Part shown: piece by piece, positions 1 to 64,000 of the stretch | Numbering within the stretch: the first letter of the stretch is position 1 | Layout of the letters: the number at the start of each line of letters is the position of its first letter | DNA from: an uncultured Methanomicrobiaceae archaeon | GTDB lineage: Archaea; Halobacteriota; Methanomicrobia; Methanomicrobiales; Methanoculleaceae | DNA: 64,000 bases | NCBI GenBank assembly: GCA_963826525.1 | Contig: CAWGXH010000004.1 | Location: 640,001 to 704,000, forward strand | Direction of reading: 5' to 3' | Position numbers and translations under genes: made by a program | The notes under the pieces: model-generated | Seen by the model: the letters and a program-made list of their open reading frames with translations, nothing else | What the model was told of the DNA's origin: nothing | Databases searched by the model: none

Positions 1-421
1 CGAGGATGATGACCGAGACCGCAGCCCCGAACGCACCGGCGTTCGAGATGCCGAGGGTGAAGGGCGAGCCGAGCGGGTTTCGAAGGATCGACTGCATCGC
101 GACACCGGCTACCGAGAGCCCGACACCGGCGGCGATGGCGGCGAGCGCCTGCGGGAGGCGGATGTTCCAGATGATCGCATCCCACTTGGCCGATGTAGTG
201 CCTATGTGGGGAACCCCCAGGTGAAGCGCCCAGTTGACCCAGTCGATTATACCGTTCACAATGGTGAGAAATACGTCATAGGGAGGAATACTTACCGCAC
301 CGATCGAAATGGAGAAGATGAGGAGGATGAAGAGGAAGCCGGTCCCCCCCACGATCCAGAGGTGCTTGCGCCGCACGTACCCCAGGTAATCCGTAGGGAT
401 TGCCCCGTCTGCAAAGTGCAC
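1..421 (-). CDS. FecCD/BtuC-family iron/cobalamin ABC transporter permease (5' part; runs off window)
   Basis: Manual minus-strand translation from GTG at 421 gives ...IIWNIRLPQALAAIAAGVGLSVAGVAMQSILRNPLGSPFTLGISNAGAFGA, the FecCD signature; not in the ORF track. Confidence 0.9.
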   Translation of the reverse strand, partial: MHFADGAIPTDYLGYVRRKHLWIVGGTGFLFILLIFSISIGAVSIPPYDVFLTIVNGIIDWVNWALHLGVPHIGTTSAKWDAIIWNIRLPQALAAIAAGVGLSVAGVAMQSILRNPLGSPFTLGISNAGAFGAAVSVIIL

Positions 422-470
422 GCCTCTACAGCCTCCCCTGCAGTTGTGATCTCTCAGTGTTCATGTCGAA

Positions 471-1626
471 TCACAGCGGAATCTGCGTGAATCCCAGGTT
501 CTCGTACTGAGCATTCAGGTCTGAGAAGACCGGTTCTCCGATGAAGAACGTATAGATCTCGTCTGCTTTCTGCACCGGGTCGACATCGGCAAATCGGTCG
601 GGATAGAGCGTCTTCCCGATGAAGTAGGCGTCTGCGAGCACGGTCTCGTAGTTGGTGTTGTAGAAGTTGTACGGGAGGACGCCGTAGACGTTGCCGCTCT
701 TCACCGCGGAGAGGCCCTTGAGTGACGGGTCGGTCTTCAGTTCTCCGACGGCACCTTTGTTGTCCGCCTGGATGGTGCCGGCGTCAACGAAGATGAACTC
801 GGGATCCCAGTCGACGATTGCTTCTTTCGCAACATCGGCATGTGCCGTACCCATGCCAGCGGCGACGTTCTTTGCATGCACCCAAGAAAACGGCGGATAC
901 GCTGGTTCGGTGGAGATGATGCCGTGGGCTCCGGCGGAACTCACGCCGCCGATGTAGACGGCCTTCTGTTCGGACTCGGGAATATCCCCTGTCCGGCGTT
1001 CCAGGTCGGCAATCGTCGCATCGACGTAGGCGATAACCTCTTCGGCCCGGTCCTGCTTCCCGAGAACCTGACCCATGGTACGGAGGCCGCCGTACATCTC
1101 CGCCTTCTCGGCGTCGTTCCGGAGCGAACCGTAGGGGAACGCCACAACGGCAATGCCGGTCTTATCCTGAAGTTTGTTCGCTTCTTCGGCACTCGTTCCG
1201 TATGCCGTCCCGCTCGAACCCGTCTTGAAGACGAGCTGCGGGTCGACGCCGATGATCTTCTCCGGGTCGTCCTTGCCCCGGAACTCGCCGATCAGGGGGA
1301 GATCCCTGAACTGCGACCCGTAAGCGAGAGTGTAGGGACGGCCTTCGATCGCCTGATCCTCCTTCTCGATAGAATCGACGCCGACGACGAGATCCTGCTC
1401 CTGCAGATACACGAGATAGCGCAGGCAGCCTGAACCGGAACAGACGACGCTCTCCGGGGGCGATGGTCACCGTGACCTCTCTCCCGAATCCGTCGGTGAC
1501 GGTGATCTCCGTTCCGGACGCGCTGCCGACGTCCCGCGTGGTCACAGACTCACCGGTACAGCCTGCAACGGCCACCATCCCGATGATAAGGAGCCCGATC
1601 AGAGTAACACTAAACTCATTTTTCAT
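471..1626 (-). CDS. Iron/cobalamin ABC transporter substrate-binding lipoprotein (one frameshift near 1460)
   Basis: Lipobox VAGC and TVTDGFGREVTV in ORF 1162-1626, joined to the periplasmic-binding domain in ORF 471-1412 (EAIVDWDPEFIF, LSAVKSGNVY). Confidence 0.85.
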
Positions 1627-1662
1627 GTTATTTCCTCAGGAATATTCCATTAAGGATCTGAA

Positions 1663-1690
1663 TTAGGCACACATAACTTAAAAATATTAG
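1663..1690 (-). promoter_or_regulatory. Putative TATA box and DtxR/SirR-like operator for the ABC operon
   Basis: Imperfect palindrome TTAGG-CACA-CATAA (1663-1676) next to an AT-rich minus-strand TTTTAAG, upstream of the binding-protein start. Confidence 0.35.
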
Positions 1691-2182
1691 CAATTGGTAT
1701 CGATAATACCTTGAATGATAGTCACCAGCCTTAATTTTCCACGGACAGTCTCTGCCGTGGGACACCGTACCGGTGTCCTATTTAGAGCACCCGTAAGAGG
1801 AGCACACTTCAGCTACAGTCCATAGTCTGAAGGTCGCCGGAAGAGAATGAGGCGGATCACCGTACTCCCCCGGCAAATCGGTCGGCAGCGTGACGAATGC
1901 AGCCGGGAGATCGGTATCCCGGGCTCCAGAGAGAAGAGATGCGGTCAGATGAATGAAAAGTATCCGCCCATCTAGGTCACAGACACTGTCGATGCTCCGG
2001 GAGCAGTCGGCAGGACGGAATGTAAGAATGAGACCCACCGTCTTCCAGAGGGCGGACGTATGCGTGCTCCTGAAACAGTGCACGACCCGGAGAGTAGAAA
2101 GGCGTACCTCTGCGAGGCAGCAATCACGAAATCAGATCCTCTTCACACAACGAAAACAAGTATTTCGATGAAGAGGGAAGGT

Positions 2183-2304
2183 AATAGCAGCGAATCATGC
2201 TTCCCGAGGACTCGCGTACCTCGAGTACAACATGATACGTGAGTGGGCTTCACTGCTGGGTTCGGAATGGGTCCAGGTGTTTCCCCACTGCTATGGCCGC
2301 TATT
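2183..2304 (-). rRNA. rrf: 5S ribosomal RNA (stand-alone copy)
   Basis: Reverse complement AATAGCGGCCATAGC...CCCATTCCGAACCCAGCAGTGAAG...GAGGTACGCGAGTCCTCGGGAA...GCTGCTATT; conserved CCGAAC; terminal helix; minus-strand TTATAT box ~30 nt upstream. Confidence 0.93.
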
Positions 2305-2605
2305 ACCACGCTACTATACTATTCGGCCTTCGGAGATATAAGGATAGTGCTCCTCTCCCTGTGGACGGCTCCGGGGTATGACAGAGGTGCTCCGATCGCT
2401 GCCCGGCCCCGGGCAGGGGGCACCTCGTGCGAAGAGTCTCCGAACCCCCGGGGCTACCGGGAACGGGCGATTTGGCGACTAACCGGCCGCGCATAATTTT
2501 TTAAGAGAAGAGAACGATCTCTATATGCACCGGGGTTCCTGAACACCGGGAATTACTGAGATTTCGCCGCATTTCCCCGATGCCCTATACAGCAAGAGTC
2601 ATTTT

Positions 2606-2681
2606 GGGCCCGTCAGCTTAGTCCGGTCAGAGCGCCCGGCTCATAACCGGGCGGTCGTGGGTTCGAATCCCTCCGGGCCCA
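2606..2681 (+). tRNA. tRNA with CAT anticodon, most likely tRNA-Ile2 (agmatidine-modified); elongator Met not excluded
   Basis: Acceptor stem GGGCCCG/CGGGCCC+A, anticodon arm CCCGG-CTCATAA-CCGGG, T-loop GTTCGAATC; one apparent extra C at 2614. Confidence 0.92.
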
Positions 2682-2921
2682 CTCCTAATCCTGAAAGTCC
2701 GTAGATTAGCCCCCACTTTTGGTCAGAACCTGCCCGATACCGGGAGGTGAGGCGGCAGGATCAGGGCATACTTTTCATCCGGTACCGTTATTTCACCCCG
2801 GCAGATACACCGACGAACAGATCGGGCGACCTCTCTGACTGCTTCCGCAGGAGGAGAGCAATTCCTGCCTCGCCACAGCAAACCTTACGTGCAGGGAGTG
2901 TGTAGTTCAGTGTGATCGCCA

Positions 2922-3966
2922 GTGACTACGCCAACCATCTCCCCCCCGGTCAGGCTGCTCCTCATCGGGGCGGGAATCGTCATCGTGTTCGGGGGGGTGC
3001 GGACCGCAACCCCGATCCTCGGCCCGCTGCTCCTCGCCGTCTTCCTCGCTATGGTCACCATCCCGCTGCTGCGCTGGCTCGAAAGGCGGGGGCTGCCCAC
3101 CGCTGCTGCGTTCGGAGTCCTCATCGCAGGACTGGTCGCAGCCTCTCTCGGTCTAGCGGCATTCGTCGGCGCGGCGTTCAACCGAGCTCGTCGAGACGCT
3201 GCCGGTCTATCAGGAGCAGGTGCAGATCCGGATCTCCGATCTGGAGTCGATTCTGGCGGCATCCGGGGTCAACACAGCGTCACTGCAGCTCTACGACCTG
3301 ATCGACCGGGGCGTGATCGTCAGTCAGCTGGCAGCCTTTGTGAGCAGCCTCGGCACCGCCGTATTCGACATCACTCTTATTCTGATAGGAACCGGCTTTC
3401 TACTGCTCGAGGCATCCCGGTTCTCCACCGGGATAGAACGGCGGCTCGGAGCGGACAGCCCGCTGATCGGCCGGTTCCGACAGTCCAGCCGGATTCTCAT
3501 CGACTACATCGTGGTCAGGACGAAGGTCAACCTGATCACCGGGATCGGTGTCGGGGGCTTCCTCTACGCACTTGGGGTGGACTTCGCCCTGCTATGGGGG
3601 CTTCTCACCTTCGTTCTGAGTTATATCCCCTACCTCGGCCTCGCCCTGGCAGCCCTTCCGGCTGTGATCCTGGCATGGCTGGAGCTTGGGCCCCTCGCCG
3701 TGCTGATCATCCTCGTCGGGATCACCATCATCAATTTCATCGCGGAAAATGTCTTTTTCCCACAGATAGCCAGCGAAGGGCTTGACCTCTCACCCTTCAT
3801 CGTCCTGGCATCGGTCATCTTCTGGGGATTCATCCTTGGTGCGGCAGGAGTCTTCCTCGCCGTGCCCCTGACACTCGCCGTGAAGATGCTCCTTGAGAAC
3901 TGGCAGGAAACACGCTGGCTTGCAGTGCTGATGAGCTCGAGTGACCGGCAAGACGAGCAGGCATAG
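2922..3966 (+). CDS. AI-2E family transporter (frameshift near 3184)
   Basis: ORF 2922 N-terminus plus ORF 3220-3966 with YIVVRTKVNL, LSYIPYLG and LDLSPFIVLASVIFWG motifs. Confidence 0.85.
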
Positions 3967-4059
3967 AACGTACATGTTGTACCGGACTGGGCATCCCCAC
4001 GTTCCCCCACCAGCAGCACGCCATAAGACTTTTCTCTCCTTCGCCCAGAGGGGAGGGGC

Positions 4060-4434
4060 ATGTTTGAGCGGATGGGCGGAAGTTCGGGCAGGAACATCGG
4101 GTTTCGAATAAGTGGAATGCTCACCGGAGAGGAGGCGAAGGCGATCCTCGTCCCGGAACTGCACCGAGCTATCGAAGCGTACAGCTACGTTCACCTGCTG
4201 CTGCACCTCGACGGGTTCAAGGGGATGACATCCGGAGCGATAATTGAGGAACTGAAGAACTCCCCCGAAATACAGCAGATCAAGCGCATAGCCATCGTCG
4301 GCGACCCGGGTGCAGGGGAGCTGGCGGCGGTGCAGCTCTTCGGGGCATTCCTCCTCCCCACCGGTACCAGAATCCAGCACTTCCGGAGCGACGCAATCCA
4401 GCAGGCATGGGACTGGCTATACGAAGAGGAGTAG
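4060..4434 (+). CDS. SpoIIAA-like (STAS/SEC14) domain protein
   Basis: IGFRISGMLT...IKRIAIVGD...AWDWL pattern; GGAGGGG RBS. Confidence 0.8.
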   Translation: MFERMGGSSGRNIGFRISGMLTGEEAKAILVPELHRAIEAYSYVHLLLHLDGFKGMTSGAIIEELKNSPEIQQIKRIAIVGDPGAGELAAVQLFGAFLLPTGTRIQHFRSDAIQQAWDWLYEEE

Positions 4435-4540
4435 TGCCCGAACGTAAGAGAAGCGGGCAACAGAAGGCCGGAGGGGATCTTCCACAACAGATATCTGCTG
4501 TGAAACAGTATCCACGAGCCATCGGAGCGGGAGGGAAGCC

Positions 4541-4981
4541 ATGCAACCAGCGGGCGAAAGAGGGGCGGATCAGCGGGGAGGGATCGTAGCGGCGATACTC
4601 ATCGTCATCGCCCTTCTTTTTGCTCTTGCCGGCACTGCTGCGGCTCTGGCCGCAATTTCGCCCGGGAACTCTGGAGACGACCGATACGGCGAGGCGCTCC
4701 GTGAACTCGACCAGACACTCATCGAACTCGAGCACCTTGACGAGCGCACCTCAGAGACAGCAGTCCGGGACGCACGGGAGAAGGCCTCTGTCGCCGCCCG
4801 GGCGGTACACGAAGCGGCAGGTGCGGATACCCACGGCCTCGCCGAGGCTTTTGAGGCTCTGGACAGGGCTTTCGCAGCGCTCCCGGAGGATGCTTCAGGG
4901 CCTGAGGCAGCCGGCGCGATCCGTGAGGAGGTGATCGCGCTCAGAGCAGCATGGCACCAGTGCTTCACTCGCCGGGGTTGA
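4541..4981 (+). CDS. Hypothetical membrane-anchored helical protein
   Basis: N-terminal hydrophobic segment, then an amphipathic helical region; RBS GGAGGG. Confidence 0.6.
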   Translation: MQPAGERGADQRGGIVAAILIVIALLFALAGTAAALAAISPGNSGDDRYGEALRELDQTLIELEHLDERTSETAVRDAREKASVAARAVHEAAGADTHGLAEAFEALDRAFAALPEDASGPEAAGAIREEVIALRAAWHQCFTRRG

Positions 4982-5080
4982 GCAGGGATCTTCTTCCCAG
5001 GTAGGTTTTTCATACTTCACCGGGTCTGCATGGATTCTGGTACCCATACTATTATGAACTCCCGGCAGGAGTTTGGATAC

Positions 5081-5491
5081 ATGATCGAACTGCTGCACGC
5101 GAGCGTGGGAAACATCATCGGGTATCGGATCAGCGGAATCCTCACCGGGCATGATCTAACCGGGATCCTCATCCCGGATCTTGAGCGGGTGTTCATCGAG
5201 TACGGATCGATCCGGCTGCTCCTCGAGATCAGGGGCTTTCAGGGCGAAGACCCGGACGCAGCCCTGCAGAAGGCGATTCCAGGTGACCTGCCCGGGTCTA
5301 TTGAACGTCTGGCCGTCATCGTCCCGGAAGAGGAGCGTGACGCCTGGACGGGGACGGGGCTGCAGTCCGTCCTCGCATCGGCCGGTGCCGTTGCCCGGTT
5401 CTTCCCGCCCGGACGGCAGGAAGAGGCGTTGGACTGGGTAGCGGCGGGCGGAAAGCATACGACAGAGCTGACATCGACGTTCGGGCGCTGA
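5081..5491 (+). CDS. SpoIIAA-like (STAS/SEC14) domain protein
   Basis: IIGYRISGILT...IERLAVI...EALDWV; paralog of 4060-4434. Confidence 0.8.
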   Translation: MIELLHASVGNIIGYRISGILTGHDLTGILIPDLERVFIEYGSIRLLLEIRGFQGEDPDAALQKAIPGDLPGSIERLAVIVPEEERDAWTGTGLQSVLASAGAVARFFPPGRQEEALDWVAAGGKHTTELTSTFGR

Positions 5492-5542
5492 TCCACCCGG
5501 GAAAGGAGAACGCTTATCTGTTTTGACTGCGAAAGGGCAACC

Positions 5543-5959
5543 ATGCTTGACCGGATGAAAGAGAGTTCAGGATGCGTGGTCGGGTTTCGGTTCGACGGGA
5601 AACTGAGCGAGAGCGATTACCAGGCAACGCTCCTCCCAGAGCTCGAAAAGGTTCTTGAAACGTGCGATAACGCCAGGATTCTCCTGAAGATCGAGAGGTT
5701 CCACAGCTGGATGCCGGGGGGCTACTGGGAGGAACTGAAGACCTGGCCGGGGATCGCCTCCGTCGACCGGATCGCCATCGTCGGCGGAGAGCAGTGGCGA
5801 GAGTGGATGACTCACCTCCCGGGACTCTTCGTCGGTTTCACCGATATCGACGTTCGGTACTTCCGGGAGAGCCGCCAGGTGGATGCATGGGGCTGGCTCG
5901 GAAGGGACGAGCCTCAGACCGCCCCCCGCGAGACGATGCCGATGCAGGGACGCGGATAA
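5543..5959 (+). CDS. SpoIIAA-like (STAS/SEC14) domain protein
   Basis: VVGFRFDGKLSESDY...VDRIAIVG...VRYF...AWGWL. Confidence 0.85.
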   Translation: MLDRMKESSGCVVGFRFDGKLSESDYQATLLPELEKVLETCDNARILLKIERFHSWMPGGYWEELKTWPGIASVDRIAIVGGEQWREWMTHLPGLFVGFTDIDVRYFRESRQVDAWGWLGRDEPQTAPRETMPMQGRG

Positions 5960-6022
5960 TCCGGCGAGACGGGGGGCGGGAGAACCTTTTTTACCCCGGC
6001 AGGTGCACATCTCTGCAATCCG

Positions 6023-6911
6023 ATGAACTACCGAGCCGATGACGGCGGGTGGATCCGCTTCTCCCGTCCCGAACCGGGGGAGCTCCGCCGTCAGGGCCTG
6101 CTGCCCGTGGATATGCACGTCCACACAAACCATTCGGACTCGCCGACGAGGGTGAGGGATGCCCTCAAACTCGCCGCCCGACAGGGGATCGGGCTCTCCA
6201 TCACCGACCACAACCGGATAAGCGGTGTCCTCGAAGCCCTGCGGCTGGATACCGGCGTTCCGGTCGTCCCCGGGATCGAGGTCAGTGCGGACGACGGGCC
6301 GCATATCCTCCTCTATTTTTCCTCATACGGAGACCTTCGGGAGTTCTATGCCCGGCACATCGAGAGAAATACACGGTCGGCCCCGTATATCGGGATACGG
6401 CTGACTACGGAGGAGATCCTCGACGCCCGGGAGGGCTACCCATGCGTCGTTGCAGAGGCGCACCCGTGCGGATACGTCTTCCTGAACCGGGGGATAGAAC
6501 GGGGTATCAACGGGGAGTGCATCGGCGAAGATCTCTTCTCCCGCCTCGACGCCCTCGAGGTGATCTGCGGCGGGATGGCACGGGCGCATAACCGGAGAGC
6601 GGCGGAGGCTCGCCAATAAACACCAGCTTGGGCGAACAGGAGGAACCGACGGGCACCTCCTGTACGAACTCGGCGGGGTCGTCACCTGCCCCTACGCCGA
6701 GACAACGGAAGAACTCCTGGAGGCTGTCCTCCGACGGGAGACGATCATAATCGGCCAGGAGAAGACGATATTCGGCAAGGCGGTGATGGGGACGGCAGTC
6801 CTGCCACACCACCTCCCGTATACGGTGCCGATCCTCCGGAGCCGGTGGGAGCAGAACCTACCCCGCATCGAGAGGTTCGTGCAGTCCCGGCGTACCAGAA
6901 AAAAAGGATAG
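6023..6911 (+). CDS. PHP-family metal-dependent phosphoesterase (frameshift near 6607)
   Basis: DMHVHTNHSD, ITDHN, GIEVS and AHP motifs; the shifted frame continues GGTDGH to TAG at 6909-6911. Confidence 0.85.
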
Positions 6912-7088
6912 TCGTTGGGGATCGAACTCTGCCGGCGTCCACTCCCGGGCAGATGGTCGACAGGCTCATACCGCTCCCGTTCCCTGAACTGCTCCGGAAT
7001 GCGGGTACGGTACCGGCGTTGTTTCTGCTCGCCATCACGGGAAGTGAAAGATATTCGAACGGAATGCAGCGTAAGCCCGGGTATCCCC

Positions 7089-8519
7089 TCACCCGAGCGG
7101 GGAGAAGAGTCGGGAGATCGATTCCTTGATCCGGATCCGGGTCGGCCGCTCTGCATAGCGGTCCGGCGTTACCTCGGTGCAGACGGCGAGATCCTCGGTA
7201 AATCGCCGCTTCATCTCGATCCCGACGGCTGAGTCGTAGAAGAAGGCGTTCGCCTCGAAGTTCAGCCGGAAACTGCGGACGTCCCAGTTCGCACTGCCCA
7301 CCGACCCCGCTCTGCCGTCGACCACGATGGTCTTTGCATGGATGAAGCCGTTGTCGTAGGTGTAAACCCGAACTCCCGCATCGAGCAGGTCGGCGGCGAA
7401 GGAGAGGGACGCCCAGTAGACGAAAGGGTGGTCGGGCTTGCAGGGGATCATCAGCCGGACATCGACGCCGGAGAGCGCTGCGAGTCGCAGGGCGTCAGAG
7501 ATGCTCTCGTCGGGGATGAAGTAGGGCGTCTGGACGTAGCAGGACTCCCGGGCGGAGTTGATCAACTTGATGTAGCCCTCTTTGATGGGGTTCCAGCGGG
7601 TGTCAGGGCCCCCGGAGACGATCTGGACCGGGGTGGTGCCGGGCTCTTTAACCTCAGGGAAGTACTGTCCGGTCGCCTCCATCGACTCGTCTGTTGCGAA
7701 ATGCCAGTCCAGGAAAAACCGGAGTTGCAGCAGGCTCACGGCCTGTCCGGTGATCATCACCGCGGTATCCCGCCAGTAACCCATCGGTCCCTTGCCCAGG
7801 TACTCGTCCCCGATGTTGAACCCGCCGATAAAGCCGACAGCGCCGTCGATGACGACTATCTTTCGGTGGTTCCGGTAGTTGAGGCGGTAGATCGAGGGGA
7901 AGAAGACACCGATCTTCCCGCCGGCGTCGGTCAGTTCACGGAAGGCCTCCTTCGACCCCCCGCCGGCCCGGGTTCCCAGGGCATCGAAGAGCAGTCGGAC
8001 CTCGAGACCCTCCCTGGCTTTTCCAGCGAGCGCGTGGACGACTTCCCGCCCGAGCTCGTCGTTGTTCACGATGAAGTATTCGAGATGGATATGGTGGCGG
8101 GCGTTCCCGATCGCTGCAAAAAGTGCATCGAACTTCTCTTTTCCATCGGTATAGAGATCGATGCGATTATTCTCGGTCAGAAACGCCCGGTTGTTCTGGA
8201 GCAGGGCAAAGATGATATCGCGATAGGGTTCCGCATCGGGATTCGAGAACCGGTGTGTCCGGTCGGCCAGATCCAGGTGCTGCTCTTCGAAGATCGCCCT
8301 GAGAATCCGATCGTCCTTCTCCTTGATGGCGAACATCTTCTGCCGCGTGTAGTTCTGTCCGAAGAGCAGGTAGAGCACAAAGCCGATAGGGGGAAGGAAG
8401 AAGAGAACCATCAACCATGCCAGCGCCGCCGTGGGATTTTTCCGCTCGAAGAAGACGACAACAATGGCAAAGAGGATATTGACGAGGACGATGATGCTGA
8501 AGATGAGCGACCAATCCAT
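7089..8519 (-). CDS. cls: Cardiolipin synthase (PLD family, ClsA-type with N-terminal TMs)
   Basis: Two HKD motifs (NHRKIVVID, HAKTIVVD), GSANWDVRSFRLNFE, two N-terminal TM helices. Confidence 0.92.
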   Translation of the reverse strand: MDWSLIFSIIVLVNILFAIVVVFFERKNPTAALAWLMVLFFLPPIGFVLYLLFGQNYTRQKMFAIKEKDDRILRAIFEEQHLDLADRTHRFSNPDAEPYRDIIFALLQNNRAFLTENNRIDLYTDGKEKFDALFAAIGNARHHIHLEYFIVNNDELGREVVHALAGKAREGLEVRLLFDALGTRAGGGSKEAFRELTDAGGKIGVFFPSIYRLNYRNHRKIVVIDGAVGFIGGFNIGDEYLGKGPMGYWRDTAVMITGQAVSLLQLRFFLDWHFATDESMEATGQYFPEVKEPGTTPVQIVSGGPDTRWNPIKEGYIKLINSARESCYVQTPYFIPDESISDALRLAALSGVDVRLMIPCKPDHPFVYWASLSFAADLLDAGVRVYTYDNGFIHAKTIVVDGRAGSVGSANWDVRSFRLNFEANAFFYDSAVGIEMKRRFTEDLAVCTEVTPDRYAERPTRIRIKESISRLFSPLG

Positions 8520-8774
8520 ATCGGGAACCTCTCTGCCGTGCCATCTTTTTCCGACACGCGAAAGGGGCATCCTCCGAGCGCCGAACTGCAAATAAAACCT
8601 CTTGTCCTGGTGGTATATAAAATAGGTGTCTCCGGCAGGGGCGGCTCTCCGGGGGCAAGTGAAGAGGGGAATTTATATATCTCAGTGTATGGATTGTGCC
8701 GGTATACTTGCGCATATCTGCCGTGCGTCGACCGGGGGGATGAACCGGTCACGCGGAGGAGCGCAGGAGGTATT

Positions 8775-9296
8775 ATGAGCGATCTTGTTGTCATAGCGTA
8801 TGGTGATGAATCCACGGCCTATACGGTTCGTGATAAACTGGCTGACCTTACCAAGGAGCACGTGATCGAGCTTGAGGACCTGGTCGTTGTCGTCCACCAT
8901 AAGGACGGAAAGACCGAGATAAAACAGAGCACCGACCTGGTCGGCCTCGGGGCGCTCTCCGGCGCTTTCTGGGGCCTGTTGATCGGACTTATCTTCTTCG
9001 TGCCGATCTTCGGTCTGGCGATAGGTGCGATTGCAGGCGCCCTCGGCGGGCGTTTCTCCGACTACGGCATCGATGACAAATTCATCAAGGAAGTGGCCGA
9101 GAATGTCCAGCCCGGGAATTCTGCCGTCTTTCTGCTGATCAAGAAGATGACGCCGGACAAGGTTGTCGACGCCATCAAGGGGTACCACGGCACCGTAATC
9201 CAGACGTCGCTCTCGAGCGAGGAGGAGGAACGTCTCCGCGACGCATTCAGCACCGGGACACCGGCAAAAGCCGAAGTGCCGCCACCCTCTCCGTAG
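8775..9296 (+). CDS. DUF1269-family membrane protein
   Basis: MSDLVVIAY...GALSGAFWGLLIG...DYGIDDKFIKEV...PGNSAVFLL; GGAGGT RBS. Confidence 0.85.
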   Translation: MSDLVVIAYGDESTAYTVRDKLADLTKEHVIELEDLVVVVHHKDGKTEIKQSTDLVGLGALSGAFWGLLIGLIFFVPIFGLAIGAIAGALGGRFSDYGIDDKFIKEVAENVQPGNSAVFLLIKKMTPDKVVDAIKGYHGTVIQTSLSSEEEERLRDAFSTGTPAKAEVPPPSP

Positions 9297-9451
9297 TCAT
9301 TTTTTAGAGCGGCGGAACAGAGCAACGATTCGGGAACACCGGGGCGACCCGTCCCCCGGCGTATAACCGATATCAGCGGGCGAGCCCGGTCCGTCCGCAC
9401 CAATGGGCGGCGGCGGCACTCACCCCGTACCGGCAACCACACCAGTAGGAA

Positions 9452-10078
9452 GTGATGGAGAGTATGCGTGATGTCAGAGTAGCCAGTTTTGAACGCGACG
9501 ATGCGGTGCATGTTGAATTCCGGTTTAAGGCGCTCGATCAACTTCTCGATTCGACAGATCCGTCTCCCCTGCCGGAGCGGGAGCTCACGGAGTTCGCCGA
9601 GGGGTATATCTCCGGGTATCTCAGAGAGTGCAGGCTGCAGAATCTCGCAGGGCTCGTCATCAGCCTCCCACAGAACCAGGTCTCCCCGGAGATGCTGATG
9701 CTCCTCCCCGACACCATCCGCCGGCAGTTCAGGTTTCGGTTAAGCGACCTCGACCACGAGACACGGCTTTCGCTGCGTGAAGGGAAGATAAGCCTAGCGA
9801 TTGCAGTCTTTAATGCCGCCATCGCAGTCCTGTTCGTCAGTGTCTTTGCGAGCTATCTCGAGTCGCTCGTTGTCATCCTCCTGGGCGGCCTGGTCACCAT
9901 CTTAAACTGGGTGACCATCTGGGACACCTACGAGTATTTCGTGTATGACTACCGGCACCTGGTGCACAGACGCAGGATCTATCGGAAGATTCCGACTCTG
10001 GAGATCCGGGTTCTGGGTTGGCCATCCGCCGATAACCCGGAGGAAACAGTTTCTATCGCCGACCGACAGACCGGGTGA
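9452..10078 (+). CDS. Conserved hypothetical membrane protein
   Basis: DPSPLPERELT motif plus two C-terminal TM helices. Confidence 0.7.
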   Translation: MMESMRDVRVASFERDDAVHVEFRFKALDQLLDSTDPSPLPERELTEFAEGYISGYLRECRLQNLAGLVISLPQNQVSPEMLMLLPDTIRRQFRFRLSDLDHETRLSLREGKISLAIAVFNAAIAVLFVSVFASYLESLVVILLGGLVTILNWVTIWDTYEYFVYDYRHLVHRRRIYRKIPTLEIRVLGWPSADNPEETVSIADRQTG

Positions 10079-10398
10079 AGCCCCGGCGACGACTCCGGCA
10101 CCCCTAAGAGTGCCGTGCTCAACCGGCCTGCCGCAACACGCTGCCGCCTGACCTATGCGTATATATGCGGGTGCCGAATCCCGCCCGGGGTATGGGTATG
10201 GGTATGCACATGCGGGCTCTCCCGGCCTCAAAGAGGCAACGAGACTGCCCCGCCGGACAGCAATCGGAGCTCGAACGCAGGATGGCGGTGCAGGGATACC
10301 GGCTGAAGCCCGCAATCTGCGGGATCTCTCTCGTGGAATTCGGGAACCACTACTGTTCTACGGTCATGCCGTGACGGAGAACCGGCGAACCGGAGCCC

Positions 10399-10938
10399 TC
10401 AAAAGATAACCGAAAAGACCCCGAGCGACAGAAGGAGCAGCACGGTCGTGATCAAAATCCAGCCGATCGTGATGAAGAGGAGCGACAGTCTCCGGTCCCA
10501 CTGCAGTATCCAGCCGATGACGGCACTCGAATAGAGGCCGAGGAAAGGCACTGCCGGGAGGACAATGAGGGTTGCGGCACCGAATTTCGACAGAATCGTC
10601 ATCTTCTCCATCTTCTTTTCAGTGCGCTCAAGGAGGTCCCGGACACGCTCCGATGTCAGGGCAAAGGCATCGCAGATATAAAAGATGGCGAGCACCATGC
10701 CGATCTCCACGAGCGTCATGATAACGAGCACCACCAGGGGGGCGAGCCCCATGCCCAATCCGACAAAAGCGGCATTTGCCTGGAGAATGATCGTGGACGA
10801 GACCAGACTGAGCACCCGCCCGAACGAGATGCCGAGTGCAGAACCAAGGATCAGCGGAAGGAGCGTGGTAAAGAGAAAGGCGACCGCCAGCGCCTTTGCA
10901 GCCTGGCGCAACCAGGTGATCACTCTCGAGAGGTTCAT
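10399..10938 (-). CDS. Small multidrug export-like membrane protein
   Basis: Five hydrophobic segments; LPAVPFLGLY motif. Confidence 0.6.
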   Translation of the reverse strand: MNLSRVITWLRQAAKALAVAFLFTTLLPLILGSALGISFGRVLSLVSSTIILQANAAFVGLGMGLAPLVVLVIMTLVEIGMVLAIFYICDAFALTSERVRDLLERTEKKMEKMTILSKFGAATLIVLPAVPFLGLYSSAVIGWILQWDRRLSLLFITIGWILITTVLLLLSLGVFSVIF

Positions 10939-11188
10939 GTGTTCTTACCATCCAGGCTACAGCCGGATTCCACTTTTCCAGGTGTGCAGAGAGAGCCGGA
11001 GGAGTATAAAAAAATACCGGATACTCCTGGCCTGACCCGCCGTCAGTAACCATCCAGGCGGGTCAGTGACTCAAATTCCATCCGGACGGGCTGCTCGTCA
11101 TACCGATCGCCTGCCGGCAGACCACGGTTTCCAGACCGATGCGGAGCAGATATATATAGTATCATCGAACCCTTCGCATGGTGTTATT

Positions 11189-11739
11189 ATGGTCAATGTA
11201 AAGTTCGGCGCCAGCTCCCTGAGTCCGGCGCAGTTGTGGCTCCGCCCCGCTGGCTTGTGCTGCTCCTCGGGATTATCGCGATCCTCTTTGGTTTTCTCTT
11301 CTTCGTCTACCCCGTCCAGACGCTGACGCTTCTCGTCACTTTCCTCGGCATCTACTGGTTGTTCAACGGTATCGTCGTCCTGTTCAGCCTCTGGACCGAT
11401 AAAACCGGACGGGGCTGGAAACTGCTGGTCAGTATCCTCGGTATCCTTGCAGGAATTCTCGTGCTCGCCTATCCCCTCTACAGCGCAATTCTCATCCCGA
11501 CCTTCCTTGCCATATTCATCGGCGTGGAGGGGCTGATCATCGGGGCAGTCTACCTGATGCAGGGATTTTCCGGCGGAGGGTGGGGAACCGGGATTCTCGG
11601 CATCTTAAGCATCGTCTTCGGGCTGATCCTGATCGCAAACCCATTGATCGCCGCCGCCGGCCTGGTGCTGCTCTTTGCAGGACTCGCCATCATCGGCGGG
11701 GTTGCGGCGATCATCCTTGCCTTCCGGATGCCGCGGTGA
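11189..11739 (+). CDS. HdeD/DUF308 membrane protein (frameshift near 11238)
   Basis: Repeated GIxxIxxG hairpins (WLVLLLGIIAILFG, GILGILSIVFG). Confidence 0.8.
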
Positions 11740-11964
11740 CGGAGGAACCCGAAGGGAGGGGCGTTCATCTCCCCTCTTTTCCGTTCCCGAAGAGGCGTAC
11801 TTCTGTGAACGGATAGTCCCCGGCTTGGGAGGAGACAGGGTGCCTCTGCCTGACGGGCGGAGCATCGACCATCCGGATCGAGTTTTGGCATCCCGTTATT
11901 TTTATATAGCGCCAATTATATTCTCACCCCGAGCAGTAATTGCTATTCTGCTCGGGAGATAGAT

Positions 11965-12382
11965 ATGAAAACGTGGATGTTTTTCGTCGCTGGAGCCCTT
12001 ATCCTGGTCTGTGCCGCTGCCGGGTGCACCCAGCCAACCCAGCAACAGGCGGAGGCACAGCTCTGCCAGAATCTTGATGACCTCGGAGTAGCGCTTCAGA
12101 ATATGCAGAACCTCAACGCAACCTCTTCTGTGGGAGATATTCGGGCTGCACGGGATCAGGCGCAGTCTGCCATGAATAATGTCAGGAACTCTGCAAACCA
12201 GCTCGCCAACGTCCGTATCGACGACCTCAACACGGCGTACAATAACCTCGATCAGACCGTGCAGGCTCTTCCCAACGATGCAAGCGTCCCTGAGGCACTC
12301 CAGACCATCCGCCCGGAGGTGCAGGATGTCCGGGCTGCACGGCAGAACCTCAGTGCAGCAGCTGAACTGCACGCAACAGTGA
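11965..12382 (+). CDS. Putative lipoprotein, helical bundle (frameshift near 12358)
   Basis: Lipobox AAGC; Q/N-rich helices; the shifted frame ends LNCTQQ*. Confidence 0.7.
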
Positions 12383-12746
12383 CGGGCAGAAACCCGGAGC
12401 GAGGAGCGGCCACAGGTTCGGGGGATCCGGTGACCGGCCTGTGCGAGGACTGATGTGCAGCAACAAGCGTGGAGAGAGACCCGGAAGGCATCAGAAGAAG
12501 CAATGTCCGGGGCGATGGATCACTCTTCTCCTCTCTTCATTATCGGGAATCCGTTACGATACCATGGGAAGGAGGGTAGAGAGATCCGGCTTCCATTCAG
12601 GTAACCTCGCTCGCCTCCTCACGATCCAATAATCGATCGCACGTAAAAGGTATGGCCACACATTTATATCTCAGTGTGAATATTCACGTTCTGTTCCCGC
12701 AACGGTATCCTATCGGATTCACGTGGAGAACAGGGAGAAACGATAC

Positions 12747-13103
12747 ATGCCAAAAGTAGATCCGCGGACGTTCTGGGTCGGGGTGATTATCGGGCTCATT
12801 GCCGCACTCATCATTAATATCCTGATAGCGATTGGTGGTGCGTTTGTCGGCGGTATTATTGCGGGCTGGCTCGCCGGGGGAGGGAAGAAGACCGGAGGCA
12901 TAGCAGGAGTCTACACCGGCCTCTTAGATGCACTTGTCCTGGCGGTGTACCTCACGGTGCTGGGCATGGAAGCCGCTCCGAGCGATCTTGTCCTTCTTCG
13001 CTTCCTCGGCTCGACGCTCTTCATCACGCTGATGCTCTTCCCGCTCCTCGGCTTCGTCGGCTATCTGGGAGGAGTGCTGGGAGGAGCCCTGAAGGAGCGG
13101 TGA
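12747..13103 (+). CDS. DUF5518-like small membrane protein
   Basis: Gly-rich TMs (IGGAFVGGIIAGWLAGG, GYLGGVLG). Confidence 0.65.
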   Translation: MPKVDPRTFWVGVIIGLIAALIINILIAIGGAFVGGIIAGWLAGGGKKTGGIAGVYTGLLDALVLAVYLTVLGMEAAPSDLVLLRFLGSTLFITLMLFPLLGFVGYLGGVLGGALKER

Positions 13104-13181
13104 AGCAGGTGATCACGGGATCGGTCGAAATGGGTGCGGTGGAGCCTGTTCCGATCCGCGACGCCGAGAATGAGGTGATCG

Positions 13182-14475
13182 ATGAGCAGGTCTGATAGTG
13201 AGATGCCCCCCGCTTTTCATGTCATGGCAAAACCGACCGGCGCACAGTGCAATCTTGACTGTGCGTACTGCTTCTTCTTAAAGAAGGAAGGACTGTACCC
13301 GGACAGCAATTTTCGGATGACCGATGAAGTGATGGAGGAGTTCATCCGCCAGACGATCAAGGGGCATCGCGTACCCAGCGTGACGATTGCCTGGCAGGGG
13401 GGGGAGCCGACCCTGATGGGACTGGATTTCTTCCGCCGCTCTGTGGAGGTGCAGAAAAAGTATGCAAGGCTGAAAACCCGTATCGAGAACACGTTCCAGA
13501 CAAACGGGATCCTCCTCGACGACGAATGGTGCCGGTTCTTCCACGACAACAATTTCCTCGTCGGTTTGAGCATGGACGGCCCCGGGGAACTTCATGACGT
13601 CTACCGGAGAGACAGGAGGGGGCGAGGCACGTTCGACCGGGTTCTCAAGGCCGCCGATCTGCTCCAGGAAGCATCATGTCGAATTCAACATCCTCTGCAC
13701 GGTCAACAGCACGAATGCCGACTATCCGCTGGAGGTGTACCGGTTCTTTCGCGACGAACTCTCCGCGCCGTATATCCAGTTCATCCCCATCGTGGAGCGG
13801 GAGAACGAGACCGGATTCCAGGAAGGGAGCACGGTGACCGATCGATCCGTCCGGCCGGATCAATGGGGGCGGTTCCTGATCGGGATCTTCGATGAGTGGG
13901 TCCGGAGAGACGTGGGCCGGATGTTTGTCCTGAACTTCGACGGGGCACTTGCGGGCTGGCTCGGGATGGCAGGGACGGTCTGCATCTTCGGGCCCACCTG
14001 CGGTCTCGGGGTGGCGCTCGAGCATAACGGAGACCTGTACTCCTGCGACCACTTCGTCGAGCCGGATCACTTCCTCGGCAACATCCTCACGACGCCGCTG
14101 GCAGATCTCGTAAACTCTGAAAAACAGCGGGAGTTCGGGATGGCCAAGCGCGATACGCTTCCCCGGTACTGCCGGGAGTGCGGGTTCCTTCCCGTCTGCA
14201 ACGGGGAATGCCCGAAGAACCGGTTCATTGAAACGCCGGACGGCGAGGCGCGCTTAAACTACCTCTGCGAAGGCTATAAAGCGTTCTTCTCCCACGCCGA
14301 CCGTCCGATGCGGATGATGGCCGACCTGCTCCGGCAGGGGCGGAGCGCCGATGAGGTGATGCCGATGCTCGCTGCAGAAGAGAGGAGATCCGGGAAGACG
14401 CCGGCAAAAGTCGGCCGGAACGATCCCTGCCCCTGCGGGAGCGGTTTGAAGTACAAGAAATGCTGCGGGAGGTGA
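13182..14475 (+). CDS. Anaerobic sulfatase-maturating radical SAM/SPASM enzyme with C-terminal SEC-C motif (frameshift near 13669)
   Basis: [27 protein letters not shown] cysteines ([22 protein letters not shown]), [20 protein letters not shown]. Confidence 0.92.
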
Positions 14476-14525
14476 ATGGTGCGCCGAAACCATGATGGCT
14501 TCGGAGGGCGGTGAAGGGATCGTCA

Positions 14526-14549
14526 TACACCACACGTTACACCACACGT
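14526..14549 (+). repeat. Perfect 12-bp tandem repeat TACACCACACGT x2
   Basis: Seen directly between the maturase and K+ channel genes. Confidence 0.8.
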
Positions 14550-14561
14550 GCGGAGTTTTCT

Positions 14562-15396
14562 ATGAAGGATGAGTCCGAATATCCGGTTGGATTCAAGGGG
14601 TCGAGTTACGAGGGATTCATCCTTCTCCTCTCCCTCCTGTCGATCTTCAATATCATCTTCCTCGTCTTCCCCGGTATGAGTCCCAATGCGACCCGGGTTG
14701 TTTTCATCGTAGACCTCCTCTTATCGTTTATCTTTCTGCTGGACTTTCTCTTCCGGTTGTTCACGGCCGAATCGAAAGTGCAGTACTTTCTCCGGGGCCA
14801 GGGCTGGGCGGATCTCCTCTCCTCGGCGCCGTTTCGCGGCATGAAGTCCTTCCGTCTCTTCCGGATTGCAAGCGATGTCCGGCTGATGCGCACATTCGGA
14901 ATCAAACGATTAAAATATGAATTCTCTGAACAGAGGGCAGAAGGAGCGCTCCTTATCGTCTTTTTCTTCATCATTCTCCTCATCGAGGTGAGTGCCACGC
15001 TCGTCACTCGATGCAGAGAGCACGGCCCCGGATGCAAACATCCGGACGGCGGGAGACGCACTCTGGTGGGCGTACGTTACAATCGCGACGGTGGGTTATG
15101 GTGATCAATACCCCGTCACCGCACAGGGACGGATTGTGGGTATTATCCTCATGACCGCAGGGGTAAGCGTGTTCGGAACCCTCGCCGGGTTCCTCTCGAA
15201 TAAGTTGACGGCACCCCGGAAGAAAAATTCGAAGAAAACCACCTCCGCACAAGACCGACAGCAAGAGACAATGAACGAGCTTCGGGAGATGTTGGCTCAC
15301 CAGAAGGAGATGTATCGGGCTATCGTCACGCGGCTGGAGAAGATCGAGCAGGCATTGAAGATCGAGAAGGGCGAAGAAAAAGAGCGGCTGCCATGA
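14562..15396 (+). CDS. 6-TM (KvAP-like) potassium channel (frameshift near 15006)
   Basis: S4-like [12 protein letters not shown]; pore [20 protein letters not shown]; C-terminal coiled coil. Confidence 0.88.
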
Positions 15397-15492
15397 GCGG
15401 CCGGTCGCCGGATGCGGCAATGTATTCTGTCGGAAGTATAATAACTGTTGAATAGAATCGTTGTCGCACTTTCCGAATGGGGGGGAGAAGAT

Positions 15493-17844
15493 ATGCCAGA
15501 AAAATGGAAAGGTGTCGTCAATGTCGATTCCAGGGACTCGGTCCCGGACTGGACGCCGTACGAAGAACCGAAAGCACCGGACGGTGCCCCGAACGTCCTG
15601 ATGATCGTCCTCGACGACGTCGGGTTCTCTGCCATGTCCTGCTATGGCGGACTGATCGAAACGCCGAACATCGACCGCCTGGCAGAAAACGGGCTCCTAT
15701 ACACCCAGTGGCACACAACAGCGCTCTGCTCGCCGACCCGTGCCTGCCTGCTCACCGGCAGGAATCACACCACCGCCGGGATGGCCTGTATCGCCGAAGC
15801 GACCACCGGGTTCCCGAACTCCAACGGCCACATCCCGTTTGAATGCGCCACGCTCGCAGAGGTGCTGGTCGAGCAGGGCTACAACACCTACATGCTGGGT
15901 AAGTGGCACCTCTGCCCACAGGAAGAGATGCACCTGGCCTCGACCAAACGAAACTGGCCGGCCGGTCGGGGATTCGAACGGTATTACGGTTTCCTGGGAG
16001 GCGAGACCAACCAGTACTATCCGGCCCTGGTCTACGATAATCACCCGATCGAGCAGCCGAAAACTCCCGAACAGGGCTACCACCTGACCGAAGACCTGAC
16101 CGACACCGCGATCGAATTCATCCGGGACGCCAAGCAGATCAACCCGGACAAACCCTTCTTCATGTACTACTGCCCCGGGGCAACACACGCTCCGCACCAT
16201 GCTCCGAAGGAGTGGATCGAGAAGTACCGGGGCAGATTCGACATGGGTTATGAGCGCTACCGGGAGCTGGTGCTTGCACGGCAGAAGCAGATGGGTATCG
16301 TTCCTGAGAATACGGAACTGCCGTCGATCAACCCTATCGGCACACCGGAGACAAGGACGGGCCCCGACGGGAAACCATACCCGGAACTCGACACCGTCCG
16401 GCCCTGGGACTCGCTCAACGATGCGGAGAAGAGACTCTTCACCCGGATGGCCGAGGTCTACGCCGGGTTCCTCTCCCACACCGATCACCAGATCGGCCGG
16501 CTCATCGACTTCCTGGAGGAGACCGGCGAACTCGACAATACCCTGATCGCGCTCGTCTCCGACAACGGCGCCAGCGCCGAGGGCGGGCCGAACGGCTCGG
16601 TCAACGAGAACAAGTTCTTCAACGGCATTCCTGATTCTCTCGAAGAAAACCTGCGGATGCTTGACGACCTCGGGAGCCCGAAGACCTACAACCACTACTG
16701 CTCGGGGTGGGCGATGGCTTTCAACACTCCGTTCAAGATGTGGAAGCGCTACTGCTACGCCGGAGGCATTGCCGATGCCTGCATATTCCACTGGCCGCGG
16801 GGAATCACGGCAAAGGGCGAGAAACGCCACCAGTACCACCATGCCATCGACGTTGCGCCCACCATCCTGGAATGTATCGGCATCCCGATGCCCGATACCG
16901 TGAAAGGGTACACCCAGTGGCCCGTCGAGGGCATCAGCATGCGCTACACCTACGATAAGGGCGATGCTCCAACAGAGCGGCACACCCAGTTCTATTCCAT
17001 GCTCGGTTCACGTGGTTCCTGGCATGATGGCTGGAAGGCGGTCACCACCCATCCGACCATCGCCGGGTGGGGGCACTTCACCGAGGATACCTGGGAGCTC
17101 TACCATGTCGAAGAAGATCGCTCGGAGACCCGGGATCTGGCCGAACAGCACCCGCACAAGCTCCTCGAACTGATCGCACTCTGGTGGCACGAGGCCGGAA
17201 AGTACAAGGGGCTGCCGCTCGAAGATCGCACGGCACCGGAAGTTCTGACCGTACCCGGCCCCAACCCGCGCCGCAACGCAACCTCTTCGTCTACTACCCG
17301 AACACCGCCCCGGTCCCCGAAGGGGTGGCGGTGAATATCCGCAACCGGTCCTATGCCATCGCCGCGGACATCGACGTACCGAAGGGAGGTGCCGAAGGAG
17401 TCCTCCTCGCTCTCGGGAGCAGGTTCGGCGGGCATGCTCTCTACGTCAAGGAGAACCGCCTGCATTACGTGTACAACTTCGTGGGGAGCCTCGAGCAGCA
17501 TGTTGTCTCGGAGGATATGGTTCCGGTCGGCAGGGCAACGCTCTCCGTTGCGTTCACCAAGGAGCGTGAGGAGCCCAGGGGTACGGCCCACGGGACGCTG
17601 GAACTCTACTTCAACGACCGGAAGGTGGGCGAAGGACAGAATCAAGACCCAACCGGGGTACTTCGATCTCGCCGGCAAAGGGCTTTCCATCGGGCGGCAC
17701 CTGGGCGAGGCGGTGACCGACGACTATCCGGGCGAATCGCCTTGGACATTCACCGGGACAATCCATAAGGTCATGGTGGATGTCACCGGCGAGCCGTACG
17801 TCCACCTCGAGAAAGAGGCAGCCGCAATGATGGCCCGGGAGTAA
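15493..17844 (+). CDS. Arylsulfatase, Cys-type, cytoplasmic (frameshifts near 17255 and 17637)
   Basis: VLDDVG, ALCSPTRACLLTGR, GKWHL, SDNGAS; C-terminal extra domain; no signal peptide. Confidence 0.92.
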
Positions 17845-17986
17845 TGGGCTGGTAGTATCGGGGAACGATACGAAAGCGGGGTGGGTGGGAATCTGCGCCG
17901 GGATGTCCGGGCGCGTGAAGCGGGCTCCCGCCCCTCCCACAAAACGTGGGTTTGAGGATCTCCGTCCCCAAACCGTCGTTCCACTT

Positions 17987-18580
17987 TTACGGGGGATTCA
18001 CCGTTTGTTCAGGAGCGGTTCCGAGCTCTTCAAGCGCCCGCTCGATGGGCGTTTTCGGTGCGTGGAAGGTCATCCGGGTGAGGCAATCGAGGACAGCATA
18101 CTCCGCCCGGGCGCGAGCCTCTTCAGGCGGAGAGGGACGCACGGGAGCCCACACGCATTCAAATACATCCCTCTGCAGTGCCGCCCTGAGAGGGGCAATT
18201 GCCCGCGGATCTCCGATCTCTCCGAGTGCCCAGGCCGCAATCCAGACAAAATCATCGCAGGCATTCGAGAGTGCCCGGATGAGCGGTTCGACTGCCCGCG
18301 GATCTTTGAGCCTCCCAAGTGCCCAGGCAGCAACCATATTCAGGGTAAATGCATCTTCTCCCGAAACGTACGGCCGCGAAAAGTCCAGCGAGGCGATCAG
18401 AGGATCGACCGCACGGGCATCTCCGAGGTGGCCGAGTGCCCAGGCTGCTTTCCAGCGCACCTTGCTATTCACATCGCCCAGTTTTGCGATAAGAGACGGT
18501 ACCGGGTCGTCGCCGAGATTGGGAAACTCCTCTCGCCAATCCCAGCAGCCTTCTCCAGGTTCTTCCGGTGAGGGGCTCAT
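17987..18580 (-). CDS. HEAT/PBS-lyase repeat protein
   Basis: Three AAWALGxxGDxRAxxPL repeats. Confidence 0.85.
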   Translation of the reverse strand: MSPSPEEPGEGCWDWREEFPNLGDDPVPSLIAKLGDVNSKVRWKAAWALGHLGDARAVDPLIASLDFSRPYVSGEDAFTLNMVAAWALGRLKDPRAVEPLIRALSNACDDFVWIAAWALGEIGDPRAIAPLRAALQRDVFECVWAPVRPSPPEEARARAEYAVLDCLTRMTFHAPKTPIERALEELGTAPEQTVNPP

Positions 18581-19108
18581 GCCCGTGAATGGGGTACACC
18601 TGCATATATGTTTAGCCGAATATCGCGTGGCTCCGGAGCGATGCATCGGCGAGCGGCAATCGGACACTGTGCAACGGACGAAGAAGACGGAGGGGTTTTC
18701 TGAGGAACGCGCCGGTACATCCTGCAATCTCCCTATACGACCACTGCGAAAACGAAATCTCCGCCAGATCCTGTTATGGCGGCCAGACCGAGACACCGGA
18801 GAATCAAACCGGCCGATGGAAAACAATTACCTGTATGTGCACCGGCATCCTACAGGGCTCGGTTCGCTGGACGGTTCTACACCGATCCGGTGCGATTTGC
18901 CGATTCAGGCCTTATAACGCCGGAGAAGATCATTTTAACCGACAAATATAATAAACGGGCAATATAATTGGCGCCGGTAGCTGTTCGCCCCGGCGACTCT
19001 CGCCCGCTCGATCACCAGGATCGTGCGACCCGGGTCCGGTGAACCACACCAGGCGGCTGCAACAGGGGACACGGGGACGACAGCTCAACGGTATATGAGG
19101 TGATATCC

Positions 19109-19645
19109 ATGATGCGAAGAAGAGCAGCAGGCGGCCCGCGAGGTCGCGAAGAGGCTGGCGGCGCACACCAGTATAAAATGCGCGAGAAACTCGTCTCCAT
19201 CGGAGATGACTTCTGGATCGAAGATAATGCCGGAAAAAAGGCCTTTAAAGTGGACGGCAAAGCGTTGCGTGTGCGCAACACCCTGATAATCCAGAACACG
19301 GAGGGGCAGGATCTCTATAAGATCCAGGAGAAGATGCTCCATATCAAAGACACCATGGAGATCGAACGGGGGGCCGGTGGTACGGCGGCGACAATCAAGA
19401 AGGCCCTGATCACGCCGATCCGTGATCGTTGGACGGTAAGTATCCCCGGGGAGCAGGACTGGGATGTGCAGGGCAACATCGTCGACCACGAGTACCATAT
19501 CGATGCCGGGCGGGAGCGTGTCGCCGAGGTTTCGAAGAAATGGTTCCGGGTCCGGGACACGTACGGCGTGGAAGTGGAACCGGGGCATGACGATGCGCTC
19601 ATCCTCGCCGTTACGGCGGCGATCGACCAGATGTCGCACGATTAA
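19109..19645 (+). CDS. LURP-one/scramblase-like (tubby C-terminal) protein
   Basis: YKMREKLVSIGDDFWIE...VDGKALRVR...KKWFRVRDTYGVE. Confidence 0.88.
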   Translation: MMRRRAAGGPRGREEAGGAHQYKMREKLVSIGDDFWIEDNAGKKAFKVDGKALRVRNTLIIQNTEGQDLYKIQEKMLHIKDTMEIERGAGGTAATIKKALITPIRDRWTVSIPGEQDWDVQGNIVDHEYHIDAGRERVAEVSKKWFRVRDTYGVEVEPGHDDALILAVTAAIDQMSHD

Positions 19646-20070
19646 GAGGGGACCGACGGAATCAAAGGGAGAATGGGTGGTCAGTCCCGGAAACAGGACT
19701 CCTGCCATCGTATTCCCCTTCCGACCAACCGGTTCCTGGATTCCCGGTCATGGCGTCAACCATGAGCACTCCGAGGAAGATACCGAAGGAGAGAGATACA
19801 TCCGAACATCCGGAAGACTGGCAGACCCGAATGAAAGAGAGCCGTTCATCCATTTAATATAACCACATATTTATAATAAAATCTTTATATCATCCGATCC
19901 ACAGTAGGCCGAGCCCGCCTCCTGCATGCATACACCCGAAGAAGTCGACGGAGATTGCTGATCGACGCCTTCGGGGCTCTTGGTGCCGCTTCTTATAACG
20001 GCAGTATAAGCGTAGTATACGGCTGGAGCGGGCCATCTGAGAACAGATTCAGTAAAGGGGGAATAAAGAA

Positions 20071-20628
20071 ATGGCTGAAGTTATGTATGGACCGATGCAG
20101 CTCCTGGTCATCGGATTTCCGAACCCGGACTTCCACGGCCAGATTCGCCGTGCGCTCGGGTCGGTCATGGAGGAGGGAATTATCAGGCTGATCGACCTCC
20201 GGTTCGTGTACAAAGACGCAGACGGCAAGGTCAGTGCCATGGAGGCTACCCAGCTGAGCGATGAGGAGCGGGAGCGCTTCGGCGCCGCCGTCGGCGCACT
20301 CATCGGCCTCGGGGCCGGCGGAGTGGAAGGAGCACAGAAAGGCGCCGAAACCGGCTCCATGGCGGCCGCCCAGCGGACCTTTGGGATGACCGAGGAGGAC
20401 GTCCAGAGGATCACCGACGCCATCCCGAACGACAGCGCCGCCGCCGTCTTCCTCATCGAGCACCTCTGGGCAAAGGACCTCAAGGAGGCACTCCGCGATG
20501 CCAACGGATACCTCGTCGCCCAGGGCATGATCACACCGGAAGCCCTTGTCATGATAGGAGATGCACTGCGCGAAGCAGCTGAAGGTGCAGAGGAGGAGAA
20601 AAAACCGATGGCGGCACCGGCACGCTGA
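20071..20628 (+). CDS. DUF1269/DUF6325-like protein
   Basis: YGPMQLLVIGF...IIRLIDL...SAAAVFLIEHLWA. Confidence 0.8.
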   Translation: MAEVMYGPMQLLVIGFPNPDFHGQIRRALGSVMEEGIIRLIDLRFVYKDADGKVSAMEATQLSDEERERFGAAVGALIGLGAGGVEGAQKGAETGSMAAAQRTFGMTEEDVQRITDAIPNDSAAAVFLIEHLWAKDLKEALRDANGYLVAQGMITPEALVMIGDALREAAEGAEEEKKPMAAPAR

Positions 20629-20866
20629 AGCGATGCCGAGATTGGCCCACTCTCATTTTTTATTCGGGGTGTTCGCCTCCTGAACACGAATCCTTGATCG
20701 TTCAGGATACCACTGTTCCTAGCCTCTTCAGGAACCCGCCATAATTGACGTGCCGCTCTCCGGTATGAGCGTGAATGGAACCAGGCAACCGGCGGCATCT
20801 GCTCGAAAAGCTCATTTAAACCATCTGCGTGTTACAGCCCCTGCCCCCACAGGGGAGGGAAGTAGT

Positions 20867-21319
20867 ATGGCAGAGCAAGGCAGAGTCATGGGCCCTGTTG
20901 ATTACCTGATCGTCAGGTTTCCGGGGAACAAGTTCAGCGGTGAGATCATCCCCGAGCTTGCCAACCTGGTACAGAGCGGCATCATCCGGGTTATCGATCT
21001 CGTCTTCACCATGAGGGACGAGACAGGGCAGTTGGTGAAGGTTGAGGCGAAGGACCTGCAGGGAGAGATGGGCAATGCCTACAGGGAACTGGCGCGGCAC
21101 ACCGACGAATGGTTCTCCGAGGGCGACATCGAGGTCCTCACGGAGGGGCTGGCGAAGAACAGCTCGGCCGCACTCCTGCTCTTCGAGAACGTCTGGGCCA
21201 TCCGGTTCAAGGAAGCATTGATGAATGCGGATGCCGAGCTGATCGACATGGGCAGGATCCCGCCGGAGACGATTGAAAAGGCAGAGAAGAAGATCATCAA
21301 GGTTGAGCGAGGTGTTTGA
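20867..21319 (+). CDS. DUF6325-family protein
   Basis: MGPVDYLIVRFPGNKFSGEI...IIRVIDLVF...SSAALLLFENVWA...GRIP. Confidence 0.85.
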   Translation: MAEQGRVMGPVDYLIVRFPGNKFSGEIIPELANLVQSGIIRVIDLVFTMRDETGQLVKVEAKDLQGEMGNAYRELARHTDEWFSEGDIEVLTEGLAKNSSAALLLFENVWAIRFKEALMNADAELIDMGRIPPETIEKAEKKIIKVERGV

Positions 21320-21321
21320 AG

Positions 21322-21558
21322 ATGCGAGGAAGAGGGCTGATGCTTGTTGCGGGGCATAGGATGGGCAAGCAACAGGCGCAGCGGCAGATGGCACAGGCGG
21401 AAGAATCCAAGCAGCAGGGGGCGCAGGAGGCCGCACAGGCAGCAGCGCCGCCCACGGACGATGTCATCGCGCAGATCGAGAAGCTCTCCGCACTGCATGA
21501 GTCTGGAGCCCTGACCGACGAGGAATTCGCCGCCGCCAAGAAGAAGCTTCTGGGCTGA
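21322..21558 (+). CDS. SHOCT-domain small protein
   Basis: IEKLSALHESGALTDEEFAAAKKKLL. Confidence 0.88.
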   Translation: MRGRGLMLVAGHRMGKQQAQRQMAQAEESKQQGAQEAAQAAAPPTDDVIAQIEKLSALHESGALTDEEFAAAKKKLLG

Positions 21559-21899
21559 TCCCATCAATTTTCTTTCATACTGTATCAATCGCTCGAATCA
21601 CCGAAGAGCCCTGAAATTGTTCCATGTGCCTGTCCTCTACGCGGGGGCCGGGAGTCCGCAGGCAATGCCTTTTCGATGGAGATTAGTGGCAGCCAGTGCT
21701 TCTGCGCCATATGTGAAAAAAGGAAAGAGACAGACGTGGTCCGCGAGGTCGCGGCCATTGCTCTTTATTCCTAGAAACTTTAATCGACCCTCCGTATCGG
21801 CGGGCACTCCCACGTAGCATCCACGACTTCCTGGTGCGGGACACACAGGCGCAGAATGGGGAACCATGCGCCGCTGCCTGCGGAGCCGCAGCTGCCTTC

Positions 21900-22110
21900 G
21901 CTTCGAGGCCGTTCACGAGCTCGAGCCGCGCCGGGACCCGTGCCGATGCGCTTCAGCTCGCCGGCAGTCAGAATCTGGGCGCCTGCATTCCGGATACCGT
22001 CCTCGATCTTTCCAGCGAACTGCGGGTCGACGAAGAGGCCGACGGCCACCGCGCCGGGGTTGAGAGTATCCCCCAGGTGGGCCGCCTTGACGTTCAGCTC
22101 CGCTGGGCTG
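21900..22110 (-). pseudogene. C-terminal remnant of a DUF1269-like gene
   Basis: AHLGDTLNPGAVAVGLFVDPQFAGKIEDGIRNAGAQIL resembles the DUF1269 C-terminus; no N-terminal part. Confidence 0.4.
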
Positions 22111-22129
22111 CCCGGCGGTTTGCCGGCGA

Positions 22130-22404
22130 CGGCGGGCAGGCCGGTCTTCATGCTGCGCTCGCCGGACGGGCACACCTTTGTCATGCAGACGTATACGAAC
22201 CACGTCGACCGCGCCCTGACCGAGGCGGATCTCCCAAACCTGGCCCAGCGGCTGAAGCTGGGGGAGGGGTGGCAGTTCAAGGCGAAGACCCTCGACCGGA
22301 ACCTGATCATCGATACAACCGGCCTGGCTCGCATCGTCGCCGACGACCTGGCGAACATGTACCAAGGCTGTATCGACAACGTCTGTACCTTTGGCCCCTG
22401 GTAA
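22130..22404 (+). pseudogene. C-terminal remnant of a hypothetical protein
   Basis: GRPVFMLRSPDGHTFVMQTY...LPNLAQRLKLGEGWQF...DDLANMYQ is protein-like; upstream part of the ORF is not. Confidence 0.5.
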
Positions 22405-22531
22405 TCGGGGCCTACTATCCACAAGAGAGATCCCGAGGAATATTTTTAAATCAACGGTAAGATATCGGGGAACGTGGAATCAGATCAGCGGTTGAACGGC
22501 TTCCGCCCACCGGGGCAGGTGGAGTGGTGAG

Positions 22532-23441
22532 ATGGTAGAGACCGTGTCATTTCTGGACTTCCTCGGGACGATCGGCGTTCTTGCGGCAGTGATCTTTGTA
22601 ATCTCCAGTATGCTCGCCATGGGATTCTCCCTGACCGTACAACAGATCATCGAACCGCTGAAGAATATACGGCTGGTGATCCTCTCCCTAATTGCGAACT
22701 TTGTCCTGGTACCGCTGCTCACGCTGGTTCTCCTGACGATCTTTCCGCTCTCCGAAGGACTCTCTATCGGTCTGTTCGTCCTCGGGACTGCCGCGGGAGC
22801 CCCGTTCCTGCCGAAACTCGCGCAGGTGGCGAAGGGAGATATCGCCTTTGCCGTGGGGCTGATGGTGCTCCTGATGGTGGTGACGATCGCCTACGTGCCG
22901 ATCGTCCTGCCGCTGCTCCTTTCCGGTGTCACGATCGATCCCTGGGCGATCGCCCAATCACTCATCCTGCTGATGCTCGTCCCACTCGCCGTCGCCCTGT
23001 TCATCCGGGCCCGGTACAAAGAGTGTGGCGGCGGGCCTCCTGCCTCTGATGAACCAGGCGACGAGTCTCTCACTTCTCGTGTTGTTCGTGGCCTTCTTCG
23101 TGGTCTACTTCACGGACCTGCTGGGCATGATCGGCACCACCGCAGTCCTCACAACGATCATCTTCGTGGTGGTCTCGCTTGTCATCGGCTACCTCCTCGG
23201 CGGTCCGGGCGGCGGCACAAAAAGGGTGCTCGCCGTCGGGACGGCGCAGCGCAACCTCTCGGCAGCGCTGGCGATTGCCGCCCTTAACTTCACCGACCCG
23301 GACGTCATGGTCATGATCCTGGTGGTCGGGCTGGTGGGTCTCGTGATATTGATGTTCGTCGGCGGGGAGATGGGCAAGCGGGCGGAGGCGCCGTCTACGG
23401 CCGCTCCAGAGGAGAAGCCCAAGAAGGCACCACAGGGATAA
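22532..23441 (+). CDS. Bile acid:sodium symporter (BASS) family transporter (frameshift near 23024)
   Basis: SSMLAMG, LIANFVLVP, AAGAPFLPKLA, TAQRNLSAAL. Confidence 0.88.
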
Positions 23442-23657
23442 GGAGCGGAGAGAAGAGGCATTTTTTCTGCACCGCCAGGGGGGAGACGATCGAGGGAAGA
23501 ATGCCGGAAGCGCCAGCCGAAAGGAGGGCACACGTCACCGAGAACATCCTGCCGCTGCGCGATCGGCCTGTGGATCTCCCCCCTGGGAGCTGCAGTATAT
23601 TTATGTGGACCGGACGCCACGCTTCAGCAGTTATAGGAATCAGATGGAGGAACCTTC

Positions 23658-24344
23658 ATGCGCATTGGACGCCGCACGAGCCTGATCATAGTCATAGTGC
23701 TGATCGGCGCCATCACCGTCCTCTACGCCCTCGACCTGGCGGAGAGCAGATCGGAAGTGACGGAGCTTGCACCTGCAGAGGTGCGGGAGTACCAGGGGGA
23801 GCAGCTCTCCTCGATTGCGGATTTTCGTGAGAACTCGATTCATGGCCCGCAGTACGTGAATGCGAGCACCTACACGCTCACCATTGACGGACAGGTGGCG
23901 AGCAGAAAGGTATACTCCTACGATGCGCTCCTGGAGCGGTTCCCTCACTACCGCAAGGTTGTTACCCTCTACTGCGTGGAAGGCTGGGATGTCACCATCC
24001 TCTGGGAGGGGATAAGAGTTAAGGATCTCCTGCAGGAGGCGGGGGTGGAGCCGGGGGCGAGTACGGTCATATTCTACGCAGAGGACGGCTACTCCTCTTC
24101 ACTTCCCCTTGCCTACATCGAAGACCGGGACATCCTGCTGGCCTATGCCATGAACAACGTCACCCTGCCAGCGGAGCGGGGATTCCCCTTCCAGCTGGTG
24201 GCCGAGGACCGCTGGGGCTATAAGTGGGTGAAATGGGTAACCAGGATCGAGGTATCCGACGATGAGAACTACCGCGGCTACTGGGAGAGCCGGGGGTATG
24301 CAAACAACGGGAGCATTGACCGATCCTTCTTTGATCGGGGATAG
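23658..24344 (+). CDS. Molybdopterin-dependent oxidoreductase (sulfite oxidase/MsrP-like catalytic subunit)
   Basis: LYCVEGW, ERGFPFQLV, GYKWVKWVTRIE, GYWESRGY; N-terminal RR plus TM segment. Confidence 0.88.
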   Translation: MRIGRRTSLIIVIVLIGAITVLYALDLAESRSEVTELAPAEVREYQGEQLSSIADFRENSIHGPQYVNASTYTLTIDGQVASRKVYSYDALLERFPHYRKVVTLYCVEGWDVTILWEGIRVKDLLQEAGVEPGASTVIFYAEDGYSSSLPLAYIEDRDILLAYAMNNVTLPAERGFPFQLVAEDRWGYKWVKWVTRIEVSDDENYRGYWESRGYANNGSIDRSFFDRG

Positions 24345-24357
24345 GGAGGGAACAAGG

Positions 24358-24585
24358 ATGGTGCGGTTCACCTATCGGAAACTGGTCTCCTGGACCCTCC
24401 TCGCATTTACGCTCCTCTTCCTGATCAGCGGCTTCGGGATCACGGAACCACGGCTGGTGCAGCCCCTGACGTTTGGGCTTCTCGATAAGGCGCTCTCCCA
24501 GCAGATCCACTTTCTTCTCTGGGGCCCATTCCTGATCGTGCTGGTGCTACACGTATACTACAACTGCGGCATCTTCAGGAAGTGA
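24358..24585 (+). CDS. Small 2-TM membrane protein with H-x13-H (cytochrome-b-like) motif
   Basis: LISGFG...QIHFLLWGPFLIVLVLHV; 13 nt after the Mo-enzyme gene with a GGAGGG RBS. Confidence 0.7.
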   Translation: MVRFTYRKLVSWTLLAFTLLFLISGFGITEPRLVQPLTFGLLDKALSQQIHFLLWGPFLIVLVLHVYYNCGIFRK

Positions 24586-24946
24586 TGCTGGATGATGTTC
24601 GTCGACAGGGAGTCGGGAAGCGGGCGAAGGTGCCGTCGGCGGCTACCCGTGAGAAGAAGTCCATTACTTCCGAAAAATGAAAAGCGAGGAGTCCGGGTCT
24701 GATACCCGGCGTTCCGGTTGCCGCCGTCGTCATCGTTTCGGTCGGCGTTACCGTCAGTGTCGTCTCGGTGGTCATCGTTTCGGTCGGCGTTACCGTCAGT
24801 GTCGTCTCGGTGGTCATCGTTTCAGACGGTGTCGTTTCGGTCGGCGTTGCCGTCGGTGTCGCGTTCCCCGCCGGCGAAACACACCCTGCCACCAGGACCG
24901 CCGCTGCCATGAACAGCAGGATCAGCAGGATCAGTTTTTTCAACAT
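24575..24946 (-). pseudogene. Truncated Thr-rich lipoprotein
   Basis: Lipobox VAGC and Thr/Pro linker, then a non-protein-like tail. Confidence 0.55.
24729..24823. repeat. 42-bp tandem repeat (2.3 copies) encoding TTETTLTVTPTETM
   Basis: Unit GTCATCGTTTCGGTCGGCGTTACCGTCAGTGTCGTCTCGGTG at 24729 and 24771, partial at 24813. Confidence 0.9.
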
Positions 24947-25351
24947 CGATAAGCCCCCCTTGGTTCGGGCATGAAGAGATTCAACATTCAATCTACGATA
25001 TAAAATTAACGGAATATGTTGGTGCCCGTGAAAGGCCTTCTCCCGGCCCATGCGCCTATTTTCCTCCCCCGGAGGAGGAACTGCCAGATCTCCTGCAGTT
25101 GATTCGGCGGTGTTCGAGACTGCAGCCCTCAACCACGCCGACCACGGCAGTATGGTCATAGTCCATGTGGGTCGTGCGTTCAAGGTCATCACCGGCAGGC
25201 AACCGTTACTGCCGGAAGATACCTGCCAATCAAAACGGATGGCCATTATCTGGAAAGTATTATTAAAACCGGATCCTATGACTTGACTAGTTGCGGCAGG
25301 GGAACGGCGATGTCATCGCACATACCGCGTCACAACCTATGGAGCAGGAAT

Positions 25352-25801
25352 ATGTTTCGCATGGGAGCCCCAAGGACCGCACGGAGAACTTCCCACCGGA
25401 CATCGCGCCGTGTCATGCGCCGCACCACACAGCGAACCGTTCTGGTCGGCGGGACCGCCGCCGCGATCAAACTCTCGCAGAATGACGTCGACCAGATCGA
25501 GCAGCACACCGGCAAGGAGGCCGAAGACCTCTCCGAGCAGGAGCTCGACAAGGCAATGGACGATCAGGGCATCAAGGAGCAGGAGCTGACCGACCAGGAC
25601 GTGACCGCAATCGAGGCCGGTATGGCGAAAGAACAGGCTCCGCAGCCTGACGTAGCGCCCCCGGCAGCCCCTCCGCCCGAGGCTGTGCCTGCCGAACCGT
25701 CCTACATCGGCGAACTGGAGAAACTTGCCGGGTTTCGGGATAAAGGGATCATCACCGAGGAAGAGTTCCAGGCCAAGAAGAAGCAGCCCCTGGGATTGTA
25801 G
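25352..25801 (+). CDS. SHOCT-domain protein with Arg-rich N-terminus
   Basis: RTARRTSHRTSRR; ELEKLAGFRDKGIITEEEFQAKKKQ. Confidence 0.8.
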   Translation: MFRMGAPRTARRTSHRTSRRVMRRTTQRTVLVGGTAAAIKLSQNDVDQIEQHTGKEAEDLSEQELDKAMDDQGIKEQELTDQDVTAIEAGMAKEQAPQPDVAPPAAPPPEAVPAEPSYIGELEKLAGFRDKGIITEEEFQAKKKQPLGL

Positions 25802-25870
25802 ATCCGGAGATTCTGGCATGGACAAACCTCACTCAACAACAACCGTATCTCCTGCGAGAGGGAGGTGACC

Positions 25871-26911
25871 ATGCCCGCTCCGTCCCGCCTCGCATCCCTC
25901 ACCCGGGTTGTCATCATCAGTACCGTCGTCGTCACCGGCATGTACCTCGGCGCCGCGGTCGTGAGCCCGGTGCTCGTCGGGTTCATTCTGGCGATCGTTG
26001 TCACACCAATTGTGCATCGCCTGGAAGAGCGCGGATTGCCCCGGCTCGCTGCGGTGCTGGCGATGGTCGGGGTGATCGTCGGCGTTGCCCTGCTGCTCAT
26101 CGCCGTCTTCAGCCTGTCGCTGATCGAGCTCGACAGCGCCCTGCCCGCCTACCAGGATCTGCTACAGGCGCAGCTGGCGGCACTGCAGGCATGGCTTGCG
26201 GACCTCGGGATCATGACCTCTCTCCAGCTGCCCGATGCATCTTCGGGGCCTGTGCTCATCCCCTCGCTCGGGGAGATCCTCGCCGGACTCTCCATTCTGG
26301 TCGTCGATTTTCTGGTCATCCTGATCGTGGCCGTCTTCATGCTCCTCGAGGTGACCTCGATCCGGGGAAAACTCCAGAAGAGCCTCGGGCTCGACGTTGA
26401 GGCCGAACTCGACCGTTCCGCGAACAATCTGGTCGCATACGCGGCGCTCCGCACCAGAAGCGGCCTTGCGACCGGCATCGTTATCGCGATTCTCCTGCTG
26501 CTCCTCGGGATCGACGCCCCGGCGCTCTGGGCGGTCCTCATCGTCGTGCTCGGCTACATACCCTACTTCGGGCTGCCCATAGCATCGGTGCCCCCTATCG
26601 GGCTTGCCTGGCTCCAGCACGGCCTCCCTGGAGCGCTCGCCGTCGCGGTCGGCATCTTCGTCGTCGACCTTCTCGCTCGCCGCTTCCTCCTGCCGTACCC
26701 CGCCGAACAGGCGCTCCGAATCTCCCCACTGGCGATCGTCCTCTCGGTCCTCGCCTGGACGCTGGTGCTCGGCGTTCCGGGGCTTTTTCTAGGTGCTCCC
26801 CTGACTCTGCTCATAAAGGCGGTGCTGTCGAGTTCGGAAGAGACTGGGTGGCTGGCGATACTGATGGAGCCGTCCAATGATAGCGAAAGTACCGGAGAAC
26901 TGTCCAGGTGA
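25871..26911 (+). CDS. AI-2E family transporter
   Basis: LGYIPYFG, LRISPLAIVLSVLAW, GVPGLFLGAPLT; paralog of 2922-3966. Confidence 0.88.
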   Translation: MPAPSRLASLTRVVIISTVVVTGMYLGAAVVSPVLVGFILAIVVTPIVHRLEERGLPRLAAVLAMVGVIVGVALLLIAVFSLSLIELDSALPAYQDLLQAQLAALQAWLADLGIMTSLQLPDASSGPVLIPSLGEILAGLSILVVDFLVILIVAVFMLLEVTSIRGKLQKSLGLDVEAELDRSANNLVAYAALRTRSGLATGIVIAILLLLLGIDAPALWAVLIVVLGYIPYFGLPIASVPPIGLAWLQHGLPGALAVAVGIFVVDLLARRFLLPYPAEQALRISPLAIVLSVLAWTLVLGVPGLFLGAPLTLLIKAVLSSSEETGWLAILMEPSNDSESTGELSR

Positions 26912-27049
26912 CCGATAGGCCGCACGCTCTCCCCAAAAATATAATATATTGGCAATAGTAATGCAGTCAACCGAAATCTGCGATCGAACCCAAAAATATC
27001 CAATAGATATCGTCTATGAGGTGATTGGACTGCTGATGGAGCGAACCTG

Positions 27050-28972
27050 ATGCATGCCCGAGCCGGGTGGCCGGTGCGGGAACCGGGAAGCCGGAACGGT
27101 CGAGCCCGTGCAGTAGGGAAAACGCTCTTCCTGGCTCTCCTGCTCGGCGTACTGGTGGGCACGGGGGCCGCCCAGATGCAGGACAATACCGGTGTCCAGG
27201 AGCTGACCGGGCGAATAGAACCCGGTCAGGCGATCGTGTACGATCTCCCTGGTTTGCAGGCGGGAGAGAACCTGGACGCCTATGCAGAGGGAACCTCAGG
27301 AGATCTTGACCCGTTCCTCGCCGTAGCGAACCCGGATCTCAACGCGAGCCGGGTGCGTACCGAGTTCGCAGCCGACGTGAACCGCTCCCTGGCAGCGGGG
27401 CAGGACCCACTCAGGGTGATCCCGGAGACTGCCGGCCGGTACTTCCTCGCCTGGAACGACGATACGAACGGCACCTATAACGCCGCCCTGCAGTACCGCA
27501 TTCCCGCCGACGGCGACTATCTCCTGATCGTAATCGGCTCTCCGGCAGAACGAGGGCGGACCTTCGGGGATTACCGTCTCCTGGTCGGAATCGACGACCC
27601 GCAGGTGCTGACCGGCCAGGCCGAGCCGACCGGAGCCACCATTGCGATCCTGAATACCTCCGTTTCGAAGATGCGCGTCGGTGTCCAGGAGGTGACGGGG
27701 AACCTCTCCGCCAATACCTCATCGACCTTCTACATCTTGAGCCCGGTAGAGAAGAACGACACCTTCTACGCCTCCATCGAAGCGACATCCGGGAACCTGA
27801 TCCCGGCGATGGTCCTGCGGGACTACGGCGGCAAGCCCCTCGCAGCGGTGGCTACTGAAACGGGGAAGACCAGCGCCACGCTCCAGTACACCTTCGCCGG
27901 CACCAGCAGCAACGATCGGCTGGAGGTGCTCTCAAGCCCGCTGGACGGGACCAACACGACAGGAGACTTCCGCCTGCTGACCGGTTTGAACGCCCCCGGC
28001 GTGCTGGCGGGCAACGAGTCGCCCGGCGGCATCGCCGTCCTGCAGGCGCCCATCCCGGTCAAAGTCGGCGTCGAATTGGACCAGATCACCGGCGTGGACC
28101 AGGTCAGCGAGAACTTCGCCGTGGTGGCCAACATCTGGATGCAGTGGAACGACCCTGCCCTGGCATTCAGCCCGGACGAATGCGACTGCCGGGTCAAGAT
28201 CTACCGGAGCATCGACGATTTTGTCACGGCCGAGGGTTCACGGTGGCCGGAGTTTACGCTCTACAACCAGCAGGCGCAGCGCTGGACGCAGAACCAGATC
28301 ATCGTGGTGGAGCCCAACGGCACCGCCACCTACTATGAACACTTCTGGACAACCCTGCAGGCGCCGGAATTCAATTTCAGGGCCTACCCGTTCGATACCC
28401 AGGAGTTCTTCATCCGCATCGACTCGCTCTATCCCGAAGAATTGTATGTCTACGAGCCCTGGCCGGAGAAGACCGCCGTCGGCACCCAGCTAGGGGAGGA
28501 GGAGTGGTACATCACCTCGAGCGATACCAACATCAGCACGGTCGAGATCACGACCCAGAACTCCCGCTACTCATTCGACTTCTTCGCAGCCCGCCATCTC
28601 ACCTACTACCTCCTCCGCATCCTGCTGCCCATCTTTATCATCATCCTCCTGACCTACATCACGTTCCTCCTCAAAGACTACGGGAAGCGCGCTGAGATAG
28701 CCAGCGCCAATCTGCTCCTCTTCATCGCGTTCAACTTCACCATCGCCGGAAACCTGCCGCACCTTGGCTACCTGACCTTCCTGGACTCCATTCTGATCGC
28801 CACCTTCGTCATCACCGGCGCTACGGTGGCCTACAACCTCTACCTGAGATGGCTGGCGACTGCGGCGGAGAAAGAGATCGCCGAACGGATCGACCGGGTG
28901 ATAGTCTGGCTCTACCCGTTGGCGTACATCACCGCGCTCATTTTTGGCCTGTTTGTAGAAGGGTTCTTCTGA
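27050..28972 (+). CDS. Pentameric ligand-gated ion channel with two N-terminal jelly-roll domains (DeCLIC-type)
   Basis: Signal peptide, duplicated NTD (VQELTG.../VQEVTG...), Pro-loop FRAYPFDTQ, GEEEW, four TMs with M2 ASANLLLFIAFNFTI and LPHLGYLTFLD. Confidence 0.9.
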   Translation: MHARAGWPVREPGSRNGRARAVGKTLFLALLLGVLVGTGAAQMQDNTGVQELTGRIEPGQAIVYDLPGLQAGENLDAYAEGTSGDLDPFLAVANPDLNASRVRTEFAADVNRSLAAGQDPLRVIPETAGRYFLAWNDDTNGTYNAALQYRIPADGDYLLIVIGSPAERGRTFGDYRLLVGIDDPQVLTGQAEPTGATIAILNTSVSKMRVGVQEVTGNLSANTSSTFYILSPVEKNDTFYASIEATSGNLIPAMVLRDYGGKPLAAVATETGKTSATLQYTFAGTSSNDRLEVLSSPLDGTNTTGDFRLLTGLNAPGVLAGNESPGGIAVLQAPIPVKVGVELDQITGVDQVSENFAVVANIWMQWNDPALAFSPDECDCRVKIYRSIDDFVTAEGSRWPEFTLYNQQAQRWTQNQIIVVEPNGTATYYEHFWTTLQAPEFNFRAYPFDTQEFFIRIDSLYPEELYVYEPWPEKTAVGTQLGEEEWYITSSDTNISTVEITTQNSRYSFDFFAARHLTYYLLRILLPIFIIILLTYITFLLKDYGKRAEIASANLLLFIAFNFTIAGNLPHLGYLTFLDSILIATFVITGATVAYNLYLRWLATAAEKEIAERIDRVIVWLYPLAYITALIFGLFVEGFF

Positions 28973-29025
28973 GCACGGCGCCGCTGCCGCACGCATATTT
29001 ATGTATCGACGGCCAATGCACTGGC

Positions 29026-30057
29026 ATGAACTGCCCGGTCTGCGGGGGAGACTGTATCGAGGACGCTCCCGCGCTCCTTGCACGGCTGCCGCACACCTTC
29101 GCCCCCTGCCCCGACTGCATGGGGCTCACCTACGACAAGCGCGCCCCGCCCCCCGACCTCTCGCCTGCCGAGCCCTGCCCCGACTGCGGAAAGCGGTTCA
29201 TCGATGATGTCTTCGCCCATATCTGGGCGGTCATGGCAGGCGCGGGGGATCTCTCCCGGGACAACCCGCTCGCCGCCGCCGGAACACCCCTCATCCATCC
29301 GGGCGTTGCCATGCACCGCCCGCCGTACCTCTCTCCCCGGTCGCTGGTGCTCCTCTCCCGCACCGTCTCGGAAAAAAGTGCAGAAAAGCTCGTCGCCGAA
29401 GTTCCGGAGGTCCGGGGCGTGGTGCGGACATGCGACGGCGTCCCCGGTATCACCGATCCGGAAACGGACGTTGACGGGCGGCGGCATGCCCTCCTCGCGG
29501 GCTGTGACGTGCGCGCCGATATCTTCGGTACGCCGGCAGGCGCTATCGCCGTCTACAAACAGCAGTCCGTCATCCACATCGAGTTCCCCCACGGCCAGAA
29601 TCCCAAGATCCTCGCGACCTATCAGGCAGTCCGCGAGAGATCTCCCCGTACATTCGTCGATGCCTGCTGCGGGGCGGGAACGCTCGGCCTTGTAGCGGGC
29701 GTCATGGGCGTCCCCGCAGTGATCTGCAACGACGCATGGCATGCCGCCGCTTTCTGGACTGCGTGCAATATCGGGGTGAACCGCGAGGCGCTCGGGGTGG
29801 AGGGCGTGCGGCTCCTGCATTCGATCGCGGAACTCGAAGAGCGCCCGGTCGCGGGTGAACCGGTGCTGGTCGCCGTCGCAGAGGGTGCGCGGACAATCAG
29901 GGTATACCACGGCGATCTCCGCCTGCTCCCTCCCCTGCTCCCGGGCGACGTCGATCTCACCGCGCTCGACCTCTTCGGGAAGGGTGACCGCGAGAGGATC
30001 AGCGAGATTACCACGCTCTGGACTGCTGCCGTAGGCGGAGATGTTTATATCCCCTAG
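29026..30057 (+). CDS. Zn-ribbon-containing putative SAM-dependent methyltransferase
   Basis: Three CxxC pairs (CPVC, CPDC, CPDC); motif I FVDACCGAGTLG. Confidence 0.7.
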   Translation: MNCPVCGGDCIEDAPALLARLPHTFAPCPDCMGLTYDKRAPPPDLSPAEPCPDCGKRFIDDVFAHIWAVMAGAGDLSRDNPLAAAGTPLIHPGVAMHRPPYLSPRSLVLLSRTVSEKSAEKLVAEVPEVRGVVRTCDGVPGITDPETDVDGRRHALLAGCDVRADIFGTPAGAIAVYKQQSVIHIEFPHGQNPKILATYQAVRERSPRTFVDACCGAGTLGLVAGVMGVPAVICNDAWHAAAFWTACNIGVNREALGVEGVRLLHSIAELEERPVAGEPVLVAVAEGARTIRVYHGDLRLLPPLLPGDVDLTALDLFGKGDRERISEITTLWTAAVGGDVYIP

Positions 30058-30071
30058 GCACCATGATATAC

Positions 30072-30378
30072 GGGGACTAGCCAGGGTGGCTCGGCGTCAC
30101 CTGTAACCCGAAACCGCCGTTATGCGGGAGGCGAAGTCTGAGGAAGGCTGTGGCGGCCTGCCGGAGCCGGTGCGTCCTGACGGAGAAACCTCGTCCTGTG
30201 AGGTCGGCGGACAGGCATCAATACTCCGGAGGGGGTGGCGACCTGTTGCCGCGGGAACCGGTCCAGGCCCGGAAGGGAGCAGACTTACCGTGGACGTTCG
30301 GCGCCCATGGGGTTGCGGGGTGGAGGAAGGATGCCCCGGTGAACGCAGGTACGAGCTGTCGACCGATGACGTGTCCCC
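30072..30378 (+). ncRNA. ffs: Archaeal signal recognition particle (7S) RNA
   Basis: Terminal helix GGGGAC/GTCCCC, Alu-domain CTGTAACCC, helix 8 CCAGGCCCGGAAGGGAGCAG. Confidence 0.92.
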
Positions 30379-30391
30379 AACGGCGATTTCT

Positions 30392-31345
30392 ATGGCAAAG
30401 GTTACGATTATCGGAGCGACAGGCAATGTCGGCTCGTTTGCAGCACATACCATTTCTGAGATTCCCCATGTTACCGATCTGCTGCTGATGGGCAGGCCCG
30501 GCCGTGAGGAATTTTTAGAAGGATGCTGCCGCGATATGGCCGACTCGTTTGCTGCACGGGGCACGCAGATGCGCCTTGCCCACAGCACACAGGTTGCCGA
30601 TGTAGAAGGATCGGATGTCATCATCTGTACGTCCGGTATGCCGCGGCAGGTCGGGCAGGACAGAAACGATCTGGCATTCGAGAATGCCAGAATGGTAGCC
30701 GAGACCGCCGAAATCGTCGGAGAGCGAGCGCCGGACGCCCTTCTGTTCATGGTCACGAACCCTGTCGACGTCATGACGGCCGTCGCCCTCAAATATTCGG
30801 GGTTCGAACCCCGGCAGGTCTTCGGGCTCGGCACACACCTTGACTCGATGCGCCTCAAAGCACTCATCGCCGAATACTTCAAGGTACACGTAAGCGAAGT
30901 CCACACACGTATCATCGGTGAGCACGGCGAGAGCATGGTTCCGCTCTGGTCGGCGACGACGATAGGCGGCATTCAGGTCTGCAATCTGCCGACGTTCTCG
31001 GGACTCCCTCACCGCGAGATGATGAATACGGTGCGCTCGAGCGGTCAGTTTATCATAAGAAACAAAGGTTCTACGGTCTATGGGCCAGGCGAGGCGATCG
31101 CAACCCTTGTCCGGACGATCCTCGGTGATGAAAACCGCATCCTGACAGTCTCAAGTTACATCAAGAGTGAAGTCCACGGCATCGGTGATGTCTGCATCGG
31201 TGTGCCCGCTAGGATCAACAGAAACGGCGTATATCCCGTACCGATTAAACTTGCGGAGAGGGAAGTGACCGGCTTTGCTGAGTCTGTCGAGAAGATCCGC
31301 ACGATCACGGCGGATGTCATTGAAAAACTGGAGCAGTGCCGTTAA
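30392..31345 (+). CDS. mdh: LDH-like malate dehydrogenase
   Basis: KVTIIGATGNVG, GMPRQVGQDRNDL, VTNPVD, GTHLDSMR, IGEHGES. Confidence 0.88.
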   Translation: MAKVTIIGATGNVGSFAAHTISEIPHVTDLLLMGRPGREEFLEGCCRDMADSFAARGTQMRLAHSTQVADVEGSDVIICTSGMPRQVGQDRNDLAFENARMVAETAEIVGERAPDALLFMVTNPVDVMTAVALKYSGFEPRQVFGLGTHLDSMRLKALIAEYFKVHVSEVHTRIIGEHGESMVPLWSATTIGGIQVCNLPTFSGLPHREMMNTVRSSGQFIIRNKGSTVYGPGEAIATLVRTILGDENRILTVSSYIKSEVHGIGDVCIGVPARINRNGVYPVPIKLAEREVTGFAESVEKIRTITADVIEKLEQCR

Positions 31346-31387
31346 GCGGCGAGTGCTCCCTGCAAAAAATGGGTAATCCGGATCGGC

Positions 31388-31642
31388 TCACAGCAGGGTG
31401 AGCTCGACGATCTCGGCACTGCCGACACCGTCAAGTTCCCGGAGCGATTTTTCGACTTCGTCGGGTGCCCCTTCCTTATCAGGAACGACGACAACCGTCT
31501 TTAACGCGACAAGGCCGAATCCGATAGGTTCCTCTACGAGGTCCTTTACCGGCACGGCAGCCGTGATCGCCGCCTTGAGCGCTTCGCGGTCAACCTCGGG
31601 TGACTCGGGCATGATCTTTAAGATGATGGCGACGTCTCCCAT
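31388..31642 (-). CDS. ef1b: Translation elongation factor aEF-1beta
   Basis: MGDVAIILKIMPESPEVD...EEPIGFGLVAL. Confidence 0.95.
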   Translation of the reverse strand: MGDVAIILKIMPESPEVDREALKAAITAAVPVKDLVEEPIGFGLVALKTVVVVPDKEGAPDEVEKSLRELDGVGSAEIVELTLL

Positions 31643-31644
31643 CG

Positions 31645-31809
31645 TTATGGCCCCTGGAATCCACACTTCTGGCATTCGTATGAGACGCTCTGTTCTCTGC
31701 AGCGGTAGCACCTGCTGATTGCAGCCGAACACTCCGGGCACTTGAACTGCGTGGCACCGGTCTCTGCGAGGGGTCCGTTACAGGATGTGCATCGATCTGT
31801 TGCTATCAT
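31645..31809 (-). CDS. Zn-ribbon protein (DUF1610/HVO_2753 family)
   Basis: Four CxxC pairs ending CGFQGP; typical position upstream of aEF-1beta. Confidence 0.9.
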   Translation of the reverse strand: MIATDRCTSCNGPLAETGATQFKCPECSAAISRCYRCREQSVSYECQKCGFQGP

Positions 31810-31854
31810 TATTACTTCCTCAAGCGGTATCCTATCATATCTTCCCCGAACCAA

Positions 31855-32454
31855 TTAAAATCTCGTGTCAATGACGGTTCCATGAGGCGTCACTCCGTCC
31901 AGAACCTGCGCTATCCGTTCGTCGAATCTGCCGTTTATTACCGTCGTCCGGACATTGTGCTCGAGAACGAACGGGATCAGGGCAGGGTCGACCTCCTCGC
32001 AGGGACAAGGGTGGTCTACCCGCTCAAGGAGCGTCCGGTGGTGGGAAATACCGTCTACCGACTTGAGGAGGACGAGCTCGGTGCCGAGGTTCGATGCAAC
32101 CCACGCCGCGATCGTGTCGGAGGTGATATCCCAGGAGTGCGGCAGCGGATCGAGCCTCCGGAGAGCACAGTAGGGGAGCAGCACCGTCATCTCTGCGGGG
32201 CGCTCAATCGCGTGCGTCGCCGGCACGTTGTGTGACACAATGTACCAGCCGTACTGCTCCATAGCGGCGATCGCCATCCAGTGAGCCGCCGTATCCGAGA
32301 GATTGAGCCGCCGCACATGATCCGCGAACCTGCCGCCGCCCGGCACGATCAGCACGGGCCGCCCCGTCGCCCGGATCGTATCGATGACGGCGTCGGTCCG
32401 ATCGAAGAGGCTCCCGCCGAGCTTGACGACGATAGGAATGGTCAGCGAGGACAT
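31855..32454 (-). CDS. Amino-acid-kinase-family protein, MfnE-like (methanofuran biosynthesis)
   Basis: VVKLGGSL, VPGGGRFAD, AHWMAI, LPHSWDITSDTIA. Confidence 0.75.
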   Translation of the reverse strand: MSSLTIPIVVKLGGSLFDRTDAVIDTIRATGRPVLIVPGGGRFADHVRRLNLSDTAAHWMAIAAMEQYGWYIVSHNVPATHAIERPAEMTVLLPYCALRRLDPLPHSWDITSDTIAAWVASNLGTELVLLKSVDGISHHRTLLERVDHPCPCEEVDPALIPFVLEHNVRTTVINGRFDERIAQVLDGVTPHGTVIDTRF

Positions 32455-32495
32455 ATCGCCAGATTATAAAACGGGCAGCCTCATAACCTCTCCGC

Positions 32496-34166
32496 ATGAA
32501 GAGGGTTGCCCTCGCCCTGCTCCTCTGCTGCCTCGTCACCACCGCAAGCGGTGTCCTGATAGTCGAGTTCTGTCCCGATCCCTACCAGTCCGGCGATCCC
32601 GACGAATACCTGGTGCTTGCAGGGAGCGGCACGCTCGACGGCATTGTGATCACGGACGGCGAGGGCGGATTCCGGTTCCCGCCCGGAGCACGGATCGACG
32701 GCAGACTGACCGTCGCCCGGAGCGCGGCAGCATATGCGGAGAGCCACGGCACCCTCCCCGACTACGAACTCTTCGACTACTCGCCGGCCGTACCCGAGGT
32801 GCGACGGAGCGACGACCTCCGGATGGCGAATAGCGCGGACGAACTCTTCGTCTACCGCGAAAGCACGCTCATCCAGACTGTTGCCTGGCCTCTGGACGTC
32901 CACCCCCGCGAAGGGCAGATCCACTACCTCGAAAACGGTGTCTGGGACAGCCGGCCGCTCCTCATCGGCCAGTCACGGTTCAGTCCCGCGACCTTCGACA
33001 ATGTCGAAGTTACGGCATTCGTCTCGCCGGACTGCGCCCGGGATATCTTCATGGATGCCGTCGCCGCCGCTAATTCGGAGATCCTCGTCAACATTTACGA
33101 GTTCACCGATGCGGGGCTCGCGGAGGGGCTCGTCCGCGCCCGGGCACGCGGGGTGAACGTCACCGTCCTCCTTGAGGGAGGGCCGGTCGGCGGGATATCG
33201 GCCGAGGGGCAGAGCGTCGCCGCGATCCTCAGGGAGGGCGGCATTCCCGTGCTACAGATGACCACCACCGATGCCGCGCATGCGAAGTACCGCTACGACC
33301 ATGCGAAGTACATAGTCATCGACAGGAAAAGAGTTGTCATCGGGAGCGAGAACTACGGATTGAGCGGATTTCCGATAGCGGGAACGAAAGGAAACCGGGG
33401 ATGGGGAGTCTGCCTCGACGACACCGGGCTCGCCGAATACTTCCGGACAGTCTTCCTCTGCGACAGCAGCGGCGGCGATATCGTCCCGCTCGAAGGCTCG
33501 CCGGGAGACGGAGACGCTACCGGAACGATACCTTTTACCCCCGAGTTCACCCCGCTTCGCACGGACGGGGCGCGGGCCACGCCGGTACTCTCCCCGGACA
33601 CGAGTTTTCTGATCACCACGATGCTGGAGAGAGCAGAGCGGACGATCGCTATCGAGCAGGCGTACATCACGAATGAAACGCGCTACGAGCTCAACCCCTT
33701 CCTCGCGGCGGCGATCGACGCCTCCCGGCGGGGTGTCGAGGTGCGGGTGATCCTCGACTCGGCCTGGTTCAATACCGAGGGCGACGCCGACAACGACGAG
33801 ATGGTCGCGATCATCAACCGGGTGGCGTCCACGGAAGGGCTACCGCTCGAGGCGCGCCTGGCTGACCTCGATGGGAACAACCTCGAGAAGATCCACACCA
33901 AAGGTGTCGTCGTCGACGGCCGGTGGGTGCTCGTCAGCAGCATCAACTGGAACGAAAACTCCCCGAACTTCAACCGGGAGGCGGGGGTGATCATCGAAGA
34001 TCCGGCCGTCGCCGCATACTTCATGGGTGTCATGCGAGACGACTGGTATGGTTCTTCACCGGAGAAAAGCGGGGGAGGAGCGGATCTCGATTATGCAAAG
34101 GCCGGTTGTGCCGCCGTTATCGTCGTCGCAATCTTGGCTCTCTACTGGTACCGTCACCGGCGGTGA
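32496..34166 (+). CDS. Exported phospholipase D-family protein with C-terminal TM anchor
   Basis: Signal peptide; HAKYIVID and HTKGVVVD; SSINWNENS. Confidence 0.85.
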   Translation: MKRVALALLLCCLVTTASGVLIVEFCPDPYQSGDPDEYLVLAGSGTLDGIVITDGEGGFRFPPGARIDGRLTVARSAAAYAESHGTLPDYELFDYSPAVPEVRRSDDLRMANSADELFVYRESTLIQTVAWPLDVHPREGQIHYLENGVWDSRPLLIGQSRFSPATFDNVEVTAFVSPDCARDIFMDAVAAANSEILVNIYEFTDAGLAEGLVRARARGVNVTVLLEGGPVGGISAEGQSVAAILREGGIPVLQMTTTDAAHAKYRYDHAKYIVIDRKRVVIGSENYGLSGFPIAGTKGNRGWGVCLDDTGLAEYFRTVFLCDSSGGDIVPLEGSPGDGDATGTIPFTPEFTPLRTDGARATPVLSPDTSFLITTMLERAERTIAIEQAYITNETRYELNPFLAAAIDASRRGVEVRVILDSAWFNTEGDADNDEMVAIINRVASTEGLPLEARLADLDGNNLEKIHTKGVVVDGRWVLVSSINWNENSPNFNREAGVIIEDPAVAAYFMGVMRDDWYGSSPEKSGGGADLDYAKAGCAAVIVVAILALYWYRHRR

Positions 34167-34463
34167 ACGGCAGACCGGCAGACATCGCAGATGGTGATCG
34201 TCCCGGTTCCAGAAGCTACGGCGGTCACCCACCTCTCGATGATCTCATCGAGATCCCCGGAGAGGCCGGCATCGGTGTGTCCACGTTTCCGGCTCATGTA
34301 CCTGCGATATCGCCGCCCTGCTGATCCCAAGGCGCTTTGAGACTTCGCTCTGGCTGATGCCCCGCTCGTTGACGAGGCGGTAGACCATCTCGGCCCGCAT
34401 TCGCGGCAGCAGTCTCCGGGCGAGGCTGTCACAGCGCATAATATCACAGGACTGCTCGCTCAT
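34154..34463 (-). CDS. HTH transcriptional regulator with Cys motifs (frameshift near 34301)
   Basis: SQSEVSKRLGISRAAISQ(Y)MSRKRG...ICDVC. Confidence 0.8.
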
Positions 34464-34693
34464 GCCGTCTGCACCATCCGCGACTCATTATATTCGTAGA
34501 GGATCTGACGTGCATCCCGGAAGTTGAACTTCTCGATGATCATCCCGTTATCCTTCAGTTTCTTCAGCGCATAGCGGACGGTCCGGGGGGCCAGGTTGCT
34601 CAGCCTGACGAGTTCCTTGTGGGTCAGGGCACTTCCATCCTCAAGCAGGACGAGAATCTTCTGTGATGAGGGCGGAAGGTTCACTTCATCCAT
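34460..34693 (-). CDS. Winged-helix transcriptional regulator
   Basis: LPPSSQKIL...LAPRTVRYALKKL...DARQILY. Confidence 0.88.
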   Translation of the reverse strand: MDEVNLPPSSQKILVLLEDGSALTHKELVRLSNLAPRTVRYALKKLKDNGMIIEKFNFRDARQILYEYNESRMVQTA

Positions 34694-34763
34694 GAGTAGT
34701 AGTTAACGGCGTTAACATATCAAACTGCCGATACTATATCTCCGCGCTGCCATACGCTATTCT

Positions 34764-35129
34764 ATGCTTGAGCGACAGGAACGGACGGCGTTGATCCTGC
34801 TCGTCTCGGTGGTTGCGGTCGTGCTGGCGGCGCACCTGCTCCTCGACACCTTTGCAAAGCCTCTGACCGCATCACCCTACTCGGAGACTGTAGATGACGG
34901 CACACTGGTCATTCTCGAGGGATCGGTCGAGACCGTGAGCAGTACACAGACAGGCGGCCACCTGCTCCTCTCCGTCGCAGGTGTGCCGGTCTTCATTCCT
35001 GCGGGTTCGGCGGCCGGGCTCGATCTTCGGGAGGGCGATTCGGTCTCCGCGTACGGAATCGTGCAGACCTACCGCGGAAAAAGAGAGGTTGTCGTGAACT
35101 CACCGGGCGATATCCGCGTCCTGAAGTAA
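34764..35129 (+). CDS. Membrane-anchored OB-fold protein
   Basis: N-terminal TM; GGHLLL...GIVQTYRGKREVVV. Confidence 0.8.
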   Translation: MLERQERTALILLVSVVAVVLAAHLLLDTFAKPLTASPYSETVDDGTLVILEGSVETVSSTQTGGHLLLSVAGVPVFIPAGSAAGLDLREGDSVSAYGIVQTYRGKREVVVNSPGDIRVLK

Positions 35130-35130
35130 G

Positions 35131-35337
35131 TCACTTCTGCGCAGAGTAGAAAATATCAGCCCCACTGCTCACCCGGAACCTGGGCTTTACAGACGGCGCC
35201 CTCTTCGTCTCCTGCTCACCCTGCTCCAGCTGGTGCGCCTCTTCTGGTGGGGGGGCGGGCTTTTTCTGCCCGGACCTGCGCCCCTCAACGCCGCTGCCCC
35301 CGGCGAGATCGCTGTCGATTATCTTTTCACGCGGCAT
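35131..35337 (-). CDS. Small hypothetical protein
   Basis: 68-aa hydrophilic ORF with a minus-strand TTTATA box ~25 nt upstream. Confidence 0.4.
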   Translation of the reverse strand: MPREKIIDSDLAGGSGVEGRRSGQKKPAPPPEEAHQLEQGEQETKRAPSVKPRFRVSSGADIFYSAQK

Positions 35338-35469
35338 ACAGGGAGATCATCGGCCCGAGTATAAATGTGTGTGTAAATGCCCCCCCGGAATATCCACTCC
35401 ACAGGCAGGGACGGAACGAAGAAAAGAAGAGGAGGCAGAATCGAATCTGTGATATCGGGTGAGCAGTGG

Positions 35470-35665
35470 ATGAGCACGCCCTTCGAAGACGGACAGGACG
35501 ACGATAGGATATTTCTGATTCTGGCGGCCGCAGAGCGGCTGAAACAGAAGAATGCGGATATCATCCAGGAGATCACCGGACAGGGCTACATGGTTATCGT
35601 CATTACCACCAACCAGCCCTCGACCATTCTCCGCCGGACGTACGTGCAGAACGGTATCCCCAACC
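35470..35665 (+). pseudogene. N-terminal fragment of an inactive RecA/KaiC-like protein
   Basis: GYMVIVITTNQPSTILRRTY is typical of this archaeal family; coding character is lost after ~65 codons. Confidence 0.45.
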
Positions 35666-35989
35666 GGCACCACGGCGTGGGCAATGCTGTACCACATGGC
35701 AAGCTCCGCCGTCTCCCGGTCGGGGTGCAGCAGTTCGCAGAGGAGGGAGGAGTCCATAACCCGCTCGTGCGTAGCGCCGCAGATATCCCGGATAAGCATA
35801 CCTACCCGTCTGCTGCGTGCGCCTAAATAATGCGCTCCCGGGAAACGGCAGGCAGAGGCAGGAGAGGATGTGACCGCGCGCAAACGCACGGCACCCCACG
35901 AGGACTACCCTCTCATACCGGTGCCGGCGGATGCACGGGGAGGATTTCCCTCCATTGCCGTCATCCTGCTCAGATTCAACCGAACCTGC

Positions 35990-36270
35990 CGTTCTCGGGA
36001 TACATGACTGGCTGATCCCGTATATGGTTCTGCTCGGGACGTTCATTCCGCCGCTCGGCGGGTTATCATGGCTGACTTCTTCTTCAGGCACCAGAAACGG
36101 GTATCCACCACTCTCCTCGGCGCAGGCTCCGTGGAACCCGGCAGGTATCGGTGCGTATACCCTCGGATCGATTATCGCCGCACTGAGCCCAGGCATTCCT
36201 CCGGTGAACGGGATCGTCGCCGCGCTCTTCGCCTACGCCGTTCTCGATCGGATTGTCAGGCACCGGTCAC
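35990..36270 (+). pseudogene. C-terminal remnant of a cytosine permease (CodB/NCS1)
   Basis: LLGTFIPPLGG(VI)MADFF...WNPAGIGAY...SPGIPPVNGI. Confidence 0.65.
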
Positions 36271-36779
36271 ATAAACCGTTCGAACCGTTCCCGGGGCACC
36301 CGGCAGATCGGGCAGATCTCCGGCGGGGCATTCCGGGCGCAGAGGTAGCCGCAGACCCGGCACCGCCAGACCGGGTAGGCGAGAGCGGGTGCAAACGCCG
36401 AAGAAGCCTCACGCTTCTCACGCACTTTCTTCCGCTCATGCCGAGGCGGGCGGCGTTCGGGAACCGGTTCGGGCTTCCGCTCACCTGCCCTGATATCGGC
36501 CGAGACGTAGAGGGCGCAGTAGCAAGCACCGTAGTCATGGAGATCAGGGTCGCGATAGTCGCAGGGGCAGATGATATCAAGGTCGTCCTCCCGCCTGCCT
36601 GCGGCGAGCCGGCAGGGGCAGGCGATGTAGCCGTAGCGGTTCCGGTTGACGAGCAGCCCCCGCACGAGCTCGCGGGTGAACTCCTGGTCGGGATTGAGAT
36701 GGTATCCACCTGCCTCCGCTTCAGTGTCGAGATCGTTATAGAAACGATCGACCTCTCTGTCGGTCACGTCATCCGGCAT
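36267..36779 (-). CDS. Ferredoxin:disulfide (thioredoxin/glutaredoxin) reductase with C-terminal rubredoxin domain
   Basis: CPC, CPC, CYC FTR motifs; WRCRVCGY...CPIC. Confidence 0.92.
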
Positions 36780-37053
36780 GCAGAGCCCCCCGGATCTCAT
36801 CCTCGCGGAACCCCACGATCACCGTCTCGTCGTTGATAACGAGGGTTGGGAACGAACCCCGGGGATTCCACCGTTCCACCTCCGTGAGCGCCTGATCAAA
36901 CTCGTCGCGGTTGACTTTATCGACGTACAGGTAGGAGAATGCAACACCGAGATCGGTGAGGAGCTGCTTGGTTTTGGCGCACCATCCGCAGGTGCTGAGC
37001 GCGTAGAGCATCACCTTCCCCCGGTCCTCTCCGGGCACGTGAACGACGTCCAT
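36769..37053 (-). CDS. Glutaredoxin/NrdH-like (methanoredoxin-like) protein
   Basis: [15 protein letters not shown]; overlaps the reductase gene. Confidence 0.9.
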
Positions 37054-37125
37054 GGCAGACCTCCGTACCTGGAGCGCATTAAACTTTCTCCCCGACAGAG
37101 CGGACTGACCTCCACTCCCGGGCTG

Positions 37126-38866
37126 TCAGCAGCCCCGCGGCGTGGAGGGATGGCCATCGGCCGGTTGTAAGGTCAGGACGAACTCCGACACATCCTCACA
37201 CTCTCTGCATTTCAGGTTCGCACCACAGAGCGCAAAGCCCCGCCGGAAGAGGCGCAGCGCACCCTCCGTCTCCGGGACGGGGATCCGGCATCCGGAGTAG
37301 GCGATCCCGATGCGGACACCGGCATCGTCAAGCCCGGTCGCAACCCGGATCTTCCGAACGCCTCCCGAAGCCAGGTGTTCAAGGAGGGCAGCGACGGCAT
37401 CGAAGAGCCGTTCCGGCTCCGCCAGGGCAGGAGGGAGGGGGTCGTGCAGGACGAGGTCGAGGCGGACGTCCTCGAAGAGCGGGAGGTAGGCAAGCCTTGA
37501 GACCAGCGCCTCCCGGTATGCCGCTTCGTCGTCGGCGGCCTCGATAAAGGCCTCGTCCGGGATCGGCGGGCTACAGAGATGCGCAACCAGTGCTCCTCGA
37601 GCAGCGGATTGACAGCGACCCGGGAGAGGGGCTCGTCCATCCCGTACCCGAAGACCGTATTCATAAAATCCGAGAGGAGACGCTCTGTTCGCCGGAGGAG
37701 CGAGGTGTCGACGATATGGTCGAGCCGGTCCTGCTCGAAGAGCGCTCCTATCCGTTGCGTGATCTGCACCGCTTTGAGCACGAGCTGGATCTCTATCTTG
37801 CTGCCTTCTGCAAACTCCGCGACGAACGCAGTGAAGTCAGCCAGGAACTCATCGATACGGTCGGCCTCGATGAGGTTCTGGTACTTCTCCGCCTCCTCTG
37901 CCTCCCCGAGCTCCTCGAGGGTATAGGCGAGCATGTAGAGCCTGCCCGCGATGACGGAGAAGAGCCTGCCCGCTTCGCCGAGGAGATCGATTGCGTGCTC
38001 CCGGGAGGTACCCGGAGGCGATCGGGGGTGAAGGCTCCGATATCCGTCATCTCGGCCGCTTCCCGCTGCAGATTCTCGCAGAGCCTGACGACCGTTGCCG
38101 GCGCCACTGCCCGGCCGTGCCCGGAGCAGCAGAGAGTGAACGGCTTGTTCCGAAGGAGCCAGCAGAGGCGCTCTATCGATGCAGCGAGCGCAGCGGGATC
38201 CCACCCGGCACACCCGGCAATTCCGGGGCCTGTCGAGAAGAGGAGGTCGCTCGTGAAGAGGAACTCGCCGATACCGATACAGATGCTGTCGGGCGTGTGC
38301 CCGGGGGTGTGGTAGACCTCAAGCGCTTCACCGCTGCCGAGTGTGAGGATCTGCCGGTCGAGAAAGATCCCGCCACCGATCGGGATCGAGTCCGTCGAAA
38401 GCGAGATACCGGGATCGATCGTCCACCTGCCCTCGGCCGCCCGGTCGCGGGCGGTGAGCAGGTGGATATCGACGGTACGCGGGAGCATCTCCCAGTGGAA
38501 CATCTCCGCAAGGGTCCTGACCGTATCGCCGCGCTCGAGCGCCCGGGCGCCCTCTTCCTGGGCGGCTATCCGGAAGGGAGCAATCGTACCGAGCTCCGTA
38601 TCCCGGATAACGGCAAGGCAGTGATCGAGGTGGCAGTGCGTCAGAAGGAGGAGAACCGGCCGTGGCCGCGCCGCCACCTCCGCCCGCACCGTCGCGACGA
38701 TCTCCGCCATCTGCCCAGGATCGGCACCGGTATCTATCAGCAGGATCTCGGAAGACGTCCGTATGATATAGGCATTCGAGCAGCAGACGTCGGGTTTGCG
38801 TGTCAGGGGGTAGATCTCGGCGCCGACGCTCCCGGGGATCGGCTGCCACTGCTGGTTTTCAAGCAC
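37126..38866 (-). CDS. MBL-fold metallohydrolase with long C-terminal helical/HATPase-like extension (frameshifts near 38008 and 37595)
   Basis: LIDTG, THCHLDH, TPGHT, SGHG; downstream frames continue to TGA at 37126. Confidence 0.75.
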
Positions 38867-38968
38867 TCCTTCTCCTCTCCATGCCTGTCTGCCGGAAAAC
38901 AGGTCTCGAATAGACTGTTCGGCGTGGTCTCTTAAAAACTATGATGAAGCAGAAAAGAGAGGTACGGA

Positions 38969-39459
38969 ATGAGCGAAGAAGCAGATACCGAAACGACGAT
39001 GCTCCGGGGCGAGAAGGAGATCCAGGACCAACGGCTGGTCGAGGCCGTGCTCTCTCTAGCACTCGTCTGCAGGATCGGGCTCGCGTACGAGAATCAGCCC
39101 TACGTCGTTCCCATGTGCTTTGTCTGTGCCGGAGACAGCATCTACCTGCACGCCGCCCGTGAAGGGCGGAAGATCGAGATCCTGAAGCGGAACGACGCTG
39201 TCTGTTTCGAGGTTGAGGCGGATGTGGCGACAATCCCCGCCGATGTTGCCTGCGGATGGGGGATGCGCTACCGGAGCGTTATCGGCTTTGGACGGGCGAC
39301 CTTCGTCGATGACCCGGAGGAGAAGGTAGCCGCCCTCGATCTTTTGATGGAGAAGTACTCAGGGCAGGGGAGATGGACGTACCGGACGAGGCCGTCCGCC
39401 GGACGACGATCATCAGGATTGCAATCGAGAGGATGACCGGCAAACAGTCGGGCTTCTGA
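38969..39459 (+). CDS. Pyridoxamine 5'-phosphate oxidase-like flavin-binding protein (frameshift near 39383)
   Basis: PYVVPM, YLHAAREGRK, VCFEV, YRSVIGFG. Confidence 0.88.
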
Positions 39460-39513
39460 GGAGATTATATATCTGGGCAGACTGAAGGTGGCGGCGTTGC
39501 AGGGAGTGATAGT

Positions 39514-40062
39514 ATGAAACCGAACAGCATCGCACTACTGATCCCGCTCCTCATCCTCTGTATCGGAGCATGCGGCATCGCGACCGCACAATCCCTCACC
39601 GTGGAGGATCTCGGAACCGTCACCGCAGGAGAGACGGTCGTCATCAACGGGACGACGAACCTCGCACCGGGGGACCAGTTGCTAATTACAATCTCGCCGA
39701 CGGCGTTCGGCCCGACAACAAAGAACGAGAGCGCAGGGCAGACCGGGGTATCGGGAACCGTTACGGTACAGCCCGGCGAGGGGCGGAATATATGGTCTTT
39801 CACCGTCGATACAGGCGACCTCGAACCGGGCAGTTACTTCGTAACGGTCGAGTGGATCGAAGGCGACGCCACCGCTACGACGACACTGACGGTGCAGGCG
39901 GCCACGCCTTCACCGACAAACACTGCAACGACTGCGCAGACGCCGATGGCGACCGCCACGACAGCACCGCCCTCACCGACGCCCACGGAGGCCGCCCCGG
40001 CCGTGCCGGTGCTCGCCGTCCTGATAGCCTGCCTCACGACGGCACTCCTGTTGCGGCAGTAG
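39514..40062 (+). CDS. Cell-surface glycoprotein with Thr-rich linker and C-terminal sorting/TM segment
   Basis: Signal peptide; INGTTNLAPGD Ig-like domain; C-terminal hydrophobic tail. Confidence 0.8.
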   Translation: MKPNSIALLIPLLILCIGACGIATAQSLTVEDLGTVTAGETVVINGTTNLAPGDQLLITISPTAFGPTTKNESAGQTGVSGTVTVQPGEGRNIWSFTVDTGDLEPGSYFVTVEWIEGDATATTTLTVQAATPSPTNTATTAQTPMATATTAPPSPTPTEAAPAVPVLAVLIACLTTALLLRQ

Positions 40063-40075
40063 GAGAGACTCTCCG

Positions 40076-41436
40076 TTACCGGCGATCGACAACCCGCTTC
40101 GGCCTTCCGACCGCCCGGGCGAGCTCGAGCCCCCCCTTCGGGATGAAGTGGAAGAGGAGCTTCAGCGCCCCGTCGGCGTAGGCTTCGGCGAGATCGGGCA
40201 CCCGGGAGAGGAGGGCAGCGATGAACCGCTCTTCAATCCCTCTCCGGTCGCAGGCCTCCGGGTCGGTACACTCCATACTCACCCGGAGGACGGTCTCACC
40301 GGCATCCTCTCCCCCGTAGATGAACGCCTCGTACCTCCCCGGTCAGGTCATCCATATTCTCGCGCTGAAAGACGGCGCTCTCCACGTCAACGCGGCCCAG
40401 GGCCACTCCTGCGATCAGGAACGTCTCCGCCTCACGCCGCGGGTAGAAGATCCGCATCGCCGTTCTGCCGCAGGAGCATCGCTCCCGTGACAGGACGACC
40501 GACGTATCCTCGGTGTCGTAGTTGATGAGAAGTGTCCCCGCCTTCTCCCCGACCGGAATGAGCGTTGAGAAGACGAGACGCCCCCACTCCCCGTCGGGGA
40601 CGAACCGCTCCATCCGCGGGTCATAGAGATCGAAGTGCACCAGATCTTCGGGGACGTGAAGGCCGCCCTGGGCGGCACACTCGCCACAGATCGTCCCTTC
40701 GGGTACTCCCGTAGGTATTGTAGACAGGAGAGCCCCATACTTCTGCAAGATATGCTCGTGACTCCGCCGCGAACCCCTCCCCACCGATCACCAGGCGCTC
40801 TATCCCCGACTCCCTGGGATCGAGGCCGTCCGCCTCCAGCCGCCGGGCAAGCCGGAGCAGTTTGAAGATACTCCCGACGATGGCCGTCGGTCGATAACTC
40901 CTGATCACCCTGACCGGGAAGGTGCATTTCCCCTCCGGGATGACGGTGATACCGAGGTTTCTGGCCGCAAGGGTCATCGTATTCGCCCCGACGTTCATCC
41001 CGTACGAGGTGCAGATCACCACCCGGTCGCCGGCGGCAAACCCCTGCGCTACGAAGAACCGCCCGTACTTCTCGGCATACCGTTCCCAGTCTTCCCAGGT
41101 GAGGAAGAAGGATTTGGGCATCCCGCTCGTTCCGCTCGTCTCGTTGATGGTGTACACATCGCTGCAGGCGACGCTCAGGAACCGGAACTCCAGTATCCCT
41201 GGCGGCTGATTCTGCCGGATCGTCTCGCCGGAGATGACCGGCAGATCGAGGAGGTCTTCGTGCGTCCTGACCTCGGTCGGCCGGATCCGGTGCTCACGAA
41301 ACCACCGGCGGTAGAAGGGAGAGTGCTCGGCGGCGTATCCGACGGTATATCGCACCCGCTCGTCGATGAGGGCATCGAGATCTGACCGATCCAGCGCCTC
41401 GACCGCGGGGTTGTAGTAGCGGTGCTCGCGCATCAT
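40076..41436 (-). CDS. ftsA: Coenzyme F390 synthetase (PaaK-like adenylate-forming enzyme; frameshifts near 40702 and 40335)
   Basis: ETSGTSGMPKSFFLTWEDW, YGMNVGANTM, YNTYGST(EG), LINYDTED, RAVGRPKRVVDRR. Confidence 0.85.
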
Positions 41437-41438
41437 GC

Positions 41439-42405
41439 TCACCCGCATCTCCGGCATGATCGGAGAATAAGGTGATGGGTGTGCTCAGCACCGATCGGCA
41501 CCCGCACCAGATAGACCAGCAGGCTGCAGACGAGCAGCGATGCCCCAAGGGCGAGCAGTCCTGTGTGCGAACTGCCGGTCACTCCGGTCAGCCCCCCGAC
41601 GATCGACAGGCCGATGAACCCACCGAGATGTCCGATCGAGTTAATGACGGCGATCCCGACCGCAGCCGTCGCCGGAGCGAGGAAGAGTGCGGGAAGCGTC
41701 CAGAATGGGCCGAAGAAACTGTAGATGCCGATCGTCGTGGCGGTGAGCATGAGCACGGTGAGGAAGGGGTCGGCAACGAGCCCCGAGCCGAGCAAACCCA
41801 GTCCCCCGACGAGGGGGGAGAGCGGCATGGATCCGGCGCGACCAGACAAACATCGCCGCACACCCGGCGACGTAGGGGATCATGGTGACGAGCCCGATCT
41901 CCATGGTGGTGGTCATCGTGACGGAGAACGACCTCACTGTCAGGGGTAGCCAGAATCAGAGGCCGTAGAGGCCGATGATGAGTGCGCAGTAGACCGCCGA
42001 GAGGTGCCAGACCCGCGGTCGGCAAGCATCTCCCGGAGGGTATGCTTCCCTGCTGCCGCACGCCGCCGCCTCTCCCCCCAACAAGCTCGGTGATCAGCCA
42101 GGCCTTCTCCTCGCTATCGAGCCAGGCGACAGTCTCAGATCAGTCGATCAGGTAGAACCAGGTCACGACCCCGAGGAGAATCGGTGGCGCTCCCCAAGCA
42201 CGAAGAGCCACCGCCACCCCTCGATGCCGAACCAACCAGTATTCTCAAGGATCCAGGTCGAGACGGGAAGGGCGGTCATGAAGAGTGCGACCGCCCGGGC
42301 GAGCTCACGCTCCCGGAACCAGAAGGTGATGTAGCCGAGTTGTACGGCGTTCTGCGCCAGCGCCGTGACCATGACGACAGCGCCCCAGGCGATGAGGATA
42401 CGTGC
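41439..42405 (-). pseudogene. Degraded MFS (ACS/TtuB-like) transporter
   Basis: ITFWFRERELARAVALFM, EGWRWLF, AVGIAVINSIG; several frame breaks, internal deletions, no N-terminus. Confidence 0.75.
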
Positions 42406-42447
42406 AATTCATACCCGGGGAGCGGAAAAACTCGCAGGTAAAAGAGA

Positions 42448-43965
42448 TCAGGGGGTAAGCGCCCAGGCAGGCAGTTCGACCGACGGGATCCCGAGCGCCC
42501 ACATGACCACGGTGAAGAGGAAGGACGTCAAGAGCGCGACCCCGATGATATCGAGCACCCATCCCGAGCGCAGGAGGTCGCCTGATCCGAGGTAGCCGCT
42601 CCCGTAGGCGATGGCGTTCGGGGGGGTCGCCACCGGGAGCATAAACGCAAGCGACGAACAGACCGCCGCGGTGATCATCAGCAGGTAAGGGTTCACCCCC
42701 ATACTGACGGCGGTCACCGCCATGATCGGCATCAGGACGGCAGCCATTGCGGTGTTCGATGCGATCTCCGTCGCGAGCGAGACGCCGATAGCCACAATCA
42801 GGACCACGAGGATCAGCGGGAGGCCGTTGAAGAGGGTGAGCCACTTCACGATCTCGGCGGCAAGCCCGCTCTTGATGAACGCATTCGAGAGCGCGATGCC
42901 GCCGCCGAAGAGGATAAGAATACCCCACGGGATCTTCACCGCCCACTTCCAGTCCATCGTGAAGATCCCCTTCTTCGCATTGACGGGGAGGACGAAGAGA
43001 AGGAACGCCCCTGCAATCGCGATGGTGGAGTCGTGGATACCGGGGAAGAGCATATCAAGCCCGGGGATGGTGAAGTCCCCGATATGTTTCGTCGTTTCGA
43101 AGATCCATGCAAGAGCGGTCAGGACGAAGATGATGAGCGTCCATACCTCACCCGTCGACATCGCCCCCATCTTTTCAAGCTCGATCGCGATGACGCCTTT
43201 CGCCTCGGGAAGGGTTTTGGTCATGCCCCGGTACGGGACGTAGGTGAGCCAGAGCCAGGCCAGGATGAGGAATATGGCGGCGAAGGGGACACCGAACTTC
43301 ATCCAGGAGAAGAAGTCGACCGTCGGGGCGTCGGGAAAGAGCGTCTCGACCTGTGCAAGGAAGATGCCGTTCGGCGGTGTCCCGATAAGCGTGGCGATAC
43401 CCCCGATACTCGCCGCATAGGGGATCGAGATGATGAGGCATTTGGCGAGGGAGCCCTGCTCTTCGGTGAGGTTCTCGAGTTTCTTGTTCGTCTCGGGGAT
43501 GATGGTGATAATGATGGCGACGGCGATCGGGATCATCATCATGGCGGTGGCGGTATTCGAGATCCACATCGAGAGGAACGCGGTGGCGACCATGAACCCG
43601 AGGACCAGCCGTTTCGGGCTCGTCCCGACAACCTTGATGATATGCAGGGCCATACGCCGGTGCAATCCCCAACGCTGCATGGACATGGCGATAATGAAGC
43701 CGCCGAGGAAGAGGAAGATGACCTTATCGCCGTACGACGTCGCCGCCTCCGTCGGTGTGAGAACGCCGAGCAGCGGAAAGAGTGCCAGCGGCAAGAGGGC
43801 GGTCGCCTCGAGCGGAATGACGGCGGTGACCCAGAGCAGCACCATCAGGACGGTCACCGCGGTCACGTAACGCGCCTCCACCGGCATCACGGACGGATCG
43901 ATCGGCGCAAAGAGGATTGCAAGAAAGACCAGCAGTGATGCAGCAAGGAGGGCGACTTTGTTCAT
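42448..43965 (-). CDS. DASS/SLC13 sodium:dicarboxylate/sulfate symporter
   Basis: SMWISNTAT, TLIGTPPN, TEIASNTA, MLPVATPPNAI. Confidence 0.92.
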   Translation of the reverse strand: MNKVALLAASLLVFLAILFAPIDPSVMPVEARYVTAVTVLMVLLWVTAVIPLEATALLPLALFPLLGVLTPTEAATSYGDKVIFLFLGGFIIAMSMQRWGLHRRMALHIIKVVGTSPKRLVLGFMVATAFLSMWISNTATAMMMIPIAVAIIITIIPETNKKLENLTEEQGSLAKCLIISIPYAASIGGIATLIGTPPNGIFLAQVETLFPDAPTVDFFSWMKFGVPFAAIFLILAWLWLTYVPYRGMTKTLPEAKGVIAIELEKMGAMSTGEVWTLIIFVLTALAWIFETTKHIGDFTIPGLDMLFPGIHDSTIAIAGAFLLFVLPVNAKKGIFTMDWKWAVKIPWGILILFGGGIALSNAFIKSGLAAEIVKWLTLFNGLPLILVVLIVAIGVSLATEIASNTAMAAVLMPIMAVTAVSMGVNPYLLMITAAVCSSLAFMLPVATPPNAIAYGSGYLGSGDLLRSGWVLDIIGVALLTSFLFTVVMWALGIPSVELPAWALTP

Positions 43966-44219
43966 CCGGAAAAACTGGGCTGGTGAATTATTTAAGCATA
44001 CGGAAACGCAGCAGAACCCAGGACCTCGAAAAGAGTGAAGGCTAATCCGTGTTTTCCATGCAAGACGCTCCTCCCGCCCATACTGCGGAGCCGGTCCGTA
44101 TCGCCGATCTCTCTTCGGATCCGAACCTGCGACGCGCTGTCGTCGGCTCTGTCGCTTCACGAGCGAAACTGACCGGGATTCGATGCATATATACAGGTGG
44201 AGAAGTGAATACGTCCATT

Positions 44220-45258
44220 ATGTCTGCAGATACCATACGCAGTATCCCGGCCTTCCTGCCGCGAGCAGGGACAGTGCTGGCCGTGCTTCTTCTCTGCACG
44301 CTCGCTCTCTCCCTCTGCGCCGCCCCGGCCGGAGCCCGCAGTCCGAACATCAACGATATCCAGCCCTACGACACGATCTTCGTCTACGAAGAGAACCTCA
44401 ATCTCTCAGCGCTTCGAAACCAGACGACCAACACCCCGATCACAGCGCTGCGGAAGTACCAGGATGACAACCCTGCCCGGTCGCTCATCAACGACATCGC
44501 CGTTTCCGACGATACGGACTTTACCCTCCAGCCTATCGAGGTCGGAGACATGTATGGCGTCTACTACGCCTTCAGCCCGACCGACGGGGTAACCCGGCAG
44601 ATCCTGATCCGGGAGCCGACGGTCTTCCTCGATGTGGTGCTGGCAAACCCATACCATGCGGATTCGGTTGACGGCCTTACCATCTCCGAGAATACGCCGC
44701 TTGCGTTCAAGATCATCTCGCCTGACGTCGGGTCGTCCTACCACGCCGGCACCACCTACCCAGCGACGGTCGAGCTCGTGATCACCTCGCCCGGCGGCGC
44801 CCAGAGTACCATCATCGGCGGCCGGGATATGAGCAGCATCAACCTCACCGCCTCGCAGGTCTACACCGACGATCCCGGAAACCCGGGGGCGTTCAGCCTC
44901 ACCGGGCTTGAGCAGGGGACCTACTCAGTGCAGGCACGCTGGAACGAGCCGCAGTCCTTCGCCGACTCAGGCAGAGGATTCCGAAACGGTGACCTTCACC
45001 GTCGGAAACCGGGTCGGCATCAATACGGGAACCCCGACGCCGACTGAAACTCCGACGGCCGTTCCGACGACCACGCCCGCTACGCCCGTCCCGACCGTGA
45101 CGACGCCGGCCACTGTCTCCCCGACGACGCCCGCAACCACGGTGACGACCGCCGCCCCGGTGACGACGGAACCGACGCCGACAGCGACCCCGGTCTCGCT
45201 CATCACGGTGATCGGTGCACTCGGCATCGCTGTCGCTTTTGCCGTCAGGCGCCGGTGA
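44220..45258 (+). CDS. DUF3821-like surface glycoprotein with Thr-rich linker and C-terminal anchor (frameshift near 44966)
   Basis: Signal peptide; DTIFVYEENLNLS; TPVSLITVIGALGIAVAFAVRRR tail. Confidence 0.75.
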
Positions 45259-45280
45259 AAAAAAACATTTTTAAAAAGAT

Positions 45281-45601
45281 TTACCGGCAGCCGCCGCTCC
45301 CACAGGGGCCGCCCGCTGCACGGTATTCTATCGCGTCGAGCGCCGCGAGCGCCCACTTCCGAACCCCGGGATCGTCGTCGGCCGCGGCGGCGGCGAGCGC
45401 ACCGGTGGTTGCCGGATCGCCGATCAATCCGAGCGTATACACCGCCCACATCCGGAGGCGGGGGTCGCTGTCGGCGAGTACCGGAGCCAGATCTTCGACC
45501 GCCGGGCTTCCCATATCGGCCAGGGCCCACGCCGCGGCCATCCGGTCGGTGCTCGTCCCGTTTCGCAGAACCGCGATCAGGTTTTGGCCATCTTCGGTCA
45601 T
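45281..45601 (-). CDS. HEAT repeat protein
   Basis: RMAAAWALADMG, RMWAVYTLGLIGD, VRKWALAAL. Confidence 0.8.
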   Translation of the reverse strand: MTEDGQNLIAVLRNGTSTDRMAAAWALADMGSPAVEDLAPVLADSDPRLRMWAVYTLGLIGDPATTGALAAAAADDDPGVRKWALAALDAIEYRAAGGPCGSGGCR

Positions 45602-45608
45602 GGAACGC

Positions 45609-45983
45609 TCAGTCGGCCTCGTCGGAACGGATCGTCCTTCCCCTGCCGGGCGAGGTCTCGACGAAGACCTCGTCCATACTCATGTAGATCGGAAAGACCT
45701 CGTGAACCCCGGCAAGCGTGAACACCTTGTAAACGTCGGCGTTCGGTGCACAGAGGGCCATCTCGCCCTCTTCGCGTTTGAGTCCCTTGAACTTGGCCAG
45801 CAATACCCGTAGACCGCTGCTGCTCATGTAGACCGCTTTTTCAAGGTTGACCAGCACCTTCTTCTTTCCCCGCCCGATGACACCCGTCAAGGCTTCGTCA
45901 AGTCCTTCGGCCGACGCGGCATCGATCCTTCCTTCGACCGTGACGATCGTTGCACCGTCCTGCTCACGAATATCCACATCCAT
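45609..45983 (-). CDS. STAS anti-anti-sigma-type protein (RsbV-like)
   Basis: VEGRIDA, VYMSSSGLRVLL, VYKVFTLAG. Confidence 0.9.
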   Translation of the reverse strand: MDVDIREQDGATIVTVEGRIDAASAEGLDEALTGVIGRGKKKVLVNLEKAVYMSSSGLRVLLAKFKGLKREEGEMALCAPNADVYKVFTLAGVHEVFPIYMSMDEVFVETSPGRGRTIRSDEAD

Positions 45984-46186
45984 AACTACCGGATCTCCCC
46001 ACGCGGAAGACGGAAAATCGTCCCCACGATGTATACCATCACGTGTGTGCCGCTGCAATAAAATCGTGTGCCTTCCGGAAGGTACAGCACGCTGCCGCAC
46101 CGCTTCCCCCCAATGAGTTCGGAAATCTTCGAAGTTAAAGAAATATACTTACCTTGAGAGCGATAACGTCTCTTCTGTCGATGCAT

Positions 46187-46696
46187 ATGACGAATCGGAA
46201 CACCATCTACCTGATCACAGGGCTGCTGGTCGCCGGTGCCGTGCTGGCATGCGGCTGCCTCGGTCAGGATGCGGCAAACCAGGAGCAGCAGATCGTCGCG
46301 GCGAACGGAACGATCACCTACGTCGACCTCGAAGGCGGATTCTACGGTATCGTCGCCGAAGACGGCACCAGGTACCTTCCCCTGAACCTCTCCGAAGAGT
46401 ACAGGGTCGACGGTATGAACGTCACCTTCGTGGCCAGTGTTCAGGAGGACACCGTCACCATCCAGCAGTGGGGAACCCCGGTCGAGATCCTCTCGATCGA
46501 GGAGACAGACGCCGTCGCCCCGGCGGAACCGGCCGGAGGGATGATCGGCCTTGCAGACCCGGCTGCGGTCTACTGCCAGGAACAGGGCCATGCCTACGAG
46601 ATCCGGAAGAACCCCGACGGCAGCGAGTATGGTGTCTGTATCCTTGAAAACGGCACCGAAGTGGACGCCTGGGAATTCTACTACCAGAACCACTGA
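46187..46696 (+). CDS. Lipoprotein with DUF333 domain
   Basis: Lipobox ACGC; LEGGFYGI; ADPAAVYCQEQG...GVCILENG...DAWEFY. Confidence 0.85.
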   Translation: MTNRNTIYLITGLLVAGAVLACGCLGQDAANQEQQIVAANGTITYVDLEGGFYGIVAEDGTRYLPLNLSEEYRVDGMNVTFVASVQEDTVTIQQWGTPVEILSIEETDAVAPAEPAGGMIGLADPAAVYCQEQGHAYEIRKNPDGSEYGVCILENGTEVDAWEFYYQNH

Positions 46697-46715
46697 CTTT
46701 TTTAAAAAAAGAGAA

Positions 46716-48530
46716 CTAGCGGCCGCCGACGCCGCCCCCACCGAAACCGCCGCCGCCGCCAAAGCCACCGCCGCCGAAGCCGCCACCCCCGCCGCCGCTG
46801 CTTGGCGGAGAGAAGGCGACGATCGGGACGAAGATAAACGGCATCCGCGAGTAGAGCGGCACCCCTGCATCGGGGAGGGAGACGTTCAGGTCGCGCATCG
46901 CCGCTTCCACCTTATCACCGACACCAAGAGCGGTGCCGTAGACCAGCCACTCGCCCCACTGGGAGATGTCGCCCGGAGAGTACTTCCGCATCAGAGCGAG
47001 ATCGGAGAGGAAGTAGGCGAAAGCATCCCACTGCAGTTTCTCCCGGTACCGGTCGTCTTTCCAGTGTCCAAAGAGTGTCGCCGGGAAGAGCGCCGCGATG
47101 CCGACCTGCACGCCCACGATGAAGAAGAGGACGACCGCCGGGATCAGCAGGTACGCGGCTCCCGGTGCTAAGATGAGGTTCAGCAGCGCAAGGCCGCAGG
47201 GGATAGCGCCGAGGAATATAAAAGGAAGCACCAGATCCCTGCCGTCGACGATGTAGCGCCGGGAGATGGTCGCATCGACATCCCTCCGGAGGGCCGAGAG
47301 CGTCTGCTGATAGGTCATGATCCGGTGCTGCGAACCCGGACTCCGCCGGGCGACCTCCGCGAGGTTCTTGAGCTCATCGGTATCCACCACGTGATCGTCG
47401 GCGATATTTCCGAGGAAGTTGAGCACCCGCTGCTCATACCGGTCATCCGAGCTGGTTGTGAGGAGCCGGATGATGACGCCGCCGCCCTGTTTCTCCTCCA
47501 CCCGGATAAGCTCTCGACGGTGCAGATCGAGCAGGGTTGCATAGAGTCCGTTCTCGTCGAAATCGACGGCATCGCCCTTGAAGAGGAGGTTCACCTGCCA
47601 GGGCTTGAGTGCGGGGTCGGGGACGAAGCTCAGGTATTCGGGGACGACGAAGGGCTTCTCCCGCCCATAGCGGTAATAGACGCCGAGAAGGATGAAGGGC
47701 GTCGCCAGTACCAGCGCGAATGCCCCCGCATTCAGAGCGGCGGCCACGGCATACAAAATCCCTGCCCAGCGGTTCGCATCCTCGGTCTGCTGCCGCACGT
47801 TCTCCACGAAGACCGGAAACCCGTCGATCTCTTCCAGGAACACCTTATCCGCAAGGATCTCGACGTTCAGCGGCTCATCCGCCGGGACGCTCCCGGTGAT
47901 GACGATCGAGTTTCCGACACGCTCCTGCCGGAGCGTCGGCGGGTGGAGGAAGACCTCTTCGACGAACATGGCGGGGATGGTGATCCGCACATTCTCGTAG
48001 GGGACATGCTCGTCCACGAGCCGCAGGTTCAGGTGCGCCCAGTCGTCGTCGTCCTCGATCGGGGGATGGACGACGAAACGGTACTCCGAGGGGTACAGAC
48101 CTGCCGGGAAGTAGCCGGGGTCGTAGGCACCGACTTCGTTCTCAAAGGCAAGGTCTCTGATAACCGCTACCTCAGCGGGATCGGCGCTTCCGACTATCCG
48201 TACCTGGCCGGTGTAATCCCTGGCATAGCCGGTCGTCCCTTCGGGCACGGTGAGCCCGAGAAACTCGATATGCGGGCTGTTTATCGGCTCGAATGTAAGG
48301 GGCTCATCCCAGAACCGAAAGAGCATCCTGTACTCGCCCGACTGCCGTACGTCGTAGGCGTAATCCTCGACGAGCGTGCCGTTTGCGGAGAAGGTCGCCT
48401 CGTACTCCTGGATCACGAGGTCGCCCTCGAGGAGCTGAGGGAGAGCACCTGCTCCGACGAACGCCAGCACCCCGATCGCCAGGGTTATCGCAACGAGCGC
48501 TGCGATCTGCTGCTTCTCACTGATTGCCAT
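46716..48530 (-). CDS. DUF2207 membrane protein
   Basis: ATLLDLHRR, WGEWLVYGTALGV, Gly-rich GGFGGG tail; follows lemA. Confidence 0.88.
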   Translation of the reverse strand: MAISEKQQIAALVAITLAIGVLAFVGAGALPQLLEGDLVIQEYEATFSANGTLVEDYAYDVRQSGEYRMLFRFWDEPLTFEPINSPHIEFLGLTVPEGTTGYARDYTGQVRIVGSADPAEVAVIRDLAFENEVGAYDPGYFPAGLYPSEYRFVVHPPIEDDDDWAHLNLRLVDEHVPYENVRITIPAMFVEEVFLHPPTLRQERVGNSIVITGSVPADEPLNVEILADKVFLEEIDGFPVFVENVRQQTEDANRWAGILYAVAAALNAGAFALVLATPFILLGVYYRYGREKPFVVPEYLSFVPDPALKPWQVNLLFKGDAVDFDENGLYATLLDLHRRELIRVEEKQGGGVIIRLLTTSSDDRYEQRVLNFLGNIADDHVVDTDELKNLAEVARRSPGSQHRIMTYQQTLSALRRDVDATISRRYIVDGRDLVLPFIFLGAIPCGLALLNLILAPGAAYLLIPAVVLFFIVGVQVGIAALFPATLFGHWKDDRYREKLQWDAFAYFLSDLALMRKYSPGDISQWGEWLVYGTALGVGDKVEAAMRDLNVSLPDAGVPLYSRMPFIFVPIVAFSPPSSGGGGGGFGGGGFGGGGGFGGGGVGGR

Positions 48531-48536
48531 GGCCGT

Positions 48537-49103
48537 TTAGAACTCTATCTTCGGTGGTCTCTGGATCTCCTCCTCAAACTCAAGATACTGCAGTTTCTGG
48601 AAACCCAGGACGCTTGCGATGAGGTTTGAGGGGATGGTATCGGTCATGGTATTGTACTGCTGCGCGATGTTGTTGTAGGTATACCGCTGGCGTCCGATCT
48701 CGTCTTCGATGCTCCGGACGGAGCCCATCAGGCTCTGCACCGTCTGCGAGGTCTTGAGGTCGGGGTAGTTCTCGGCGACGGCGATGAGCCGGCCGAGGAT
48801 GGACCGGGACTCCCGCTCCACCTCATTAAGGTCGCCGGGGCCTGCAGAGGCTACGCCGCTCCTCATGGCGGTTACCTTCGTGAGTGTCTCTTTCTCGAAG
48901 GCGGCGTAGCTCTTCACCGCCCCAAGAAGCTGCTCGATCATATCGAGCCGCTTCTTCATCGCAACCTTGACCTGCCCGAGGGTCGCCTCTGCAGAATTCT
49001 TGAGGGAGAAGAACCGGTTATAGATGCCCACAAACGACGCGGCAATGACGATGACGATCAGCACCACGACGACAAGAACGATCAGGGACAGAAAGTCAAC
49101 CAC
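48537..49103 (-). CDS. lemA: LemA family protein
   Basis: [33 protein letters not shown]. Confidence 0.92.
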
Positions 49104-49221
49104 AGATGTTCACCGTACCAATATGGGCTCTCGACCCTATTTAAGGAGTCACCCTGCCGCAGTGATAGCGGTAATGAGAAAAAGCGGGTAATTCAGGGGA
49201 TAATGGGCGCATTCCCCAACG

Positions 49222-50886
49222 CTACTCCCCGACCTCTTCGCCCGAGCTGACCATCGCCACGACCCTTCCGGCAGTGTCGCGGAGCAGGGTGTTGTGCCAC
49301 AGAATCTGCCGCTCGTCGCCACTCGTCGTCAGCACCGGACTTACCTCGGACGATGACGGTTCGGCGTCCCCCGCCATCAGCCGCATGAAGTTGCCGCCGA
49401 GCCGCTCCCGGAGCCGTTCGGGGACGATTGCTGCAAACCAGTCCTTCCCGACGAGCTCCGCTTCGGTATACCCGAGGATCCGGCAGCCCTTCCGGTTCAT
49501 CAGCTCGATCCGGCCGTCGGCACCGATCACGGCGATCATCACCCCCGCAACGTCGAGGTAGCTCTGCGCACGGTCCCGCTGGGCGACGAGGAGATCTTCG
49601 GCGATCTTCCTGTCGGTGACGTCTTCGGCGATACCGAGCATATACTTCGCTTCACCCCGGGAGTCAGAGATCGGCACTTTCTTGACCCGGAGGATCCGCC
49701 CGCTCCCGTTCCCGACCAGGAACGTCTTCTCCAGCAGGCCGTTATTGTCGTTACCGAGGAACAACGCCATATCTTCGGGGAAGATATCTTTCGCGCACTT
49801 TCCGGCCATATCCTCGCTCGTCCTCCCCAGGAGCTCTACGGCGGCGTGATTGAAGAAGACGAACGTCTGCCCTTTGAGTTCTTTGACGAAGACCATACTC
49901 GGGATATTGTTCACGACGGAGTACAGGAACGACTTCCACTTCTTCACCTTCCGGATAGCATGCTGCCGTTCGGTGATATCACGGCAGACGAATCGGTACC
50001 CGGTGAATTCACCGATGATGTCGAAGACCGCCGTTCCGTTGGCCTCGAGGAACACCGGGCGGCCGTCTTTATGGAGCATGGTGCACTCAAAGAGAGTCGA
50101 CGACGGCGTTTCGGCGTTCAGCGACCGGAGCCAGTCCCGTGCCCGTTCCGCGTCACCGGGCGCCATGAAGTCGCATGGGGTCTTCCCGACCATCTCCTCG
50201 GGCGCGTAGCCGAGAAGGTCTCTGCTCTTCGGACTGACGTAGGTGAAGGTGCCGCTCTCGCTCAGGTTCCAGATGAGATCGTTGATGTTCTCGACGAGGG
50301 CGCGAAACATATTCTCGCTCTCCCGGAGCGCCTCCTCTGCCCGTTTCTTCTCGGAGATATCCTCAAGAATGATCGTCACCCCGGGCGAGCCGTCGTTGAA
50401 GACGGTCGGGAGGATCTTGATCCTGAAGAAGAAGATTTCGGTCTGCCGGACAAACCGGAGCTCTTCGACAAAATCCGCCCCATTGAGCGCCTGCGCGATC
50501 CGTGTCCTGATCAGAGGGTGATCGAAGGCGGCAAGCGGGGATCGAGCCATTTCTTTCCCAAGGAGGTCGTCACGGTCAGCACCGGCGAACGAGCAGGCCG
50601 CATCGTTCGCCTGCATTATCCGGGTCTCCCGGTCGATTACCACGACGATATCGGACGAGAAGTTCAGCATGGCAGAGATGGGCACCCGTTGCGAGAGGAA
50701 GAAAACTTTTGCCTTCCCGTAGGTTCTCATCTCCGCCTGACCCGAGATGAGCAGGACGTCAAGGTAGCGGGATACGGTATTTCTATTGACACCAACGGCT
50801 GCGGCGATGTCGGTCACAGACATTCCTCGCGGATTCGCCTTCAGCAGACTGATAATCGGAGGGAGTTCGTCAGAATACGGATCCAT
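49222..50886 (-). CDS. wHTH plus four-PAS one-component regulator
   Basis: GMSVTDIAAAVGVNRNTVSRYL followed by four PAS/PAC modules; no kinase domain. Confidence 0.85.
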   Translation of the reverse strand: MDPYSDELPPIISLLKANPRGMSVTDIAAAVGVNRNTVSRYLDVLLISGQAEMRTYGKAKVFFLSQRVPISAMLNFSSDIVVVIDRETRIMQANDAACSFAGADRDDLLGKEMARSPLAAFDHPLIRTRIAQALNGADFVEELRFVRQTEIFFFRIKILPTVFNDGSPGVTIILEDISEKKRAEEALRESENMFRALVENINDLIWNLSESGTFTYVSPKSRDLLGYAPEEMVGKTPCDFMAPGDAERARDWLRSLNAETPSSTLFECTMLHKDGRPVFLEANGTAVFDIIGEFTGYRFVCRDITERQHAIRKVKKWKSFLYSVVNNIPSMVFVKELKGQTFVFFNHAAVELLGRTSEDMAGKCAKDIFPEDMALFLGNDNNGLLEKTFLVGNGSGRILRVKKVPISDSRGEAKYMLGIAEDVTDRKIAEDLLVAQRDRAQSYLDVAGVMIAVIGADGRIELMNRKGCRILGYTEAELVGKDWFAAIVPERLRERLGGNFMRLMAGDAEPSSSEVSPVLTTSGDERQILWHNTLLRDTAGRVVAMVSSGEEVGE

Positions 50887-50990
50887 GCCGTACAATCATT
50901 CGTCGCAATGAGTATTAGTGCTTTGTCTGTTGCCATACCATAGCGAGAGCCATAACGAATGCACCAATGCCCCCGTTAATGCAATGCAAT

Positions 50991-51008
50991 AAAGGAAATG
51001 TTTATACG
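50991..51008 (+). promoter_or_regulatory. BRE plus TATA box (AAAGGAAATG-TTTATACG)
   Basis: Consensus archaeal promoter with no credible CDS in the next ~500 nt. Confidence 0.6.
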
Positions 51009-51026
51009 TGTATCGCACCAACACTT

Positions 51027-51345
51027 GATCCCCAGAGTCAGAAGAGATACGGGGAATCTCTCCGGACGTGCGGCATGGCCGCACGTCTGATCTGGCATGT
51101 TCGGCCGGAGTCGGCACAACTCCGGTCAAACGGACACCATTTACCACCAAACGTCAGGGTTCCCGTATCATCCCCCCGGAACCGAAGGGGGGCAGAGCGG
51201 CCCCACACCTCTCTACCGAAACAAAGCATCCGAAGCACGGAAGGGCGGGCGGCACAACCGCCCTCTTCGTAGCGTCCCATGGTTATCACACACCTCATCA
51301 CCCCCACCCTCGGAGAAAACACATACCGGCGATACGCCGGCAATC
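51027..51345 (+). ncRNA. Candidate structured non-coding RNA
   Basis: Closing stem 51046-55/51160-69, five hairpins, two with a CGGCACAA loop, downstream of a TATA box. Confidence 0.5.
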
Positions 51346-51528
51346 CATCTTTTCACTATTCACCCGGGGAGTTACGGAAGGACGACAGCGCCTCGCCCTC
51401 GCATCCTCAGTACCATAGATATATAGTTACCGAAACCAAACGACGGCATCTACCGGACTTTTTAGATATCTTTATACCATGAAAGCCGTAAGTCCTATTT
51501 GTTGACCCCGCCGTCAAAGGGATTTTCT

Positions 51529-54483
51529 ATGATTTCGGGTACTGCATGTTGACGACGAGCCCGCACTCCTCGATATTACCAGCCTGTTCCTCGAGAGAAA
51601 TAAAGAAATTACCGTTGAGGTAAGCACATCTGCCGAAGAGGCGCTTCTGATGCTCACGACCCGTCGGTTCGACGTCATCGTATCCGATTACGAGATGCCC
51701 CTGATGAACGGGATAGAGTTTTTAAAGCACCTCAAAGCGCAGGGCAACGATACCCCGTTCATCATCTTCACCGGAAGAGGGCGAGAGCATGTCATCATCG
51801 AGGCACTCAACAACGGCGCGTCGTTCTACCTCCAGAAAGGCGGCGACCCGAAGTCCCAGTTTGCCGAACTGAGACACATGATCGAGCAGGCCGTCGAACG
51901 GAAGAGAATGGATGAGGCTCTCAAGGCAAGTGAGGAGCGCTACCGCGCCGTCGTCGAGAGCCAGACGGAGCTTATCTGCAGGTTCCACCCCGATGGAACC
52001 CTCGTCTTTGCGAACGATGCCTTCTGCCGCTACTACGGCAGGGAGAAATGCACCGGGTTCATCGGCAAACGTTTCTTCCCGAAGATCCCCGCCGAAGAGC
52101 GGGATCTAATCAGGAGAGCACTTCTCGTCCCTGACGCTCGATTCTCCGGTCGGGACTGTCGAGCACCGCGTTCTCATGCCGGACGGCACGACCCGGTGGC
52201 AGCAGTGGAGCGACCGGGCGCTCTTTGACGAGGAGAAGCAGGTCACCGAGTTTCAGTCGGTAGGAAGAGACATAACTGACCGGAAACTCGCTGAAGAAGC
52301 CCTGAAAGAGTCGGAGACGAAGTTCAAGGTTCTCGCCGAAAAATCGCTCGTCGGCGTGTATATCGTCAGGAACGGGGTCTTTACCTATGTCAACCCCCGG
52401 TTTGCCCGTATCTTCGGCTACCGGGTCGACGAGATGGTCGGGAGGATCGGGTTTGACGACCTCACCCTCCCGGACGATCTCCCCATCGTTCAGGAGAGGA
52501 TCCGGAAGATCTCCGGCGAGCAGGACTATCCGCACTTCGAGTTCCGCGGTGTCCGGAGAGACGGCGAGGTGATCACCCTCGAGGTCTACGGGTCGGAAAC
52601 CGCTATCCAGGGTACCCGGGGAATCATCGGGACGCTCCTTGACATCTCCGACCGGAAGAAGATGGAAGTCTCCCTAAAAGAGAAGGTCAACTACGTCCAG
52701 GCGCTGATGGACACCATTCCGGCGCCGGTCTTCTACCGCGACACCGATGGGATCTACCAGGACTGCAACCGCGCCTTCGAGGAACTCGTCGGTCTTCCGA
52801 AGGAGGAGATCATCGGAAAGACAATCCACTACTTCTTCCCGAAGGAGTACGCCGACATCTACAAAGAGAAGGACAACCTCATCATCAGCCATCCGCATAT
52901 CCAGCGCTACGAGTTCGCCATCACCGACGCCCGGGGAGCCGTTCACGACGTTCTCTTCTCAAAGACCGCTCTCTTCAGGGCGGACGGGGGCGTCGGCGGG
53001 ATCGTCGGTGCGATCCTCGACATCTCGGACCGGAAGAAGATGGAGGTCTCCCTAAAAGAGAAGGTCAACTACGTCCAGGCGCTGATGGATACCATTCCGG
53101 CCCCCGTCTTCTACCGCGACACCGATGGGATCTACCAGGACTGCAACCGCGCCTTCGAGGAACTCGTCAGGTCTTCCGAAGGCAGAGATCATCGGAAAGA
53201 CTATCTGGGACTTCTTCCCGAAGTTCTACGCCGACCACTACAAGCACAAGGATGACCTGATCATCGAGCACCCCCACGTCCAGCGCTACGAGTTCGAGCT
53301 CCAGAATACCCGGGGCGAGAAGTCCGATGTTCTCTTCTCAAAGACCGCCCTCTTCCGGGCTGACGGGAGCATCGCCGGGATCGTCGGCGTCATCATGGAC
53401 ATCTCCGACCGGAAGAAGATGGAGAAGGCGCTCCGGGAGAGCGAAGAGAAATTCCGGACGCTGGCCGACTTCACCTACGACTGGGAGTCCTGGCTCGGGC
53501 CTGAAGGGAACTACCTCTATGTCTCGCCTTCGTGCGAACGGATCACCGGGTATGCCGCAGAAGAGTTCCTCGCCGATCCCCACCTGACCGAGAAGATCAC
53601 CTATCCCGGAGATCAGGCGATGGTGGCACACCACTACAACGAGGTCTGGAAGACGAGCGACAGAGTGCACCATCTGGACTTCCGGATCGTCACGCCCGGC
53701 GGGGAGACCCGCTGGATCAGCCACTACTGCCAGCCGGTCTACCACGACGACGGGAGCTGGTTCGGCCGCCGTGAGAACAAGCGGGACATCACTCACCGGA
53801 AGGTCGTGGAAGAGGCGCTCCAGCAGGCAAACCGGAAGTTAAACCTCCTCTCCAGCGTCACCCGCCACGACGTCCTCAACCAGCTCACCGCGCTTGCAGG
53901 CTACCTCGAGCTTGCGAAGGATTACGTCGCCGATCCGTTCTTCTTCGAGATGATCGAGAAGGCAGATCTTGCCACCGACACCATCAGGCACCAGATCACC
54001 TTCACCAAGGACTACCAGGATATCGGTGTCCACACCCCGACGTGGCAGAACCTGAACGCGGTGGTGGAGAAGACGGCAGCCATCCGGAGCGCCGGGGCCG
54101 ACGTCTCGATAGCGGCGGATTTCGCCTCTTTAGAGATCTACGCCGACCCGCTCCTCCAGAAGGTCTTCTCAAATCTCCTCGATAACACAGCGAGGCACAG
54201 CGGCAGCGTCAGCAGAATTACATTCTCGTCGTCGGAGTCGGACGAAGGCTTAACGCTTGTCTGCGAAGACGACGGGGTCGGGATTCCCGAGACGGAGAAA
54301 GGCCGGATATTCGAGCGGGGCAGGGGACGAAACACCGGATACGGCCTCTTCCTTGCGCAGGAGATCCTCTCCATCACCGGGCTTTCCATCAGGGAGACCG
54401 GAGTGCCGGGAAGCGGAGCCCGGTTCGAGATCCAGGTCCCACGGGGTGCATACCGGTTCACTGCCGGAAACAGTACCGGCTGA
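51529..54483 (+). CDS. Hybrid sensor kinase: receiver, multiple PAS, histidine kinase (frameshifts near 51538, 52116, 53169)
   Basis: (V)LHVDDE, IVSDYEMP, PAS repeats, TRHDVLNQL H-box, NLLDN, DDGVG, GYGLF. Confidence 0.88.
52641..53397 (+). repeat. 378-bp tandem duplication of one PAS/PAC module
   Basis: GACATCTCSGACCGGAAGAAGATGGA at 52641, 53019 and 53398; first ~150 nt of the two copies nearly identical. Confidence 0.9.
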
Positions 54484-54627
54484 GAGCCATCGCCGGATTT
54501 CCCGAAGAAGAGAGCGCTCCCGAATGTAATGCGGATGGCCCGACTGCAGAGCCCCGATAGCAATTCATAACGCTGGTATAGGAGGAGACTACAAACCACT
54601 GATACCAAGACCGGGACTGAACCATTC

Positions 54628-56340
54628 GTGCCGCAGAAACCACAAAACCTCGTTTACGGAGTTGAGGATGCACTCCCGCTCCCAACCGCGCTGCTGCTCG
54701 GGCTGCAGCATATCTTCGTGATGTCTACGGCGTTCATATTTCCGGTCGTCATCGTCAGGAGCTTTGGCGGAACTGCCGAAGAGGCCGCTTTCATGGTCAC
54801 CATGTCCATTCTCGCGGGCGGTGTCGGGACGATTCTCCAGGCGCTCCGAAGAGGAGGCATGGGCTCGGGGTATCTCTGCCCGGCGGTCTGCGGGCCGTCG
54901 TACCTCTCCGCATCGCTCCTCGCGGCGCAGACCGGAGGGCTCCCGCTCGTCTACGGCATGACGGCAGTCGCCGGTCTCTTCGAGGTCTTCTTCTCCCGGC
55001 TCATGCACCGTCTGCGCGTCCTGTTTCCCGCCGAGGTCACCGGGGTCGTCGTCGCCCTCGTCGGTATTGCCGTTATCCCGGTAGCAGTCCCGAACTTCCT
55101 CGGGATAACACCGGGAGATAGCGTAACCGAGGCACTCGAACTGCTCGTCGCGGGAGTCACCCTCGGAACGATGGTCGCGATAAGCGTCTGGAGCAGGGGA
55201 AAACTCCGCCTCTACTCGGTTCTTATCGGTATCGCCGTCGGATATATCATCGCTGCCGCAACCGGCATCCTCGGCGGGGCGGAGATCGCGAGGATACTGG
55301 ATGCACCCCTTGTCGCATTCCCCGACCTCAGCCACCTCGGGTGGTCGTTCGATGCAGCCCTGCTCATTCCCTTCATCATCGCCATCCTCTGCTCGTCCTT
55401 AAAGTCCATCGGCGATCTGACGACCTGCCAGAAGATCAACGACACCGACTGGAAACGGCCCGATATGCGGAACATCGGCGGCGGCATTCTTGCGGACGGC
55501 TCTTCGGCGCTCTTTTCCGGTCTCGTGGGCGGGATGGGGCAGTCGACCTCCTCAAGCAACGTCGGACTCTCTGTCGGCACCGGCGCTACCAGCAGGGTAA
55601 TCGCCTTTGCCGCAGGCGCTCTCCTCATTGTGCTGACGTTCTTTCCGAAACTGGCATCAGTCTTCGTCATTATGCCCGCACCCATCATGGGGGCAGGGCT
55701 CGTCTTTGTCGCCGCATTCATGATCGTCAACGGGCTGCAGATCATTATGTCCCGGATGATGGATACGCGAAAGACCTTTGTTATCGGGTTCGCGTTCATC
55801 TTCGGCCTCTCGGTCGACATCTTCCCGGATTACTTCATTGGTCTTCCCGCATCGGTGCAGCCCATCTTCAGCTCGTCGCTCGCCCTCGGAACCGCCACGG
55901 CACTCATACTAAACCTCATCTTCCGAATCGGGATTGCGCGGCGGAAAACACTGTTCTTCGAACCCGGCACCGACTTCTCGGGTACGATCTTCTCGTTCTT
56001 CGAGGCGATGGGGGGCACCTGGGGTGCCCGCACAGAGGTGATCCAGCGCGCCAAGTCAGCGGTAAGCGAGTGTATTGAGGCGATCCTCTTCCTTGGGATG
56101 ACCCGGGAGACGGTCCGGGCCGATATCGCATTCGAGGAGGATTCCCTCGATATCGATATCACATACCACGGAAAACCGCTCGACCTCTCGACCGGGGGGG
56201 CTCCCACCGATACCGACCTCCTCGAAGACGAGAACGCCCTCGCCCGACTTTCTGCATTCCTGATCCGAAAGTACGCGGATACGGTCACCACGGACTTCCG
56301 GGACGGCGAGTGTCGGATCAGGCTGCACTTCGATCACTGA
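54628..56340 (+). CDS. NCS2 (xanthine/uracil/SLC23) permease with C-terminal RsbW/HATPase-like domain
   Basis: GLQH, FPAEVTG, SNVGLSVGTGATSR, FPKLA, MPAPIMG; ~130-aa soluble tail (AVSECIE...ITYHGKPL...LSAFLIRKYAD). Confidence 0.88.
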   Translation: MPQKPQNLVYGVEDALPLPTALLLGLQHIFVMSTAFIFPVVIVRSFGGTAEEAAFMVTMSILAGGVGTILQALRRGGMGSGYLCPAVCGPSYLSASLLAAQTGGLPLVYGMTAVAGLFEVFFSRLMHRLRVLFPAEVTGVVVALVGIAVIPVAVPNFLGITPGDSVTEALELLVAGVTLGTMVAISVWSRGKLRLYSVLIGIAVGYIIAAATGILGGAEIARILDAPLVAFPDLSHLGWSFDAALLIPFIIAILCSSLKSIGDLTTCQKINDTDWKRPDMRNIGGGILADGSSALFSGLVGGMGQSTSSSNVGLSVGTGATSRVIAFAAGALLIVLTFFPKLASVFVIMPAPIMGAGLVFVAAFMIVNGLQIIMSRMMDTRKTFVIGFAFIFGLSVDIFPDYFIGLPASVQPIFSSSLALGTATALILNLIFRIGIARRKTLFFEPGTDFSGTIFSFFEAMGGTWGARTEVIQRAKSAVSECIEAILFLGMTRETVRADIAFEEDSLDIDITYHGKPLDLSTGGAPTDTDLLEDENALARLSAFLIRKYADTVTTDFRDGECRIRLHFDH

Positions 56341-56397
56341 TACCCTGCGGTGATGAAAGTAAAAGCCTATCTAGCCACGGAGCAAACCATCAGTTGA

Positions 56398-56832
56398 ATG
56401 AGCGGGAATCTGGAGATCACCGAACGGCATGAAGCAGGTGTTGCTATCGTCTCCCTGAAAGGGAGGCTGGACGCCGCATCGAGTCAGGTAGCAGAGCAGC
56501 GGATGAACGGGCTGATCGATGCAGGAAACGGGTCGATCCTGGTCAATCTATCAGGCCTCGATTATATCAGCAGTTCGGGCTTGCGGGTGCTGCTCGCCTC
56601 GTTAAAGCGGCTGAAGAAGACCGGCGGGAACCTCCGCCTCGCGGAGCCGAAACCTGCGGTCAAGGATGTCTTCACCATGGCGGGCTTCCACCGGATCTTC
56701 ACCATCCACGACGATGAGGCATCAGCACTGAACGGCTTTACCACGGAAATCCTGAACCGGCCGACGCCACCACCGGAAGATCCAGCATGGCATCGACACT
56801 CACCGACCTCTCCTTCATCCTCCTCCAGATGA
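56398..56832 (+). CDS. STAS anti-anti-sigma-type protein (RsbV-like); true stop may be near 56755
   Basis: LKGRLDA, LDYISSSGLRVLL (phospho-Ser motif), VKDVFTMAG. Confidence 0.9.
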   Translation: MSGNLEITERHEAGVAIVSLKGRLDAASSQVAEQRMNGLIDAGNGSILVNLSGLDYISSSGLRVLLASLKRLKKTGGNLRLAEPKPAVKDVFTMAGFHRIFTIHDDEASALNGFTTEILNRPTPPPEDPAWHRHSPTSPSSSSR

Positions 56833-58151
56833 TCTGCGTCATCGTGGTGATCGCCTACCTGATCACCAGGAGCGGGGCGTTCACCGAGATCCTCGATAAG
56901 ACGTTCACCTGGAAGAATCAGGCAATTCTCATCCTCGTCTTCGGCGCCATCTCGATCTACGGGACCGAGAGCGGTGTCGATATCATGGGCGCCGTCATCA
57001 ACGTCCGCGACCTTGGCCCCATGGTCGGTGGGCTCGCCGCAGGGCCTGTCGTCGGCCTCGGCGCCGGCCTTATCGGCGGCGCGTACCGGGCGACGCTCGA
57101 CGGGTTTACGGTCGTTCCCTGTGTGCTGGCCACCATCCTTGCCGGAGTTTTCGGCGGCACGATATATCTCCTGAATAAACGCAATTTTATCGGAGCGCAG
57201 GGTGCCATCCTCTTTGCCGTGGGGATGGAGTCGCTCCACATGGGGCTTGTCCTCGTCATCTGCCGGCCGTTCGAACAAGCCTTGAGTATCGTCGAGCAGG
57301 TGGCCTTCCCGATGATCCTCGCCAACGCCGCCGGGATCTTCATCTTCGCCTTCATCATCGGCAACCTGATCACCGAACGGCAGACGAAGGCGGAGCGGGA
57401 CTCGTACTTCTCCGAGCTCGAGCGGAAACGTGCCGAGCTGCAGATCGCCCGGGATATCCAGATGAGTTTTCTGCCCGAGAAACTCCCTCGCATACCCGCA
57501 TACGACCTCGCGGCAATGAGCCTTCCGGCAAAAGAGGTCGGCGGCGACTTCTACGATGCCATCCCGCTCCCGGACGAGCGGCTCGGGATCGTCATGGCGG
57601 ACGTCTCGGGGAAGGGTGTCCCCGCCGCCCTCTTCATGGCGCTCTCGCGGACGGTCGTGCGTGCCCACGCCCGGCACAGCGGGGCAAAGGACGCCATCCG
57701 GGACGCGAATATCCTCATCGCGGAGGATTCGAAATCAGGGATGTTCGTTACCCTCTTCTACGGCGTCGTCGATGCGGCACGACTGACGATGACCTACGTC
57801 AACGCCGGGCACAACCCCCCCATGCTCTTCCGGGGAGACGGCGAGCCGCGGGAGCTGAAAGCGACCGGGATCATCCTCGGGGTGATGGACGACGCCGAGT
57901 ACGAAGAGCGGACGGTCGACCTCGCAGGCGGCGATCTGCTGCTCCTCTACACCGACGGCGTGACCGAGGCGATCAACCCGGAGGAGGAGCAGTTCGGGGA
58001 AGAGAGGCTGATCGCCACCGTGCAGGAGTACCGGCACCTCCCCTCAAACGAGATCGTCGAACGGATACAGCAGGCGGTCTTCGCCTTCTGCGGACGTGAA
58101 CCACAGTTCGACGACCTGACGCTGATGGTGCTGAAGGTGAACGGCCCATGA
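56787..58151 (+). CDS. 5TMR-LYT (LytS-type) sensor fused to SpoIIE/RsbU PP2C phosphatase
   Basis: FGAISIYGT...NVRDLGPMVGGLAAGP; EVGGDFYD, DVSGKG, NAGHNPP, YTDGVTEA, DDLT. Confidence 0.92.
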   Translation: MASTLTDLSFILLQMICVIVVIAYLITRSGAFTEILDKTFTWKNQAILILVFGAISIYGTESGVDIMGAVINVRDLGPMVGGLAAGPVVGLGAGLIGGAYRATLDGFTVVPCVLATILAGVFGGTIYLLNKRNFIGAQGAILFAVGMESLHMGLVLVICRPFEQALSIVEQVAFPMILANAAGIFIFAFIIGNLITERQTKAERDSYFSELERKRAELQIARDIQMSFLPEKLPRIPAYDLAAMSLPAKEVGGDFYDAIPLPDERLGIVMADVSGKGVPAALFMALSRTVVRAHARHSGAKDAIRDANILIAEDSKSGMFVTLFYGVVDAARLTMTYVNAGHNPPMLFRGDGEPRELKATGIILGVMDDAEYEERTVDLAGGDLLLLYTDGVTEAINPEEEQFGEERLIATVQEYRHLPSNEIVERIQQAVFAFCGREPQFDDLTLMVLKVNGP

Positions 58152-58576
58152 CGCTCTCTGCTGTACTCACCGTCCCGGCAGTGCTCGAGAATCTCTCGGT
58201 GATCGCCGGGTTCCTCGAAGCGACCCTGGAGGATGCCGGGTGCTCCGCCGAAACGCTCTTTGCCGTGCAGCTCGCGGTCGACGAGGCCTGCAGCAACACG
58301 ATCCTCTACGGCTACCCGACAGGAGACGCAGGCGAGATTACGATCACCTGCGAGATCGAGGCTGGAGAGGTCCGGGTGGCGCTCGCCGACGACGGCCGGG
58401 CATTCAACCCGCTCAACGCCCGCGAACCGGATCTGACTGCCGGACTTGAAGAGCGGAAGATCGGCGGGCTCGGGGTCCACTTTATCAAAAGTGTCATGGA
58501 TAGCGTCGCCTACGAATTTTCAGAAGGAAAGAACGTGCTCCTGCTCGTAAAAATCGCGTCTCCGACGGAAGAGTGA
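58148..58576 (+). CDS. RsbW-like anti-sigma Ser kinase (HATPase_c_2)
   Basis: LAVDEACSNTILYGY, DDGRAFNP, GGLGVHFI; ATGA-type overlap with the phosphatase gene. Confidence 0.92.
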   Translation: MTLSAVLTVPAVLENLSVIAGFLEATLEDAGCSAETLFAVQLAVDEACSNTILYGYPTGDAGEITITCEIEAGEVRVALADDGRAFNPLNAREPDLTAGLEERKIGGLGVHFIKSVMDSVAYEFSEGKNVLLLVKIASPTEE

Positions 58577-58582
58577 CCCGTA

Positions 58583-60064
58583 TCACCGGGACGCGAGTTT
58601 CAGCCGCACCAGAATCGCAGTGCCTGCCGCCGGGTTGCCCGGAACTCTATTCTCCGCCCGTATCTCTCCGTCGTAACGTTCCACGAGCATTCTGCTGATG
58701 TAGAGGCCAAGGCCGCTGCCCGGCTCTCTGCTCTCGCCCCGCTCGAAGCGGTTGAAGACCGCATCCTTCAACGGATCGGGGATACCGGGGCCAGTGTCCC
58801 CTACGGTGACGGCGACGCCGCCGTCCCGTTCCTCCACCCCGATGGTGATAGCGACATCGGCCCCCCCGAACTTGAGGGCGTTCCCAATGAGGTTTCCGAA
58901 GACCTCCGGGAGGAGATCGTCGGCCCAGACAGTCGCCGCCGTCCCCGCATACCGGACGAGCGCACCGGGATAATGACCGATCGCAGTTCGTATCGCGGCA
59001 TCGAGGCTTACCGGCCGGAGCCTGGCGTCCGGGTCGCGGAGGGAGCGGAGTCGGCTGACACCGGCGATAATAGCCGAGCTCTGCCCGATCCCCGCATGGA
59101 TGCGCCGCACGTACTCCCGCTCCGTATCGTCGGCAAGTTCCTCGAGCATCTCCGCATATCCGAGGGCAACGGCGTTGGCGTTGTTGATATCATGGATCAT
59201 GAGATCGAGGTAGAGGTTTGCCTCGCGGGAAGCTGCCTCCAGCCGTTCCTGGAGCATGGCCCGGGAGATAACTCCTCCCACCTCCTCACCGATCGCCTCA
59301 AGGGTACTCTTTTCAAGGTCGGTGAACCGATGGAAACTGCTGCTTGCTATGTGGATCGATCCGATGACCTTCCCCCCGATGGTGACCGGAATGCTCGCAA
59401 GCGAGAAGACCCCGAGCTCGCCGCACTCGTGGGCGACGTTGAGGTATTTTTCGGTATAGCAGCATTGCCCCTCGAGGAAGACCTCGCGGTAGTGGGAGGT
59501 GCAGATCTCCAGAGTGAGTACGTCCGGGAAGTAGAGGTCGTAGAGACCGAAGAACGCCTTCAGATCTGCACGTTTGAGCCGCGGATCGACAAGGTATACG
59601 GCGCCCGCGTCAAAGTCCATCAGCTCGACGGTCTGCTGCAGCACCGTCTGCAGAATCTCCCCCGACGCCATCGACGAGGCGCTCGCACGCATGATCCGGT
59701 TGATGATGGCGATCCGCCGGTTGCAGGATCGGATCTCCTCCTCCGCGCCGGCGGCGGGGGCGGTTCCCGTAATGGTGAGGAGAAGATGCCTCCCCTGCCC
59801 GCCCGGGGCCTCGGGGAAAGCACGTGCCTCGACCGCATACGTCTGCAGATCGCCCGTACTGTCCCTGCAGGAGACGGTATGATACCCCTCCCGGAGGTCT
59901 CCGTCACGTACTGCCCGGATCATCTCGTCCTTATTCCCCGGAAAGAGCAGATCCAGAGCGCGGTTTGCAAAGACCGGCCTGCCGGTATCGTCAAGGATCA
60001 GCACCGGGACGGCGAGCCTTCCGAGAGCCTCAAGCGGGTCGAACAGCAGCGTGGGATCGGTCAT
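58583..60064 (-). CDS. PAS-GAF sensor histidine kinase
   Basis: GAF domain; LMIHDINN H-box, NLIGNALKF, DTGPG, GSGLGL. Confidence 0.9.
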   Translation of the reverse strand: MTDPTLLFDPLEALGRLAVPVLILDDTGRPVFANRALDLLFPGNKDEMIRAVRDGDLREGYHTVSCRDSTGDLQTYAVEARAFPEAPGGQGRHLLLTITGTAPAAGAEEEIRSCNRRIAIINRIMRASASSMASGEILQTVLQQTVELMDFDAGAVYLVDPRLKRADLKAFFGLYDLYFPDVLTLEICTSHYREVFLEGQCCYTEKYLNVAHECGELGVFSLASIPVTIGGKVIGSIHIASSSFHRFTDLEKSTLEAIGEEVGGVISRAMLQERLEAASREANLYLDLMIHDINNANAVALGYAEMLEELADDTEREYVRRIHAGIGQSSAIIAGVSRLRSLRDPDARLRPVSLDAAIRTAIGHYPGALVRYAGTAATVWADDLLPEVFGNLIGNALKFGGADVAITIGVEERDGGVAVTVGDTGPGIPDPLKDAVFNRFERGESREPGSGLGLYISRMLVERYDGEIRAENRVPGNPAAGTAILVRLKLASR

Positions 60065-60223
60065 GCCGGAGAGATGTTCGGCCTGATCCGCGAAATGCTT
60101 ATCTATAGACGTATCTCCACAGGAGACCGGATAGAATCGGAATAACGGCAATATCAGAGGTTCCCGGAAATCGCAACGATAATTAGATACCTTTTTTCAC
60201 ACGGAATACGATAGTTGCCTCAT

Positions 60224-60855
60224 ATGCAGATCAGAGGCATCTTACTTATCGCCGGTATCCTGATCGCCGCCATGGCGATCGCAGGATGCACGGGAACCGT
60301 AGAGCAGCCGCAGGAAACCCCGACGGCGACGCCCACACCCGAACCGACCGCCGCGGCGCCCACGCCGACACCGGAGCCGGAACCGTATCCGGACGCCCTT
60401 GCCGTGGGCGAGTTCTACCGCTACGGCACGAACGAGACCGCACGCGAGGTCACCGTCGACCACTACGTGCTGCAGGACTCATACCAGTTTTACCATCCCG
60501 ACTGGGGAATGACGGAAGACAACCAAATTGCCCGCCGAAGGGAACCAGTTCCTCTTCGTCTTCCTGAAGGTGAGGCATGCGGGTACCGCAAAGGAGCTCA
60601 TACACACCGTATCCGGGCAGCATCTACGCCGTCGCCGACGGTGTCTCCTACTCCCCCCGTGCGGACCGCGCCGAATCCGTCACCACGGTGGCGGACGTTC
60701 GCGGCGTTGAGGACTACACGTTCCAGAAGATCTACAAGACGCAGACCATCGACGGATTCCTGATCTACGAGATTCCGGCGTCGGTGACCGCCGAGGATGT
60801 ATACGTCGCGATGAACCTCGGCAACGACGAGGTGGCGGCCTTCAACCTCGCCTAG
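60224..60855 (+). CDS. Lipoprotein, DUF4352-like (frameshifts near 60530 and 60600)
   Basis: Lipobox IAGC, Pro/Thr linker, GNQFLFVFLKV...DGFLIYEIP. Confidence 0.7.
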
Positions 60856-61679
60856 GCGAGGGGCGAGTCCAGCGCCGCCGGAAGATCCTCTTTTTTCATC
60901 ACCACGACCGCCGACTCTTCCAGCATCAGGTTCACGCATTCGTGGTGCCCTGCCATCCGGAAGTCCGTGCGGAGGGCTACTACCGGTTTCCCGAGCGCGT
61001 AGGCATATCCCATCTCCCAAGAAGTCCCGGAATCCGCATCCGCGCCGTCGCAGACCGCGACGACGATATCAGCCTCCCGGAGCGCCAGGACGTGCCGGTC
61101 GAAGATGGCACGGTGCTCGTCCCTGCCCCGGCAGGAACTGTTGTCGCCGACCTCCTGCGGGAGGTAGACGTCGAAGAGGTGCCGGGTGAGGAGATTGGAG
61201 AGCACCCGGTTGTAGGCGAGCTCCGCTTCGGTGAAGAGCGGGCCTGCGAGATAGATCCGGTAGCGGGCGAAGGTCTTCACGTCGAACGCCCGGATATCGG
61301 GAAACCGTGCCAGGAACGTACCGCGTCCCGGCTGCTTCTCGGCCGAGTAGTAGGTGGCGGTCACCCCGCAGGTCGGCGACGAGTCCACACCGACGATGCA
61401 GAGCGGTTCTCCCCGCTCGCGGATGGTTTCCCTGACCTGCTCTGCAAGGTCGTCCTGGAGCGCCTCGAACGCCGGCGTCGCGAGGCGATTGAGGTACGAC
61501 CCCGGGGAGCGGTCGGCACCGAGGTAGATCGACTCCGGGCAGGGAAGAGCAACGACCTCGATGCCGAACTTCCTGCACCGTTCAAGAGCGCGGTCGAACC
61601 ACCGGAGGTCCTCTTCGGTCGTAATACCCCGGGCGCGGCAGGCCGGGCTCTGAATACAGGGGCTAGCGAGCACGTACAT
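60852..61679 (-). CDS. DUF523/TudS-like Fe-S domain fused to nucleoside 2-deoxyribosyltransferase domain
   Basis: SPCI, LPCPE, SSPTCG; then RIYLAGPLF, DGADADSGTSWEMGYAYALGKPV. Confidence 0.85.
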   Translation of the reverse strand: MYVLASPCIQSPACRARGITTEEDLRWFDRALERCRKFGIEVVALPCPESIYLGADRSPGSYLNRLATPAFEALQDDLAEQVRETIRERGEPLCIVGVDSSPTCGVTATYYSAEKQPGRGTFLARFPDIRAFDVKTFARYRIYLAGPLFTEAELAYNRVLSNLLTRHLFDVYLPQEVGDNSSCRGRDEHRAIFDRHVLALREADIVVAVCDGADADSGTSWEMGYAYALGKPVVALRTDFRMAGHHECVNLMLEESAVVVMKKEDLPAALDSPLA

Positions 61680-61715
61680 TGATAGGAGATGGGCTTTCAG
61701 ATCATAACAAGACCG

Positions 61716-62213
61716 ATGATACCGCTCTACGCCTACCGCGACAACACGTGCGACCCCCGGAAATGCACTATGAAGAAACTCGCACAGCGCGGCCTTGTCA
61801 AGATCGTCACCCGCCTGCCGGAGATTCCCCGGTCGACGCTGCTCCTCGACCCGACGGCGGAGCAGGCGGTCTCGCCGGCGGACCGCTCGCTTCCCTCCGT
61901 CACGGCGCTCGACTGCTCGTGGGAAGTCCTCGATACCGGAGCCGTGAGCACCTGGCGGAACCGGCGGGCTCTCCCGTTCCTCGTCGCCGCAAACCCCGTC
62001 AACTTCGGCAGGCCCTTCCGGCTCACCTCGGTGGAGGCGATGGCGGCAGCGCTCGTTATTCTCGGCGAGCAGGAGCAGGCAGTACGGATCCTCGAGCCGT
62101 TCCGGTGGGGTCTGCGCTTCCTCGAGGTGAACCACGACCCGCTCGAGGAGTACGCAGCAGCGCGCGACAGCAGCGAGGTCGTGGCAATCCAGGCACTCTA
62201 TATGGGCGAGTGA
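61716..62213 (+). CDS. tsr3: 16S rRNA aminocarboxypropyltransferase Tsr3 (DUF367)
   Basis: CDPRKCTMKKL, ALDCSW, RALPFLVAANPVNFG, LTSVEA, FRWGLRFLEVN. Confidence 0.92.
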   Translation: MIPLYAYRDNTCDPRKCTMKKLAQRGLVKIVTRLPEIPRSTLLLDPTAEQAVSPADRSLPSVTALDCSWEVLDTGAVSTWRNRRALPFLVAANPVNFGRPFRLTSVEAMAAALVILGEQEQAVRILEPFRWGLRFLEVNHDPLEEYAAARDSSEVVAIQALYMGE

Positions 62214-62218
62214 ACACC

Positions 62219-63725
62219 TCAGTGCAGGGTCTCAAAGCCGGGGATGCCGAGGACATGTTTTGCGAGGTACATCGCATCCGCAAGCGACAGATCTCCGTCG
62301 CCGGTGACGTCGGCGGGGGGCGTGCCGGCGGCATACCCGGGCACCCCGAGCAGGGAGCGGCCGAGGCAGGCGGCATCGTAGAGCGTCACCCGGCCGTCGC
62401 CGGAGACGTCGCCATTTAGGACGACCGTCAGAGGGACAGCGACCGAAGTGTTCACAACCCCGCTCTCCTCCGTGACGGTCACGTCGAGATCGCCCGGGCA
62501 GTAGGTGCCGTTTTGGTGCGGCGACGCGGTCGTTGCGGTGACCTGCACCGTCCAGCGGCCGTCATCCGCCCGCAGCATCGGCACTGAGGCAGAGCCGCCG
62601 ATCGCAGAGAGATCGATCGTGACCGCCTCGCCGCCGCTCCCGCCGGTGACGGTCACCCCGAGCGTCGAAGACTCGCCCCAGCCCGGAGTCCCGTCGGTAT
62701 CGGTGGCGATGAGCGCCGGCGAGGCGGCGGGCGCAGAGACGGTGAGCGGGAGCGGAGCGGTCACGGTGACGAGATTGGGCCGGGTGACCGTATCGGTTCC
62801 GCCGGCGCCCTCCGCCGTCAGGGTTACTGAGTAGATGCCGGGCACGGTGTAAGTGTGCGCCGGGTACTGCTCCGCCGAGACCGCACCGTCCCCGAACTCC
62901 CACGTCCACGCTGTCGGGCTCCCGGTCGAGGTATCGGTGAAGGCGACGGCAAGCGGCGCCGTCCCGCTCACGGGAGATGCAGTGAACGCAGCCACCGGGA
63001 GCGGGGGCTCGGCGGAGGAGCCGGCGCCGATCGTGATCTCCTGCCGGGCAACCTTGGCCTCGTCGACAAAGACCTCGATAAGAACGCTTCCGTTCGTCAC
63101 TCCCTCAAGCCCGAAGGTGAGCGAGGCGTCGTCGACCCTGCCCGTGACCCCGCCAATCTCAAGGAGGAGGTCAGCGGCGGCGGTGCTCTCCTCTGCAGTC
63201 CCGAATACCTTCACCGAACTTATCGTGGTGCCGGAAGCGATGTCACCGACGCCCTGGGTCAGTTCGGCAACGCCACCGTCCGCAAGCACGGTCATGCTTA
63301 CCGGGAACCACCCGAAGGTAGCTTTCGATACCTGCCTGCGTGACCGGTTCTGCCCGGATAGAGATGCGGGAGGAGTCAAGCGAGAACGGGATACGGAGAT
63401 TGGTGGCTTTTAAGAAGAAGTCCTGCCGGCCTTCGAGATCTATCGCCGAGGCAATCCGGATAGCAAACCGGCTCCCATCCGCAAGGTTGCGGACAGAGAC
63501 CGTCACGCTGTCACCCTCCTCGATCTGGCCCGGGCCGATCGTGACGACCGGAGCGTCAGAAGCGGGTGTCATGGTGGTGGAGTCCACCGCCAGAACACCC
63601 TGCGTGATAAACCCCATGAGGAGCGTGAGAATGACAAGGCCCCTTGGGCGGATGAATCTCACACACGCGTTCTCATTCCCTCGTACACGGGGGGAGCGTT
63701 TCCCCCTATCAGATAAGTGGCTCAT
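62219..63725 (-). CDS. Secreted PKD- and dockerin-domain surface protein (frameshift near 63324)
   Basis: Signal segment; PKD WTWEFGDG...HTYTVPGIY; dockerin GDVSGDGRVTLYDA...DVTGDGDLSLADA. Confidence 0.8.
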
Positions 63726-64000
63726 CAAGTATTTATGCCAATCCGTTTTTAATAACCGTTATTTGTGGCGATTTTTGCTCAACGGATAAATATTATGCAG
63801 TATTTTCAGACATGCCCTACCACGGCGGGAAACGATCGCACACTGCGGGAAACGAATGATCTGTCCGTCCGGGGAATTACATGCAGGACGTTTCCCGGGG
63901 CTGCTGCCGTAAAGAACCTCCGGAACCTTCCTATCTCCCTTCAGAAGTGCGCCGGAGTCGCATCTTTTTATACGAGGGGGACAAGGATGCAAATATCTAC

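Follow-up and report, generated by a model that had tools for sequence, protein, structure and literature searches.

A candidate ~330-nt structured RNA gene beside a PAS-domain regulator in Methanoculleus and its sister genera

The locus and the limits of the RNA gene

The window analysed here, a 64,000-nucleotide stretch of DNA from an uncultured Methanomicrobiaceae archaeon, carries at 51026–51353 on its plus strand what is very probably a gene in its own right, encoding a small structured RNA of ~330 nt (~328 nt in the window genome, with both ends placed by prediction). Approaching it from the upstream side, we see a divergent gene (49222–50895, minus strand) for a regulator that combines a winged helix-turn-helix (wHTH) with four PAS domains; Pfam assigns residues 14–48 to HTH_IclR/HTH_24 and finds PAS_4 (1.2e-52) in four stretches. 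This regulator gene accompanies the RNA throughout: in 29/29 genomes with matches to both, the RNA lies 114–139 nt from the 5′ end of the regulator gene and on the opposite strand, with orthologue identities of 91% in the nearest relative (G001), 76% in a second relative (G002), 62–67% in Methanoculleus and 61% in a third genus, g3. Just upstream of the promoter of the RNA gene sits a tandem motif, ATGCAATGCAAT (50979–50990, plus strand), that reads ATGCAAGGCAAT in most Methanoculleus loci and ATGCCAGGCAAT in g3, its distance from the TATA box remaining unchanged; we regard it as a candidate operator, and the wHTH-4xPAS sensor regulator probably controls the RNA through this ATGCA(A/C)(T/G)GCAAT element.

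The promoter itself, a BRE/TATA element at 50993–51008 (plus strand), had been recognised in a first-pass annotation of the sequence from its TTTATA at 51001, and this is borne out (51001–51006); the A/T-rich box occupies the same alignment columns in 29/29 aligned loci. Invariant sequence begins ~20 nt downstream, at 51026, and it is from this onset, together with the promoter distance, that the 5′ end of the gene has been placed; the 3′ end has been placed from a hairpin followed by a T-run. In our model, transcription would start ~20 nt past the BRE/TATA box, near the (A)UGAUCCCC block, and stop at the hairpin and T-run, giving a predicted discrete transcript of ~290–330 nt. The putative terminator (51326–51354, plus strand) comprises CCGGCG-AUA-CGCCGG and then CUUUUC; a CCGGC/GCCGG hairpin at 51326–51340 with a pyrimidine tract behind it had been noted earlier, and both are present, the former as CCGGCG/CGCCGG and the latter as CTTTTC (51349–51354). 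This hairpin covaries, reading UGUCCGGCA-CUA-UGCCGGCA in G001 and CCGCCGCACCC-GACG-GGGUGCGGCAGG in G002 with a T-run after each; in Methanoculleus a run of T6–T8 follows directly after ..CAAUACACCCUC, and a T-run marks the 3′ end of the RNA in 3/3 genera (the window's own, Methanoculleus and g3). The plus strand bears both promoter and T-run and, with its ends as predicted, the gene appears to have a promoter and terminator of its own and no dependence on its neighbours, as expected of a stand-alone sRNA.

The first-pass annotation had also entertained the RNA as a long leader regulating the hybrid kinase that begins at 51529, and one could more generally envisage a cis-acting leader or riboswitch that governs read-through into whichever signalling gene follows, namely the kinase in the window and STAS-SpoIIE in Methanoculleus. 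Same-strand signalling genes do lie downstream of the RNA both in the window and in a second locus (L038, STAS plus SpoIIE phosphatase), and the terminator-like 3′ element could attenuate. Against this, the gene downstream of the RNA is not conserved, being a REC-PAS-HATPase kinase in the window's genus (g1), a STAS gene in many Methanoculleus and a reverse-strand gene in others, including a nucleoside deoxyribosyltransferase-like one at locus L041; in some Methanoculleus loci the RNA is kept with the STAS gene reduced to its first codons. Moreover, the RNA is predicted to end in the hairpin and T-run of 51326–51354, and a second TTTATA box (51471–51476, plus strand), located downstream of its T-run, ~55 nt upstream of the ATG at 51529 and kept in G001 and G002, probably serves as the kinase gene's own promoter. 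Since the downstream gene differs between genera, the RNA is not the leader of the kinase, and we consider any such cis-acting role highly improbable.

Two metatranscriptome contigs of relatives fall wholly within the RNA gene (51077–51240 and 51065–51224); they measure 164 and 195 nt, come one per run from two runs in two studies, have depths of 2.5 and 4.2 at which DNA carry-over is possible, and are ~90% identical to the window. Neither run has a contig on the flanking genes, such bare stretches being uninformative there, and the contigs themselves give no ends or strand.

Fold, hairpins and invariant tracts

The plus strand of the RNA gene folds at -120.8 kcal/mol, compared with -102.3 +/- 5.0 for shuffled sequences (z -3.73; 0/100 shuffles as good). 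The minus strand gives a z of -3.34, and because this is so near the plus-strand value, the fold alone cannot choose between the strands; the excess of G-U/U-G cells over A-C/C-A cells (168 vs 93) counts as support for the plus strand. RNAalifold, applied to a MAFFT alignment of sequences from the window's genus and Methanoculleus (g6), returned a poor consensus (covariation term -0.71), and a structure derived by hand from Methanoculleus only was used instead; the middle of the RNAs from the window's genus does not align cleanly to Methanoculleus. When 50 distinct sequences are taken together, pairs form in 92.8% of cells (31–46% for slid controls), 31/69 pairs have changes on both sides (7–19 in controls), the covariation score is 0.143 (<=0.047 in controls) and 0/500 shuffles reach any of the pairing or covariation measures, all of these counts being biased toward the structure in that the alignment was fitted to a model structure itself derived from one member sequence. 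For Methanoculleus alone, where the counts are likewise biased toward the structure, 93.0% of cells pair, as against 32–44% with a slid partner, and 17 pairs change on both sides, as against 4–11 in the slid controls. Hairpins P3, P6, P7 and the 3′ hairpin hold a constant place between genomes whose sequences at these points have changed. That the region is structured, as had been claimed, is well supported: it folds better than its shuffles, its stems covary in two genera and a third genus has a diverged copy.

Working from the 5′ end of the RNA, we see an invariant block, UGAUCCCCAGAGUC (51026–51039, plus strand), with a conservation of 0.99 (this measure, like mean unpaired probability, was computed over 49 sequences). 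Its CCAGA (51032–51036) may pair with UCUGG (51091–51095) as helix P1, the Methanoculleus equivalent of which, CCCAG/CUGGG, becomes CCCGG/CCGGG in two sequences. Hairpin P2, AGAGAU-ACGGGGA-AUCUCU with its GGGGAA loop (51043–51061, plus strand), covaries in Methanoculleus, where its outer helix is GUCG/CGAC in most members and CAGU/ACUG in one clade, its stem is lengthened by paired GC insertions, and A-U is exchanged for G-U and G-C; the GGGG loop has been lost in four lineages, in which the hairpin remains. A different 5′ hairpin, GAUCCCC/GGGGAAUC, appears in the minimum-free-energy folds of the window's genus and g3; it is incompatible with P2 and impossible in the four lineages that have P2 and lack the GGGG loop, and we retain it only as an alternative that may form. 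The helix UGAU/AUCA (P0), which would close the structure, was discarded: it never covaries and is broken in two sequences. The enclosing 10-bp helix originally drawn between GATACGGGGA (51046–51055) and TTCCCGTATC (51160–51169) did not survive comparison either; both strings are present, and the helix is unique to the window, the nearest relative reading CTCCCGCACC with three uncompensated mismatches and Methanoculleus having no counterpart.

Beyond P2 lies P3, GACGUGCGGC-AUG-GCCGCACGUC (51065–51087, plus strand), the perfect hairpin GACGTGCGGC/GCCGCACGTC of the first description. Its place is kept across genomes, the sequence being GACAUGUGG-CAUGA-CCACAUGUC in G001, CCGCGG-CAUGA-CCGCGG in G002 and CCGGACCGC...GCGGGCCGG in Methanoculleus, there with GGCAC in the loop, and 6/8 pairs of this helix (helix 4) have changes on both sides. 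P5, GGCCGGAGU-CGGCACA-ACUCCGGUC (51103–51127, plus strand), likewise matches a hairpin already described, GGCCGGAGT-CGGCACA-ACTCCGGTC, and draws on both the fold and the relatives; its putative counterparts are UACGACGGAUUGG-AACGGCACG-CCGUCCGUCGUA in G002 and GGUGAA-CGGAACA-UUCACC in Methanoculleus, an equivalence suggested by position rather than by a clean alignment. P6, CCCCCC-GGAACCGAA-GGGGGG (51172–51192, plus strand; helix 10), contains the C6/G6 pairing seen before and is replaced by ACCUCCC-GAAUCA-GGGGGGU in G001 and by UGCACCGGG-AGA-CCCGGUGCA, GUACCAG/CUGGUAC and similar stems in Methanoculleus, with changes on both sides at 4/4 of its pairs.

Between P6 and P7 runs the tract CACACCUCUCU (51204–51214, plus strand), invariant and mostly unpaired (conservation 0.99, mean unpaired probability 0.65 over the 49 sequences), which resembles an anti-Shine-Dalgarno sequence and is our candidate seed. 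The long hairpin P7, ACGGAAGGGCGG-GCGGCACAA-CCGCCCUCUUCGU (51237–51270, plus strand), extends the AGGGCGG-GCGGCACAA-CCGCCCT stem-loop correctly identified at 51242–51264 and presents an invariant apical loop, GGCACAA; conservation of its GGCACAACCG segment is 0.99. The P7 stem covaries (GGGAGGGCGGU/GCCGCCCUCCC in G001, CGGGGAAGGGCGG/CCGUCCUUCCCCG in G002, CCGGAGCGG/CCGCUCCGG in Methanoculleus), and helices 12–14 contain 14 pairs in which both sides have changed; in P7b, pairing is seen in only 67% of cells. A further invariant tract, CAUGGUUAUCACACACC (51278–51294, plus strand), follows, and after it, in the window's genus, comes a second CACCUC; UGGUUAUCACACACC has a conservation of 1.00 and an unpaired probability of 0.60.

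Distribution, known families and coding potential

A covariance model (R1) built for the RNA and run on 151 Methanomicrobiales genomes matches 29 of them, namely 27/27 Methanoculleus and 2/2 from the window's genus, with exactly one match in each of the 29 and 0/122 among the other Methanomicrobiales; in the window it covers 51023–51314 (52.5 bits, E 1.6e-13), its sole match in the window genome. With blastn, the intergenic region finds 31/61 related genomes (2/2 from the window's genus, 28/30 Methanoculleus, 0/28 from other genera). A two-block sequence pattern, scanned over 185,579 species at one genome each with UGGUUAUCACACACC as the anchor of the collection scans, returned 32 loci, of which 20 are titled Methanoculleus and 12 belong to MAGs titled only as Methanomicrobiales, Methanomicrobiaceae or Methanobacteriota archaeon; in metagenomes the pattern gave 26 stretches, and R1 matches 65/65 of the sources searched. 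The element is not a multi-copy MITE or dispersed repeat: there is one R1 match per genome (29/29) and, in the window's own genome, nothing besides the self-match scores better than E 0.48.

Genus g3 has a diverged copy at the same place, downstream of the regulator orthologue, that keeps the promoter motif, CCCCAGAGUC of the 5′ block, GGGGAA, four GGCAC, ACACCUCUC of the candidate seed, CACACACC and a T6 run. In this copy R1 finds only fragments (8–11 bits), and its homology is suggested by synteny and the shared motifs; blastn with the g3 RNA brought up no further relatives among 55 family genomes. These RNAs form a new family, whose range is limited to Methanoculleus together with its closest sister genera.

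That the structured RNA is new, as first proposed, is also what Infernal and Rfam 15 indicate. No family reaches its gathering threshold in the region, the best being rnk_pseudo at 16.5 bits (threshold 55), E 6.5, on the minus strand, and nothing overlaps the RNA in the homologous loci of Methanoculleus, g3 or the window's genus at E up to 1. Over the whole window, the gathering-level matches are SRP RNA, 5S rRNA and one tRNA, all outside the RNA. The SRP RNA (RF01857) lies at 30070–30380 (183.7 bits) and the RNase P RNA (RF00373) on contig C5 (213.2 bits), both above the Rfam cut-off. Archaeal SRP and RNase P RNAs share with the new RNA a similar size, a single copy and a multi-helix structure, and an RNA of housekeeping or RNP type that belongs to no known class, its role being structural, catalytic or that of a guide rather than regulatory, would account for several of its properties: a core gene in single copy (27/27 Methanoculleus genomes of one sample), a size typical of either RNA, a multi-helix architecture and several invariant tracts of 10–15 nt. 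We nonetheless find such a role improbable, as the RNA is limited to two or three genera (with the 0/122 count given above), is tightly linked to a sensor-regulator gene, and matches neither the SRP nor the RNase P model, the genes for which are located elsewhere in the genome, nor any ribozyme or other Rfam family. It is a candidate for a new Rfam family, for which a 50-sequence alignment and a working covariance model are in hand.

The earlier statement that the region has no credible ORF holds in substance, frames not being conserved, but not to the letter, there being stop-free frames of 84–116 aa. One could therefore read the locus not as an RNA gene at all but as a leaderless small-protein gene starting from (A/T/G)TG at 51025, or as a DNA region of GGCAC operators: an NTG stands at the predicted transcript start in 46/49 full-length sequences, long frames without a stop are present in many sequences, and the GGCAC repeats could serve as DNA sites. 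Yet the peptides read from the 5′ NTG share only MIPRV, differ in frame and range from 17 to 106 aa; three full-length sequences have no NTG and g3 has ATA at this position; the invariant block contains 4-nt and 10-nt indels, the former separating genera; invariant runs show no third-position variation; and a search for a conserved reading frame found gap runs in multiples of three in 290/1595 only. For DNA sites, compensatory changes in stems would be unexpected. We give almost no credence to either of these readings.

Possible modes of action

An orphan RNA of ~300 nt that the whole genus retains in a single copy probably occupies an important control point, and its invariant tracts of 10–15 bases and dedicated PAS sensor regulator suggest as much. 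Species of Methanoculleus rank with the principal hydrogen-using methanogens of sediments and biogas reactors, and a full-text literature search turned up no regulatory RNA reported for this genus. One point of comparison is sRNA154 of Methanosarcina mazei, which is known only from its own genus and acts through conserved loops. As described in PMC3177094, sRNA154 is, like the new RNA, encoded by a stand-alone intergenic gene in a methanogen; its promoter contains the operator of a transcription factor, NrpRI (GGTA-N6-TACC), and it is transcribed under nitrogen fixation. The new RNA has a conserved motif beside its BRE/TATA and an adjacent sensor-regulator gene; it is also larger (~290–330 nt), its linked regulator is of the wHTH-PAS kind and not NrpR, and we claim no relatedness between the two. 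With its promoter, candidate operator, loops and candidate seed, the locus would offer an entry point into post-transcriptional control in Methanomicrobiales. Taken whole, the statement that this is a new ~330-nt RNA gene whose product pairs with other RNAs in trans and is controlled by the neighbouring regulator is one that we would put a little below even.

For the mode of action, we tentatively propose base pairing in trans, which we consider plausible if with somewhat more doubt than conviction. The invariant, mostly unpaired CACACCUCUCU is similar to the 3′ end of 16S rRNA that carries the anti-Shine-Dalgarno sequence, an end that reads ...GGAUCACCUCCU in the window genome, and would pair with ribosome-binding sites of the GAGAGGUG type, blocking or changing translation; further contacts or specificity would come from the GGCAC(A) loops and from the UGGUUAUCACACACC tract. 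In M. mazei, sRNA41 has a C-rich, anti-SD-like tract that pairs with ribosome-binding sites. The new RNA would share with sRNAs of this type an invariant, mostly unpaired, CACCUC-containing tract complementary to GAGGUG cores, and differs in that its tract sits in a much larger, multi-helix RNA and its mRNA pairing is putative. Several long ORFs of the window genome are preceded, at the spacing of a ribosome-binding site, by the complement of the tract, AGAGAGGTG. Complementarity to Shine-Dalgarno sites is to be expected of any C-rich tract.

Searches for individual targets gave the following. An RNAduplex comparison of four segments of the RNA with 30,012 crudely defined start regions produced no outlier tied to a real gene; a scan of the genome for 9-mer complements gave mostly chance matches or generic SD sites; and complements of a 15-mer seed with <=2 mismatches were about as frequent in 31 Methanoculleus genomes as those of a reversed control. 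One candidate site consists of 11 perfectly complementary bases just before the GTG of a membrane-protein ORF in three Methanoculleus genomes; it lies downstream of a TATA-like box and recurs at the ribosome-binding site in five genomes (three inspected), which may simply reflect conserved gene sequence. Mimicry of 16S helix 45, with which the RNA shares the 9-mer GGGGAAUCU, was set aside, the loss of the loop in some species weakening the idea.

The first-pass annotation had also proposed a protein-sequestering sRNA with CsrB-like logic. In such a reading, GGCAC(A) motifs in hairpin loops and junctions, acting as a sponge or scaffold, would bind and titrate several copies of a single putative archaeal RNA-binding protein other than CsrA. 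Its observations on the window hold: two stems present the same CGGCACA loop (51112–51118 and 51250–51256), and GGCA occurs six times (51072, 51094, 51113, 51191, 51251 and 51339), where 1000 dinucleotide shuffles give an expectation of 2.2 (p ~0.008), two of the six being GGCAC and the others including GGCAU and GGCAG copies. The motif is also repeated in the family, most members having GGCAC(A) four to five times, three of these in hairpin loops: GGCAC occurs 4–5 times in 34/50 distinct sequences (range 2–7) and four times in g3; in Methanoculleus, conservation reaches >=90% at five sites (one each in the loops of P3 and P4, one in the junction that precedes CACCUCUCU, and two in P7, at its base and in its loop), and GGCAC in the P3 loop has an unpaired probability of 0.82. 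On the other side, enrichment in single sequences is modest (p 0.02–0.24 for GGCAC in six sequences), the P7 loop copy alone is invariant across genera, and base-pairing sRNAs also show repeated loop motifs. As for a partner, no CsrA gene (PF02599) was found in any of six genomes (the window's own, 87.6% complete, and five others, all 99% complete; control genomes were positive). The bacterial CsrB and RsmZ RNAs resemble the new RNA in having several hairpins with the same short motif within a few hundred nt; their motif is A(N)GGA, in contrast to GGCAC(A)/GGCAU in this archaeal RNA, and no Csr/Rsm family of Rfam matched in the region. We regard protein titration as doubtful on this balance.

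Further still, it is conceivable, if unlikely, that we have here the first protein-titrating or decoy RNA in Archaea, a core, single-copy gene switched on by a PAS sensor regulator. Such a decoy could take either of two forms: in one, the 4–5 GGCAC(A) sites would soak up an RNA-binding protein; in the other, the CACCUC tracts and the GGGGAAUCU loop, which is identical to the helix-45 loop region, would copy the 3′ end of 16S rRNA, and the RNA would be a competitor for Shine-Dalgarno sites, or else for the factors bound at this end, so that translation initiation would be reset globally. The repetition of GGCAC, taken by itself, suits protein binding no less well than base pairing.

A conserved RNA family in the intergenic gap

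Reading across the locus from left to right, a gene encoding a winged-HTH, four-PAS-domain protein (‘the regulator’; 49222–50895, minus strand) is separated by an intergenic gap of 633 bases (50896–51528) from a receiver-PAS-HATPase gene (‘the kinase’; 51529–54483, plus strand). The gap holds an RNA gene (about 51026–51353, plus strand) belonging to a real family that has not been described to date, is conserved and structured, and occurs in Methanoculleus and sister genera; the first-pass annotation, which had proposed a new structured RNA here, is upheld in this core claim by covarying stems, a single copy per genome and no more than chance-level rows in Rfam.

By blastn, the gap finds matches in 31 of 61 related genomes, including both other genomes of the window’s genus and 28 of 30 from Methanoculleus, and in none of the 28 from other genera; the similarity being concentrated in two blocks (50978–51064 and 51243–51294). 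In a MAFFT alignment of 29 loci we see a conserved tandem motif (ATGCAATGCAAT in the window, ATGCAAGGCAAT in Methanoculleus), followed by an A/T-rich BRE/TATA box—the promoter element picked out in the first reading, here conserved—and, some 20 nt past it, UGAUCCCCAGAGUC, which is invariant; several hairpins come next, with the likewise invariant CACACCUCUCU, GGCACAACCG and UGGUUAUCACACACC. The predicted 3' end is marked by a run of 6–8 T in Methanoculleus and, in the window’s genus, by an extra hairpin covarying between the three genomes and then a T-run.

Our covariance model of the RNA (R1, see below) makes exactly one match per genome in all 27 Methanoculleus genomes, in G001 (a second member of the window’s genus) and in the window’s own genome (51023–51314, 52.5 bits), with none in 122 genomes from the other sampled genera and families of the order. 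In a collection with one genome per species (185,579 species), the pattern GGCACANCCG-N15-45-TGGTTATNACACACC occurs at 32 loci: 20 are titled Methanoculleus, and for the remaining 12 the MAG title names just a higher rank (Methanomicrobiales, Methanomicrobiaceae or Methanobacteriota archaeon). In a third genus (G004, 81% complete), a diverged copy (locus L127 on contig C106, about 1921–2212) lies directly downstream of the regulator orthologue (61% identity). The copy has a promoter comprising the motif ATGCCAGGCAATAAGG and a TTTTTATAA box, and carries AGUCCCCAGAGUC, GGGGAAG, four GGCAC, ACACCUCUC, CACACACC (predicted to be paired within a long hairpin) and a T6 run; R1 detects this copy as fragments only, never at full length, and its homology is therefore based on synteny and shared motifs.

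An Rfam scan of the region with E up to 10 gave two chance-level rows, and homologous loci from three genera gave no match on the RNA. SRP RNA (30070–30380, plus strand) and RNase P RNA (contig C5 of the same genome) both score above their cut-offs away from this locus, in line with the initial view that the RNA is neither; the window also encodes 5S rRNA and tRNA (2182–2304, minus strand; 2606–2681, plus strand). The window’s genome has just one copy of the region, which is thus not a MITE, and in a full-text literature search none of the listings and opening lines of abstracts dealt with a small RNA of Methanoculleus.

Secondary structure and covariation

The structure, derived by hand from 26 Methanoculleus sequences, consists of helices P1 to P7 and a doubtful closing helix. 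In this alignment 93.0% of cells are paired, as compared with 32–44% when the 3' partner is slid, and 17 pairs show changes on both sides (4–11 in the slid controls); none of 500 shuffles equalled any measure. R1, built from this structure (294 positions, 69 pairs), was used to align 65 sequences (50 distinct) from GTDB species genomes and metagenomes. Here, with the structure taken from one of the aligned sequences and the alignment fitted to it, 92.8% of cells are paired (31–46% slid), changes on both sides are seen in 31 of the 69 pairs (7–19), the covariation score reaches 0.143, with controls no higher than 0.047, and again 0/500 shuffles match any measure. Folds of single sequences, which do not depend on the fitted alignment, lend separate support: they predict P3, P6, P7 and the 3' hairpin at the same places, with other stem sequences, in all three genomes of the window’s genus (G000, G001, G002) and in Methanoculleus.

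P2 adds to this support: CAGU/ACUG replaces GUCG/CGAC in one clade, paired GC bases are inserted in other sequences, and the GGGG loop is deleted with the hairpin kept in four lineages. The weaker parts of the model are P7b, with 67% of cells paired; the closing helix (UGAU/AUCA), which shows zero covariation and is broken twice; and the central part of the RNAs from the window’s genus, which aligns poorly to R1. The long-range helix originally drawn between 51046–55 and 51160–69 was rejected, being absent already in G001.

Every string quoted in the first-pass annotation is found in its place, including GGCA six times (2.2 expected, p ~0.008) and CGGCACA as the loop of two different stems. 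For the plus strand of 51027–51345 the folding energy is -120.8 kcal/mol, whereas dinucleotide shuffles give -102.3 +/- 5.0 (z -3.73); the minus strand is also well folded (z -3.34).

Coding potential, strand and transcripts

We assign the RNA to the plus strand because the promoter and T-run lie there; G-U cells number 168 versus 93 A-C cells. An (A/T/G)TG stands at the predicted 5' end, and the peptides read from it have MIPRV alone in common before diverging in frame and length (17 to 106 aa); this start codon is missing in three full-length sequences and is ATA in the third-genus copy. A 4-nt indel inside the invariant block distinguishes the window’s genus from Methanoculleus, and two lineages have a 10-nt deletion. 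Judged on these sequence features the region is non-coding, in agreement with the earlier remark that it lacks a credible ORF.

Two metatranscriptomes from two studies, found with small shares in a search of sequencing runs, each contain one short contig (164 and 195 nt), ~90% identical to the window and lying wholly inside the RNA (51077–51240 and 51065–51224), the second continuing into sequence identical to the RNA of G001; no RNA-library contig in either covers the flanking genes. Together the two contigs hint, though weakly, that relatives may make a small transcript in abundance.

Neighbouring genes and possible mode of action

In 29 of 29 genomes with both located, 114–139 nt separate the RNA from the regulator gene’s 5' end, the two being on opposite strands; the regulator is 62–67% identical between the window’s genus and Methanoculleus. 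The gene downstream varies: in the window’s genus it is the kinase, with its own TTTATA at 51471–76; at locus L038 a STAS protein and then a 5TMR-LYT/SpoIIE phosphatase (1857–3288, plus strand); at L041 a reverse-strand nucleoside deoxyribosyltransferase-like gene; and in several Methanoculleus loci a deletion has reduced the STAS gene to its first dozen or so codons. As the downstream gene is not constant, the RNA is not the leader of the kinase that had been suggested as one alternative.

We tentatively favour, at somewhat less than even chances, a trans-acting sRNA that would work by base pairing and whose expression the neighbouring PAS regulator would control. Conserved blocks predicted to be mostly unpaired are the GGCAC of the P3 loop (probability 0.82), CACACCUCUCU (0.65), GGCACAACCG (0.62) and UGGUUAUCACACACC (0.60). 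The 16S rRNA of the window’s genome ends in GGAUCACCUCCU, making CACACCUCUCU an anti-Shine-Dalgarno look-alike; its complement, AGAGAGGTG, occurs at ribosome-binding distance before several long ORFs. In all three Methanoculleus genomes inspected (loci L132, L134 and L136 of G013, G028 and G011), an ORF for a membrane protein (N-terminus VVWFREVEYMRGFAALAV...) has in its leader the site AGAGAGGTGTG, perfectly complementary to the RNA’s invariant tract over 11 bases and placed downstream of a TATA-like box, just ahead of the GTG start; of 31 Methanoculleus genomes scanned, 5 contain the 15-mer. This site may be a target or simply conserved sequence, and none of these searches for complementary sites stood out from background. 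Most members carry GGCAC 4–5 times, some of the copies in loops, which would fit either repeated seeds or a protein ‘sponge’; we rank protein binding second and consider it rather unlikely. A CsrA gene was found in none of six genomes.

Among the surrounding genes, the STAS and 5TMR-LYT/SpoIIE phosphatase genes form a partner-switching-type pair behind the RNA in many Methanoculleus genomes. The kinase is split into three overlapping frames (51533–52228, 52176–53255 and 53125–54483), its ATG at 51529 reading into a TGA at 51550; the GGG run at 51537–39 has one G fewer in G001 and in a DNA contig of a relative, and in G001 the kinase frame stays open without a break for at least 499 aa. Either a pseudogene or assembly indel errors (assembly 87.6% complete, 5.3% contamination) would account for the split. 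Behind the regulator gene come genes for LemA and DUF2207 membrane proteins (46716–49103, minus strand), and several paralogous wHTH-PAS genes, 28–35% identical to it, cluster a few kb downstream, just past the window’s end (G000:C4:708698–713847).
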